Source of the DNA: Mizuhopecten yessoensis
Taxonomy: Eukaryota
Assembly: GCF_002113885.1 (NCBI RefSeq)
Contig: NW_018406081.1
Coordinates: forward strand, 12,247-76,246
DNA length: 64,000 nucleotides
Reading direction: 5' to 3'
Shown: in pieces, positions 1 to 64,000 of the stretch
Layout of the letters: each line of letters opens with the position of its first letter
Numbering within the stretch: position 1 is the first letter of the stretch
Notes under the pieces: model-generated
What the model was told of the DNA's origin: nothing
The model's database searches: none
Seen by the model: only the letters and a program-made list of their open reading frames with translations
Translations under genes and position numbers: made by a program

Positions 1-3000
1 AAGGACACCATGACATGGAATGGTACGAACAACAGAATGACACCGCAGAAAGGACACCATGGCCTGGAATGGTACGAACATCAGAATGTCACCGCAGAAA
101 GGACACCATGACATGGAATGGAACGAACAACAGAATGACACCGTAGGAAGGACACCATGACATGGCCTGGTACGAACATCATAATGACACCGCAGGAAGG
201 ACACCATGACATGGGAAGGTACGAACATCAGAATGTCACCGCAGAAAGGACACCATGACATGGAATGGTACGAACAACAGAATGACACCGTAGAAAGGAC
301 ACCATGACATGGCCTGGTAAGAACATCAGAATGACACCGCAGAAAGGACAACATGGCCTGGTACGAACATCAGAATGACACCGCAGGAAGGACACCATGA
401 CATGGAATGGTACGAACAACAGAATGACACCGCAGAAAGGACACCATGACATGGAATGGTACGAACAACAGAATGACCCCGTAGAAAGGACACCATGACA
501 TGGCCTGGTACGAACATCAGAATGACACCGCAGGAAGGACACCATGACATGGAATGGTACCTACAACAGAATGACACCGTAGGAAGGACACGATGACATG
601 GCCTGGTACGAACATCATAATGTCACCGCAGAAAGGACACCATGACATGGAATGGTACGAACAACAGAATGACACCGCAGGAAGGACACCATGACATGGA
701 ATGGTACGAACATCAGAATGACACCGCAGAAAGGACACCATGACATGGAATGGTACGAACAACAGAATGACACCGCAGAAAGGACACCATGACATGGAAT
801 GGTACGAACAACAGAATGACACCGCAGAAAGGACACCATGACATGGAATGGTACGAACAACAGAATGACACCGCAGAAAGGACACCATGACATGGAATGG
901 TACGAACAACAGAATGACACCGCAGAAAGGACACCATGACATGGAATGGTACGAACAACAGAATGACACCGCAGAAAGGACACCATGACATGGAATGGTA
1001 CGAACAACAGAATGACACCGCAGAAAGGACACCATGACATGGAATGGTACGAACAACAGAATGACACCGCAGAAAGGACACCATGACATGGAATGGTACG
1101 AACAACAGAATGACACCGCAGAAAGGACACCATGACATGGAATGGTACGAACAACAGAATGACACCGCAGAAAGGACACCATGACATGGAATGGTACGAA
1201 CAACAGAATGACACCGCAGAAAGGACACCATGGCATGGTATGGTACGAACATCAGAATGACACCGCAGAAAGGACACCATGACATGGAATGGTACGAACA
1301 ACAGAATGACACCGCAGAAAGGACACCATGACATGGAATGGTACGAACAACAGAATGACACCGCAGAAAGGACACCATGACATGGAATGGTACGAACAAC
1401 AGAATGACACCGCAGAAAGGACACCATGACATGGAATGGTACGAACAACAGAATGACACCGCAGAAAGGACACCATGACATGGAATGGTACGAACAACAG
1501 AATGACACCGCAGAAAGGACACCATGACATGGAATGGTACGAACAACAGAATGACACCGCAGAAAGGACACCATGACATGGAATGGTACGAACAACAGAA
1601 TGACACCGCAGAAAGGACACCATGACATGGAATGGTACGAACAACAGAATGACACCGCAGAAAGGACACCATGACATGGAATGGTACGAACAACAGAATG
1701 ACACCGCAGAAAGGACACCATGACATGGAATGGTACGAACAACAGAATGACACCGCAGAAAGGACACCATGACATGGAATGGTACGAACAACAGAATGAC
1801 ACCGCAGAAAGGACACCATGACATGGAATGGTACGAACAACAGAATGACACCGCAGAAAGGACACCATGACATGGAATGGTACGAACAACAGAATGACAC
1901 CGCAGAAAGGACACCATGACATGGAATGGTACGAACAACAGAATGACACCGCAGAAAGGACACCATGACATGGAATGGTACGAACAACAGAATGACACCG
2001 CAGAAAGGACACCATGACATGGAATGGTACGAACAACAGAATGACACCGCAGAAAGGACACCATGACATGGAATGGTACGAACAACAGAATGACACCGCA
2101 GAAAGGACACCATGACATGGAATGGTACGAACAACAGAATGACACCGCAGAAAGGACACCATGACATGGAATGGTACGAACAACAGAATGACACCGCAGA
2201 AAGGACACCATGACATGGAATGGTACGAACAACAGAATGACACCGCAGAAAGGACACCATGACATGGAATGGTACGAACAACAGAATGACACCGCAGAAA
2301 GGACACCATGACATGGAATGGTACGAACAACAGAATGACACCGCAGAAAGGACACCATGACATGGAATGGTACGAACAACAGAATGACACCGCAGAAAGG
2401 ACACCATGACATGGAATGGTACGAACAACAGAATGACACCGCAGAAAGGACACCATGACATGGAATGGTACGAACAACAGAATGACACCGCAGAAAGGAC
2501 ACCATGACATGGAATGGTACGAACAACAGAATGACACCGCAGGAAGGACACCATGACATGGCCTGGTACGAACATCATAATGACACCGCAGGAAGGACAC
2601 TATGGCATAGGATCGTACGAACATTAGAATGACACCGCAGAAAGGACACCTTGACATGGAATGGTACGAACATTANTGGCCTGGTACGAACATCATAATG
2701 ACACCGCAGGAAGGACACCATGGCATAGGATGGTACGAATATCACAATGACACCGCAGGAAGGACACCATGGCATGGGATCGTACAAACATCAGAATGAC
2801 ACCGCATAAAGGACACCATGACATGGGATGGTACGAACATTAGAATAACACCGCAGAAAGGACACCACGGCATGGGATGGTACGAACATCAGAATGACGC
2901 CTCAGAAAGGACACCACGGCATGGGATGGTACGAACATTAGAATGACACCGCAGAAAGGACACCATGACATGGGATTGTACGAACATCAGAATGACGCCT

Positions 3001-3130
3001 CAGAAAGGACACCACGGCATGGGATGGTACGAACATTAGAATGACACCGCAGGAAGGACACCATGACATGGGATGGTACGAACATCAGAATGACGCCTCA
3101 GAAAGGACACCATGGCCTGCTACGAACATA
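1..3130. repeat. 49-bp tandem satellite array (~64 units, continues off the left edge)
   Basis: Unit AAGGACACCATGACATGGAATGGTACGAACAACAGAATGACACCGCAGA repeats at a 49-bp period. It is nearly invariant from ~715 to 2540 and diverged at both ends. It explains all minus-strand ORFs between 228 and 2787. Confidence 0.98.
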
Positions 3131-4037
3131 AGAATCAGTCAAACAATTTCCGGTTGAAAAATTGTCGTACCGACTACAACAGGAATCTTATATATCCACA
3201 CAACCAATATATGCGAAACATACAAAAATAATCATAAATGTTGTCATTGTTGTCCCTCAGACGTGTTTTTCTCTCTGTAGACCTACTCATGAAAAAAAGC
3301 ATGGGTATGTATTGATTGGACCCAAGATAGCTGGGAAACTAAGTTCCAACCTTCAACAGTTGCATTTTCCAATAAAACATTGATTTTAACTCATAGCTGC
3401 GTATTTAGGAACCATCACAGTTCTGTAAAAACACTATACACGTATCAACCCTTGTCTCAACACACTGTTACATGTACAAACAGAAAGCCCATTGGCAGAC
3501 AAAGTCTGGCTGAATCCTCGTGATTCGAGTATTTTTCTCAATGAGTTTGACATGATCTTTACTACATGTGGTATATAAAACTCTCATATCTTAGATGCCC
3601 ACTATACTCCTTAATAGATTTATTAATAGTACACACGCAACTAAATGTCTCATTATATGCTCCCACCAAAAATATAAGGGAAAAGGGTAATTATTTGAAG
3701 TTTAACACAATTTAACAACTTTTGTGATCCATGTGCATACACAAATGACAAAAGCTATCATTGAGAAGATTTAATGACATTTTAGAGCATCACATGCTCA
3801 AGATCTTTCCAATCGGAAGTTTAGAAGTGAAACCCGTGACTCAGGACGGGAAAATCCATCCATTTCACTAGTTGTGATATTGCTCCAGTATATGTATATG
3901 TGCTAAGTGTAGTATTTGTAAATTTCATTGATTTAAACACTCTGTCATCAGTTCTTCGTGTCTATTCCTCAGAGGCACATCACTTGACAGGGACTAACTT
4001 TAGATAGATGCTGTTGGCTGATTTAATGAGTATGTTA

Positions 4038-4100
4038 AGATCAATCAATCAATCGATCAATTAATCAATCAGATCAATTAAATCAATCAGATCAATAATT
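4038..4100. repeat. Imperfect (ATCA)n microsatellite
   Basis: gatcaatcaatcaatcgatcaattaatcaatcagatcaattaaatcaatcagatcaat. Confidence 0.8.
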
Positions 4101-5860
4101 AATTAATAGGACACAACCAAATGTCTATAGTAAATATCATTACGCAAAAGAATATAACAAAGCACTACATATTGAATTACGAAATATTATAACATTTTGA
4201 GAACCCCCTTAAACTGCTATTTATCACGTACATAAACAATTGATAACACTCGAATTGTGATAACCTTTCACCATCTTTCGTCACAATTACATACATAAAA
4301 CATATAGGCAATGATTACTATCCTTTGTATGTGTCTTATCTATACAGAACTCATTTCCCAGCGTCAAAACACCCTGACAGGTTCACGCCGCCCTCTGTCA
4401 ATGTCCTCTCGCTCTTCAGGTCCCTTGGTGATCGGTAATAAATGAAGGCGACTGAATCTGACAGGTTATCAATGCTTTGTAATCCCTTTACCAGACAACT
4501 TGATAACTCGTGTATGTATTTACCGAAATGTTACTTGTATTTAAAGCGACATTCAAGCTACAGTTTTCATGTATAGAATCAACTTTAATCGAAATCCGTC
4601 ATTCCTAATCACTGTACTTTAAAAGTATTGGTCATCATGACTCAATTATCCTTTTGGGATTTTAAGACCATTTGGTTTTAGACAGTTTGTTTCCAATATG
4701 TTTTTTTTTCTGTATTAAACAAGAGATATCATGACGCGTGCCTCTTGTGGACGAAAAGTGCGTTCAATGTATACTTGAGGGGAACCATGTTCGCCTTCTG
4801 GTTTTTTGACGGCAAATACGCTATTCTTGTTGTTGGTCACCTTTCTTGGTGTTCCGTTTTGTTTTCGTGTATTCAAGCTGTAGGGAAAATGCATAACGTG
4901 TGCCTACTATTTAAAGATTAAATAGATTCAATTTACAAACGAAGACGACGTTTTCAGTACACTATCAAATCTCCTTGAATATTGGATTTTAAAAATGATA
5001 GAAGTACATGTACTACTAGGTAATCTCTTGCCATTTGTATTACCATTTTGTGACATTTCAAGTATCAACTAAGTATAACTGTGGCTAAAATCTTTTTTAC
5101 CGCTTGACAGACTTGAAGGATATCCTTCAAATGTTACTTGAAAGAGTTGTATAGAGTGGTAAGAGGGACATACTACTTAAAAATGCATGGCGTTTTAATA
5201 TCATATGTATATACATGCACACTTTTTATATGGTACTTTTTGTCTTTATGTTGCTTGGTAATCGAAAACTACTTGCACTAAACCTCAAAGCAATGAGAAT
5301 GATTGACATTCATACTATATCTGTGTCATTTAAAGGTAAGGTTTGCTCTCTCTGTGGATTTTTATCATTATAATAATGTAGTAATGTGTTATATGTTTTT
5401 GTTCATTGAGGGAACCTCTATCATTTCATGGCATTTTAAAGAAAATCGCCCATCCGGGTTTTTTGGAAAGAACAGCTCAAAATTTAGATTTTTGGTTGTT
5501 TTATCACACTGTATTTATTTAACTATTTTTAATGAAAAAAATATGTAAGTATCAAAACTATTGCTTTTTTTTAAAGAAATTGTACAAATGATTATGATCT
5601 AAACATTATCTTTACAATTTGCTTGAAAAGTTAAAAAAAAACACGAAAACACAAGATTTTAACATTTCAATGCCAAAATAGAGACGTTACCATGGCAACC
5701 ACACGATGAAAATGTCCTGTTTCCAGGTCCAACAATATCAAAAAAAAAATGAGAACTCATAGATTTTAATATTTCCATTATATCAAAATAAAAAAAAATC
5801 CCCGATCTCGTTTCCGTGGAAACGGATGCTATATTAACCCCTCTTATGGTATTCCATGTA

Positions 5861-6206
5861 TTATGGTGGCTGATATATGACATTTCGTCTTTTCGCCTTG
5901 TCGCCCGCGAAATAACGCCAAGCGAAATAACGCCAAGCGAAATAACGAAATAACGTCAAAAGGAGGGAGAAAAGACGCCATTTTTATCTCTTCGCTTTGG
6001 TGTTATTTTCACTTTGGTTTGGCGTTATTTCGTTATTTAGCTTTGGCTCTTAGGCGTTATTTCGTTATTTAGATTTGGCGCTTTGGCGTTAATTCGTCTT
6101 TTCGCTTTGGCGCTTTGGCGTTATTTCGTTATTTCGTTATTTCGCTTGGCGTTATTTCGCGAGCGACAAAGCGAAAAGACGAAATGTCATATATCAGCCA
6201 CCATAA
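5861..6206. mobile_element. MITE / foldback non-autonomous DNA transposon with 4-bp TSD
   Basis: Long TIRs TTATGGTGGCTGATATATGACATTTCGTCTTTTCGC.. and ..GCGAAAAGACGAAATGTCATATATCAGCCACCATAA. Internal GCGAAATAACGCCAA subrepeats occur in both orientations. TGTA flanks both ends (5857-5860, 6207-6210). Confidence 0.9.
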
Positions 6207-8614
6207 TGTATAATGAAGTCGGCAAACATCTGCTTACATCGAGAAACCTTGTAATGTGGGAATTCCCCCTAATCATGACGTCATTTTTGGTATGAGTTAC
6301 CGCCCATTGAAGAAACCCCGATTGTAACCAAATGGCGCCATTTTTTTGTTATTTGCGCGGCCGTTTTAAGAAAATCTCGTCAAAATTACTGTCTGTGGAT
6401 TTGAAGTGTTTGTAATTATTATATGTTTATATAATATTTATATCAACTGTTCATGAAATGTTGCCATATATGTATGTTACCATTGTATAGCAGTTTATGG
6501 AAGAGGACGTTTCTTAGTTGTTTAACTTGGGTCCAATTACATTTGGAATTTTTCAAATAAAATATGTTTAAACTAAGATTAACGAATGTGACATGTTGTC
6601 AAGATCGAATTTTAACGTTAGTATATGGCTATCATTGGTAAAGAAAATGTGTACAATTGCATGGCGTTAATTATTACACCAACACGTTTCAGTAGAAAGC
6701 CTTTTACCCTAAAGCAAATTTTGAACCGATTTGATTAAGAATTCGTACACAAGACTGAAACATGACGTTTCCCATTTCAGGAAAGTAGGTAGGTCACAAA
6801 CGGTCTAAGACGATCTAAGACAAAGGGGAAAAGTCTTTAAACATGGCTGACAATGAGAACTGAAATATCAGAAACATGTAAACTAGTGTACATAACGTTA
6901 ATGATTGTTTGTATAAATCACATTGTTATTGGTTTTTTCGTCTATATCATTCAAAAAACAACTTAACGTAGATTTATTTTATGTTATGCTGTATATATTT
7001 GTTTTACGGAAAAAATATTTCCATACATTATATATTTCAAATTGTAATATTGCGTGTTCTTGAATATTTCTGGCATTAACAAATCAGTTTTAATCTAGTT
7101 GACAATAAATATAGATATTATTTATCAAGACCTGAGAGCAGATTTGCATTTTTAAAAATGAATAGATAATCAGAGCACTGTTGTCACTTGTCACGCAATA
7201 TCACAAATGTATATTAAATACTATTTTATTTTACATATATATCATTTTTGAATAATCAATAAATATCGGCCATTCCTATGACACATATTAGCTAAAAAAA
7301 ACATTATGTTTTTTTAAATATGACTACAGTCCGTAGGTAGCTGTACAGACAATTCGTTGAAAACTAAAATATAAAAGAATCAAAATAGCATCTAAGTGTC
7401 TAAAATACAAAAAGTGTTTCCCTAATCAGTGGTATAAGTATGTACAAACTAACACAAACTGCAGAAGAACGAGGTTGTACAGTTGATATCAACGGGTAGT
7501 TGTCTCCTTCCTTTCTAGAAACAAAAGCACGCACATAGTTTTGAAATTGTGAACTGATTCAAAAGTCATCCATCAATTACGTAAATTTGTATATTCGCTT
7601 CAGTTTTCTTAAAAACTAAAAAGTTTAAGGACGATTATGTCATAAATCATAATAAGCTTTTTAAGTTATTGCTGCGGAGTGAGAGAATTTTTATTAAACA
7701 CTGTTTATAAGGTAAACGGTAGCTGCATGTACGATGAATATGTACATACATGTATAAGTGCAATATAAGTGTGAACAATGAAATAAAACTTTTTTAAAAT
7801 TCAGTAAGTCTATGGAGAAACCAGCGCAAATTAAATATTTTTACTGCATCATATATCAATTCTGTTTATTCAGGATTCATTACGAGTATTACAGATAAAA
7901 ATAATGAGATTTACGTCTTTAATTAAGTCTGTTCTGAAATAGGCACATATATAGGGGAAAAGGTTACCAATTCAACCATTTTCACCAAATTGTTTTTACT
8001 TTTTTGTTTCAATTGAACACTGCTCCTCAAGCCCTCATTTTCTTTAAACAGGGGTGTGATACATTCCGACGAAAATGGGACTGATAGTCGACAAGGTTTT
8101 CAATATCATCCATTTTCGTATTATATTCCACGCTACCTTTCTGCATTTTGTATATTTTTCGGTCTAACATGCCAAGTATTAATGACATCCATTACGTTTT
8201 GTTAAATTATGCTTATATACTTCCTTAAATAGCTTTAAATTACAAATCACCGATAAACACCAACTCATGCCAAGACAAGTGCTATTTCAGCAGCAGTAAA
8301 ACATTAATCTGATGAAGAGCTGTTGGCGTTATGGATTAAAACCAATAAACGGAACATATTTTCCTGCGTAGAAAACTAATGGATTTATCAATATCTTTGT
8401 CATTTACAACAACTTTATTTGAGTAAATTTCATAAAGTATCACTAAAATAGTGGTTCCTCAATTAATATTATATAGCTTAGACGCTGTTGGCGGGGCATT
8501 CCTTTAAAAAGTGGTATGGTTTCGTTTGGTGTTTACAGGTCAAGATGAACAACGCCAACCGACTGTTCCAGAAAAAAACTTTGTCACAATTCAAAGGTAA
8601 CATCGCAAAGTGTT

Positions 8615-8765
8615 ACGTGACGTCACATCCATAGACAGATCAGATTGACGACAAATCCATAGACTGGTAAGGTTGACGACACATCCATAGACAGATGACG
8701 TCATATCCACGGGCAGTTACGGATGATGTCACATCCATAGACAGTTAATGACGTTATCCACATGT
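8615..8765. repeat. Short degenerate tandem repeat (TGACGTCACATCCATAGACAG-like, ~6 copies)
   Basis: The catccatagacag motif recurs at 22-32 bp spacing. Confidence 0.75.
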
Positions 8766-8837
8766 AGGAGGATGCGTTAGTCAATGTGTTATCTACTTAT
8801 AAACAAGAATGTTGTCCAAAAGGTTAAGGATTATTAG

Positions 8838-8900
8838 TTTATTTATTTATTTGTGTTTTTGTATCTGTACGTCATAGCACCAGCTAAGGTCACATGACGA
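8838..8900 (-). mobile_element. SINE 3'-tail fragment
   Basis: The minus strand reads gtgaccttagctggtgctatgacgtacag..aaataaataaat, resembling the tail gaccttagctgttaataggacgt seen at 48025-48090 and 57370-57433. Confidence 0.45.
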
Positions 8901-10809
8901 CAGAAGAAAGGGAACCGTTAATACTTTCAGTGGAACAGGCACGACAACTCGTTCTTTGTGTTGCTAAGCGACACATTACTTACATGTTTCCATGACGGGT
9001 CCATACTCAACCCTGTATACTTAAATCGTTGCTACCATTAGAGCGCCATCTACAAAATCGCAAATGATATCGATTACGGAGTTACTTACGCCATGCCCTG
9101 ACAATGTAATCCCGTGGTTCACATGCGGTAATGGATAGCACTATGGCATAATACGATGTCCTAAAATATTTTGACGTAACGTTTCATTTTACCGATTAAA
9201 CTCGGCTTATAGCTGTCACCCGGAGTAGTCACCGTCAGAATGTTTTGTCCTCGGTTCAATTTTGTCGCTATTTCAAGAGCGATATACAGACGGGCGCCTA
9301 GGGAGACACCGCGGAAACATACATGTAGGAGTAGTTAAAAGAGAAATAAAAGATAAGCGTTTTCAGACAGATAAAGCGCCACCTATCGGTATACACTTAT
9401 CCAAACGTCTGAATCAGATACGAAACTAACGTAACGTAATCTATTCGTAATACGATTTTGTAATGGAAATCAGAGGATCATTTTAGTTGCGTATTTGGTA
9501 CAATGCTATTATATAGAATTAAACAATGACATTTGATGTATAAATACACTGATAACTTCTATCTACGATGCTTCATCTCATCAATATTGTATAGAGATGA
9601 TCATGGCGAGAAAATTAGATATCCAGGAGATAATACATGTATATGGACAAACAGTGAAGTGGTTGTATCGTTAGATGATACATCAAAAAATAGCGTGTGC
9701 TCAAACATGTATTAGAATGAAACTCAAAGTCCAAATAAAAAAAAAAAGAGAATCAAGACGACGCCGAGAGAAAAAAATGAAAAAAACCACCAATATGACA
9801 AAAACAGGATGCAAAATCTGACGTATATGACGCTCTAAAATTGTCAACATTCCTGCACCACATTTGATATTTATTATGATGCCTTCTGTCAAATCAAGAC
9901 AAGATTTTAAGTTGCAACAAATCAGTTTCATTACGACTGACTCCGAAGTTTCTTTTTAAAAACGAGGTATGGATAAGGAAACTGTGATGACGAACGCTGA
10001 GACAGGAGACAAAATAAAAGACAGGAGCAGGAAAGCTTAGACAGGAGACCAAATAAAGACAGTAGGTCGTGTGAAATTATCTAAAGTCCTTGTCGCCTTG
10101 GACATAATTGTCACGTAAACATTCTGTCGAGCAAATCAATTGTTCCGGATTTGAATTCATGTCTGAACATACTGAGAAGAAAGAAATGTAACACAGACAT
10201 GCAAAAATAGTGTTATTTGTTGAACAAAACAACTTAACATTTTGTTCTCAATGGTTAGAGAGAAAAAAACATTCGTATACATCGATTATTCCGCGAGTGG
10301 GTGGTATGCCCAGGACTACTAATTATATTCTGTTGGAGATGGCCTTACTGCGTAACCCTATCGTTTTTGGTCTAAGGTTTAATTATAGAGAAAAAAAACC
10401 TGACGGTTGTTAAGCCATATTGTCTGTTACATCTATCAGAGCCTGAAGTAGGGCTGGATCTAATAGAGCAGTATCTACAAATGGCTGGAAAAGTGTTTCC
10501 GGTTTTACCCGTTTTGGACAAATTGGGCCGTCGGTATTGATTCTAAAGTGAATTGTGAAGCAATGCATTGTAAGAGATTACATAAATTCCGATGTGCAAG
10601 GTATCTGATTTATCTGTTGTTTCTAGGCATCAGAATCTTTCAAAAAATAACATCAGCCGTTTTTATTTTTTTATTTTTAGCATTGGAACCATTCAAATGA
10701 TAGCATAAGTCTTGTTTCTAACCACCGAGATAATTCAAATATTAGCACATGTCATCGACCACACAATTACATAATCAATGTCATGATGAATCTTCAAAAC
10801 TGGTCAATA

Positions 10810-12933
10810 TCTTACTTACTTTGTCCTTGCTATGCCAAATGGCACATAGGGCACGGACAAGTTTCCTTCACTCTTCATTATTATTTGCTTTTCTTTCTAT
10901 TGTGCCTCGGGTGTATCCTCTTTCTTTTATTTCATTTTCGATGGCGCGCCTCCACGTTGTTTTTTGTCTACCTCTTTCCTTTTATCCTGCTGGTGTCCAC
11001 CTAAGGGCTACCTTGGTGATGTCTTCAGATGATTTGCGTAGAACATGACCAAGCCACCTCCATCTTTTTTGTATTAACAAACTGTCCTTGATGTTCGTAA
11101 TCTCATGCAAGTCTTTGCTGGAGATTTGTGTGGCCATGATATCTTCATTATCGTCCTCAGACAGGTGTTATGGAAGCTGGAGAGTCTGTTGATTTATTTT
11201 AGTCATTCTTCAGCACTCTGAGCCATATAGGAGCACTGATAGTACACAGCTGTTATTCTGTTTGAGCTTGGTCTTCTTTGAAAAGCCTGTTGTTTTCCAG
11301 ATGTTGCCTAGTCTAATGAATGCTGATCTAGCTTTTCCTATTCTGACTTTTATATCTCTCCCCAGCACCTTTCGTTGTTATACAACTTCCTAGGTAATTA
11401 AAAGAATCTACTGCATCCAGTTGTTTCCCTCTACAAATATGACTGACACTCTCTCTGTGTTGAGGTACATTAACTGTGTCTTCTTTGCAATGATTTTAAG
11501 TCCAATCATCCTAGAATTTTCTTCAAGCTTTCTAGTCTCTTCCTGCATATGGTCTTTAGTTTGCGATAAAAGTGTTGAATCACCAGCATAGTCTGTATCC
11601 TCAAGCGTGGTACATAGTGGTACATAGTGTCCATCTCAGTCCGGTGTTACTTTCTGTTAGGGTCGTTCTCATTAGCCAAGCAATGGCGATTATAAAAAGC
11701 ACAGATGACACAACACATCATTGCCTTACTCCTGATTTTACAAGGGAACTAGTGTCCGCTTCAGAGTTGATGGTATATTAGAAGTTTGTATAGAACTTCT
11801 TGATGAGTTACACTATCTTACTTGGCATTCTATAGTTTCTCAAAACTTCTCAAAGACTGTCCCTGTGTTAGCTGCCAAAGGCTTTCTCAAAATCTACAAA
11901 ATTCACAAGCAAAGTTCGATGCCACTCGTGGTACTGTTCGAAGATGTTTCGGTGGACAAATATGTGGTCTATGCAACCCCTGCCTTTTCTGAACCCAGCT
12001 TGTTCTTGTCGTTGTTTCTTATCCACAGCTTCTATAATTCTTGAAATTAAAATTACACATATTATATTTGCAATGGATAGTAATGTGATCGTGATTCCTC
12101 TCCAGTTGTTGCAGTTAGTTAAGTCTCCTGGTTTTGGAATTATTAGGATGTTGCCTTCAGACCAACTGTTAGGTATAACAGCCTGTTCCCATGTTTTGTA
12201 GAATACATGGTGTAAAGTATCCGCCGCTAGACCAGTATCTATCTTAAAACGTTCTGCATCTAGTTGGTCTTTGCCAGGTGCTTTTTTTGTTTTTCAAGCC
12301 TTTAATGGCTTTCTGAATTTCTTGTCTTGAAGGTGGATCTGTTTCTATTTCTAGGTCCGGGGGTTCTTCAGGAATTATTGATAGTTCGTCCGGATCTTTT
12401 CGGTAAAGAACTTCTTGAAAATATTTCTTCCATCTTAATTGTTGTTCTCGTTCTGTTGTTAGCATATTGTTGTTTTTGTCTGTAATTGCCATGTTTATTT
12501 GAGCTTTTTTACCACTTAATCGTTTTGTTACCTGGTAAATCTGTCCCATTCCTGTTTTGAAGCTGCACTTCCTGCTTCTCTTGCTGCGTCTTCCATAAAG
12601 TCCCTCTTGTTCTTACGTATTGTTGTCTTTGCCTTCTTGATGCATTCTGTATACTTTGTTCTTCGCTTTTCTTTAATTCTCTCAGAGTGTGTTTGACATA
12701 TTTTGTTGTTCACTTCTTTTCTTTCATCTTTTAATTTTCAAGTTACAGTTGTTACCCATTCTTTGTGTACTTGCCTATTGAATCATAGTACCTTTTTACT
12801 GGCCTCTGTGTAGATTTTATGTATTTGCTGCCATTCATCATTGACTGATATTGTGCTTGTATCCTCAGTGATTAGGTTTTCTTATAGCTGGAATGTGTTC
12901 TTTATTCCAAGTTTAAACTCTAGTTGGGTTTCG
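10810..12933 (-). mobile_element. 5'-truncated, degenerate RTE-clade LINE (reverse transcriptase pseudogene)
   Basis: Minus-strand translation gives RT motifs KAPGKDQLDAE, NCNNWRGIT, QAGFRKGRGCIDHIF, NFVDFEKAF, GVRQ*CVVSSVLF and LEDTDYAGD (YADD decayed), plus the C-terminal LVRALCA. The 3' end is a (TAAG)n-type tail typical of RTE. There are many stops and frameshifts. Candidate TSD GGTCAATA at 10802-10809 and 12934-12941. Confidence 0.93.
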
Positions 12934-13951
12934 GGTCAATAAATCAGGCCAAGAAAAAATAGAAAGGTTTCACAACAACTTGTATTTTTTGCTTTGGTAT
13001 GATTTTCCTTTTTAACATATTGCTTACAAAATAGCCGCGAAATGTTAATGCCGCTTGTTAGAATTATTATTTATCACAAGATATGTTTACAAATTTGGAC
13101 ATGTTCTATAAACAATTCAATCAACTGTCATAATCAAGAAGAATATCTTTATATTTTGCCATTCTCGTGCAATATATTTTTCAACGGAAAACCCCCCATT
13201 AAATATCCACAATTTATCTTTCCATTAACAAAAACAAGAAATCAAGTGCCCTTGAACAATTGAGGAAGACAAGAAATCAATAGTCTGTTCAACATCATCT
13301 TCAGCACAGTATAACAGTTCAGACTGACAATCACTCAATACAAATTAATTTCCGTAAACTGGAGTTAACGTCTCATAACCTTACCACTAATTGGGATAAG
13401 TGCATGTGGCGTCGACAAGAATATATGCTGCCAGGAATTTTGCAAACGTTTTCCGAACGAGACACAACTGTGTGACATCATCAACAGTAGATGTGGTCGG
13501 ATTTAACAAAGCTTATGCAAGTTTCAAGTCGTTACTTTTATTCAATAGCTTAAATGTTTTTTTTCTGGAAATGAAATTGATACCCGTTGATGAGACCAGT
13601 TGTTTAGAACTATTTACAGCACAAAAAACTGTAAATGTAAGTAATAGTTTTCAATTAACTCGTGACCAATTGGAGTTATCACTTCATAACCTTATCAAAA
13701 GAGTTAATGCAACTATCATTTAACTAAGGTTATATGTGCCTTAGTGACCATATGTCTTTACAGCTTCCATAATTGTAGTCGAACCAGTTAATAAGAGTCC
13801 ACTCGTCTGCAACTAGTCAAACCTGTCTGGGTGACCCCCTGTCTATAACTAATATTGCTCTGCATACCACAGGCGTACATGTACCAATATACCATATACA
13901 ACCTTGGGCTATTTTCGTACTTGTGTTTGATGTTACAGATGGTCATGTCCC

Positions 13952-14217
13952 GGGTACGTAAGTATGGAAGCATTCCCATGCTCAGGCAATGCTTTGTTTG
14001 GAAGCCTTATGTCTTGTTCCGTTCATGAATTAATTATGGAATTATTTTGCCAATGATTTGGAAAAATATTTGAAGAGATGTCAAGCCGAATACTGTTTTC
14101 AATGTTTTACATTTTATTTTTCGATCGTTTGTCAAGATTTAAGTGAGATGAAAGAAAAGTTGTTTTGAGCACAGAATCCATACTTGAGCATGGGAACGGT
14201 TTAATGAATACGGGCCC
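13952..14217. mobile_element. MITE, PIF/Harbinger-like family (copy 1)
   Basis: Right TIR ..GAGCATGGGAACGGTTTAATGAATACGGGCCC with a decayed left TIR. The internal AAGCCGAATACTGTYTTCAATGTTTT is shared with 25036-25299. The superfamily is inferred only from the GGGCCCGTATTCA-type end. Confidence 0.7.
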
Positions 14218-14222
14218 AACTG

Positions 14223-14535
14223 CTACTTCATGAGCACTATTTCGACATTTTCTTCCGGTTGGTAAGTATCGATTATGAAAAGTTCTTTTTCATACAACCA
14301 ATACATTTTTTTTTGCATTGTACATACGCTTACAGCGTAACCAAAATCGACATCGATTTTGTGGACAACTCGTACACATGTTACACCTTTGTGTGCATAC
14401 GCTTCACTGGTCATTTGTCTGATGAAGGTGACAGTGTAGATATCGTACTAGTCATCGAAACGTCACATAGAAAATTGTATTGGTGGAGTAAAAAAATTCC
14501 TGAGCACTGTATATGGTAACACTGAAGCCGTCCAT
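14223..14535 (-). pseudogene. Decayed ~104-codon ORF antisense to the hammerhead, unknown product
   Basis: ATG at 14535. Removing one base from the A7 run at 14490-14496 joins it to ORF 14223-14414, giving MDGFSVTIYSAQEFFTPPIQFSM*RFDD*YDIYTVTFIRQMTSEAYAHKGVTCVRVVHKIDVDFGYAVSVCTMQKKMYWLYEKELFIIDTYQPEENVEIVLMK. TATATAAG lies upstream at 14608-14601. Confidence 0.35.
14414..14470 (+). ncRNA. Minimal type I hammerhead ribozyme (Penelope-like-element type)
   Basis: Core CTGATGA at 14419-14425, an extra A, stem II GGTGAC/GTCATC (14427-14432 and 14451-14456), GAAA at 14457-14460, then C-GTC (palindromic ACGT minimal stem III, predicted cleavage after 14464). Stem I (TGT/ACA) is short. Confidence 0.7.
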
Positions 14536-16530
14536 TCACATTAAGAACGAGGTGCATCAGCAGTGAATTCGGATCGACCACTCGTATCCGATACCTTGTA
14601 CTTATATAAATAGCGTTAACAATCGTCGTTACCGACGATTACCGATTTGTGATTATCAAAACGGTCAAGCTGAGAGCAATGTGATGAAGCACACCCGTGG
14701 AATGGCTACTAAGCGGCAGGAAACAGTGTTTAGGAATTATTCGTGCCTGAGGGACGCTCTGTCTACAGTTAGTGAAAATAATGGAGTTTCTGCTTGGAGA
14801 TCTTGCTAGTGCGTTTTGCAGTCGTAATAAAACCTGCAGAAACGGTGATAAAGTCAATATGCAAATAATACTGTAATGAGTTCTGATTTCGTGAATGTGA
14901 ACAACAATAAGGTAGTGTGAGATTTACGGTCTCGTTATGGTTATGTCAGTTCTGTTCCTCCACAAGCAAAACATAACAACACAATTCTTTATAAAATAAA
15001 TTCTTCGTTTTACAACGAAAATGCTAAACTTGCCAAAATTAGCCTATTTGTAGTACAAATCTCTAGCCTTTTCATAGGTAGTAAGTGTCATGAAGAATGG
15101 AATAATGAACGGATTATATATCCATTGAAAGCACAGATGTGAGAATCTAAAATGTTATTGAAAACTAAAACAAGAAAGTAATGAAGATTTTCTGTTGATA
15201 AAGTCATTAAATAATGAATTGATGACATTGTCGCTCCTATTCTTATCATTTTGTAATAGTTTGTTTTGTATCTTCATTAAGATTCATCAGTTTGCAACAT
15301 TTGATATCAAAATACTACTTCTTACACAAACAATGTACGTATTAAACGTGTCGCAACGGTTCAACACTGGTCCTACCTAATCACAGCTTGACAACGGGAC
15401 TAGTCGGTCTTGGAACGTTGCGACACGAACGTTGTTTGTGTTTTAAGTAAAACTTTGATAGACTTGTTTGTTTGAGTTTTGCTTCTCCACAACTGCTAAG
15501 GTCATATGAAGACGGATGCCCGGGGAGGCGCAATCGTGAGAAAAGATAACGTAAGAGAGAAAAGAAAAGACAGAACCAATGGAGCAGTAGGTCAATTTTG
15601 CTATCATCAAACTCCTCTTGGTAGATACACCGAAACAAACCCCTGATTCCGCAGAAACCCCCACATTAGTCAACTCGTCCGATATGAAGTGGGATAAAGG
15701 CAGGGCCCCTGATTCCCCTGAATCTGCACTTCGAAAAATGAAGGGGTCTAGTCTCAGTTCACACTATCAGAAATGCGTGTGTCTACACTTCGCATCCTTA
15801 CACGCCTGGCGTCTGAAGGACATAACTAGATTGCAAAATAAAATTGCTTGAGGGATGACGTTTCAAACGTGTATCACCTCTAGCTGCACTTGACGTATTT
15901 GGCACATGACGTAGACATCCCTTCCTACATATCCTCTTCAGACGATAGGTCAAAAGAACCAGTAGTACGTGCGTTGTCGTAGGATGTCACGAGCGACGAC
16001 ATGCCTAGCGTTGGCCTGCTGTAGCGTGATGCGACGTTGCTGTCTTAAAATAATGAGATGCAATATTGTCCCTATAGCGCACAAAGGTCAAGTTCCCATC
16101 AATAATCGCAAGAGTGGATCTTCTGTTAGCAGTTATTTCTCCCCGTACCTAAAATAACTTTCCCAATCCAGAGGAGCGGGGTTGGATTACACAAGAGACA
16201 TGTGGTATTTCTCCAGTACGGCAGTAGACCTTCACACGACCGTCAATGCTACCAAGATTATATCTTTATTTGTATGTAAACAGTACACTTGACAATTGCA
16301 CATGTTTGCACCGTAAGTACCGGTTACACACTTCTAATCTAAAAAGGTCGTATTGCTGGGAACTGCGACCGGTTACTGTGCTTACTCAAACGATTTTGCA
16401 CGGGCCTTACTGATTTGTCTGAACGGAACTATTGCGAGCAGTCAAAATTGACGTTTGGAAATGTGGTCGTCAAGTCTTGACATAACACGCGACAAGCCGG
16501 ATCTTGATCAGTCTCGGGTAGGAATCGAAT

Positions 16531-17006
16531 CCTATGCTGACACTTGTAGGCATTTTAATCTTTACAGCCTCCAACATAGATGGGCATTTTAGACTGCGTG
16601 TTTCTTTACAAATGTGTTGAAAAGTGCTTTTGTTTGCCCATATTTAGTGAAGCAAATGCATTTTTTAGTCCCTGGTCGTAAACTACGGTCAATTCGTTTC
16701 AATCAGTTTTACTGCCAGAGAAGTAGAATTAACGTTAGAAAGTACATTTTTTTAGGCAGGATTCAATGTAATTTCAACTATCTTGATTTTGCACCAGACT
16801 GTGATATGTTTTGTTCCTCTCTCGCAGAGTTCAAAGCACGGTTAAAGAATATTTGCTATCACTAATTCCTTTTGTTTTACATATGAGTATCTTTTAGTAT
16901 GTGTTACATGCATAACTGACTGTGATATTTTATACTTGTGTTGTATTGTTGTCCATTATGTAAGCGGATCCTTGGGTCTGTTGAATTGGAAAAAAAAAAA
17001 AAAAAA
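16531..17006 (+). mobile_element. 3' end of a CR1/Jockey-group LINE with poly(A) tail
   Basis: Translation SYADTCRHFNLYSLQHR...VLKSAFVCPYLVKQMHFLVPGRKLR...SRINVRKY...DMFCSSLAEFKARL matches the pattern of CR1-like ORF2 C-termini (Y..RC..L.L.SL..RR; CP.L....F.VP.R.LR; S...FK..L). A short 3' UTR ends in A17 at 16990-17006. Confidence 0.75.
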
Positions 17007-18974
17007 TATATCTTCAAACCCTGTTTTACCGCCAAGTGTTCTCTTGACAAATCATACTAGGGTTTAACTGCGTTACAGATGATGCACGAAAGGCACGCGC
17101 AATGGTTTCAAATGTTCACAAAAATATACTGGTTAACACATTAATTCACTCCTTTAAGGTCCATGCCAAAACATGTTCAGGCTTCTTTTTTTTTAGTTTT
17201 TTAGAGATGCACAGATACTTTAGATTGACACATTCGAAATATTTCGTTTTTTACGATCTCAAGTTTACGACATTTCCTATTGTGTTTATGAATAAATCTA
17301 GTGTGTGTCTCACCTCCTCCTACATACAGACCCTGCTACATATCATTTCATGATCGTTATAGGCGATGAGTATGGAAATCCCTTTAGAATCTTTTCCACT
17401 TGTGCTTTTCCTTTCTTTCATTTTTTCGCCGCGAAATAGCAGATTTTCTAATATAGTATAATATAGTGATTTCGTCATTTGGCTGTTTTCACTGTCCGGA
17501 GCTTGTGTTTTCGCCAAGACAAACAAATCGATTAGCAGTAGATTTCAACTTAATAACTTGCTATTCGTGTCACACGTATTTTCTTTTCGTCTTTTTGTTA
17601 CATGTATTTCGCGAGGAAATAACGTGGAAAGATAGGAGAAAACTGTGATCTCTTTTTTCGGCTACTATTTTTATCAATTACAACATTGTATACGGTGCAG
17701 TTTTTAGCTAAAAAGCCACGCTAAAGCGCATTTAAGAGCATACATATGTAATGCACATAAGAAAAAAGGTACAAATCAATACAGTTTGAGGGTTTGTTTT
17801 ATCTGGCGCTAACTACATGTACTAGACCAATGCCACCCGGCTTATACAGCTAACAAGTCAGTGAAAGTCTGTGTATTAGAATGAAAAGCCTTCTGCTTTG
17901 TCATAGAGTCGTGCGTCAAATAGCGTCTTTTCGTAGTGCTCATGTTTCTGTTTCAGCACAGACATGCACCATTCAAAGACCATGATATAGTCCGCTTGAG
18001 TTGTTGGAGTTGTACTGAGAGAAGAAACAATGAAAATGAAAATGTCAAAATGAACTCCAGTCTTCAGCGCGGAAAGCCGATATACTTACTACTAGGCCTG
18101 ATTCATCTGTTTGATATGGTCTCTAAACGAAATACGGAGAAACGCCACACATAATCATAGTAATGTTCTGAAGTAGAGGTCGGTGTCTGCGGTAGAGATT
18201 TGATCACGAAAACACTTGTACCGTCACGCAAATAGGCATCATTAGACATTCCCAGGTTACCCGGTTCAAACACATGATCACCTAGACGCTTGTGTTATCA
18301 CGCTTTATTGACAATTGATATTCATAATAAGTTGCTAGATCCTCTCAACCGCAAGCACGTCGGCTTACAATATACTGTACCATCTCGATAATTTTTGAGG
18401 AATTTGTCTCAGACAGCTCGATGACCCTCACCCTTCCATTCACTATATTGAGTCAGAGTGGTTCGAGTTATCAATAATCGACAAGGTCCAAGCGAAGACA
18501 CGCAGCCATTGATAAGGTCATGACCTCTATGCTTTGTTTTTTTAGTAGATCACGTGGGGTTCCGAGTCGATATCGATACATAAAGCCGCAGTATTCCGTC
18601 TGCAAAATTACCATTTGAATAAAAAACCGGATGGCGATTGTTAATGATGTCAATGACCTTGGCTCACCCAGACACGTCATGAAATTGATTATTAATGACC
18701 TCCTAAAAAGTTGCATATGTGTGCCGCCTCGTAACAGAGTAAACCAGTTAAAAAACTGCACAAGAATAACCTTCATTCATCATTACTTCCTGCGGTTTTC
18801 GCAAATATGAATTGGAATGGTGTTACTGTTGTAATTCTATTGCATTTTGAGATTTACGTCGGTGTTTCGTGATTATACTGTAAATGGTATATATACACTT
18901 TGTTTATTTCACAACAATTATGAAACATATTATTACAACTTATACAAATCACTCGCGTGTGCCCGGATGTTACC

Positions 18975-19167
18975 GCGTGTAATATCGGAGGAAATCGGAG
19001 TACCCGAGAAAATCGGAGGAAATCGGAGTACAAAATGTACCCGAGAAAACCTACGTGATCTGGCAGAACCCCCAAACCTTGTTATGACTAATTGGGAAAT
19101 CGAACCACGGCCGTCTCGGTGCAATGCGAGTGCACTGCCGTCCTCTTGCGCCACCGAACCACCCGAT
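18975..19167 (-). mobile_element. tRNA-derived SINE with V-domain-like core
   Basis: The minus strand has A-box-like GGTTCGGTGG, B-box GGTTCGATTTCC, then GGTTTTCTCGGGTACTCCGATTTCCTCC (V-SINE-like core). Part of the core is tandemly duplicated. Confidence 0.75.
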
Positions 19168-22100
19168 TACAGGAACACTGTAGCAAAATTCGTTTCAAAG
19201 CTCGCTTTGCGACTGTATAATCACAATATACCGCCGCAAATCTCAAAATAGAGTAGGAATATCACCTAAGTAGACCCTTACCCTACTGAAGTCTCGAGGT
19301 ATTAAATCAGACAAAACAAATATCATGAGGACAACGATTTGAAATGTATGCTAACACTCTGTCACAGTAATTTTAGCTCCAAAACTCCAACAGATATGTT
19401 TAGGATTTCCAAATTGTAGGCTAGCCATTTTTCAAAGTAAGACTAAACATCACAGACCACATGCTCACTTTATGATGCATTATTAAAGTCACGAACCCGA
19501 TTGTTAAGATTATCTACAAAGGCCAAATTTAGAGCTAACTCCTACGCGATTCATAGACGTTTCGACAACACAGAACAGATAACTGCTTTTAATATCGACG
19601 TTTGTAATCTCAAACTTGTTTTATGAAACATTTAACATCAAATTATGAAATGCGATATTGTTATTGTGATTTGCTTTGCACGCTACATAGACGGATACGA
19701 TTACAATATCGCTCTTTGAAGTAATGCGGATATCTGTCGTACTGAAGTTATCTCAGCTTTATTGCGGATTTCTCTGGTTGAACCGTACGGTCGTCATAAC
19801 AAACTAATTTCCGATTATAGGACTTTAATGTTTACAATCATGCTCAGCTAAAACCTCGCTAATTAGACAAGGCATAAAATAATTGTGTACTTTTTAAAAC
19901 AATACAGAACTTCATATTAAAAGACAAGTTATCCTTTTAAACATGGGATATAACTGATAGAATACAAATATTTGTAGTTCGAAGCTGTTCATGCGGAACA
20001 TAACATCATCTGAATGTTTCCAAAGTTTTAATATGTTTCTGCAGCCTTATTAATCCTTTACAGTCTATGTTCTGCGTATTCTGCGCGTCACATAACAAAA
20101 TGGAACCCATCCGCACTACAATTATATGAATTTATATTATTCAATTTACAAATTTGTTCTACAGAAACCACAGGCTTGAGTGTCTGCCTGTTTCGATGGC
20201 GTGGGAGAAGGAGCCACAGCCAACACTATATAACACTTAACGTGTATTCTTATCAAATGATTGGTGACTCACTAACATTTCTGTAATGAACAGGAGACAT
20301 TAAGTGAGGTGCATCAGTTCAAATTCATTTTACCGTTTTGAAGACTCCTTGTAATATCTTCAGATTCTCTTTTAGATTCTATTAAGTTTGTCTCTGCTTG
20401 AATTTTGTTTCATTTTGTCCTTTGCTCTTTGTGTCGTCTGTTCATGTCGAGTTTGGATAATACAGTTCCTTTTTTTGTGTTTTTGATCTGTATCTTGCTA
20501 AAACGTGACCCAGAGAAAAGTGCCCGGTATACATTCTCTGGTATAAAATGACAGTGTTTACCTCTCATGATCAGATAGTAGGACAAAGAAGGTCAAGAGT
20601 TCTACAACGAATGAAGCATCTAATGCTATGTAGCAATATGTTGCACCACGATTTGATTGTGTTTGTTTTGGGATCTCACGTCTCAGTATTACTGTACAAA
20701 GGAAATACTATGGTGTCGGCATTTTGTTTCGGACATCTTGTTCATTGTTCTTAACATCGTTGTAAGCTTAGTGGTGTTTCTTAACATCAATGTAAGTAAT
20801 AATGACTGCCATTAAATGTCAATAACGTGTATATTTTAATTTCTATTATCGACTATTATCATAATTTTGTTAAATACATCTTTTTCACTGTGTTTTCTCA
20901 TAATTGTCAATAACGTGATTAATTTTAGTTCAAATTATCGACTGTTATAATAATTTTCATTTCGAGTAATCAATGGTGTTCGGCATTGTCTGTGGATTCA
21001 CGTATATGTCGCCGCCAGACAGCTCTTGCGGTCATCACGTCAAGACTAAGCTCTGGCCAATGTCCTAGCGATTTTTAGCCTTTAAACATTAGCTAATAGT
21101 CGGAGAAGGTCTAGACCTGACAAAACCAATAAATTCCGACCCTGTATTACATACAAAACCTGTTCACACGATATTGAGTGCCAACGTCAGTGAAATATGA
21201 CAAAAATATATCGCAAAAAAACACATAAAAAGAAGGAATTCATTCTCTAAATGAACAAAAACATCGATTAGGGAGAAAGCGAAGGAAATATAGATCTTTA
21301 CTGCGCAATGTTTTTCTATTCTTCTCTTTTCACATATTGTCCTATAGCTATCTTTTTAATTCAGTTTCCTCTTTTATCTTCTCACACTGGTTTGGCAGTA
21401 TGTATTGAACAAATATACACGTCATAATCATTCGGAATATCTCGGACGACAGTCATTCGGAAGATCTCGCCCTAACGCATACGTATAGCAAACTGTCGTT
21501 AATCATCTCAATTGATATACCACTTCATATTTTCAAATCTAGACATTTGCTGAATTAAAACGGAACCACATGCAAACTGTCGTTAAACACTTAAACAAGC
21601 TGCGACTGTAATTAATTTACCATTGGAAACAGAAAATCTGACTTAAGAACAAATTACATGTGAAGGAGACGAGTAATTGTTAGTCAAGTACTGAAGACAT
21701 TACACAGGAGACTCCATCTGGTGTTAAATTACATCCTTTAAACAAGACAGACGACTCATTTATTTTGCACTTCTCCTGTCGGTGTAGCCAACAAAAAAAT
21801 CCCGGACATTAAATTCTGGGAATCATTACAGTTATTTCCCATTGTATATTACACAATCCTCAAGACCTTGTCGTAAAACAAAAGCTGGTGTCGCCAATCT
21901 ATTACGAGTTTGATCGACGGTTATTACCCTATACTCGTGTGATATAATGTACGCGGATCTGGGGGTGACAGGGAGTGGGCGTGTACCCTTCTACAGTTAA
22001 AACGACTTCGTCTGCAAGATTTCCTTTTATATTTGCTCCATATTAACGGAACGAGGCCACACAATGAGCTCTGGAATTTACATACTCTCAAAATGGTAGT

Positions 22101-22194
22101 TGTGTAAAAAGAAGCAAAGAAAATACAGCAACAATATTGCATAAAAGGATACTTATCCAAAGGAACAAAAACATTAAAAAATATTTTTGTTTTC

Positions 22195-22425
22195 GGCCAG
22201 CAGTGGCCGAGTGGTAATTAAGGCGTCTGACCGTCTCTTCAAAATGTTTCCAAATCATTGACAAAGTAAACTTGAGTTATTAGGTTATAACAAGAACAAA
22301 AATTTAGGCTTGAGCACAAAATCCATGCTTGTGCATGGGTATAGTTTCATAAATACGTGCCCAGCCCTCCACCACTGGGTTGCGGGTTCGATTCCTACGT
22401 GGGACAGTCGCCGTATTTTGGCCAG
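22195..22425 (+). mobile_element. tRNA-derived SINE head interrupted by a MITE
   Basis: A-box TGGCCGAGTGG at 22204 and B-box GGGTTCGATTCC at ~22384. The body matches the SINE at 57256 (agccctc..ccactgggt.gcgggttcga..gtggg.cagtcgcc). Confidence 0.75.
22231..22362. mobile_element. MITE, PIF/Harbinger-like family (right half, nested in the SINE)
   Basis: TTGAGCACAAAATCCATGCTTGTGCATGGGTATAGTTTCATAAATACGTGCCC matches the right end of the copies at 14166-14217 and 25250-25299. Confidence 0.7.
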
Positions 22426-22434
22426 GCACTCCAG

Positions 22435-22895
22435 AAATCTTAGTAGGACTAAACTACTGTTGAAGTATCAGAGGAGGTGCATAAAAACCCTATGAATTTC
22501 AAAAATTTAAAGTAGTCCTGAGTAATTTATTATAGTTACGGCAAACCTCGGGTACTAAACACACACCATCAGAGTCTACCACCTTGTATCTTGAAAGGTG
22601 AAGGTATTACACACACAGGTGGTTGCACCTTCAAAATCTATTTATAGAAACAGTTTGCAAAAAAATGTAATTCTCTGCATCATACAGCTGTTTCGTCTTT
22701 CTTGGACTCCTCGTTGATGCTACGTGCCAAAAAGTTGGAAATCCGAATAGGTATAAAGTACTGTTGAAACAGAAGGAGGTATGCATAAAACACCTTAATT
22801 TATTAGTTTAAAAAATTACGAGCACTTAGTTAGTTTTCAATTAATAAACCGTGTATATTATGAACAATTCCACTTCTATTTAAAGGTTGGCAATA
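22435..22895 (-). mobile_element. Retrozyme-like tandem element (~1.4 units) with a decayed minimal hammerhead at 22677-22720
   Basis: Minus strand: GCATCA-ACGAGGA-GTCC AAGAA AGAC-GAAAC-AGCT-GTA-TGATGC. Stem I is a perfect 6 bp and stem III is the palindrome ACAGCTGT. The direct repeat TACTGTTGAA..GGAGGT..GCATAAAA occurs at 22455 and 22759 (period 304). The element is homologous to 29889-30280. Confidence 0.75.
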
Positions 22896-24119
22896 ATGTT
22901 TACAAGGCACATCGCCTTACGCATCTTGTATTGATATTATCACAAATCAACAGGCCTACTGTTTACTGTCACATGGATTATGAAAAAGTCCGTCGTGCTA
23001 AAATACTTGAAGCTTTTAACGCACGTAAAAATGTAGAACAACGCTGGAAAAGCGACTAAAATCAAGCTTCAAGTCTCATTAATCGTGAATTTCTAAAATT
23101 AACCTTTTTATTTGATATCAGGTTGTAAAAATAATACCCCATTAACACGTTAAGGCCATACCATGAGCATGGGATAGCATAGTGAACGGACTCCAAAAAA
23201 TAAATTGAATGTGAACAAAAAGAGATTACCAATGTGTCAACAAATCTGAAATCGAACTGGGGTAAAATATGAACTTAATATAGATTCGCATAGATACGCC
23301 AAAAAACCTACAAGGAGAATAAGAATTTTGGAGAGACTCGGGACGGAATATCGTTTACTATGTTTAATCTTGACCTTTTGACCCTGTGACATTTTTTCAA
23401 GTCAGTGTCACGAATAGGGGTTTGAGTCTATGATTGAGCATCTCTAATTCGTTAATTTCAACACCTATAAAGCGCATATTTACAAAACAAAAAATGCTTA
23501 CTAATAGTGTCGAGGCAAATAAAACAAAGGTACATGTGAATACATTTGTTTAAAGAATGACTCTGGGCGCCGAATTTCAACAGTGCGTTAAACTAGATGA
23601 GCGAAAATAATCTGACGTGTACAGTACATGCCATTGATGTCATAAAGTGCTTGTATACGGTCGTTGTAAGCTTGGCTCGCGATATACACGAACCACATGT
23701 TACACGACCATTCTACGCGTGTTTACGACCCGTGTGTTGTTCCGGTAGATGGTCACAATGATTACGAAATGTCACCAGGATAATTATCAGCAATGATCGA
23801 TACCTATGTCGTACACAACGACACAACGAACGTGACCTTGAATCCACCTTGATGATCACAAAAGGGAGTTGAGTATAAACAAAGGAACCACAATATTTTG
23901 AGATTTATTTTTTTCTTAATTTTGCTTATATTTTTTGTGAATGCTTATTTTCGTAAATACTTAGTTTTGCAAATTTATTTTTAGCATGCTTCTCTTTAAC
24001 ACATGTCCATTTACTAAATATTTTCATGTGTATAATACACTTTTTTTCTTCTGCTCACAACTCCAATTATCTAGGTGGAATATACAAATGATTTGGGGTG
24101 GATGTTGCGGAATTTATGC

Positions 24120-24410
24120 TCTATCATTCACGTGAGGTGGCACTAAAATGATGCCATTGGAAACACGGTCCCACTACAAACAGAACACATTAGATCTCCA
24201 CAACACACGCACGCATACACACACAGGGAGATATACTGTAAGACAGGTGGTGTAGGGCAAGTTGTAAGCTTCTAAAAAGTGTATCGATGGATGTACTATC
24301 TAATTATGTTTTAATTGTATTGATTGTATAAATTGTACCCCTATGTACAGTAAAGCGATTTATAATGGCTTAATCCAGCTAGATAGGGCGCTATATCAAA
24401 GGTTGTAATT
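24120..24410 (+). mobile_element. SINE body with CA-rich linker and L2-like tail
   Basis: Shares acacacgca..gagatat..caggtgg..ttgtattgattgtat..tagggcg.tatatcaaa with 31485-31715. Confidence 0.6.
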
Positions 24411-25035
24411 TTTTCCTAAAGGGGGAGGAACTTATATAAACACATGTTGATTGTTATCGGTTCTTAAAAGTGCAAGATGTGTTATGAGATGGTGAAGGAT
24501 CGTGGTTTTAAATAGATATTTTCTATTTGTGTCTTGCTCCTAGAAGGACGAATCGGCTTTTAGAAGCAGTGTTCGTTATTTTTGGCATACTGTATCTATC
24601 ACCAACTTTTAAATGTACAAATATGATTTTTTATGTTACCATCCATCTCTAAAACGTCCATTTGTTCACGCGCAATAGAGAAGGTTTGAACCTACTTACC
24701 GTATCTCTAAGACAGATCACCTGTACGTGACTTGATTGATTCTAAATTGATTCCGTGGACTTTTAATATTTGATCTGCTGCCTCCAGTGTAGCATTCTGG
24801 ATCAATCTTCTCCTGTCTCTTTTTAGTACCTTTTCATTTCTGCGGTGTTTTATAAGGCACGCCTGGTTAGACCGTCGTCTCAATTATATGGCCATGGAGG
24901 TAGTCGTTATTGCATTGCTTGAATGTCACATTTCAGTGTTGTTGCAATTTGAATTGTCCTTTTGATGTCCTCATGACCACCGGGAACTGCTCTTATACAC
25001 ATTAACTGTTGCAACTGTCCTTCCTTAAAACATCT

Positions 25036-25299
25036 GGGCCCTTATTCATGAAACTGTTCTCATGCTAAAGCATGGCTTGTGTGCACAATAATAATGCCTC
25101 GTATAAGTGATGAAATAATTCAATAGAAAATCTTATTTGTTCAATAACTTGGAAAAGAAAAGAAGTGATTTAAAGCCGAATACTGTCTTCAATGTTTTGA
25201 CTTTTTGATTGTGTTATATAGTTTTAGTGAGTTACAAGAAAGCTGGTTTGATCATTGCATCCATGCTTGAGAATGCTAACAGTTTCATTAATACGGGCC
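25036..25299. mobile_element. MITE, PIF/Harbinger-like family (best preserved copy)
   Basis: TIRs GGGCCCTTATTCATGAAACTGTTCTCATGCTAAAGCATGG and CCATGCTTGAGAATGCTAACAGTTTCATTAATACGGGCC. Confidence 0.8.
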
Positions 25300-28162
25300 T
25301 GGCACCACCAACAATAAAGTGTTTGTCTATGTGAAAAAGATGGTGATTATAAAATCACAAGCGTGTGAAGGGTATAAGCATAAAAGAGTTTGGTACAAAA
25401 AAATAATTAAATACATATTTTTATTAGATGGTCATTTTTGTGAATGCTTGTTTTTCCTAATGCCTAATCTTACGAAAGCTTATTTTATGAAAGATTTTTG
25501 GGGCATACATATTGTTGCGAGGTGTTTTTTGTGGTGCTTAATTTTTGTAATGCTTAGTTTCTATGTCTCTTTACTTTTTTTTTAAATGCCATTGTCAGCG
25601 AATTATTTTGTTTTTACTGTTTACATTACATTGTAACCTGGCATATTGGCATTAAACTGTACCCCTCACCAATTGTATACAAATACGTATTAACAATAGA
25701 TCTGATGATAATAAAAAAAAGTTATTTTATGAAAAACAATCCTTACATGACAAATGCAGACAGAGGTACTTCGGCAGACGCCGCCAATTCCTATTAAACG
25801 ACTTCAGTAAAGAAACGGAATGTTTGCGTTCTACTGGTTGAGTGTATTTTACGACTATTGATAAAAACGGATTCGGCTAATTGTGTAGCAGACACGAAAT
25901 GTCTGAAACAGAATTGCATTATTTTAACTGAGGTTGGTACACATTTGTACTTCTCAATTTGTTTCGTTGATTTAAAGCTGACGCGTGTGTTTAGCAACAT
26001 CACACAGCCCGTCTGATCAAGTATGAAGCTTCTTGAAGTTAGGAGAATAGCTATGCGTGCTAAGTGGTGTTTAAAATACCTACGGACGTAAACTAGCTGT
26101 TCTATATTGTCGACCAGTCGATGGAAAATGCCATAATTAGATAGCGAAATTCATATTGTATGCCCATTGTTTACTCTTAAGTATCTGTGGTAATATATTA
26201 ATGTTTGAAAAAACTTCAATTTACATCTGTTTTCGATGTTATCTCTTTCGTTAGTCATAACAACGTTTATATTGCTGTTTAATCGATTTCAGTACCTTTT
26301 GTTTTATTTGAATAGCAACTCATAAACCCGAGTTTTCTCTGTCCTGGGTTTACAAAACCCATCCTACATTCGCCCTGAAATTACATATAGTACATTGGTG
26401 TGCGTTCTATCGTATTAAGCCACTTTATGATACGTGAGTGATGGAGTGTACATTTATAACTCCAAAACACTAAATGTTAAAATCAGTTGACTATGTGTCA
26501 GCTGGGCCATGAATTTCTAGTGATTAACAGGTAAAAAAACCCACCAATCAATAATATTGTTAATTAAATTGTTAAAAGATTCAAGTAACAGCACCAGGAG
26601 TCAACTAGTGAATGGCATCCAAAAGATCCGCGGTGCCAACATTTGTAACAGTGCGTTGGAAACGTTTTTACATGCATAACAATAACGTTGATAAATCAAC
26701 ACTGAAAACGGAACTTTGAAAAAAAATATAAACGCAGCGCTGTGAGCCAGTATTTGGACCCTTGACCTCAGATCACAATGTAGTTGCTCTTACTAAGTGA
26801 GGTACTTGATTACGTTAGTTTCCTACACTGCCCGACCACAGCTGGTTTGTACATCCAAAACCAAATTAAGGGGAGGTCACTGTATGTATGAAGACTATCA
26901 TTGGAATTATTATAGTTTTTCTCCTGTAGTGGGACATGGATTCTTAAACTATTGAAAAGTTGAACAATTGCAACCAAAGTTCGAATGTTTTATTTCAGAA
27001 AAGTGTCGTAACTATCAAACATTCTTGATGTTTGTTCTTGATATATCTACCAACTGAAAACAAATGCCATTAGACTATGAATACACTACGAATATAACGA
27101 TTCTCGTGCAACCAGTCAGCTGATTTCAAACACAATGACCACTTCATATTATTACGCATAATACCGTTTCTGAGAATAATTATCTCCCCTTCTCCGATAT
27201 AACGTAGTTGAGAGAAATTATAATAAACATTAAAAAAATCATGAATGATGCACCATTGTACTATTATTATTATTCTTTCTAATTTAAAACTAAAAAGATA
27301 CTTATAACATTGTCATAACAAATACTGACTTCCGACTCACAATAGGTTCCTCTAGGTCACGAACTTTTTAACACCCTGTTTCGAAAAGTCCGGCTGTGTA
27401 ATCCCTTGCACATTAAACTCAGAGAACTTTGTAATGACACAGACACTTCATCCAGCAACTTATCATCATTTACATTTCTTTTGGTAAGCAGTGTATGCCT
27501 ATTGCCGACGGGAGCTTGAAATAGTGCTAACTACAAAAAGTGTTGTAACTTTTTTATTGTAGTTCATCGTAACGTAAATATATGAATTGAATTGTTTTCA
27601 TGTACATTGCGGCAATGAAAAGCAGTACCTGATCTACATTTCTTCCACAGGATATGTAGATCATATACTGCTATTCATTGCCTCTATGTACTGTACTTTA
27701 AACAAATTCTATTCAATCCCGATATTTATGCACATATTAAAGAAAGGAAATTAATTTGAAAGTTTTACTCGTACATCAAAATGTTGAAATGGATTCAAGG
27801 CATTGACCGGTAATCCATATGTTGTAAGCCTTTCTATTAAACACAAGCGTACTTAACGATGTACCAAAACACATGTTTATCTCTGGTACATAAAGTTTAT
27901 TACTGTTTTTCATGTGTACATCTGTTATCACAGCATGTAATACACGTGCATCTGTCACTACGGAGTGCATGCATGCATAATGCGACTTTCAACATTGTTA
28001 TTTGATATACTAGCCACATGTATTGGGTGTAAAATACGAAATCCTTTGAATGCTTACTACATGTAGCAAAGAAATCTGATCAATAAGGAGAAGTATTGAT
28101 CATTATATACCTACAGTGAATACGGCACCTACGTAATACATACGACAAAACTATTGTTTATG

Positions 28163-28370
28163 TGTGTGTTTGATTGTTCTAGGTTTAACGTTCTCGCAGC
28201 GGCTAAAGTTAATTAAAGACAGGTGCCTAGGAAATCAAACATTTGATCGTCGCCGAAAAAGAGTCGGTGAGTTAAGAAAATATTTAGATCAAAAGCAATG
28301 CAATAGGGACAGCACATCCGTTTTGGGTACCTCGGTATATGCTAACTAAATGACACCTGGAAACCATGTC
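28163..28370 (-). mobile_element. Short retroposon body and 3' tail (same family as 56443-56708)
   Basis: Tail ..GAACGTTAAACC..AATCAAACAC on the minus strand. Shares tgcctagga and gcaatagg with 56443-56708. Its 5' end runs into the 61-bp satellite. Confidence 0.45.
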
Positions 28371-29782
28371 AGCCTATTCAATGCAAGGCACCACATTAGT
28401 CTCCTCCTAAGATATACACTAAGATACAGCAGGCATATTCAATGCAAGGTACCACATTAGTCTCCTCCTAAGATATACACTAAGATACAGCAGGCCTATT
28501 CAATGCAGGCACCACATTAGTCTCCTCCTAAGATATACACTAAGATACAGCAGGCCTATTCCATGCAATGCGCCACATTAGTCTCCCCCTAAGATATATA
28601 TTAGGATACAGCAGGCCTATTCAATGCAAGGCGTCATATTAGTATCTTCTTAAGATATACACTAAGATACAGCAGGCCTATTCAATGCAAGGCGCCACAT
28701 TAGTCTCCTACTAAGATATACACTAGGAAACAGCAGGCCTATTCAATGCAAGACGCCACATTAGTCTCCTCCTAAGATATACACTAAGATACAGCAGGCC
28801 TATTCAATGCAAGGCGCCATATTAGTATCTTCTTAAGATATACACTAAGATCCAGCAGGCCTATTCCATGCAAGGCGACACATGAGTCTTCTCCTAAGAT
28901 ATACACTAGTATACAGCCGGCCTTTTAAATGCAGGGACCCAACATAAGTCTCCTACTAAGATATACACTAGGACACAGCAGGCCTATTCAATGCAAGGCA
29001 CCACATTAGTCTCTTCTTAAGATTATACTAGGATACAGCCGGCCTTTTAAATGCAGGGACCGAGCATAAGTCTCCTACTAAGATATACACTAGGAAACAG
29101 CAGGCCTATTCAATGCAAGACGCCACATTAGTCTCCTCCTAAGATATACACTAGGATACAGCAGGCCTATTCAATGCAAGGCACCACATTAGTCTCCTAA
29201 GATATACACTAATATACACTAGGACACAGCAGGCCTATTCAATGCAAGGCACCACATTAGTCTCTTCTTAAAGTATACAGCCGGCCTTTTAAATGCAGGG
29301 ACCCAACATAAGTCTCCTACTAAGATATACACTAGGACACAGCAGGCCTATTCAATGCAAGGCACCACATTAGTCTCTTCTTAAGATATACATTAGAATA
29401 CAGCAGGCCTATTCCATGCAAGGCACCACATTAGCCTCTTCTTAAGATTATACTAGGATACAGCCGGCCTTTTAAATGCAGGGACCGAACATAAGTCTCC
29501 TACTAAGATATACACTATGACACAGCAGGCCTATTACATGCAAGGCGACACATTAGTCTTCTCCTAAGATATACATTAGGATACAGCAGGCCTATTCAAT
29601 GCAAGGCGACACATTAGTCTCTTCTTAAGATATACACTAGGATACAACAAGCCTATTCAATGTAGGGGCCGAACATAAGTCTCCTCCTAAGATAAACACT
29701 AGGATACAACAAGCCTATTCTATGTAGGGGCCGAACATAAGTCTCCTCCTAAGATATACACTAGAATACAGCAGATATATTC
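28371..29782. repeat. 61-bp tandem satellite (~23 units) derived from a retroposon 5' leader
   Basis: Unit ATTCAATGCAAGGCACCACATTAGTCTCCTCCTAAGATATACACTAGGATACAGCAGGCCT with period 61 (28376 to 28437). A recurring variant unit occurs at ~28917, 29038, 29280 and 29463. Confidence 0.96.
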
Positions 29783-29888
29783 GTTCCATGAAGGTTTGCA
29801 GAATTAAAAAACTATTTTTATTATTTCTATTCTATGTATACTTTCTCTTACCATATACAAATGTACCCATATCCTGATGTTAATGCTT

Positions 29889-30280
29889 AAGGTACAATCA
29901 CCTGTGAATGTTACCTTCACATTTCAATATACAAGGTAGTAGACTCTGCTGGTGTGTATTTAGTCCCCGAGGATTGCCGTAGCCTTGATAGCCACAGTAA
30001 TCTCTTTTGAGTAGTGGCACGGTTCAAAATGCACATTTGATTTAAACTTAATCAGTACGTCTCTTAATTTTGAAATTCATGTTTCTACGCACCTTCTCTT
30101 TAATTTCAACAGAAGTGTAGACTTTTTTTTTTGCCCATGTATGCCACCTGCCGATGAGTACTTGAAGGATAAAACAGCTGTTTGATGCAGATAAGTTGAT
30201 GTTTGGCACACAGTATCTATTAATTAAATATAAGTAAAGTCACCTGTGTATATGTTACGTTCATCGTTGGAAACTACAGC
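29889..30280 (+). mobile_element. Retrozyme-like tandem element (~1.15 units of 342 bp) with a decayed minimal hammerhead at 30143-30188
   Basis: CCGATGA(30151)-GTAC TTGAA GGAT-AAAAC-AGCT-GTT-TGATGCAGA. CACCTGTG recurs at 29899 and 30241. The stretch 29889-29982 matches the reverse complement of 22536-22632. Confidence 0.7.
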
Positions 30281-30747
30281 AACTTTATTACTTAACACGA
30301 CTAATGATAAGTATATATAAGATATATCATCTTATGCTGGCTGTTGAGATATCCCAAAGGATAGTCAATATGAAGGCTGCATGGACATATGTCTGCAACT
30401 AGAGCATTAGTTATTACGTATTCGAGTGCTCAAAAGCTGAGATCAGCGAAATTGCTGCTTTTTCAGAATTAATAACTCGACGCTGAATCCAATGCAGACT
30501 GTTTTATTAGTTTTCCTAGAATATTGACGTTTGAATTTGGCAGAATTAATGGAGGGTGGTTCGTCGGAGCGATCTCAATTTTAGCGAGCCACTTGGAGAA
30601 TTGTCATTAACAGTTATTCAAAATACAAAGTAAATCCATCAGTATTCGCCACACTGCATAAAGTTGAATATGCCTAAGAGACAATCCCTATTAATCACCT
30701 CGCTCTCAGGAGACAATCATATCCTCATTCCACAAAGCCTGTAAATT

Positions 30748-31025
30748 TATACCGCCAAACCTGTTCACATGACCATTTCTAATAAGAGAGCATCTTTTTC
30801 AAGAGGACACTGTTAATCATCCCCAGTGTAGTGATTTCATTGTCAATCAGACCTGTAGGAAGCGACCAACTGCTTTAAGAAACCATTTTGGACTTCCTTA
30901 TGGTGGTCTCATAATACTTGTTTAACTGTCCTTTATAGAAGTGACCATCGATGTCGAAAAATAGGTTTTTAGCTTTTTCTTGAGTGGTCTCTTAATGCAG
31001 ACTTGTCTGTTTTTACATGGACTGT
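30748..31025. mobile_element. Degenerate Tc1/mariner-type MITE
   Basis: Left end TACCGCCAAACCTG..GACCA and right ends GTGGTCTC.TAATRC....TT..CTGT (present twice), with GACCA subrepeats. Confidence 0.5.
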
Positions 31026-31484
31026 ATGACATAGTACACTTGTAGTATGCCGCAGTATGTGTATGAGACCTTGAAGAATAAACAATGTACCTGTGTGTTG
31101 TAAGTTTATATAAATATAAATTCACCCGACCTAAATCAATCCACTGAAGTCACGGTAACTCGTAAAACTGAATTCATTGCAAATCTCTGTAATGCGAACC
31201 TTTAACCTCTAGTCTCTTCGCCAAGCATGGTCTCGAAGTGTTGGCAGCGTAAAGACTGTATCAACTAGAACAAAATGAAATATAATAAACTGATACATTT
31301 TGTTCCATATTTTTCCCAAAATATTGATTTAAGGACTAACTTATATAAATAATTACTTGGAAAATAGTTAAAGGAAGCTATTAATCAATATAGGACTACA
31401 ACATTGTACCTTATAGCAAAGTTCATATAGTGTTTTTCACATATGTTTTGCAGTATTAATGTAGTGTTCTACAATACATCTCAA

Positions 31485-31715
31485 GTACACACGCAGGCAA
31501 ACACACATATGGAGATATTAGCCAGGTGGCATAGGACTAGTAATAAGTGCTTGATAAGGAAGCTCCTACGAATTCCTTAAAATTGTATCGATTAATGTAT
31601 ATGTTTATTGTATTGATTGTATCAATTGAATATCCATGTACTGTAAGGCGCCTTAAAGTGTCTTTTTCTAGCTAAATACAATTATGTAGGGCGTTATATC
31701 AAATGTTGTATATTA
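31485..31715 (+). mobile_element. SINE 3' part with L2-like tail
   Basis: Homologous to 24200-24410. Confidence 0.6.
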
Positions 31716-33344
31716 TGTTTTTTTATTTTAAAATACAAGTATAAGCATAAAAATCTGTTGTAGCCAAAAGTTGTTAATTTGTTAAGTTTAAGTTATAATG
31801 ACAAAGTTCTTTCTTTTTGCTGCTTTCTTCATGTATCAACATTTACGCAGACGTTTCTTTTCATTTAACAAAACTTAACTTGTTGTTTTGTTGTATTTCT
31901 CCGTACGTTGTGTTCTCCTTACAAAATCGCTGGTATAATATATGTGTATTATGTAAAATATGGGCATATCATACATAGAGCGAGGATTTAAAACAGAAAA
32001 TTTCATTGTTCGATTTTTCTAACGAATAATTAATCTCAAACTTTCATTTTTTACTGCATTTTTAGAATCCTTTTGGTTGAATTTTCAAGTAACTATTTGA
32101 CGATTGTATTGAGATGAGATATAAAAAAAAAAGCGAAACGACAGAAAAGATCAGTCTTAATCTCCACCTCTTACATATAGAACTTGATGCTACCCTCATG
32201 TAATCAACAACTGTTTATTTCAGGAAAATACACTACGTGAAATCGCTCATTTCTTGGTTTTTATAATTTCGTTGGTCTCGTAGGCAATCTTCATCCGCTA
32301 GTTCATAGGTCATCCATGAAGAAATTACAAGTTTGATATAAAGCAATTCTCTTGAGTGGGTACTCGTAACCTACGAGTTCATGTACCCACAAACTGGTGT
32401 TTTGTCTGGAAACCACGACACTTGGGGCCCCACTTAAACATCGGAGTTCACAGTAAATATATACTCTCTAACCTAGGAGAGAGATATTCAGCAAAACGAC
32501 AATTAAAATGAAATACTCAAACATCTGTCAACACAGTGCTGGATATAAACATGAAACGAGCATTAATGATTTACTTCACGTACATACATGTATCACAGAC
32601 AGACATGCATATTTGTCTGCTGCCCGTGCACATCTCTTGCTATAGTGAGAAACGCCTGCTGATTGACATGTATGGATGCACATGTTATCTAAAGTTGTAA
32701 ATGCGTTCAAACATATCTTAGAATTTCTTCGTAATCATGCTGTTATGGCACGGGACCCAATCAATGATACTGTGTGGCTTACGCTCATGCATTCTCGAGG
32801 GGAAAGAATCCAATCATGCAGAAAGTACCGGGCACCATTACCGTGACTGGTTCGTGTTTTGTTTGCATTGTTTTCCTCCCATTGCCTGATGTGTAAATGT
32901 CTCAAAGTCATGTAATAGACAAACATATTTTTGCTTATTGTTGAGGACATTCTGACACAGGCCTCTTCCGATAGCTTAGATAATACTCCATCTCTCAGGG
33001 AACATAATGCTCTTTTAACAAAGAGAAGCAAAATCTTAAACTAGATTTAATAGATAGTTCGAAATAAATATCCTTAATTTTTAAAATGACGCACTTTAAT
33101 AATGATTTTATGACGAGAACGTTTTTAGAACATAACGTGTAATTTGAAAAACCAGTAAAATATTCCAGAGAAATCGAAATGTTGATGTAGAAAATAAGTA
33201 TGAAGGGAAATATGCTATTGCAAATGGCTAAATGCTGTTCCATTGTGTGATGTGGAGGTTGGTGTGTTATTTATGTTCATTAGTATAGTTTGCGTTTGTT
33301 AATGAAGCTACTCGAGCTCTCGATTTCAGGACGTGACATTTTTT

Positions 33345-33510
33345 GCGGGTGTTGTTGAAGAAGCAGAAGACCCTTACCCTTCCGGGATACATGGTCTTAT
33401 TCTCCTTGTTCTTTTTTTTGAGTCCTTGTAAATCTATGCATTGTTCATATTTTGCGATACTTTTAAGCTCGAATTACGACTTTGTTATAATTCGGTGATT
33501 TCTTGTTGTT
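33345..33510 (+). mobile_element. Dispersed repeat, CTTACCCTTCCGG family (probable non-LTR retroelement 3' UTR)
   Basis: GACCCTTACCCTTCCGGGATACATGGTCTTATT..TTGTTCATATTTTG is shared with 45830-45995 (minus) and 59080-59215. Confidence 0.65.
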
Positions 33511-35283
33511 TCCTATATATCTACACAAATGCTGGTAAATTTGTATACAAAACATATGTCGGAAGCTATATGCTTATGAATAAATGGCAGTGATTAGAAA
33601 TATTCAATTCACAAAGGTTGTATGCACAAGAATGTCGAAATCAGAGGTACAAAGTGGAAGTGGCCGCTTTTATAGTATTTTATTATAGTATTTTATATTA
33701 GCCTTTCATGACTTTCTACTCCCAATGGAGGTTCCCAAATGCGTCAACTTAAACTACTCTGTATTCTGACCGCTTAATATTGATACTACAATGTAATTTC
33801 ACTGACAAGTTTCAAATGTAGGACGTGATATTGCATTTAGTTCACGGTCATGATATGTAAATGAAGAGGTATCAAGATATATTAATTGTTTCATTTTAGG
33901 GTTAGCTAGTTAGTATCTCAAAACCATCCATGAGCAACCATACTCTTTGATCGTACGTGTAAATGTGGTTGTCTAACAATGCGTTCAAATAAATAATTCA
34001 CGTTGCCATTCATCCCATGTATCCAAGTTTTAATCAAAGTACCATGCGAGATTACATTATTCCACCATTGGGAGTTTAATTAGAAAATACATGTAGGTTC
34101 CAAAAGCTATATATTTTCGGAATCTGTAATCTACACTTTAAGTATTATATTTTGCCAAAGCAGTAGTAGGCAGTTTCTTCGTTGTTATCGATTTTAATTT
34201 GATATTTTTCTCCTGTTATTATTTTATATATTTATTTGATTCACAAGAACCCAAAAAGAAAAAACGAATTCCCAATCCAGCTTTTTGAAATTCTTTGGCA
34301 ACAACTGTCTTGTGTGTTGCGACAGTATGCCTATTAATCCGAAACGTGTAAAAAAAAAAAATGACCACTCAAGAATCAATATTTTTTAAAGGAATACAGT
34401 GGGTTGTGTATTACATAACCTTGATTTGCATACACATTTATATGTTTGTTTCTTTGATTATTTGACATACTTTAATGTTATCAATGCCGCTATTAATTCT
34501 TGGCTTATAAATGTATACTGTATGATGTATGTATCTGTTTTTTTCGCTGATACAAAAATTATATACCGAGTTTAATGTTGATACATTGTAATATTGAAAT
34601 GCTGTATTGTTAAACAGCTTGATAAAATATCCTCCAACAAGTAACGACAGTGAACACATGAAATATATTTCAAGCAATTCAGTTTGGCATAAAGTAAAAA
34701 ATATATTTATACAAGCCTACAATATACGGTGGACCGTCACATCGTCATATTTTTTTTTATAAATCGGTTAAGGCTATACGCAGACATGCGCTAAGTTGAA
34801 CTTCCTTTTGTATTATTTCACGTTACAACATGTACAGGTTATTTCCTGGTTTTAATGTTTTTGAAATTCAAATAACGCAGACAGGTTTAATTACATACGG
34901 TTATTTCGTGTTCTTCACATTAAGTGACAGAGGTGTACAAACGACCTACTAAAAACATAATTCTTTGTATGTTTGGTATACAACTCCCGTAAATAGTTCA
35001 TCATATTATTTTGTGTCCAGTACAACTCCCTAAAAAACATATTTCAAGATAATGGTCATTAAAAAGCCCAGCACATTTCGAAATCCTTGAATTTTGCTGT
35101 GCAAAACGAAAACAACAGGTTATTTTTATTTGTTTGCATGTGCAAGCGAACTGTTTTGTAAAACAAATAAGGACATCCATTTCTTAGTTTTGTGTAGTGA
35201 GGAAAACAGTGAATATCATATTGTTTAGAATGTGAAAAGAGAAATTTGTAGGAATGTGCAAAGGTGCGAAAAATACAACTCAC

Positions 35284-35373
35284 CTGATCCGTCCCCACCA
35301 CTTGCAGGGCGTCATCGGAGGGGGCCCTCCATCGTCCTCCCCCTCCCCCTGCTCCACCAGTACTCGAGTTCAT
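35284..35373 (-). CDS. Candidate first coding exon of an unidentified gene (MNSSTGGAGGGGGRWRAPSDDALQVVGTDQ)
   Basis: GC-rich island in AT-rich DNA, with ATG at 35373 and a consensus donor CAG|GTGAGT after 35284 (phase 0). No homology recognised. Confidence 0.45.
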
Positions 35374-37586
35374 AGCGTCAAGGATAATCCAGGAAACTGT
35401 GTCTTCGTAAATCAAATTCCGGATAAGATGTTTAGGATTTCGTAATTTTAACTTTCCGATGTTGAACTTCCCACTCCGGAAGTGTTCTTTAGACATGGAC
35501 ACGATATGAATTGTGGTTATTATCGCTTTTAAACTCACTTACCCCTCGGGCGGTCCATCACAAATAAAACAAATCCTCAGCGCCAGCACATTTAAGAAAC
35601 TAATCAAATCTTATTTCCTCACTTGATCACTCAAAGATAACTCAAGTTCTTTAAAACTTCTCCTCATAATTTTCTAGAGATGTAAATGCACATCCGACAC
35701 TTCCTATTGACACAACTCGGCGTCGACTGATTCAATTTTCATTGACCAGAAAGGAGATCGTTGGAATAAAATGTATGCTGGTATAACACCGGAAAACACA
35801 TGTAAAGCTGAACGCATTGACCTTTCCCCGTCCTGTATACGAAGCACAATATCATCCGCAAATAATTCCTCTCGCGGATTAACTAGTGCCTTTGTATTTT
35901 GGAGTGCTGAAATAGTGATACTTAGCTATGAAATCCAATAATATATAAGAAGAAATGGCTACTAACTTTGCAAACACTTGTTTCAAACTTTTTAGACCCA
36001 ATCATTCCATCTACATATGGGTAACAATGTAAACTGGTGTTCGCATTAATCATCCACTTGACCTTAACTCATAAAACAAAAGGAAAACAGAAGTTTATCA
36101 GCACTTTTTTTACCCCACTTTTGCACAGTTTCCGTTTGTAAAGATATCCAGTGTAATTTCATCCATCCATTTGGCGTCTATAACAACAAAACTGCTCACG
36201 TGACCTGCAAAGCGGGTGCATACATATGTGCACCTTCTCCTTGGCGTAGAGTAGCAACACAACTGGCTACCGTATAAATGCTCGTATGCATAAAAAAGTA
36301 TTAATACGCAATCCAAACTGACTAGCTGTCAGAATAGTGCAGTGTTCCCAGAAAAAACAGGTTTTCCACACAAACCTGATAAAACGAACGTGTGTGAGAC
36401 CTCCCTGTACCCGCGAATTCAGTGCCGTCAACTCAACTGCAGGCCATCAATACCGAGTTATATGTCAGTCACGATAACCCTTATACAGATCTATAGAAAA
36501 GTCAGCAGAGACAACGTGCAGTCAAATCACAGGCAATCAACCTGCCGTAAACCCAGTAGAGATTTATGATAGTATAAGTAAGCTGTTGGCACCGTATAAT
36601 CCCAGCTTCACCCCAGGTCAATACTACCTCATATCAACAAGTCACATCTATTATAGCAACGTGGAAGTCGAAAAACACTTTCCTAGTCAGTTCAACAACG
36701 TACCTATGTGTATAGCAGTGTCCAATGCACCATCAAGTATAGCTATCCTGTACCTGTGTACAGATTCATAGACACGTAAACAATTCAATACTGCACCGGC
36801 CAAGCGTTTTCAATTATATAATATGTGATATTATTATAAACACTTACAGACTTATGTTGAAATTAAACAAAGCGAACCTGACCGTAGTGACCGTTATATA
36901 ACGTACGGCGACTCGATTCACTTGAAACGGTACCGAAAGTAGAGACAATTTATGGACCTGTATATTTTGCTGGCCTTAGGATTTATTGAACATTGCCGAT
37001 TTCGGGGCTAGCAGCAACAGTGTGTCCCGTGGTTTCCCCTTCCTTTCATCTTGTTGCCAAAATCAATGAGCTACGATCTGGGACTGGCATTCAGCTCTTT
37101 ATTTCGGTGACAATAATACGCTGCAACATGCTTGGGTTTTGCCTGTCGGTGCAATGCAACACATTTCTTCGACAAAACCGGTCCTACCAGAATATAGCCT
37201 GAAAAGCATTTTTTGCCATACATCTCACAGGAGTCCCCACTTTGGTGTGTAACCATAAAAGTCTAGGTACTCTCTGCCATATAGGTTTAGTATTGGCGAG
37301 ACCACATACTGTCTGGTTCTGTTCGAATGTTTTCAGAACAATCTATCTATGTACATGTATTAAATACCCTAGTCTCAAATGATGAATCTGTAAACGACAG
37401 AAGTGTAGGTCTAATCTGGCTTGGTCTTTCAAATGACAGTCAAAATGTTCCTACCGACATTGCTGTAATATTGTTAGAGTTTGAACATAAACCTCAAAGG
37501 TAGGCTAGCTAACAGGAAGACGACATTCTGATATAACCAATTGGTGCCCAAACCCCTTTTCTACGGCTTTCCATCACTACCAAAAT

Positions 37587-39238
37587 CTGGCACGTCATTA
37601 AATGACCATAGCTGTTAATAGGACGTGAAACAAAAACAAACCAAACCTAACACGTCATTAAATGCCCGTAGCTGTTAATGGGACGTGAAACACAAACAAA
37701 CAAAACCTGACACGTCATTAAATGCCCGTAGCTGTTAATGGGACGTGAAACACAAACAAACCAAACCTGACACGTGCTTAAATGACCGAAGCTTTTAATG
37801 GGACGTGAATCACAAACAAACAAACCCAACCTGACACGTCATTAAATGACCGTAGCTGTTAATGGGACGTGAAACACAAACAAACCCAACCTAACACGTC
37901 ATTAAATGACCGTAGCTGTTAATGGGACGTGAGACACAAACAAACCAAACCTGGCACGTCATTAAATGACCGAAGCTATTAATAGGACGTGAAACACAAA
38001 CAAACCAAACCTGACACGTGCTTAAATGACCAAAGCTGTTAATGGGACGTAAAACACAAACAAACCAAACCAAACCTGACACGTCATTAAATGACCGTAG
38101 CTGTTAATTGGATGTGAAACACAAACAAACCAAACCTGGCACGTCATTAAATGACCGAAGCTATTAATGGGACGTGAATCACAAACAAACAAACCCAACC
38201 TGACACGTCATTAAATGACCGTAGCTGTTAATAGGACGTGAAACACAAACAAACCCAACCTGACTCGTCATTAAATGACCAAAGCTGTTAATGGGACGTG
38301 AATCACAAACAAACCAAACCTGGCACGTCATTAAATGACCGTAGCTATTAATGGGACGTGAATCACAAACAAACAAACCAAACCTGACACGTCATTAAAT
38401 GACCGTAGCTGTTAATAGGACGTGAAACACAAACAAACCAAACCCGACACGTGCTTAAATGACCAAAGCTGTTAATGGGACGTGAAACACAAACAAACCA
38501 AACCTGACACGTCATTAAATGACCGAAGCTATTAATAGAACGTGAAACACAAACAAACAAACCAAACCTGGCACGTCATTAAATGACCGTAGCTATTAAT
38601 GGGACGTGAATCACAAACAAACAAACCAAACCGGACACGTCATTAAATGACCGAAGCTATTAATAGGACGTGAAACACAAACAAACAAACCACATCTGGC
38701 ACGTCATTAAATGACCGAAGCTATTAATAGGACGTGAAACACAAACAAACCAAACCTGACACGTCATTAAATGACCGTAGCTATTAATAGGACGTAAAAC
38801 ACAAACAAACCCAACCTGACACATCATTAAATGACCATAGCTGTCAATGGGACGTGAAACACAAACAAACAAACCTGGCACGTCATTAAATGACCGAAGC
38901 TATTAATAGGACGTGAAACACAAACAAACCAAACATGACACGTCATTAAATGACCGTAGCTATTAATAGGACGTAAAACACAAACAAACCCAACCTGACA
39001 CATCATTAAATGACCATAGCTGTCAACGGGACGTGAAACACAAACAAACAAACCTGGCACGTCATTAAATGACCATAGCTGTTAATAGGACGTGAAATAC
39101 AAACAAACCAAACATGACACGTCATTAAATGACTATAGCTGTTAATAGGACGTGAAACACAAACAAACCAAACCTGTCACGTCATTAAATGACCATAGCT
39201 GTTAATAGGACGTGAAACACAAACAAATAAACCAAACC
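37587..39238 (+). repeat. ~60-bp tandem array (~27 units) made from a SINE 3' tail
   Basis: Unit CTGRCACGTCATTAAATGACCGTAGCTGTTAATRGGACGTGAAACACAAACAAACCAAAC, varying 59-65 bp by CAAA slippage. It matches the SINE tail at 57371-57433 and is preceded by the SINE core remnant CGGCTTTCCATCACTACCAAAAT. Confidence 0.96.
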
Positions 39239-41295
39239 GACGGACAAAAACCAAGCATGTTTCAGAGTACAAATCTCACAGGTTGGTATTGTATATAACG
39301 TTGCGTTAATATCAAGTCCCAGGTGCAACTGCTACAGTTCCTTATTAATTACTGTTACATAATTACGAAACAATAGTTTTGTCCTAGTTTAATTTGTCAT
39401 TCTGAAAACCAAACTGTAGCCATCATTATTCTGTATCCATCATTTCTTATCTTTTCTTAATTACACTCTATCTAGTACTCCCCTTTTAGCTATCTTTTTA
39501 AAAAGATGTTATTTATTTTACAACATTTTTTTTAATTGGCTGCACATATTGATTGTAATGAGATATTGTTGTGAAATAACATTTTAGCTCAGGTATTGTT
39601 TTGATCACCATTACGTAGTGTAGCAACACCACCACATATTATTCGTGCTTTGTTCAAATCTATTACAAAACACTTATTAAGTTTGCTTGTTAAATATGTA
39701 TTAATAATATTAATTAAAAATATTAAAATTAAAAAAAAAATTCATAACATGCAAAATAGATATTTATGTACATGTCTTTATGTGTTCAAGCGTTTAATCA
39801 TTAATGTACTCATGGCTATTATAACAATTGATTGATTTTTACTATTATATCAGTTTTATATAATAGTAGTACTATCGTCTTTGATATCTTATATGTGCAA
39901 AATATGCGCCTATAATTGTAGAGGGTATCAACGCTTTAATTGCGTTGCAATTGTTCAAGCAATACGAGTATGTGAAAGATTTTGTGCATTTGACCTAGAT
40001 ACATACGTAATATATACTTACTAGAATCCTTATTGAGTTTCTGACGGAAGTTTACTGACCGCTATATAAACGCTTGTTTGTATTATTGAATGATTTGGAG
40101 AGATATGATATTTACTGTTGGTGATGTTCCTGTATCTTTTGTCAATATTGATCTTCATTCCTTAGTTAATTAAACACAGACAAAATCAAGTATATCATGA
40201 GAAAGACACACAGACGGATAGTAGGTTGATTAAGACTTGTCACAGTTGTTGATTGTCCTGTAGTATATCGCATGGGAGATTAAACAGACGTCTGTTACAT
40301 ATATGTAGCTTAATCGTCGTTATAAACACGCTACAACCACGACATCATTATCACTTAAGCGCTTTGATTTGTAATTTGATCTGCCGAATTGATTATGTAT
40401 ATATATATATCTGCAGTCTACCTTAATGTGTAATCCATTCTCATTTAATGTCTTTGTGGCGCACATTGGGCGATGTTAACAAACATTTAATCGATTTGGC
40501 AACATGATCAATATAGTAACCGAATTCCTCTACTGTTGAGACAGATTTTAAAAAACCCACTACATCATCACTTTTTAAGATTCAATGCTGACGTATCAGG
40601 TCCTGTTTAAAAACATGCTTCCCAAAGAGTACACTCGTCTATGTGATTTCACTGCGTGTTTATTCTGGTATCTTCATGTCATTGTTTATCAACATTTAAT
40701 ACTTACATGCATAGCAAGAGTATAGCATGTGTCTTAGTTTAGCAAAACCTTACCGTTTGTCGAACTTAATATACATAGCATACGCCAATGAAGAAATTGT
40801 AAATACATTTTGTATATCTCTTCAATATACCTTTATACACTGGATATATGTATGTCTGTAATCGGATATTCCTAAACAACCAAATTATTAGTAGATTTGT
40901 ATAGGTAAGTTATAGGCTACATGATATTAAAATCAATCTTCATTCTGGAAATCAGGTTAAATACATATTAAAATCCGAAGTCCTGCTTTCCAAAGACACT
41001 CTATGTGATGACACAGGGATCAATGATGTGAGGAATATTGTGCAAACAAACTCATGAGGACACTAACTGTACTGACAACAAAGCCCGAACCCCTGCAGTA
41101 TTGTACAGGCAGGTACGGCAAATAAAACTACAATTGAAAGAAACATCACAAAATACAATTAATCCGAGATCGATTACATAAATTATCTAAAGCCTAGGTC
41201 AAGCTATTAAATTATTCCATTCTTATCGTTTCAATAACGATAGTGCACGAGTTCATTGTGTTGAAAGTAAATGCAATCACATTATTGCCACTTAC

Positions 41296-41404
41296 AGTTA
41301 CGGAGGAGGAATAGATCGGCTGTATTCCACTGCATGTTACATGTAGGTAAAAGGCGAAACACGTGCCCCCATCTCTGCAAAGTCTTGGGTTCTCTTCTTT
41401 GCAT
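41296..41404 (-). CDS. Candidate alternative first coding exon (MQRREPKTLQRWGHVFRLLPTCNMQWNTADLFLLRN, phase 1)
   Basis: ATG at 41404 is open to a GTAAGT donor at 41295-41290, in locally GC-richer sequence. No homology recognised. Confidence 0.25.
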
Positions 41405-44084
41405 TCTGCTAGGGGACAATGAAGGATCCAGAATTGATCTGCTGTACCCGTTGTTACAGTGTATCTATATCTTTTCTGCTCTAGGAGCTTTACACTTTCT
41501 TTACACACTTGTCTTGATACGATCTTCGATGTTGCAAGGACGCTCTTCTCAAACCAATTAGAATTAAAACTAAACAATATAATTGTGACATCTTATCACC
41601 TGCATATGTATTTGATTATATCACAATAACTGCAATTTTGACCTTTTCATTTCATAAATGAGGCGGGCAGTGTTTTACAATTGCTAATTGTTTGCTACAT
41701 TTTCAATATTGCATTAATTTTACTATTTAGGAATACTTTTGGTATACTGTTGCTAATGTTATCGACATTTTAAAAATATATACACATTTATCATATTTGA
41801 TTTTTTGTTTTCTTTTTTCATTTATGTATTTCTTTTCTATTTTTGTTTATATTTGTTTTCAAGAAATATATACTTACTATAACATACTTCTTTCTTATGA
41901 TGATGTTGATAAGATTTAACCTGACTGCTCTTCATAGATTTGTAAAACTACACTCGTTTGATGTCACATTATTATATACAGGTTCGTGTATAGAAATATA
42001 ATATAAGCTTTTGTGTAAAAGTTTTCAACTCAAAAAATAACTTTCAATACTTTGGTAGACTATTACATTTATTTTTGGATACAAATGATTGATGCGATGA
42101 CTACTTTCCGATATATACATTTGCAGTACCATATATATCAAATATATTGCTAAACCGGTAAAACACAACTTTTGAGGGTGACGGAATACCAGACGAGATC
42201 CATTCCATTTGAAGCGGTCGACATACTTTTTTATCCATTACATATATTACCTCTATTTTTCGTTAGTCTATTTCAATCACAACCATTCCTTAATATAAAA
42301 AACGCATTGTCTTGGTAAAACATATATCTCGGTTTGTCAGCAAGTTGCATGTTTCCCACATATTAACCATATCTAGCAGACACATGGTGTTAGTCGTGGA
42401 ACCTGTTTTTAAACCATACATTTGTACATATATATCAACAAACAGTAAAACAAACACATACTGACAGTCTCCGATAGTTCGGTACCAGGTCAGACACATG
42501 ACAATACACCATTCAGGCCAATCCTTTCTCCATTATCAGTATACTAACTCTTACTTATGGAGACCATACAGTCTCTTTTTTTTCCATTGATAACTAAAAC
42601 AAAACTCGAGGTCGGGGATCGAGATAAAGAATAAACCTGATTTTACCCACTGCATTGTATAGTAAGAGGCCACTAATGCGGGAATACCCTGCAGACTTTA
42701 GGATTAGCTTTTGTGACCACTTCTTCGGGACATACATGTAGAAGAGATCAAAATAAACCTGCTGCACCCAATGCATTATTTTGGATATTTATATTTCTTT
42801 CTAATTCCATTACCTTTTATCCTAGCGTCTTGCTTAACAACATCTCACTTTTGGCTTTAATGTTGAACGTTCGCCAAGATAAGTCTCGAAATGTTCCTAG
42901 ATTGATAGGTCATTGACTTTATTTCTTGTGCACTCTGTCTCTCAGTTGGTTTGATGTTGCAATTTTGTTGGTGCGAAATAGCAATTGAGTGTTTACGATG
43001 AAATGTAAGCCAATTTCGTTAAAATAGTGGTTAAAAGTTTGAAAATTAACACGTTCGACGTCAACCAAACAAGCAATACAGTTTTCACTGATAAACAATG
43101 TAACACTGACATAACAGACATTCAGTAATATTCCCCCGGTACTTATTTCAATTTAATATGCGGAGGAAGTCCACCTTATCTCATTGAAATTTTATACATT
43201 TATAACACGGTATCACGACATCAGACGAGGTGTCATTACTCTGAAATGGGACTTGACAAACAGAAAGAGACAAACTTATTGATTAACGGTCGCTGATCAT
43301 TATTGTTGATAATAATAAAAATCACAAACAAAATGGAAAACAAAAACATTACAAACAATTTTTTTTCCATGATGACCATTAAATTAGTTTATTAAATACC
43401 AGATGGAAAATGAAAATGCATAGAAGCATTTATTCTCTACTCTGTTTTAACGATGTTGTTAGCATTTACCCCCGCTATCTTTAAACATAATTTCTCTTTT
43501 GTTGTATGCCATGCAAACACAGCCGCGACAAACAGAATTACCAAGTTTTCTCTTTTCATGATTGCTTGGGAAGTCTTGCACTTGGTTGAGAACATGTCAG
43601 TCACTTTGAATATTATCTGCGAAAAGCGGATACGCGGAAAGATACAGCGGAAAGCTTTAGGGGAAATTCCATTTTTGTCTAAAAGAAATAAAACCGTAGC
43701 TTCAGATATTGAGGTAATTATGAACGCAATTTGGCTATGGAGCACATGCTCGCTTCTCCGTTATCATACAGATGACAAAGCCGTGTGAAAAAAGGACAAC
43801 TTGTATAAGTGCACGTCGGAAGCGATTACTCCGCGGCATCTATTCTGATTCCCGCGCTCTTGTAATTAGTTCTGCTCCATCTCATCACTTTAATGACAAA
43901 TTGACAGGCTGAAATTCTAGTTTGATAGAAACGTCGTTATATTAAAGATCGCGAATATAATTACCAATTACCATTCATAAACAATACATTATCAAAATGG
44001 AGATATGCACCAATATAGTGCAGTTTGCTTGCAATGATGTTTATATAGAAATACATAATTATATATTATTTTAACTTTATATAT

Positions 44085-44448
44085 AATACTTGCACTTTGA
44101 CATCCTTGATATCAAGAGGTTACGCTCCCTTTCGCTCTATTCATCCCTGTACTATGTCATAGATAATCGAAGGCTCATTGTGCAGCACCTTGTGGAAGGG
44201 ACGAGAAGACTAGTTTGTTCCTTTGATGTACAGGAAAAGAATTTCAAGGTCGCGCAACGGTAAAACTTACTGGCTACAATGTCGGGCGTTGCTCCACTGT
44301 AATCCTCAAAGGGTCAGGATTTTTTACCCGACACCAATCAAATAGCTAGCCGCCACGTGCTTTCAATTTTGCTTTGTCATATTCCAAGGGTCCAGAGAGC
44401 GAAAGTGAGCATAATCCCTGGCGTATCCATGTTGGCATTATAAGTATT
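44085..44448. mobile_element. Old inverted-repeat element (MITE-like)
   Basis: GAGGTTACGCTCCCTTTCGCTCT..TATGTCA (44116-44159) pairs imperfectly with TGTCATATT..AGAGCGAAAGTGAGCATAATCCC (44376-44418). The outer ends are AATACT and AGTATT. Confidence 0.55.
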
Positions 44449-45829
44449 CTTTCCTTTACGAAGTATTCTAAAATGAATGAAGTCATATAATTTTAAGTCT
44501 GTCATAGATATGTTTTTGACCCGTCAACTTTATATTAACATGTATAATTGTCAAATAGATTGTAATTGGATTTTACATATTTTCATAAAACTTATCAAGG
44601 AGTAGCTATTCTGTAAAAGATTCGTAATATGTTCTGTACTGTCAAGGTTAAATGATAAACTGTAAACTTACTTATTTTAGCGTACTCATTTTTTTGCGCA
44701 TTATCGAATTTAACCTACTGTACTGTAAGACTTACTCAGTCAGCCAACTCATTGATAAATTCAATGATATTTGATACAATCATCTTCGCACTACACCGTG
44801 GTACAAAATACATTAAAAACCAAGACAATTGACATTTAAACTCTAATAATACGGACCTCTTGTAAACTTGCCCTATCACAATCCGTTTCCCTGAAACGAC
44901 TATCTCGTTATTTAAGGACCTTAGCTGATAAAATAGACATTTGACAATCCAGGCCCATGATAATCCAGATGATTTGAACTCCTCGCATCCCAACATCTTT
45001 CTCTGAGAACTAATTTGATAACAAAACAAAGATCCCGGATGAAGTATTTTGGAATATTCTTTATTTCATAGATAGTTACTGGAACACAATTTTCAACGTA
45101 TTCAAGTATTGATGTCCATATATTTACATCTCTCCCTTCTTCAGCTTTGTAATCCTTCACTGCCTAAAAATTAGCGTATACATAATGAAAAAAGGCTCGC
45201 CGGATTGAAACCTGTTTTCAATATGGCTTCGTTTACGCTTCAGCGAGATCACTGTTCGATGATTGGCTCCTTCAACAACTAGAAACATTAAACATATTCG
45301 AGATCCATTATGTCTGATTATGCAACGAAGGGTTGCTGGTTAACTTCTTATACCATGGATACACATTCAAAATTCTTTCATGGTAAAGTAAACAGTGGCG
45401 GCTTCCTTTCGCGACGTTCGGCCGTTGTCAATGCGTTACATAACGACCGTTATAAGTGAATATGTTCGAAATGCTACTAATATTACTTGATTAAAAATTT
45501 AAAAGCAACGAAAAGAAGAACAATAATGTTGTACACTACGTAGCTTCTACATTTACCCATATATCGATGTAGATTCACTGGATCTATGGTATCCTAGAAA
45601 CCACGGTTACTGAAGTTACTATCCTAGCAACCCGCTTCGACTGTTTTTTTTTATTTGTACAGCATTTGAACATTACTTATAATGTAAATATAAGGATTGA
45701 CCTTCATTTTTACTGCGTATACGGTTGTATGAAAGTAGTTGACAACACACCATAGCGTTTTTTCGTTTTCAAATGCGTTCATGCTACCGTAAACTAGGTA
45801 TGTTTGCTGTTTACCTTTGTACAAAAAAC

Positions 45830-45995
45830 AACAAGAGAATACAAACCTTTTATCAAAACAATAATTCGAACTCAGAATCGATAAAACTAGGACAAAATAT
45901 GAACAGAGAAAAAATTAACATGAAGACCCTTAGAAAAGCACAAGGATAATAAGACCAGGTGTTTCGGAAGGGTAAGCTCTTCTGCGAGGACACCC
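45830..45995 (-). mobile_element. Dispersed repeat, CTTACCCTTCCGG family
   Basis: Minus strand GAGCTTACCCTTCCGAAACACCTGGTCTTATT..TGTTCATATTTTGTCCTAGTTTTAT. Confidence 0.65.
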
Positions 45996-46915
45996 CCAAG
46001 AACTCAGATAGTGACAACAAAACCGAAAGGCACATAAATGAGGATAATAAAAACATCGACCTCTATATCACACAAACTATTGCTTATGTCCTATGATATC
46101 ATGAAGGCGACTGTAAAACTGGTCTACATTATTCATGAACCTGCATTTTTCGAAACCTTATGGGGGTTTTCCGTCTGCAGTCGACACCTATCGCAAAAGT
46201 TAAGATAGTTGGCGCAAATATGTATAACGTTTCATGTTTCGATGTATTCTATTCCTGTACCCATGTACAATTGAAAACGTCGCAAATATTGATGTTTATT
46301 GGTGTTGCTCTGATATGCATATTTACAACACTGCAGGTATTGATGTATCCTTGTTTGTTGTTTACTCGTGAACATAACGCTAGACGGGCTGCGCATCTAT
46401 AGAGTTTGTCCACGACAATTTTTCGACGGATTTCTAAAATCAAAGATATTCTAAAGAACTCCCATTTATTCTGCCAAATTCAAACGTCAATATTCCAGGA
46501 AAACTAATAACATCGCCTGCCTTGATATACAGCATTCAGTGTCTATGGCATTTATTCTACCCATAACAACAATGTTGCAGAGCTTGGTGTAATCCACCAT
46601 GTATCTTATAACTCTCCGTGACTACAGGGACCTGAAAATTAAGATACAAAATGCACTTTGAAACATTTTCCGTTTGAGGCAGCGTCAATCGTTTTAGAGG
46701 TTTAGATAAACACACAACATAATGACCTCCCACGGATCGCGATTACATGTATTCTGAAAGGAGGCAAAGCTGTCGTAGAAAGTGAACTCTGGTTCCCAAA
46801 ACAATTATAAACAAATTGTGTCGCCGACCTTTTCCTATTATCTAACGAGGAATGTTACGTAAAAACGTTCATTGACGACAGTTCCCTCTAGAACTTGTGA
46901 ATATAATTCCAAATA

Positions 46916-47615
46916 AAACAAGAGACCCCAGAGGGATCTTGGCGCCTACCATTGTACCATCTTCATTAGTTCTATGTCAGTTTGATGTTTTTTCTTCTTT
47001 TCTCGTATAAGTTTTGATCGAGTTATGTTAACAGTAAATGCAACTTTTGATCTAAACTTAATTCTGCTGTGAGTAAAAGAAAGGAGTTTGTCATTTCATA
47101 TATTCATAAGTACAGTTCTTAATGTGATCACTCTCAAAAGAAACAATGGACAACTACAGACCAAGGGAAACCTATATGTCAAATGAGAGAAAGATCTCTC
47201 CAGTACTTATTGAGTAATAGCGATAACAAACCTTCACTGGCAGAATCCAAGATGGCTGCCTGTCGGCCATGTTGTTTATCTGATCAATCTCAAAAGTATA
47301 CCTGCACAACAAAGGACCTAGGCGAACCTACATATAAAACTTTAAAAAAAAGCCCTCAAGTACTTTCTGAGAAATAGCGATAACAAACCTTCACTGTCAA
47401 AATCCAACATAGCTGCCTGTTGGCTATTTTGTTTATCTGGTCAGAATTGAACATGCACAACAACAGACAAAGGGGGACCTACATATAACATGTGAGAAAT
47501 ATCCATTTGGTACTTCCTGAGGAATAGCGATAACAAGAATTGTTTAAGGACGGACCACGGACGCAGGTTGATTTGAATAGCCCACACCCACCATCAGATG
47601 ATGGTGGGCTAAAAA
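46916..47615 (-). mobile_element. Helentron-associated non-autonomous element (HINE/DINE-1/pearl-like)
   Basis: On the minus strand: a T-run, subTIR GCCCACCAT with its local inverted copy, a GTCC-type microsatellite (cgtccgtggtccgtcc), ~155-bp internal tandem repeats (AATAGCGATAACAA at 47216, 47372, 47524), a distal subTIR ATGGTAGGC, and a terminal hairpin CAAGATCCCTCTGGGGTCTCTTG followed by TTT. Confidence 0.85.
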
Positions 47616-48024
47616 GGGAAGACAGTGCAAATGAATAAGCTTTATAGTCAATGTTAATTTACACATTGATATTTGCCGATCATTATTATTTCGTAAAGAA
47701 TTATTTTTTTACCAACTATAGCTGGTTGTAGTGCAGTTAAATAGTAAAAAGCAACATATTTTATATTATATAAAGAAGTTGTCTATTTTCCCTTTTCAAT
47801 TCCGACAGCAAATCTAAAGCTAGTTCAAAATAGAATGACTCTTTTGTTGTAACAGAAGGAAGTCCCGTAATAACTCTCGCTTCTTCTCTTGTGTCATTTC
47901 TAGTCTCAAACATTTTACCTGGGACTAATTTTCTAATACGAGTGACTTGTTTAAAATTAAATTTGCCTTACTTTAATGTAGCTCTTGCTAGGTTCAGTTA
48001 AATGTTATTAACTTCACCGTAACT

Positions 48025-48144
48025 TGGTTTGGTTTGGTTTAATTTTGTTTAACGTCCTATTAACAGCTAAGGTCATTTCAGACGTGCCTCCATGTGTGTA
48101 CTGTATGCGTGGTTTTGTGTGTGTATTCAGGAGACAGGGTATAG
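48025..48144 (-). mobile_element. 5'-truncated SINE with 10-bp TSD
   Basis: Tail GGCACGTCTGAAATGACCTTAGCTGTTAATAGGACGTTAAACAAAATTAAACCAAACCAAACC. TSD CACCGTAACT at 48015-48024 and 48145-48154. Confidence 0.85.
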
Positions 48145-48194
48145 CACCGTAACTGTTGCTGACTAACGCGTATATGTTGCAACATGTTGCATGT

Positions 48195-49442
48195 TGTTAA
48201 TTTTAACTGTTGCTTGCTTTAACGTGAATGTGGTAAACTTTAACTGTTGCTAGCTTTAACGTGACTGTGGTTAACTTTAATTGTTGCTAGCTTTAACGTG
48301 ACTGTGATTAACTTTTACTGTTGCTGGCGTCAACGTGACTGTGGTTAACTTTAACTATTGCTTTAACGTGACTGTGGTTAACTTTAACTGTTGCTAGCTT
48401 TAACGTGACTGTGGTTAACTATAACTGTTGCTAGCGTTAACGTGACTGTGATTAACTTTAGCTGTTGCTAGCGTTAACATGACTTTTGCTTTAACGTGAC
48501 TGTGGTTATCGTTAACTGTTGTTTTATCGTGACTGTGGTGAACTTGAACTGTTGCTTTGACGTGACTGTGGTAAACTTTAACTGTTGCTAGCGTTAACGT
48601 GACTGGTTAATTTTAACTGTTGTGAGCGTTAACGTGACTGTGGTAAACTTAAACTGTTGCTATTGTTAACATGAATGTGGTTAACTTTAACTGTTGCTAG
48701 CTTTAACATGACTGTGGTTAACTTTAACTGTTGCTATTGTTAACGTGACTGTGGTTAACTTTAACTGTTGCTTTTACGTGACTGTGGTTAACTTTAATTG
48801 TTGCTTTAGCATGACTGTGGTTAACTTTAACTGTTGCTAGCTTTAACATGACTGTGGTTAACTTTAACTGTTGCTAGCTTTAACATGAATGTGGTTAACT
48901 TTAACTATTGCTTTAACGTGACTGTGGTTAACTATAACTGTTGCTAGCGTTATTGTGACTGTGATTAACTTTAACTGTTGCTAGCTTTAACATGACTTTT
49001 GCTTTAACGTGAATGTGGTTATCGTTAACTGTTGTTTTATCGTGACTGTGGTAAACTTTAACTGTTGCTAGCGTTAACGTGACTGGTTAATTTTAACTGT
49101 TGTTCGCGTTAACGTGACTGTGGTTAACTTTAACTGTTGCTTTTACGTGACTGTGGTTAACTTTAACTGTTGCTAGCTTTAACATGACTGTGGTTAACTA
49201 TAACTGTTGCTAGCGTTAACGTGACTGTGATTAACTTTAACGGTTGCTAGCGTTAACATGACTTTTGCTTTAATGTGACTGTCGTTATCGTTAACTGTTG
49301 TTTTATCGTGACTGTGGTTAACTTTAACTGTTGCTTTAACGTGACTGGTAAACTTTAACTGTGGCTTGCGTTAACGTGACTGGTTAATTTTAACTTTTGT
49401 TAGCGTAAACGTAACTGTGGTTAACCTTTACGTAACTGTGGC
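48195..49442. repeat. 33-37-bp minisatellite
   Basis: Unit TTAACGTGACTGTGGTTAACTTTAACTGTTGCTAGCT, itself made of two related TAAC.T.ACTGT.G halves. Confidence 0.95.
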
Positions 49443-49689
49443 TATCTTTCAGATTAATGAGTCCATTTTCACACATCTATGGCTAGCTTATATGTTACTG
49501 TTGATACATTTGACATACATTTTGCTTACTGAAATGTAGCAATCTTTAACGTAAATATTTCAGAAATATTAGGCTATCGTTCATACCATTTTCCCAACCT
49601 TTAACGAAAATTTTACTAACCGTCAAATGACTATGGCAAACAATTATTAAAGATACACGCATAACAAACACATGTAATAAGATTGATTG

Positions 49690-50318
49690 GATTTATTGGT
49701 CACAACTTTCTAAACGGCCGTCGACCCAATACGCCTATGTGGGTGTTATTTGACAGACCACAATCAACAAACAAACAGTTCAATAATCACTAATCAGCGG
49801 TTTCTTGGTATCAGCTCCCCGCTGATTATTGTGCGAATCAATAGATAAACGGTTTGAGGGTGACCAACCCACCGTTAATCAATAATTAACAGTTTCTGGG
49901 TATCAGCTCCCTGTTAATTATCAAGCAAATTCAAAATCAGATATCAAATATCAAGCTGCTCATGTATTCCATACAACACAGTTCAATGTTCATATAGAAA
50001 TCACAATAAATGAAATATCCATAATACTGTCAAATAGACACCTAGCACTAAATAATAACCTACAAGATTCTGGAAAACAGCTCTCCCGTAAATCATGATG
50101 AAAGTTCAATATTGAGGTATAAAATAATACTTGCCAGCTACATCAAATAGCTTGAAAACTGCTTAAATTACTTATCTGCGAAAACACAGCGTTGTCTTGT
50201 TCACCGCCAATCAGCCGACAATTGCAGACAAGGTTGTGACCAACAGATCCCAACGACATGTTAAATATTTGCGTATACTACAATGTAATTACATAAGAAC
50301 CCATACGTTAAGGTAAGC
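49690..50318 (-). mobile_element. Probable 3' non-coding/terminal part of the same YR retroelement
   Basis: Follows the SGNH stop, with repeated TTTCT(T)GG(G)TATCAGCTCCC at 49801 and 49893. It ends in AGTTGTGACCAATAAA (polyA signal) on the minus strand. Confidence 0.45.
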
Positions 50319-50916
50319 TTACCGTAACTCTGGGAAAACCCTAGTATTAGAAGTCAAAAATGCCTCAATGGCACCCTGTAGCACATTCACAAAGACGTCA
50401 TTACCAAGGTTTGACAAAGGCACCTGATCAGGTTCAAAAAACTTTTCATCTAATGTTACATATAGGTACTGTATGAATGCACCCCCGAACTCAACATAAA
50501 ACCAGATAACGCTGCATTCAATCTACGCCTCGCCTTCTCGGTCTCCTCTGGATTGTTGGAACCTCTCCAATTAAGTCGAGGCAGCACATGTGACCAAACA
50601 ATTAGAGACATAGGGAAGGTATTTTGCAACCACACAACAGACTCTTTCAGGGCCACTCTGAATTGACCCAACCCCTTCATAACCAAATCATTTTCGCCAC
50701 AGTGGAGGATTAACATTCGAGGTGGGTCATCAAATTTTACCAAATGGCGTATTGTTGGCTGCAGGTGAACTTTCTTCATACTACCTTTTCCTTGCCACCA
50801 CAGGGAAGCCCCAATGCGTCCGGGGTATAACTGAATGCCCCCAGGCCTAATCCTGGCATGTACAGACGCCCTCTTTATAATGGAAGACCCCACTATCCAG
50901 ATCCTCTGTGGGGTAC
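50319..50916 (-). pseudogene. SGNH/GDSL-hydrolase-like ORF of a tyrosine-recombinase (Ngaro/DIRS-group) retroelement, frameshifted
   Basis: Block I IWIVGSS, block II WQGKGSM, block III LILHCGENDL, then IVWSHVLPR. After a frameshift near 50460 it continues as LDEKFFEPDQVPLSNLGNDVF (DxxH histidine replaced by P) to a stop at 50321-50319. SGNH ORFs are known passengers of Ngaro-type elements. Confidence 0.8.
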
Positions 50917-51861
50917 CTAGAACAGACTTGTACAAGTCATAAGAAGGTCACGCATACATATTCACTGTAAGTGCTGTATGAACCTCCACACAGTATCTGT
51001 TTTTTCTTTATATGAGTCTCCATTAAATCACAATCTGTATTTGCATGTGTTTGCACCATAAGTATTGAGCTTGCTCTAGATGTCTGTGGTAATAATAGAG
51101 ATAAATCTATTTTTAGCACTCATATCAAGATAAGAATATGACTTACATGTACAATTAAATTATGGATTGCACATATGCCAGACAGACATGTATGAAGCCT
51201 TGTATTTTGCACGCAATACATCCATACATCTTATGTGAGTTAGGGTCATTTATAATGTAATATAGAGTGCCCAAACTGTCCTAATGAAGCCTAAACATGT
51301 GACGTTTTTCTCTTGGATTTTTTTTTTACTGAAATACCGGTTGGTTTCGACTCAAGGCAAATTTCTTTATTCATTCATTCATATGCTATTATTTTAAAAC
51401 ATTAAACACTTATTTCTCCTATCAATCTTTGATTCATTTATTACTTAGTTTTATAGGTATCTTCAGATTAAGGTAGTACAATGTCATGTACATATTGAGG
51501 ATTTTTTCCAGATTGAACATAATTTGACATTCATTTTCTCGGAATTCTTTTACTTATAATCTGACAGAAAGATAAATTTCCCTGTCTGTTATAAACAGTA
51601 TTTGTGCCACATGATATGAAATTTAACAGAAGCTTAATACAACTAAGTAAGCCTCGGCAGATTTTATTTTGGACCCAAGTAAAAGGTAAAAGGATAATAA
51701 ATTGATTTTGTAAAAAATAAAACTATGTATTTGAAATGAATATATACTTGAGGATCGCTGTGCCACAATACTCTGGTTCGTCGAATACACAGTAACCTCC
51801 CCTTAATTTCGCTTTGGTAGACCTGTAGCACATTTGCGCCAGACCACTTCTGTTGACCAGG

Positions 51862-51930
51862 AACCTCAGTTGGTTAGAGCGACATTAAAACAATCAGAGC
51901 ATCAGGGTTTGAATCTTGGTCTAAGTCCAC
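51862..51930 (+). mobile_element. tRNA-like SINE head fragment
   Basis: CTCAGTTGGTTAGAGCG (A box) .. GGGTTTGAATC (B box). No complete cloverleaf. Confidence 0.5.
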
Positions 51931-52562
51931 TCAGAACACCTTTGATTATGTTTTGTTTATTTCATATTTATTATTTTTTCACTACAATACCCACAAGGTA
52001 AGGTTTTCTTTCCTGTAATGATTTATCAGAGCTGTAGTTACATTTTATGCCGGAGAAAAGTGTGCAATACATAGTGGCATGGGGATACTTAATGATAAGA
52101 CCTTATAACGACTGAGAAGTACGATGCGCTTCATTTGGAAGAATTGAATCTCTGCTGGAAATTGAAGACTATACGACACGTTTATAAATTGAAGGTTACA
52201 TCAAATCAAAAGCAAACCAATGCAAGGGATACGAAAAAAAAAGTTTTCACACTTTCAGTTTTTTGCAGTGGTACGAGGACACTGAAGTAAATATCATCTT
52301 GTGTAGCCAAAAGCTTTACATTTGGTCCGTTATATATGGGGTTAGGTTTAAAATGTATTGATTCAAGTTATGAAATACAAGACATGAATAATACAAATCA
52401 CATAGGAAAACATGATGAGGAAACAGGTACTGTTGACTTATATTAATCATTCTCATCTTTCTAACAACCAAGCGGCCTTATATATTACTAACAATTAATA
52501 ATACTGCAGGTGTACATGTAAACAAATGAAGAAAGAAAAATATGTGGTAAGGATTTTAAGAA

Positions 52563-52863
52563 NNNNNNNNNNNNNNNNNNNNNNNNNNNNNNNNNNNNNN
52601 NNNNNNNNNNNNNNNNNNNNNNNNNNNNNNNNNNNNNNNNNNNNNNNNNNNNNNNNNNNNNNNNNNNNNNNNNNNNNNNNNNNNNNNNNNNNNNNNNNNN
52701 NNNNNNNNNNNNNNNNNNNNNNNNNNNNNNNNNNNNNNNNNNNNNNNNNNNNNNNNNNNNNNNNNNNNNNNNNNNNNNNNNNNNNNNNNNNNNNNNNNNN
52801 NNNNNNNNNNNNNNNNNNNNNNNNNNNNNNNNNNNNNNNNNNNNNNNNNNNNNNNNNNNNNNN
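52563..52863. other. Assembly gap (301 N)
   Basis: Run of N. Confidence 1.
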
Positions 52864-52864
52864 C

Positions 52865-53103
52865 GAGTATAAACTACCATTTTTAAAGACTTTGGTATGT
52901 CTCGGCCAGGGGACAGAACCCAAAGCCTTCCTCACAGGGGCGAACGCTCAACAAATGGCCAAAAGTGAGGCATTGTCAAGGGAGACACTAGGAAGGAAAA
53001 GGCTATATAGAAAGGAGAAAAGAGATAAGGTCCCAAATGTAGTCGCCTCTTACGATCATGCAATTGGGGCAGCAGGTACAATTCTTACGCCCTACCTGCA
53101 GGG
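52865..53103 (-). mobile_element. SINE 5' part: structured leader followed by a tRNA-like head (Meta-type SINE inferred), cut by the gap
   Basis: Minus strand: CCCTGCAGGTAGGG..TACCTGC..ATCGTAAGAGGCGACTA leader, a pyrimidine-rich spacer, then GTTGAGCGTTCGCC..GGGTTCTGTCCCCTGGCCGAGACATACCAAAGTCTTTAAAAATGGTAGT. Confidence 0.65.
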
Positions 53104-53276
53104 TATTGTTGAGAGGTTAATGTCTCCATAAGGCAATACATTAGCAATACATGGGGCTGTATATGCTCGATTTCGATCTCGATTATTCAACATATATTTG
53201 ATCCCTTTATGCATTATTATTTAATTGTGTTTACTAACGGGTCATCACTTGACTTAATCGCATCAAGAAGCAGCGT

Positions 53277-53596
53277 GGAGGCACGGTAATCTAGTGGTTG
53301 GACGCCGGGCTCGTGACCGAAGGGTTGCGAGTTCGAGTCACGGCACGGCACTGTGTTGTATCTTTGAGTAAGATACTTTCCTCCGCTTGTTCCAATCTAC
53401 TCAACTGTAAATGAGAACTTGGTTGATCAGTGCTAGAAATTTAGAATGCTAGCTGTGAGCGCCGAAATGGCAGCAACGGCTACATGCTCCCCGGGGAGTT
53501 GAGAAAGATATTGGCTGGTTGCAAAGGCCCTATAACCACGGATAATAATTTGTGAACCGCTTTGAGATGACTCACGAAATAGGTTGTGATAAAGCG
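53277..53596 (+). mobile_element. tRNA-derived CORE-SINE with L2-like tail
   Basis: A box TCTAGTGGTTGG, B box GAGTTCGAGTC, CORE-like TGTATCTTTGAGTAAGATACTTT..CAACTGTAAATG, and tail TGTGAACCGCTTTGAG. Confidence 0.8.
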
Positions 53597-53996
53597 GTTT
53601 ATTACATACTTACTAATAAATACGTTTTTTTTATATGCGATACGACAAAATTGCTCTAACCCATATCAGCCCTCGTCGTATCACACCCCAAAACCCGTAT
53701 CAGCCCCCGCCGTATCACATCCAAAAACCCGTATCAGCCCGCAAAACCCGTATCACACCCCTTTTGGACATTTTTCGTTTTTCGATATTTCGAAAGAAAA
53801 ATAGACCATAATATAGTAGTTTTTATTAGTAAGTGTGTAATAAACTGAATAAAACACGCCTTTTTCCATATCACACCCAGTATCAACCCTCGACCAATAT
53901 CCGCCCTTTGGCATTTGGTTCTTGGGCTGATATTGCAGTCTCGGGTTGATACTGGGTGTGATATGGAAAAAGGCGTGTTTTATTCAGTTTATTACA
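53597..53996. mobile_element. Non-autonomous element with overlapping inverted repeats (Crypton-like, inferred)
   Basis: GTTTATTACA occurs at 53597, inverted at 53836-53845, and direct again at 53987-53996. A perfect 54-bp inverted repeat spans 53836-53889 and 53943-53996. There are internal CCCGTATCA repeats. Confidence 0.7.
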
Positions 53997-54056
53997 TGTA
54001 TTACTTTCTATATATACCAACCCCGAATTATTATTATTATTAAAATGCTTGCTTTA

Positions 54057-54384
54057 NNNNNNNNNNNNNNNNNNNNNNNNNNNNNNNNNNNNNNNNNNNN
54101 NNNNNNNNNNNNNNNNNNNNNNNNNNNNNNNNNNNNNNNNNNNNNNNNNNNNNNNNNNNNNNNNNNNNNNNNNNNNNNNNNNNNNNNNNNNNNNNNNNNN
54201 NNNNNNNNNNNNNNNNNNNNNNNNNNNNNNNNNNNNNNNNNNNNNNNNNNNNNNNNNNNNNNNNNNNNNNNNNNNNNNNNNNNNNNNNNNNNNNNNNNNN
54301 NNNNNNNNNNNNNNNNNNNNNNNNNNNNNNNNNNNNNNNNNNNNNNNNNNNNNNNNNNNNNNNNNNNNNNNNNNNNNNNNNNNN
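54057..54384. other. Assembly gap (328 N)
   Basis: Run of N. Confidence 1.
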
Positions 54385-55576
54385 GAGTATAAACTACCAT
54401 TTTTAAAGACTTTGGTATGTCTCGGCCAGGGGACAGAACCCAAAGCCTTCCTCACAGGGGCGAACGCTCAACAAATGGCCAAAAGTGAGGCATTGTCAAG
54501 GGAGACACTAGGAAGGAAAAAGCTATATAGAAAGGAGAGAAGAGATAAGGTCCCAAATGTAGTCGCCTCTTACGATCATGCAATTGGGGCAGCAGGTACA
54601 ATTCTTACGCCCTACCTGCAGGGTATTGTTGAGAGGTTAATGTCTCCATAAGGCAATACATTAGCAATACATGGGGCTGTATATGCTCGATTTCGATCTC
54701 GATTATTCAACATATATTTGATCCCTTTATGCATTATTATTTAATTGTGTTTACTAACGGGTCATCACTCGACTTAATCGCATCAAGAAGCAGCGTGGAG
54801 GCACGGTAATCTAGTGGTTGGACGCCGGGCTCGTGACCGAAGGGTTGCGAGTTCGAGTCACGGCACGGCACTGTGTTGTATCTTTGAGTAAGATACTTTA
54901 CTCCGCTTGTTCCAATCTACTCAACTGTAAATGAGAACTTGGTTGATCAGTGCTAGAAATTTAGAATACTAGCTGTGAGCGCCGAAATGGCAGCAACGGC
55001 TACATGCTCCCCGGGGAGTTGAGAAAGATATTGGCTGGTTGCAAAGGCCCTATAACCACGGATAATAATTTGTGAACCGCTTTGAGATGACTCACGAAAT
55101 AGGTTGTGATAAAGCGGTTTATTACATACTTACTAATAAATACGTTTTTTTTATATGCGATACGACAAAATTGCTCTAACCCATATCAGCCCTCGTCGTA
55201 TCACACCCCAAAACCCGTATCAGCCCCCGCCGTATCACATCCAAAAACCCGTATCAGCCCGCAAAACCCGTATCACACCCCTTTTGGACATTTTTCGTTT
55301 TTCGATATTTCGAAAGAAAAATAGACCATAATATAGTAGTTTTTATTAGTAAGTGTGTAATAAACTGAATAAAACACGCCTTTTTCCATATCACACCCAG
55401 TATCAACCCTCGACCAATATCCGCCCTTTGGCATTTGGTTCTTGGGCTGATATTGCAGTCTCGGGTTGATACTGGGTGTGATATGGAAAAAGGCGTGTTT
55501 TATTCAGTTTATTACATGTATTACTTTCTATATATACCAACCCCGAATTATTATTATTATTAAAATGCTTGCTTTA
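54385..55576. repeat. Near-identical direct copy of 52865-54056 (includes second copies of both SINEs and the IR element)
   Basis: Offset is 1520 bp and I count 5 substitutions by eye. Each copy starts right after a gap. Confidence 0.95.
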
Positions 55577-56442
55577 TTTGGCTTTCTGTATCGACAAACC
55601 GAATGATATAACGGTGCAGCCTTACTTTGTATTTCTAGTAAATGCTGTACATGCGTATGTGTATATGGTTGTACATGAAAAACCAACATTTCTGTAAATT
55701 GTTCTGAACCATATATCACTCACTGTACCACATGCTTATAACGTATAAAGCAATAATAATTCTTGCATCCCGATGTTTTTAAAGGTAGTGCGAAATTACG
55801 AAGAGATACGTTTATCCAGCAGAAGTCAATCGCACACACAAAACACTATCGCGTGGGATCGGAAACGCTATACATACACGTTCTGTATTGAGAACAGTAG
55901 CATTTGGCATAGCAAAAATTTAAAAACTAGTCAATGAGATGATGAAAATTCAATGGGTTTTTTAAGTGCTTCATTCTCTAACTCTTAAAAGACATGCATC
56001 TCGTTAAAGCCACGAAACAAAACAGCAGTTAAAATTGTTTTTAAAACGTTCGGTTGTATGTCAGTATTGCATAATTTGGCAAATTGGACAATGGAACATG
56101 CCAGCAAATTCGATTTGAGCATGCAGATGATAGGTTTGAATTTAATTTGTATCCTTCTATATGGGATGATTATACACTAAAGTTAGGCAGTTGTGTATGG
56201 TATATTCAAACACGATCCCGGTAGATTGATAACGACCTCAACGAAACCGTAAATGTCTAAAAGTCTAAAAACTGTCTGAAGTACAGCATGGCTCTTGTTG
56301 ACGAGAACGACAATGAATCATCTTATATTTTGTTAAGTACTGCAAATGATAAAATCCTGAAATCTGATTGGTCAACTACATCCATATTCAGAGTTGATAT
56401 GTCAATGCTGACGAAGGCAATGACATTTTTAACAATTACTTT

Positions 56443-56708
56443 TTGTTTGTTTGTGGTTTTACGTCCTTGAAACTGTCAGAGTCCAATGAAGTTGCCTAGG
56501 ATAACACCACCTGAAACAGAAAGTAGATAGAAAAAAGACTAAAGAATAAAGATTCCAAGTGTTGCAATAGGACATAAGATCAATTGGTCTCCTCCTTGTC
56601 CGCTTGGTAGAAGACACGGATGAACAAAAAAAAAACAATTCTACATGGGGCCCCACATTGGTCGCCTTTTACGATACACATGCAGGTATATTCTTTCCCC
56701 GAGCCTGA
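56443..56708 (-). mobile_element. Short retroposon: structured 5' leader plus SINE/LINE-type tail, no tRNA head seen
   Basis: The minus strand begins CAGGCTCGGGGAAAGAATATACCTGC..ATCGTAAAAGGCGACCAATGTGGGGCCCC and ends GGACGTAAAACCACAAACAAACAA. Confidence 0.6.
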
Positions 56709-57255
56709 TAATTACCTCACGCATAGTATGTGACGTTCTTCAATTAATGTACACAATATTAGTTCGTATCAATTATATTAGTTGTCATAGCAATAGTGAA
56801 TTGAATTTTGTTACGCGTTTCCACTCTGAGCCCTTGTCTCTGCAGGTTCATTAGTTGGCCTGAGTGTGCCTCTATAAGACCTTTCTTAAGCGCATTTTTG
56901 TCTCTATATGTACTTTAGTCAGGCCTTTGTCTCTCCTGGCATCTCCATTAGCCCTTTGTTGTCCCTGCGGACACTCTGGTTCGCCTGCCTGCGTTTATGT
57001 GAGTACTTCTTTTTAAGCTTGTGGTTATCTTAGTGTTGTCAGACACAATGGTTTAATCACCCGTCAAAGATGTCAATGTGCCTTGATGCGGCTCTTTCGT
57101 CAGAAAACACCGTCTTGATAATACTAAAGCAGTAGTAAAAACGTAACCATTTCCGAAAAAAATGCTTCTTCGTTCAGACCATCGAAAAAGAGATAGTTCC
57201 TTTTATGAAGTTAACGAATGCGCATTTAAACAAATATACTGTAGTGTATACTAGT

Positions 57256-57433
57256 CTAGCCCTCTTCCACTGGGTCGCGGGTTCGAGGCCTAAGTGGGGC
57301 AGTCGCCAGGTACTGACCGTCGGTTGGTGGGGGTTTTCCGGGAACTCCGGCTTTCCTCCATCACCAAAATCTGGCATGTCTTTAAATGGACCTTGCTGCT
57401 AATAGGACATAAAACACAAACAAACCAAACCAA
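57256..57433 (+). mobile_element. tRNA-derived V-type SINE (5'-truncated)
   Basis: B box GGGTTCGAGGCC, V-like core GGTTTTCCGGGAACTCCGGCTTTCCTCC, and tail GACCTTGCTGCTAATAGGACATAAAACACAAACAAACCAAACC. Confidence 0.85.
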
Positions 57434-59079
57434 CTGAAGTATGAGCAAAACGAATTAAAAAAACACGGAATGTAAGGCAAACTATGAAAAATAGCAAAGA
57501 TAATATTCGAAGATCTTTGGAAAAAAAAGCATAAGAAAAAAAAGAAACAGAAAGTAGATAGAAAAAAGACTAAAGACTAAAGACCGAATGTAAGGCAAAC
57601 TATGAAAAATAGCAAAGAAAATATTCAAAGATCTTTGAAAAAAACACCAAAAGAAAACAATTCTGGTGTTCCTGTAGATTGAGCGACGTTTACCTCATCA
57701 TAGACATTTAGATCTAGATCAGTGCAAATAAGTCACATTCTCACATTCACAACAATATTGACATTGTAACAATGAAGGCCCACTAAGGGGTAGAGCATAA
57801 TGGAAAGGGTCGATTTTCATGTCACACAAAGAGAGAGAATAGGTCCCAACGGGATCATGATGACCACCATTTAACTTGTCCATAACCTCCATCCACTTAC
57901 ATCTTTCGAAACACTGAGTTATAAGTTTGTCAACAGAATTCCGCAAATATCACGGAAATCGCAAGCTCCCGAGCATGCCCTTGAATATCGAATAAACTGC
58001 GACGTGAATGCCATCTAAATAAAAAGCATGCTCATGTCTGATAACAATGCAGAATGCATACATTTATATGAGAAATATTTGAAAAATCATTAACAGGATT
58101 GGATTGGGTGCGTTTATCAGAACGAACAGCCTATAGATACCCGATATGGATAGGAAATGTTATCCTTGTCAATGTCCCTGGCCTTTTTTACCACACGTGA
58201 CAATACATGAGATACACATGTCACAATCCTTAATGTAAGTGTCAGTTATGCATTCCTTCAGGATGCATATCCGTTTGTAATCGTGTTATGATCTCACAGG
58301 CGCAGTACCAGAACTGTAAACCTACACGTGTGTGTGCACGCTGGAAATCAAATTGTTACATTAAAGTGAAAACTGCAATATGAAAACTGACATGCTTATT
58401 ATTTTAGAAAGTATCAATGTCCACGGTGATCGTTTTCAATTTAATATTTGTTGATAAAATCCTATGTTTACAATGTTGTTAGTGCATTTCATGTTGTCAA
58501 TCAAATCCTAATGTTCTTAACTATTGCCTGTTCAATATAACACACCTTGAATGTTTAAATAATCGTGAATTATTCATATTAGCCTGCTGACGAGAGCCTG
58601 ATTTATTTGTGGGTTATTTACGCTGCTCCATGATCCGTCTATCATGATAGTTATCTTTCGTCGACCAAAGAGAACTCTAAAATGGGACGTCACTCACCGG
58701 CAGTCATGCAAATAGAAGATTACTTACACTCTGCTATTCTCTTTTGAAGAGACACTCCCCTAAGTCAAAATAAGGATTATGTATATACAAATACTTATAA
58801 TTGACGTCATGGGATTAATTACCTTTGTTTATAGGAACTATTAGAAAAATTGCACCATAACGCAGCGATGATTTAAATTTCAAGTAAGTTTTGAATGACC
58901 TAATGCGTGGTGAATATATTTAAGTGATTTCCTGTGAGTTTATTTAATCAAGATCATAAATGAGGCGAGATTCAAGTAATACTTCGATGGATTCTCCAGG
59001 TAAACATTTTACGTGAATTGTATACCTCTTTTGATTTCATCTCTTCGTGCTGTTTTTCGTGTAATATGAAGCTATTTTC

Positions 59080-59215
59080 GACGCTTACCCTTCCGGAACA
59101 CGTAGTCCTACTCTATTATACTTTTTCAAGGTTATCCATGTAAATCTTTCATTTGTTCATATTTTGCCCTAGTTTTATGGTTTAAATGACACTCCAGTAT
59201 TCTTGTTTGTTTGCT
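59080..59215 (+). mobile_element. Dispersed repeat, CTTACCCTTCCGG family
   Basis: GACGCTTACCCTTCCGGAACACGTAGTCC..TTGTTCATATTTTGCCCTAGTTTTAT. Confidence 0.65.
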
Positions 59216-60552
59216 TTTCCCACCATTTTTGTTCTTTGATTTGATATGAAAGAATTTAACCATGTATATTGTGTACGAATAAATGTTTACAAATCTACAA
59301 ATTCAGAGTTTACGAGCAAATATTTGCTTTTTTTTCATTTCCACCTTCTGATCAATCTTTTACTGCATACGCTCAATGGAATTTAATTCATCAACATATG
59401 ACGTAGACTTGAACACTTTGAGGTAATGACTCGCCTTGTTAATACTCTGGTAATTGGTTTAGCTGGCACTATTCCAGGTCATACTCTATGCCATGCTATT
59501 GTCGTGACAGTGTTGTTTCGGGATGAAGTAGAGCAGCAAAAACACCATAACAATGAATATGTCTATTTAATTATCGTTTCATGCACACGTGCAGCAATAA
59601 AATACGAACTCCACAGGACGTGTCATTTGTATACCTTACATCACGGCGTATCACCACTGTTGGACATCATTTCTGTATCATACTTAAATGTTAAATTCAC
59701 GTTTTTATGTCCATTGCCCTCCTGAATCAATTCTTCCTCATTGAGATAACAAGGCAGATATATTGGTTAATCATAAGTGTTAATTAATTAGCTTATTGAA
59801 CCGTCGCACCATGATTTGTTAAAAGAAATAAGCAATGAAATGAGGCAGTTTGCAGATAGTTTTACAAAAACGAAGACATTATTGAGAGAGAACAATACCA
59901 AACAATTGCAATATCATAAAATATATGTCATGGACCTGGAAACACAGCTTTGTGTTTCGCTTTTGTTTTTTTGTATATAAAAATCATTTTTTCCGAGTTA
60001 ATCCGCGACTTACCTCGGCGTTTGTAGAACAATGCTTTCAACAAAGAGGAAAATACCAGGACATTATGTATCTGTGTACTACTCCTATCACCAAACCTTC
60101 GCCAAACAGTCCTACCTGTGTATCAATGCATGTATAAGCTTAAACTACTGGGTATTAAAAACGCGTGTACGAATTTATTTTGTCTTTCTTTTTCGCCGAC
60201 ATTTAGAGTTTTATCTAAAGGTCAATGTTTACCTGGCTAAGCATACGACTCGGTTTATACAAGGGTCGCTTAATATCACCGATACGTCAGAGGCTATGTA
60301 TTAACGACATAGCTAGGGCGTAAATAAATCTGGTGGTTAGCTAACCTTTACCCAACCAATTGTAATTGTGCCCAATCCATTTGCATAATAGATGCATCTT
60401 TGTTTTTAAAGCATTACATTGTACCCATTTTATCCAAGGGTTCCGCTTAAGGAATTGTGTTGATAGGATGTTTTTTTTCTGTGTGACGCTCAGGAATTTG
60501 TGTTTGAATTGCATTCCTAAATTTTAATATGAAGTCGCGATCTTTATTTGAA

Positions 60553-62352
60553 ACACGTATCTCTCATCGAAACATTGCTATACACGTATTTCTAATCGAA
60601 ATATTGCTATACACGTATCTCTCATCAAAACACTGCTATACACGTATCGTTCATGGAATCACTGTTATACAAGTATCTCTCATCAAAACACTGTTTTACA
60701 CGTATCTCTCATCAAAACACTGTTATACACGTATCTCTCATCAAAACACTGTTATACCCGTATCTCTTATCAAAACACTGTTTTACACGTATCTCTCATC
60801 AAAACACTGTTTTACACGTATCTCTCATCAAAACACTGTTATGCACGTATCTCCCATCCAAACACTGTTATACACGTATCTCTCATCAAAACACTGTTAT
60901 ACACGTATCTCTCAATGAAACACTGTTATACACGTATCTCTCATCAAAACACTGTTATACACGTTTCTCTCATTGAAATACTTTTATACACGTATCTCTC
61001 ATTGAAACAATGCTATTCATGGATCTCTCATGGAAACACTGTTATGCACGTATCTCCCATCCAAACACTGTTATACACGTATCTCTCATTGAAACACTGC
61101 TGTACCCGTGTCTCTCATCGAAACACTGCTATACCCGTGTCTCTCATTCAAACCCTGTTATACATGTATCTCTCAATGAAACACTGATATACCCGTATTT
61201 CTCATCATAACACTGCTATACACGTATCTCTAAATGAAACACTGATATACACGTATCGTTCATGGAAACACTGTTATACATGTATCTCTCATTGAAATAC
61301 TTTTATACACGTATCTCTCATTGAAACAATGCTATTCATGGATCTCTCATGGAAACACTGTTATGCACGTATCTCCCATCCAAACACTGTTATGCACGTA
61401 TCTCCCATCCAAACACTGTTATACACGTATCTCTCATTCAAACACTGCTATACACGTATCTCTCATCAAAACACTGCCATACACGTATCTCTCATCCAAA
61501 CACTGCTATACACTTATCTCTCATCAAAACACTATTATACACTCTCATGGACACACTGTTTTACACGTATCTCCCATCAAAACACTGTTATACACGTATC
61601 TCTCATTGAAATACTTTTATACACGTATCTCTCATTGAAACAATGCTATTCATGGATCTCTCATGGAAACACTTATATGCACGTATCTCCCATCCAAACA
61701 CTCTTATACACGTATCTCTCATTGAAACACTGATATACATGTATTTCTCATACAAACACAGCTATACACGTATCTGTCAATCAAACACTGTTATACACGT
61801 ATCTCTCATCAAAACACTGTTATACAAGTATCTCTCATTGAAACACTGCTATACCCGTGTCTCGCATTCAAACACTGCTATACACGTATCTCTCATCAAA
61901 ACACTGCCATACACGTATCTCTCTTCCAAACACTGCTATACACTTATCTCTCATCAAAACACTATTATACACTCTCATTGACACACTGTTTTACACGTAT
62001 CTCGCATCAAAACACTGATATACACGTATCTCTCATTGAAATACTTTTATACACGTATCTCTCATTGAAACAATGCTATTCATGGATCTCTCATGGAAAC
62101 ACTTATATGCACGTATCTCTCATCCCAACACTCTTATACACGTACCTCTCATTGAAACACTGCTTTTCATGGATATCTCTTTGAAACACTGCTATACACG
62201 TATTTCTCATCCAAACACTGTTATACACGCATCTCTCATCCAAACACTGTAACACACGCATCTCTCATAAAAACACCGCTATACACGTATCTCTCATCAA
62301 AACACTGCTATACATGTATCTGCAATGGATACACTAGTATACACGTATCTCT
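60553..62352. repeat. 29-bp minisatellite (~62 units) with higher-order structure
   Basis: Unit ACACGTATCTCTCATCAAAACACTGTTAT. It explains the ORFs between 60529 and 62184. Confidence 0.96.
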
Positions 62353-64000
62353 TATTCTATTGAACTTTTGATAGTTTGTTTGATTTATATTGCCATTGCA
62401 TTGCTTAGTAGACATGAAAACATCATAGGTGTGGATAAACAACGATGGAGAACATAGTGATACCGTCTATCTTCTATGCAGAATAGATTTGTGATGGCAC
62501 GAGAGGACGTCTTTGATTTCGGAGATTGTTATGAATTTGAGGAATTAAACTTCAAATATATTTTTAGATTTATTTGTTCCGTTAAAGGAACAAACTTCAA
62601 GAGTCGGTTTAGTGTTTTATTATTAAACTATAATATAATTGACATACCATACTCCCTAAACCCATTATCACACAACTTCATATATCAACGTGCATTAGAC
62701 TCCACAGCGAGTAGTGTGATGAATATAAATGCCTAAGAATAAGGACTAACATTGGAAGATAACGTTCAGATAGTTATGTTTTATTTCTTTTAACTGCTAA
62801 TTTCATGGAAACCGGTAAAATGGTTTGCTTTTTTCTTATCTGACTTCAGGAAAACATCATGTAACTGAGATCATTGTATTGCATCTTTAATTTGAGACAA
62901 AGCCAACACAATTTTATTATAGCTTTACATAACCATACTTGTAACCTTTAAGTATACATTTAATTTAGCAAAAATACCTCAAATCTAGGAAAACTAGGGA
63001 GACCTGATATCTAATGTTGAACAAAAACAATAAAATGAGATTTTTCGACAAAGCATTGTGCTCCATACCGCTCTAAGGATCGTCTAGTCTTCAAAATGCA
63101 AAGAGTTAAGGAGGACACTAAATAATCGATAAGCTAGTGAGAATTTCTTTGAGTTTGAGAAAGATGTATTCCAATGTAACCAAAATAAATCCTTTTTTTA
63201 CAAAAGTGAAATTCATATTGTCGCAGCATGATGAATGGGATTGGTTTTAAAGATATGAACGGCAGTTATCGTACCATTAAATTGAGGGTATACATGCATT
63301 TTGAAAACTACAAATACCCGGAACCGGAAGTACTTATAAAACACACCCGAATCTTCGAGGCCGATAGTTTTGATAACGTTTAGCAGTTAACAACATATGA
63401 AAGAGATTTTAATGCGTTTTATATACTGGCTTTCCCACATGAGGAACAACTCTGCGATAAGTGTTTTGAAACTTTTTTTCTAGGCTGTCAATTTTGAATA
63501 ATATCGTGCCTATGAATGTCACGGCAAACCACGGCCATGATACTAATGATTTTGCCAATAGAGTCTGGTACCCTTTGTCTACATGTTGAAAGATAAATGT
63601 AAGAGACGCACATTTTACCTGTAGGACGCCCGGTTGTATTGAATACTCATGTTTAATAAACATGTACCAGTGGCACGATTTGTGAAAATTTAAATGAACG
63701 ATTGAATCGTTATTATTAGAGGTCAGATGATCCTTTAGAAACAATATAATTTTTCATTTCAACATCATAATGATATGATATAACTATTTGCCATTTTAGT
63801 AAATATCTTGAGACTTGGTTCTGTGTGAAATGGGAGGATATTTACTGGTGCCTAAACACGTCGCGTGCCAATTTCGTCTAACGCCTTTGTGACAGTGAAT
63901 GATATCCCAACTCAATCATATTGATTTAAAGTATCGATGCATTGTTATATTGTATCGATAATGTTCTAAACTATCGTTACAATGTAATGATCGTGACTTA

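What the first reader, a model, noticed from the sequence alone, without database searches (positions are those of the whole stretch)
14223..14640. Hammerhead ribozyme with a small gene-like unit written on the opposite strand
Seen: the plus strand carries all core hammerhead nucleotides (CTGATGA, 6-bp stem II, GAAA, minimal palindromic stem III, GTC site). On the minus strand, a perfect 8-bp hairpin (AATCGTCG-TTAC-CGACGATT, 14621-14640), a TATA box (14608-14601) and an ATG (14535) precede a ~104-codon frame that runs through the ribozyme. That frame needs one homopolymer indel and has two stops. One stop (TGA, 14465-14463) overlaps the cleavage site and could be CpG decay of CGA. Established: such minimal hammerheads mark pseudo-LTRs of Penelope-like elements and can work as dimers. 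Inference: this ~400-bp cassette may be a solo Penelope-type terminal repeat that encodes an uncharacterised antisense microprotein, so one sequence is constrained both as ribozyme and as codons. I recall, without verification, similar W-L-Y-x-x-E-L-F-x-I-D-T motifs in hypothetical proteins of other marine invertebrates.
Basis: partly seen in the sequence, partly recalled or inferred. Interest (0 to 1): 0.78.

Follow-up and report, generated by a model that had tools for sequence, protein, structure and literature searches.

The report
Penelope retroelement fragment with minimal hammerhead
This is a dead 259-base fragment of a Penelope-like retrotransposon from a scallop genome that carries the known "minimal" hammerhead ribozyme motif of such elements; the proposed antisense small gene is not real.

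Summary
The hammerhead-like motif at 14416-14467 (+) is real and more than chance. It fits every hallmark of the "min-HHR" described for metazoan Penelope-like elements (PLEs) in 2014. Those hallmarks are the CUGAUGA and GAAA boxes, a bulged base before G10.1-C11.1, a 6-bp helix II, a 3-bp helix I, no helix III and a palindromic ACGU.

Longer copies of the same repeat carry reverse-transcriptase and GIY-YIG remnants upstream of the motif on the same strand. Other PLE hallmarks are also present: 5' truncation, inverted arms and an optional 36-nt tail.

The motif arms form an island of conservation across divergent PLE families of this genome and in another scallop, Ylistrum balloti. There is no double compensatory covariation, and Rfam models do not detect the motif.

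The window copy is a 259-bp insertion (14239-14497) flanked by a target-site duplication. It holds a single ribozyme copy, so it is probably inert.

The antisense "gene" fails:
- Its ATG, TATA box and hairpin lie in single-copy host DNA outside the insertion.
- The frame has three stops and needs a frameshift.
- The family keeps the stops.
- The peptide motif is just the sense reading of the PLE tail.

This is a known kind of element and of low interest.

The parts
14228..14238 (.). Left copy of the target-site duplication (TCATGAGCACT; the last 8 bp match the right copy perfectly)
   Evidence: Read directly from the sequence. It matches 14498-14508 at 10 of 11 positions.
14240..14310 (-). PLE 3'-terminal piece whose sense strand is the minus strand. 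It includes the optional 36-nt tail and the canonical terminus at 14240.
   Evidence: It matches the tails of other copies at 82-91% identity. The family terminus ...GAAGAAAATGTTTAGAAA is sharply defined in 28 ends. Tail readings are listed.
14317..14497 (+). PLE 3'-UTR piece 'B', sense on the plus strand and so inverted relative to the tail piece. It lacks the last ~50 nt of the element.
   Evidence: It is 93-95% identical to dozens of copies, with over 2500 first-look candidates. In longer copies it lies downstream of the GIY-YIG ORF. Another locus, L049, has the same inverted arrangement.
14416..14467 (+). Minimal type-I hammerhead motif. Helix I is 14416-18 with 14465-67. The CUGAUGA core is 14419-25 and the bulged A is 14426. 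Helix II is 14427-32 with 14451-56, and loop 2 is 14433-50. GAAA is 14457-60, C15.2/G16.2 are 14461-62, U16.1 is 14463 and C17 is 14464. The predicted cleavage site is between 14464 and 14465.
   Evidence: Descriptor hit, with 0 hits in 300 shuffles. There are 731 anchored copies in the genome against 0 for the reversed control. The motif arms are conserved across divergent families and in Ylistrum. The features match PMC4209133.
14498..14508 (.). Right copy of the target-site duplication (TCCTGAGCACT)
   Evidence: From 14503 onward the DNA is single-copy in the genome.

Best explanation
Window 14239-14497 is a short, dead insertion of a canonical (C-terminal endonuclease) Penelope-like retrotransposon of a pectinid scallop genome.

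It consists of the last ~70 nt of the element, including the optional 36-nt tail (sense on the minus strand). This is joined to an inverted ~180-nt piece of the 3' untranslated / pseudo-LTR region (sense on the plus strand). The whole is flanked by an 8-11-bp target-site duplication. That is the usual product of PLE target-primed reverse transcription with an inverted 5'-truncated copy.

The inverted piece carries the family's minimal hammerhead motif (min-HHR). In active elements this motif lies about 350 nt downstream of the RT-GIY-YIG ORF on the sense strand. By analogy with published PLE hammerheads it is thought to self-cleave precursor RNA only as a dimer or with protein help.

At this locus there is one copy only and no coding capacity, so the motif is most likely inert.

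Shown here: the identity of the repeat, its anatomy, and the conservation of the motif. Inferred: catalytic activity and its role.
For: Repeat family:
- Over 2500 first-look candidates.
- Longer copies of 1.2-2.1 kb with inverted arms.
- Internal ORF remnants hit RVT_1 (E 1e-5 and 2e-6) and GIY-YIG (E 1e-3, 0.017, 0.29) in the order RT then EN.
- The RT ORF has 2136 homologues. Several of them carry RVT_1 plus GIY-YIG. The best named hits are Ylistrum balloti (80%) and Mizuhopecten yessoensis (83%).
- The min-HHR is on the ORF strand downstream of GIY-YIG. In L024 the ORF is 1260-1892 and the HHR is 2244-2289, with a second inverted copy at 1004-959.

PLE hallmarks described in PMC8557442 and PMC11167929:
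- 5' truncation and inverted 5' copies.
- A 30-40-bp optional tail. Here the arms end at position 302 or 338.

Motif:
- All four emergent min-HHR features of PMC4209133 are present.
- There are 0 hits in 300 shuffles.
- Conservation: 35 of 40 columns are invariant in the motif arms, against 8/18 in loop 2, 21/150 upstream and 20/60 downstream. This holds across divergent families and Ylistrum.
- The only changes are at the free position N7 and two pair-preserving one-sided changes.

Against: - No Rfam hammerhead model reports the motif, even at E <= 10 on 701 nt.
- There is no double compensatory covariation, so the structure is supported by conservation pattern only.
- Helix I is only 3 bp.
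- The predicted minimum-free-energy fold of the monomer pairs core UGAUG with CGUCA at the cleavage site. That fold is -15.0 kcal/mol, against -7.8 for the hammerhead fold.
- The Pfam hits on decayed ORF pieces are just under the curated cut-offs.
- Published min-HHRs cleave poorly in vitro (PMC4209133), and cleavage was dispensable for insertion in vitro (PMC11167929).
- No cleavage data exist for this family.
Confidence: 0.88

Rival explanations
1. The conserved block is a PLE cis-element that works by sequence, for example as a recognition site for the element's RT/endonuclease near the reverse-transcription start. On this reading its hammerhead likeness is vestigial or non-catalytic.
For: - The stems are conserved at the nucleotide level, with no compensatory double changes.
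- In L067 the whole 3'-terminal ~130 nt (motif plus tail) is conserved while the upstream UTR is unrelated.
- The minimum-free-energy fold is not the hammerhead fold.
- The literature reports low activity, and hammerhead-independent insertion in vitro.
Against: - Loop 2 and N7 vary while all catalytic positions are invariant. That is the pattern expected of a ribozyme.
- The bulge, the G10.1-C11.1 pair and the palindromic 15.2/16.2 match a motif class with documented, if weak, cleavage.
- The two roles are not mutually exclusive.
Confidence: 0.2
2. The hammerhead-like motif is a chance resemblance inside an ordinary repeat.
For: There is no Rfam hit. Helices I and III are weak. The 179-nt piece is uniformly conserved among young copies.
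Against: - 0 hits in 300 shuffles.
- It sits where PLE hammerheads are known to sit, on the sense strand after GIY-YIG.
- It forms an island of conservation across divergent families and another genus.
Confidence: 0.05
3. The stretch encodes an antisense microprotein that overlaps the ribozyme.
For: Only the co-occurrence of an ATG, a TATA-like octamer and a hairpin upstream, plus a 63-aa ORF at 14223-14414 on the minus strand.
Against: - The ATG, TATA box and hairpin lie in single-copy flank outside the target-site duplication.
- There are 3 stops in the straight frame.
- Every minus frame of the family majority keeps at least 2 stops.
- The frame crosses a locus-specific junction.
- The peptide motif is the sense reading of the PLE tail. 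In most copies that reading is closed by a stop 15 codons before the terminus, and the tail is not conserved in Ylistrum.
- There are no Pfam hits.
Confidence: 0.02
4. The repeat is a MITE or other DNA transposon with long terminal inverted repeats (my own first reading).
For: Inverted arms of 250-330 bp flank many copies, and 12 of 28 termini are followed by TA.
Against: - The internal sequence encodes RT and GIY-YIG, not a transposase.
- Copies are 5'-truncated with one sharp 3' end.
- Target-site duplications are long and variable: 8-11 bp here and 14 bp in L008.
- Inverted 5' copies are a documented PLE feature.
Confidence: 0.03

Closest known systems
min-HHR of metazoan Penelope-like elements (Cervera & de la Pena 2014, PMC4209133)
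   Same: - Type-I topology with the CUGANGA and GAAA boxes.
- An unpaired base between A9 and G10.1, and a G10.1-C11.1 pair.
- A 6-bp helix II, a short helix I, no helix III or loop 3, and a palindromic 15.2/16.2.
- Located in the pLTR / 3' region of an RT-GIY-YIG element.
- Many solo copies, and pairs on opposite strands a few hundred bases apart.
   Different: Loop 2 is long (18 nt) and can extend helix II. Helix I is only 3 bp. The motif shows very little variation within this genome, more like the D. virilis case than the highly variable Schistosoma families. Activity is untested.
Canonical metazoan type-I hammerhead (Rfam RF00163), such as the compact 44-nt copies of this same genome
   Same: The same catalytic core and topology, and a dimer-prone palindromic helix III region.
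   Different: The genome's canonical copies have a 6-bp helix I, a 4-bp helix II with a 4-5-nt loop, and a 2-bp helix III with an AGCU loop. They score 22-35 bits. The motif here is not reported by the model at all.
Poseidon PLE of Anolis carolinensis (PAc; PMC11167929)
   Same: A PLE with a hammerhead in the pLTR, and an optional tail that corresponds to internal reverse-transcription start sites. The ribozyme is protein-assisted and dispensable for insertion in vitro.
   Different: In PAc the ORF start overlaps the hammerhead. Here the motif lies downstream of the ORF, with stops in all frames between them.

Membership tests
PLE min-HHR (PMC4209133) | Catalytic boxes CUGANGA ... GAAA ... U16.1 H17 in type-I order | tested here: met
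   The boxes are invariant in 6 divergent representatives except at the free N7 position.
PLE min-HHR (PMC4209133) | An unpaired nucleotide between A9 and G10.1, and a G10.1-C11.1 pair | tested here: met
   A14426 is the unpaired base, and G14427 pairs with C14456.
PLE min-HHR (PMC4209133) | A large helix II (6-8 bp) and a short helix I (2-5 bp) | tested here: met
   Helix II is 6 bp and helix I is 3 bp. 100% of cells are paired in 6 sequences.
PLE min-HHR (PMC4209133) | No helix III or loop 3, and palindromic 15.2/16.2 that allows a dimeric helix III | tested here: met
   The sequence reads GAA-ACGU-C.
PLE min-HHR (PMC4209133) | Lies in the terminal repeat / 3' region of an RT-GIY-YIG element, on the sense strand | tested here: met
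   Seen in L024, L032 and L035, and in Ylistrum L078 downstream of the RT ORF.
PLE min-HHR (PMC4209133) | Compensatory covariation among consensus families | tested here: not met
   There are only two one-sided pair-preserving changes and no double changes. A more distant PLE (L081) has a different candidate motif with other stems, but with a non-standard helix III.
PLE min-HHR (PMC4209133) | Self-cleavage as a dimer or with protein | not testable with these tools
   The predicted monomer fold disfavours the active form. The window holds only one copy.
Rfam Hammerhead_1 (RF00163) | Reaches the gathering score of 34 bits | tested here: not met
   There is no hit at gathering, or at E <= 10 on 701 nt.
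Penelope-like element, canonical EN+ type | An RT followed by a C-terminal GIY-YIG endonuclease in one ORF | tested here: met
   RVT_1 is followed by GIY-YIG on one strand of L035, with GIY-YIG also in L024 and L032. These hits are below the Pfam cut-offs in the decayed pieces. Homologues carry RVT_1 plus GIY-YIG.
Penelope-like element, canonical EN+ type | Frequent 5' truncation, inverted 5' copies, an optional 30-40-bp tail and variable target-site duplications | tested here: met
   compared with the descriptions in PMC8557442 and PMC11167929.
Protein-coding small gene on the minus strand | A continuous ORF with its own start, kept open in related copies | tested here: not met

The most novel reading that the evidence does not exclude
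The hammerhead-plus-tail block (~130 nt) may be a portable 3' module shared, nucleotide for nucleotide, by PLE lineages whose RTs are only ~50-58% identical over the matched stretch (decayed copies read through stops) and whose remaining 3' UTRs are unrelated (L067). That would imply either exchange of 3' ends between PLE families by template switching, or a dual constraint in which the same bases serve as both the ribozyme and the RT/endonuclease recognition site.
Probability: 0.2. Interest if true: 0.4.

Novelty: new member of a known kind. Interest (0 to 1): 0.15.

Why it matters
It adds one more PLE family, in scallops, to the long list of elements that carry minimal hammerheads. It also gives a clean worked example of how a truncated, inverted PLE insertion can look like a small gene. 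The conservation island supports the view that the motif is under selection in active elements. It does not answer the open question of what PLE hammerheads do. The novel claim, an antisense microprotein sharing bases with a ribozyme, does not hold.

Tried and rejected
1. MITE / TIR-transposon reading. I held this through and dropped it when the internal ORFs hit RVT_1 and GIY-YIG.
2. Rfam scans of the window, the local 701 nt and four long copies found no hammerhead at this motif. The only Hammerhead_1 hit in the window is a different, compact motif at 22677-22720.
3. Is the 179-nt piece plus tail the C-terminal part of the PLE ORF? A plus frame is open in 29 of 45 copies and ends 3 nt before the terminus. 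Against that:
   - There are stops in all frames just upstream.
   - A stop lies 15 codons from the end in most copies.
   - There is no Pfam hit.
   - The Ylistrum alignment has non-triplet indels.
   I rejected this reading.
4. A PDB sequence search of the RT ORF gave nothing useful.
5. Covariation test: none found.
6. More distant PLE homologues gave no descriptor hit and no Rfam hammerhead. These were Amphiura L080, Branchiostoma L084, and L079, L082 and L083. L081 gave a non-standard candidate only.
I used only a majority string of the 179-nt non-coding piece, to count stops.

Full report
**Observation.** The plus strand at 14416-14467 reads as follows:
- helix I, 5' strand: UGU
- core: CUGAUGA (14419-25)
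- one extra A
- helix II: GGUGAC paired with GUCAUC, 6 bp with one G-U pair, closing an 18-nt loop
- GAAA (14457-60)
- C, G, U, then C17
- helix I, 3' strand: ACA

The minus-strand hairpin (14621-40), the TATATAAG octamer (14608-01) and the ATG (14535) are also present as described. No Rfam family reaches its gathering score anywhere in the window. No hammerhead model reports the motif even at E <= 10 when only 701 nt are searched.

**What the stretch is.**
- *High-copy repeat.* A search of the window's own genome with 14223-14640 showed that 14317-14495 is a high-copy repeat. There were over 2500 first-look candidates, and the best copies are 93-95% identical. It also showed that 14245-14310 matches the same family in the opposite orientation.
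- *First reading, now dropped.* I first read this as a MITE with long inverted repeats.
- *Longer copies.* These run to 1.2-2.1 kb and carry ORF remnants. The remnants hit RVT_1 (E 1.2e-5 and 2e-6) and, downstream on the same strand, GIY-YIG (E 9.5e-4, 0.017, 0.29).
- *Homologues of the RT ORF.* A 308-aa RT ORF has 2136 homologues in marine invertebrates. Several of them carry RVT_1 plus GIY-YIG. The best named hits are Ylistrum balloti (80%) and Mizuhopecten yessoensis (83% over half the query).

An RT followed by a GIY-YIG endonuclease defines a canonical Penelope-like element (PLE). The host is evidently a pectinid scallop, with a 988-Mb assembly.

The family also shows the published structural hallmarks of PLEs (PMC8557442; PMC11167929):
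- strong 5' truncation with one sharp 3' terminus;
- an inverted 5'-truncated copy next to many insertions;
- an optional 36-nt tail, seen as arms ending at position 302 or 338 of my reference arm;
- long, variable target-site duplications, for example 14 bp in L008, which inserted into a 55-bp satellite.

**The motif.** Cervera and de la Pena (PMC4209133) defined a "min-HHR" in the terminal repeats of metazoan PLEs. It has no helix III, a larger helix II, a shorter helix I, an unpaired base between A9 and G10.1, a conserved G10.1-C11.1 pair and palindromic 15.2/16.2. The motif here has every one of these features.
- *Chance expectation.* My re-implementation of such a descriptor finds exactly one hit in the 64-kb window on both strands. 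It finds none in 300 dinucleotide-preserving shuffles.
- *Copy number.* An anchored pattern (helix I plus the two boxes, helix II left free) occurs 731 times in the genome. It occurs 0 times when read backwards.
- *Position in longer copies.* The motif lies on the ORF strand downstream of GIY-YIG. In L024 the ORF piece is 1260-1892 and the motif is 2244-2289. A second copy often sits on the opposite strand in the inverted arm, as the 2014 paper also describes.

**Is the motif constrained?** Among young copies the whole 179-nt piece is uniformly conserved, so they carry no signal. Three divergent PLE families of this genome carry the same motif. Their RT pieces (L060, L063, L067) are 49-58% identical to the query. 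The PLE of Ylistrum balloti (L078) carries it too.

In a four-way alignment of one family copy (L010), L060, L067 and Ylistrum L078, the invariant columns are as follows:

| Region | Invariant columns |
|---|---|
| Motif arms | 35 of 40 |
| Loop 2 | 8 of 18 |
| 150 columns upstream | 21 of 150 |
| 60 columns downstream | 20 of 60 |

In six representative motifs (window, L002, L060, L063, L067, L078), the only changes outside loop 2 are at N7, the one free core position, plus two one-sided, pair-preserving changes (G-U to G-C in helix II, G-C to G-U in helix I). All 54 pair cells are standard pairs, and there is no double compensatory change. The structure is therefore supported by a conservation island and by fit to a specific descriptor, not by covariation.

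Thermodynamics does not favour the active fold of a monomer. The minimum-free-energy structure pairs UGAUG of the core with CGUCA at the cleavage site, at -15.0 kcal/mol. The hammerhead-like fold is at -7.8 kcal/mol. This agrees with the published finding that single min-HHRs do not cleave and that dimers cleave weakly. It also agrees with the finding that a PLE hammerhead can be protein-assisted and dispensable for insertion in vitro.

**Anatomy of the window copy.**
- *Extent and flanks.* The insertion spans 14239-14497. It is flanked by TCATGAGCACT (14228-38) and TCCTGAGCACT (14498-508), which match at 10 of 11 positions with the last 8 perfect.
- *Tail piece.* 14240-14310 is the element's last ~70 nt, including the tail and the canonical terminus. 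Its sense strand is the minus strand.
- *Inverted piece.* 14317-14497 is the upstream 3'-UTR piece in the opposite orientation, and it does not reach the element's end. The locus is therefore a very short direct 3' end with an inverted 5' piece. Locus L049 has the same arrangement and L008 a similar one.
- *Solo status.* No other piece of the family and no second min-HHR lies in the window, so a dimer cannot form in cis.

**The antisense gene.**
- *Unique flank.* 14503-14900 is single-copy in the genome. The ATG, the TATA-like octamer and the hairpin therefore belong to host flank beyond the target-site duplication, not to the repeat.
- *Chance level.* The hairpin is one of five perfect 8-bp / 4-nt-loop hairpins in the window. 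TATA-like octamers occur 77 times.
- *Broken frame.* The straight frame from ATG 14535 has three stops in 104 codons, and reaching the WLYEKELF segment needs a frameshift.
- *Stops kept by the family.* The family majority of the 179-nt piece keeps at least 2 stops in every minus frame, the same ones as the window copy. 43 of 45 copies have at least one stop in every minus frame.
- *The TGA is ancestral.* The TGA over the cleavage site is the complement of U16.1-C17-A1.1. It is invariant in all families and in Ylistrum, so it is ancestral rather than decayed CGA.
- *Origin of the peptide motif.* It is the sense-strand reading of the PLE tail, which lies inverted here. In most copies that reading is closed by a stop 15 codons before the terminus. 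The tail is not conserved in Ylistrum.

**Comparison and novelty.** This is a member of a known kind. It is a PLE min-HHR in a truncated terminal fragment, as described in 2014 for trematodes, cnidarians, arthropods, fishes and amphibians. I found no paper that names this scallop family, so I file it as a new member rather than as something already catalogued.

The one mildly unusual point concerns L067. Its motif-plus-tail block is shared almost base for base with this family, while the rest of its 3' UTR is unrelated. That could mean module exchange or a sequence-level second function.

The N runs at 52563-52863 and 54057-54384 were left alone. Nothing looked human.

Noticed in passing
window 22677-22720 (-): A sub-threshold Hammerhead_1 match (22.3 bits, E 0.11) of the compact canonical type. 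It lies inside the stretch that other first-reader notes call retrozyme-like (s1-510928). It is a different motif class from the one studied here.
   Followed up: partly
window 27593-27690, both strands: A near-perfect ~80-nt hairpin that matches several miRNA-precursor models on both strands at 27-30 bits, far below their cut-offs. It looks like a palindromic repeat rather than a known miRNA.
   Followed up: no
L011-L018 (other contigs of the genome): The genome holds compact 44-nt type-I hammerheads with a 6-bp helix I, a 4-bp helix II and a 2-bp helix III capped by palindromic AGCU. One of them reaches the Rfam cut-off at 35.5 bits, and the first look found about 100,000 rough candidates.
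   Followed up: partly
L008:1345-1692: A PLE fragment inserted into a 55-bp tandem satellite, with a ~14-bp target-site duplication. It has the same layout of inverted tail plus truncated direct arm as the window copy.
   Followed up: partly
L081:1915-1948: In a metagenome-derived contig with an RVT_1 plus GIY-YIG ORF, a different min-HHR-like motif starts 5 nt after the ORF stop. It has a bulge, a 6-bp helix II and a 5-bp helix I, but a non-palindromic 3-nt insert at helix III.
   Followed up: no
window 14259-14519 (+) and family copies: A plus-strand frame is open through the 179-nt piece in 29 of 45 copies. In copies with a six-A run it continues to a TAG 3 nt before the element's terminus. 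It has no Pfam hit and is broken by non-triplet indels in Ylistrum, so I read it as chance.
   Followed up: yes
window 14342-14361: A perfect 8-bp hairpin (CAAAATCG-ACAT-CGATTTTG) lies inside the PLE 3'-UTR piece, and the family largely keeps it. Its function is unknown.
   Followed up: no

What the first reader, a model, noticed from the sequence alone, without database searches (positions are those of the whole stretch)
29889..30280. Retrozyme-like element, locus 2: a different circular permutation of the same unit
Seen: the same segments as locus 1 appear on the opposite strand but in the order B-A-hammerhead-B, with period 342. The two decayed hammerheads carry different lesions. Locus 1 has ACGAGGA with GAAA intact. 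Locus 2 has CCGATGA, with CGAAAC changed to TAAAAC, consistent with CpG decay. Together they point to an ancestor close to CTGATGAGTCC-n-GGACGAAACAGCTGTH-TGATGC, although neither copy retains the T of CTGA. Inference: two insertions, each slightly longer than one unit and starting at different points, fit reverse transcription around a circular RNA template.
Basis: partly seen in the sequence, partly recalled or inferred. Interest (0 to 1): 0.72.

Follow-up and report, generated by a model that had tools for sequence, protein, structure and literature searches.

The report
Decayed hammerhead retroposon copy, scallop-type genome
This is a dead copy of a 380-base non-coding jumping element that carries a hammerhead self-cutting RNA motif, a kind already known from mussels and other animals. 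Across the genome its copies all end at one fixed point and are cut short at the other end, so it was pasted in as a linear copy and is not a freely rotated circle.

Summary
Locus 2 (about 29862-30272, +) and locus 1 (22434-22885, -) share three segments in the stated orders, with internal periods of 342 and 304. Both carry a damaged type I hammerhead.

They belong to an old dispersed family. The unit is about 380 nt with 35% GC. A first look found at least 2,848 candidates, and copies are 70-87% identical to their consensus.

The hammerhead has the canonical metazoan architecture: helix I of 6 bp, helix II of 4 bp, and helix III of 2 bp with a palindromic AGCU loop.

- **Termini.** Of 67 genomic copies, 38 end 82-101 nt after the ribozyme cleavage site (p = 4e-31), while their 5' ends scatter round the whole unit. 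Lengths run from 0.38 to 2.9 units. This is a fixed 3' end with 5' truncation, not free permutation. Locus 2 is a typical 1.1-unit member.
- **Ancestral core.** The family core is CCGAUGA (U4C), not CUGAUGA.

The 3' end geometry matches the internal reverse-transcription start of an Anolis Penelope-like element, 85-92 nt after its hammerhead cut. A circular template is allowed but not required.

The scan holds other hammerhead/Penelope-like notes for this genome. Whether they concern the same family is unknown.

Verdict: a new member of a known kind (non-LTR retrozyme, or Penelope-type non-autonomous element). No RNA data could be obtained.

The parts
29862..30272 (+). Locus 2: one family copy of about 1.1 units. 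It runs from circular coordinate ~29-67, through the hammerhead, to the canonical 3' end at coordinate ~89.
   Evidence: Alignment to the family unit. The 5' edge is fuzzy (29862-29903). The 3' end lies at 30268-30272, where the family's usual terminal motif is followed by unrelated sequence.
30143..30188 (+). Decayed type I hammerhead of locus 2. Core CCGATGA lies at 30151-30157, C11.1/G12 are changed (TAAAAC, 30170-30175), and the former cleavage site lies between 30182 and 30183.
   Evidence: Sequence, alignment to the unit, no Rfam hit.
30232..30272 (+). Terminal redundancy (B'): a second copy of the start of segment B, giving the 342-nt period.
   Evidence: Self-BLAST of locus 2.
22434..22885 (-). 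Locus 1: a family copy covering coordinates ~132/175 through 380/0 to 148, then 225-325 after a 76-nt internal deletion. It lacks the canonical 3' end.
   Evidence: BLAST of the unit against the window, repeat families D6 and I1/I2.
22677..22720 (-). Hammerhead remnant of locus 1 (core ACGAGGA). Helix I (6 bp), helix II and helix III are still recognisable.
   Evidence: Rfam RF00163 full-length alignment, 22.3 bits against a threshold of 34, E = 0.009.
24538..24650 (+). Third, strongly 5'-truncated family copy (~0.3 unit). It begins inside the hammerhead at coordinate ~357 and ends at the canonical 3' end.
   Evidence: BLAST of the unit against the window, sequence.

Best explanation
Locus 2 is a dead, typical member of an old family of non-coding retroposons. 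The family has thousands of copies and a unit of about 380 nt that contains a canonical-architecture metazoan type I hammerhead. It is a non-LTR retrozyme, or a Penelope-type non-autonomous element.

**Shown**
- Copies share one 3' end inside the unit, about 88 nt downstream of the hammerhead cleavage site.
- Their 5' ends are truncated at all positions.
- Their lengths run continuously from 0.4 to 2.9 units as head-to-tail partial tandems.
- They have no poly(A), no special tail and no detectable target-site duplication.
- Every copy long enough to contain the ribozyme cleavage site carries it uncut.

**Inferred**
- A reverse transcriptase started cDNA synthesis at a defined internal site of a sense-strand RNA longer than one unit. 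That RNA was either an uncleaved multimeric transcript or a re-ligated circle.
- The enzyme fell off at variable distances, which produced the different 'permutations'.
- The most likely enzyme is that of a Penelope-like element. The genome holds many GIY-YIG endonuclease copies, and the Anolis element PAc starts reverse transcription internally 85-92 nt after its hammerhead cut.
- The source gene of most copies carried a U4C core (CCGAUGA). Ribozyme cleavage was therefore probably weak, or dispensable for mobilisation.
For: - **Size and age of the family.** A first look found 1,820-2,848 candidates. Copies are at most 85% identical to one another and 70-87% identical to the consensus.
- **Unit.** 380 nt, 35% GC.
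- **Termini.** 38 of 67 unique copies end at coordinates 82-101 (p = 4e-31). Their starts range from 10 to 376 and their lengths from 0.38 to 2.90 units. Fifteen are longer than one unit, and there is no step at 1.0.
- **Independent check.** The raw hit ends pile up at query positions 190-214, which is the same site.
- **Coverage.** It halves at coordinate ~90 and then climbs back along the unit.
- **Third window copy.** The 5'-truncated copy at 24538-24650 also has the canonical end.
- **3' flanks.** Heterogeneous, with no tail.
- **Hammerhead.** Rfam RF00163 gave full-length alignments on 12 family copies, 23.8-33.3 bits. The architecture matches the 'canonical metazoan' description in PMC4209133.
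- **Core census.** CCGATGA 123 against CTGATGA 33 exact matches. In BLAST-ascertained copies position 4 is C 39, T 5, A 2.
- **Penelope-like elements in the genome.** GIY-YIG gave 75 matches from 370 candidates.
- **Literature.** Internal RT initiation, and hammerhead cleavage not needed in vitro (PMC11167929). Penelope-type 5' truncation and partial tandems, including in non-autonomous derivatives (PMC8557442). Mussel retrozymes of 350-390 bp with about 5,000 hammerheads (PMC7229834). Animal retrozymes derived from Penelope terminal repeats (bioRxiv 10.64898/2026.07.22.740005).
Against: - No autonomous partner sharing sequence with the unit was identified. The window's own Penelope fragment shows no similarity to it.
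- No stable or covarying stem-loop was found at the 3' end site. The sequence there is GU-rich, not the AC-rich loop of PAc.
- No 30-40 nt Penelope 'tail' was seen.
- The match in distance (about 88 nt against 85-92 nt) is one comparison and could be coincidence.
- The sample is 67 copies, chosen by similarity or by an intact hammerhead.
- Local-alignment edges are uncertain by several nucleotides.
- A HERO-type LINE with a hammerhead-like spacer is reported for this genome in another unchecked note. It could be the partner instead.
Confidence: 0.75

Rival explanations
1. Circular monomer RNAs are reverse-transcribed by rolling circle from arbitrary start points, so genomic copies are free circular permutations slightly longer than one unit.
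For: Copies longer than one unit exist, up to 2.9 units, with no pile-up at any full length. Every copy carries the ligated or uncut cleavage junction. Mussel and other animal retrozymes accumulate as circular RNAs (PMC7229834).
Against: The 3' ends are not arbitrary: 38 of 67 fall within a 20-nt window (p = 4e-31). The family core is U4C, which lowers self-cleavage in vitro (PMC3088659), and cleavage is needed to make monomer circles. Only 1 of 67 copies keeps two recognisable hammerhead cores. A weaker form, a circle with a fixed internal initiation site, is not excluded and is folded into the best explanation.
Confidence: 0.1
2. The family is a non-autonomous element mobilised by a LINE, for example the HERO restriction-like-endonuclease LINE said to form partial tandems with a hammerhead-like spacer in this genome. 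It is not mobilised by a Penelope-like element.
For: A fixed 3' end with 5' truncation is the general signature of target-primed reverse transcription. An unchecked scan note (s1-528065) reports partial-tandem HERO copies with a hammerhead-like RNA in this genome.
Against: There is no poly(A) or microsatellite tail and no pol III head. Head-to-tail multi-unit copies and canonical type I hammerheads are documented for Penelope-type and retrozyme elements. The HERO sequence could not be fetched for comparison.
Confidence: 0.12
3. The loci are fragments of a hammerhead satellite DNA. They were spread and broken up by unequal crossing-over and segmental duplication, not by retroposition.
For: Hammerhead repeats were first described as satellite DNA (newt; cited in PMC7229834). 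A 61-nt satellite lies just upstream of locus 2.
Against: Copies are dispersed on hundreds of contigs as single pieces of 0.1-2.9 units. They share a common 3' boundary and have graded 5' truncation, which recombination does not produce. No long arrays appeared among the best-scoring hits to a 1.8-unit query. The neighbouring 61-nt satellite is unrelated in sequence.
Confidence: 0.03

Closest known systems
Metazoan non-LTR retrozymes (Cervera & de la Pena 2020, PMC7229834), especially the Mytilus galloprovincialis repeats of 350-390 bp
   Same: Both come from bivalves. The unit size matches (380 nt) and GC is low (35%). Both carry a type I hammerhead with a 6-bp helix I, a 4-bp helix II and a 2-bp helix III capped by a tetraloop. 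Both have thousands of copies in head-to-tail arrangements, with no LTR, PBS, PPT or ORF.
   Different: Most copies here are single, 5'-truncated pieces with a fixed 3' end, not dimers or multimers. The family consensus core is CCGAUGA (U4C). The family is old (13-30% from consensus). No circular RNA or any expression could be checked, and sequence relatedness to the mussel repeats was not tested.
Penelope-like elements and their non-autonomous derivatives (PMC8557442; PAc of Anolis, PMC11167929)
   Same: Both show high 5' truncation and partial tandems. The 3' boundary lies at an internal site of the repeated RNA, about 88 nt after the hammerhead cut here and 85-92 nt in PAc. Both have a hammerhead in the repeated terminal region. 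GIY-YIG endonuclease copies are abundant in the same genome.
   Different: There is no ORF. No sequence similarity to a known Penelope terminal repeat was shown. No 30-40 nt tail was seen, and there is no AC-rich stem-loop at the start site. The hammerhead is the full canonical type, not the 'minimal' Penelope variant.
Plant LTR retrozymes (PMC4918200)
   Same: Both are non-autonomous retroelements built round hammerhead ribozymes, and a circular RNA intermediate has been proposed for them.
   Different: The plant elements have type III hammerheads inside LTRs, a PBS, a PPT, 4-bp target duplications, GC above 55% and Gypsy-dependent mobilisation. None of this is seen here.
Natural U4C hammerhead core variant of a viroid (discussed in Perreault et al. 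2011, PMC3088659)
   Same: The same core substitution is involved. It is described as considerably lowering activity in vitro while remaining compatible with function in vivo.
   Different: That case is a replicating RNA pathogen. Here the variant is the consensus of a genomic repeat family, and its activity is unknown.

Membership tests
Hammerhead ribozyme type I (Rfam RF00163) | Three-helix junction with helix I open and helices II and III closed by loops | tested here: met
   The model aligns full length (positions 1-45) on locus 1 and on 12 other family copies. Helix I pairs GCAUCA with UGAUGC, helix II pairs GUCC with GGAC, and helix III is AC/GU with an AGCU loop.
Hammerhead ribozyme type I (Rfam RF00163) | Conserved core CUGANGA ... 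GAAA ... UH | tested here: not met
   The family consensus has C at position 4 (CCGAUGA): 123 exact matches against 33 for CUGAUGA, and C 39, T 5, A 2 in BLAST-ascertained copies. Locus 2 also has G12 changed to A and C11.1 changed to U. Locus 1 has C3 changed to A and U4 changed to C.
Hammerhead ribozyme type I (Rfam RF00163) | Score at or above the curated gathering threshold (34 bits) | tested here: not met
   The best family copy scores 33.3 bits and carries a CUGAUGA core. CCGAUGA copies score 23.8-27.9, locus 1 scores 22.3, and locus 2 gives no hit.
Hammerhead ribozyme type I (Rfam RF00163) | Self-cleavage at the H17 site | not testable with these tools
   This needs in vitro transcription, or RNA ends in vivo.
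Metazoan non-LTR retrozyme | Type I hammerhead inside a short (about 170-400 nt), low-GC, non-coding repeat unit without LTR, PBS or PPT | tested here: met
   The unit is 380 nt with 35% GC. There are no ORFs. Units are joined head to tail with no separate terminal repeats.
Metazoan non-LTR retrozyme | Occurs as tandem copies (dimers to multimers), so that two ribozymes flank a monomer | tested here: inconclusive
   15 of 38 canonical-end copies exceed one unit, up to 2.9 units. Only 1 of 67 copies keeps two recognisable cores, and most are sub-unit fragments. Both window loci have a single hammerhead.
Metazoan non-LTR retrozyme | [quoted passage not shown] | not testable with these tools
Penelope-type (PLE) mobilised element | Frequent 5' truncation with a defined 3' end, and partial-tandem (pseudo-LTR) insertions | tested here: met
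   38 of 67 copies end at one site, their 5' starts are scattered, and partial tandems reach 2.9 units. The definition comes from PMC8557442.
Penelope-type (PLE) mobilised element | Reverse transcription starts at an internal RNA site a fixed distance 3' of the hammerhead (85-92 nt in PAc) | tested here: inconclusive
   The 3' ends of copies lie 82-101 nt after the cleavage site and continue as an internal sequence in multi-unit copies. The geometry is the same as in PMC11167929, but this is an analogy from one element. No conserved stem-loop was found.
Penelope-type (PLE) mobilised element | Sequence similarity to the terminal repeat or 3' end of an autonomous PLE in the same genome | not tested
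The PLE fragment in the window shows no similarity.
tRNA-derived or LINE-dependent SINE | Pol III head (tRNA, 5S or 7SL) and a poly(A) or simple-repeat tail | tested here: not met
   There is no tRNA or other Rfam head in the unit. The 3' flanks are heterogeneous with no tail. The tRNA-like piece next to locus 1 is an unrelated repeat and is not associated with the family elsewhere.
Plant LTR retrozyme | Type III hammerheads in LTRs, a PBS, a PPT and 4-bp target duplications | tested here: not met
   The hammerhead is type I. There are no LTRs. No target duplication exceeds the control level.

The most novel reading that the evidence does not exclude
This family may be the first case where the genomic termini of a non-LTR retrozyme show how it moves. 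cDNA synthesis would begin at one internal site about 88 nt past the hammerhead cut, as in the Anolis Penelope element, on RNA longer than one unit. The burst of thousands of copies came from a source gene whose hammerhead carried the U4C core. Ribozyme cleavage, and therefore monomer circles, would then be dispensable for retrozyme spread, or U4C would be active in vivo in animals.
Probability: 0.3. Interest if true: 0.55.

Novelty: new member of a known kind. Interest (0 to 1): 0.33.

Why it matters
Locus 2 on its own is an ordinary fossil repeat.

The family is a little more useful. Animal retrozymes are thought to be mobilised by Penelope-like elements, but a 2026 preprint still calls the mechanism unknown. 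This family shows three things that bear on it:
- a fixed 3' junction at the same distance from the hammerhead as the biochemically mapped Penelope start site;
- graded 5' truncation;
- copy lengths that run smoothly past one unit.

This is the kind of genomic footprint that can link the two element types and can be checked in other genomes.

A family that multiplied with a U4C core also raises the question of whether self-cleavage is needed for spread at all.

Tried and rejected
- **RNA evidence.** Expression, circularity and cleavage in vivo are untested.
- **Autonomous partner.** I did not try other routes to the same letters. No RT ORF lies in the window. An all-against-all comparison of masked flanks gave no sequence consistently attached to the 5' side of copies.
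- **Target-site duplications.** None exceeded a shifted control.
- **Structure at the 3' end site.** RNAalifold on 13 internal occurrences gave about 0 kcal/mol and no covariation.
- **Single-sequence folding of the hammerheads.** Uninformative.
- **A distinct CUGAUGA subfamily.** No diagnostic sites were linked to it in 24 versus 15 copies. Rejected for now, though the counts at the two CpGs are oddly asymmetric.
- **Association with the tRNA-like repeat next to locus 1.** Not recurrent.
- **A secondary 3' end cluster at coordinates 38-50.** On inspection these were mostly alignment breaks caused by internal deletions.
- **Gathering-threshold Rfam scans.** No hit on the window or on 20 family loci.
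- **Use of the consensus.** A majority consensus of this non-coding repeat served only as a coordinate frame inside scripts. It is not reproduced here.

Full report
**Observation**

I read both loci and compared them.

Locus 1, taken as its reverse complement, matches locus 2 in three blocks. E-values are for a 128-kb search space.
- Segment B: 95 nt at 86%, E = 2e-26.
- Segment A: 80 nt at 75%, E = 5e-8.
- Hammerhead block: 74 nt at 74%, E = 2e-6.

The order is A-hammerhead-B-A in locus 1, with an internal repeat offset of 304. In locus 2 it is B-A-hammerhead-B', with an offset of 342.

- Locus 1 reads ACGAGGA, with GAAA intact.
- Locus 2 reads CCGATGA (30151-30157) and TAAAAC (30170-30175). 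It has also lost pairing in helix I and helix II.

Rfam's type I hammerhead model aligns end to end with locus 1 at 22677-22720(-), but below threshold: 22.3 bits against 34, E = 0.009. It finds nothing in locus 2. A gathering-threshold scan of the whole window is empty.

The one detail to correct is that CG to TA requires two substitutions, and only the first can be CpG deamination.

**What the loci belong to**

The window's genome is a 988-Mb eukaryotic assembly of 82,659 contigs. Another agent's unchecked note calls it a scallop (s1-510902).

Searching this genome with locus 1 gave 1,820 first-look candidates. A search with a 1.8-unit copy gave 2,848. Apart from a 99% haplotype duplicate of locus 1, hits are only 70-85% identical to the query. 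Copies are 70-87% identical to a majority consensus. This is an old, dispersed family.

Anchoring 42 copies on the hammerhead gave a unit of 380 nt with 35% GC. The region around the loci has no ORFs, and no tRNA-like head was found there.

From 312 exact matches to a 15-specified-base hammerhead word, and about 17% divergence per site, I estimate about 5,000 hammerhead-bearing copies. This estimate is an inference.

**The hammerhead**

The family motif has:
- helix I of 6 bp (GCAUCA/UGAUGC);
- helix II of 4 bp (GUCC/GGAC);
- GAAA;
- helix III of 2 bp closed by the palindromic loop AGCU;
- GUA at the cleavage site.

This is the 'canonical metazoan type I' architecture as described in PMC4209133.

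Rfam RF00163 aligns full length to 12 family copies at 23.8-33.3 bits, all just under the threshold of 34.

Position 4 of the family core is C, not U. The evidence is as follows.

| Source | Result |
|---|---|
| Exact pattern, CCGATGA form | 123 matches |
| Exact pattern, CTGATGA form | 33 matches |
| Exact pattern, CCAATGA form | 18 matches |
| First 100 of 312 matches to a pattern leaving positions 3-4 free | CC 59, CT 22, TC 6, GC 4, CG 3, CA 2, others 4 |
| 37 copies chosen by BLAST only, position 4 | C 39, T 5, A 2 |

The source of most copies therefore carried CCGAUGA (U4C). According to Perreault et al. 2011 (PMC3088659), U4C considerably lowers activity in vitro but was compatible with infectivity in a viroid.

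Are the 33 canonical CUGAUGA copies C-to-T decay products or a minor lineage? This is unresolved.
- No other site is linked to the difference in 24 versus 15 copies.
- The counts at the family's two CpGs are asymmetric. At the first CpG, TG is 33 and CA is 18. At the second, TG is 3 and CA is 20. I cannot explain this.

**Termini: the key test**

I rotated the unit so that coordinate 0 is the cleavage site. I then aligned each fetched locus locally to four concatenated units.

Among 67 unique copies:
- 38 end at coordinates 82-101. The expected number if ends were uniform is 3.5 (p = 4e-31).
- The 5' starts of those 38 run from 10 to 376, all round the circle.
- Their lengths run from 0.38 to 2.90 units, with no step at one unit.
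- 15 of the 38 exceed one unit.

Three further observations agree with this:
- Several apparent exceptions are copies with internal deletions that still end at the same motif.
- The raw hit table shows alignment ends crowding at query positions 190-214, the same site.
- Per-position coverage halves just after coordinate 90 and climbs back along the unit.

After the terminal motif the flanks are heterogeneous. There is no poly(A), no simple repeat and no family-specific tail. In multi-unit copies the same motif simply continues into the next unit.

No target-site duplications exceed a control.

**How the window copies fit**

- Locus 2 starts at coordinate ~29-67 and ends at ~89 (window 30268-30272). 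It is a typical 1.1-unit member.
It starts inside the hammerhead and ends at the canonical site.
- Locus 1 runs from ~132/175 through the junction to 148. It has a 76-nt deletion and then covers 225-325, where it stops abruptly against an unrelated tRNA-like repeat. It has lost, or never had, the canonical end.

**Mechanism**

A fixed 3' end with graded 5' truncation is the footprint of reverse transcription that starts at a defined point of the RNA and aborts at variable distances. The fixed end lies on the 3' side of the hammerhead-sense strand, so the template was the ribozyme-sense RNA.

The 3' end is an internal position of the unit, and copies pass smoothly through one, two and nearly three units. 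The template must therefore have been longer than a unit: a multimeric transcript or a circle.

Every copy long enough carries the cleavage site uncut. The template was thus either never cleaved or was re-ligated.

The published parallel is close. In the Anolis Penelope-like element PAc:
- Reverse transcription starts internally at 111-118 nt into the ORF.
- The hammerhead cut lies at +26, so the start is 85-92 nt past the cut.
- Unprocessed multi-copy RNA is the substrate.
- Hammerhead mutants insert normally in vitro (PMC11167929).

Penelope-like elements and their non-autonomous derivatives are known for 5' truncation and for partial or multi-copy head-to-tail insertions (PMC8557442). Animal retrozymes were recently argued to derive from Penelope terminal repeats (bioRxiv 10.64898/2026.07.22.740005).

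The genome holds many GIY-YIG endonuclease copies: 75 matches from 370 candidates.

I therefore favour Penelope-type target-primed reverse transcription with internal initiation. A circular template is compatible with this but not needed. The U4C core argues, if anything, for poorly cleaved multimers.

**What is not shown**

- I could not identify the autonomous partner.
- I found no conserved stem-loop at the start site and no Penelope 'tail'.
- An unchecked scan note reports a partial-tandem HERO LINE with a hammerhead-like spacer in this genome (s1-528065). It is an untested alternative partner.

**Comparison and novelty**

The closest known relatives are the non-LTR retrozymes of animals. 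The nearest are those of the mussel: about 5,000 type I hammerheads in 350-390 bp repeats, expressed as circular RNAs (PMC7229834).

This family shares unit size, composition, hammerhead architecture and head-to-tail arrangement. It differs in three ways:
- it is mostly single truncated pieces;
- it has a U4C consensus core;
- it is old.

Expression as circular RNA, a defining property, could not be tested.

No paper in the searchable library mentions hammerhead, retrozyme and scallop together.

I file this as a new member of a known kind. The locus itself is an ordinary fossil. The family-level footprint, and the fact that the family multiplied with a U4C core, are the modestly interesting parts.

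Noticed in passing
window 24538-24650 (+): A third copy of the same hammerhead family, about 0.3 unit long. It begins inside the ribozyme and ends at the family's canonical 3' end. With it, three family copies lie within 8 kb, although the genome-wide density is roughly one per 100-350 kb.
   Followed up: partly
window 28372-29774: A 61-nt satellite array of 23 copies at 82% match, ending about 90 nt upstream of locus 2. It is unrelated in sequence to the hammerhead family.
   Followed up: no
window 22286-22445 (+); also 57258-57307, 14165-14218, 25259-25299: A tRNA-derived, SINE-like repeat with a GGTTCGATTCC T-arm box and a weak Rfam tRNA-like alignment. It abuts the truncated end of locus 1. 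One piece lies right beside the Penelope fragment noted at 14223-14640. It is not recurrently linked to the hammerhead family.
   Followed up: partly
whole genome (pattern counts): The counts at the two CpGs of the family hammerhead are asymmetric. At C4-G5, TG is 33 and CA is 18. At C11.1-G12, TG is 3 and CA is 20. The intact form has 123 matches. Symmetric decay does not predict this.
   Followed up: partly
L012:1177-1328 (-): A long inverted-repeat hairpin scores 78 bits against Rfam MIR4371 (threshold 110). It is probably a MITE-like foldback next to a family copy.
   Followed up: no
window 615-2657 (-): Overlapping long ORFs (435-680 aa) in a GC- and A-rich, low-complexity stretch at the window's start, with only spurious Pfam hits. 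They are probably a simple-repeat artefact, not a gene.
   Followed up: no
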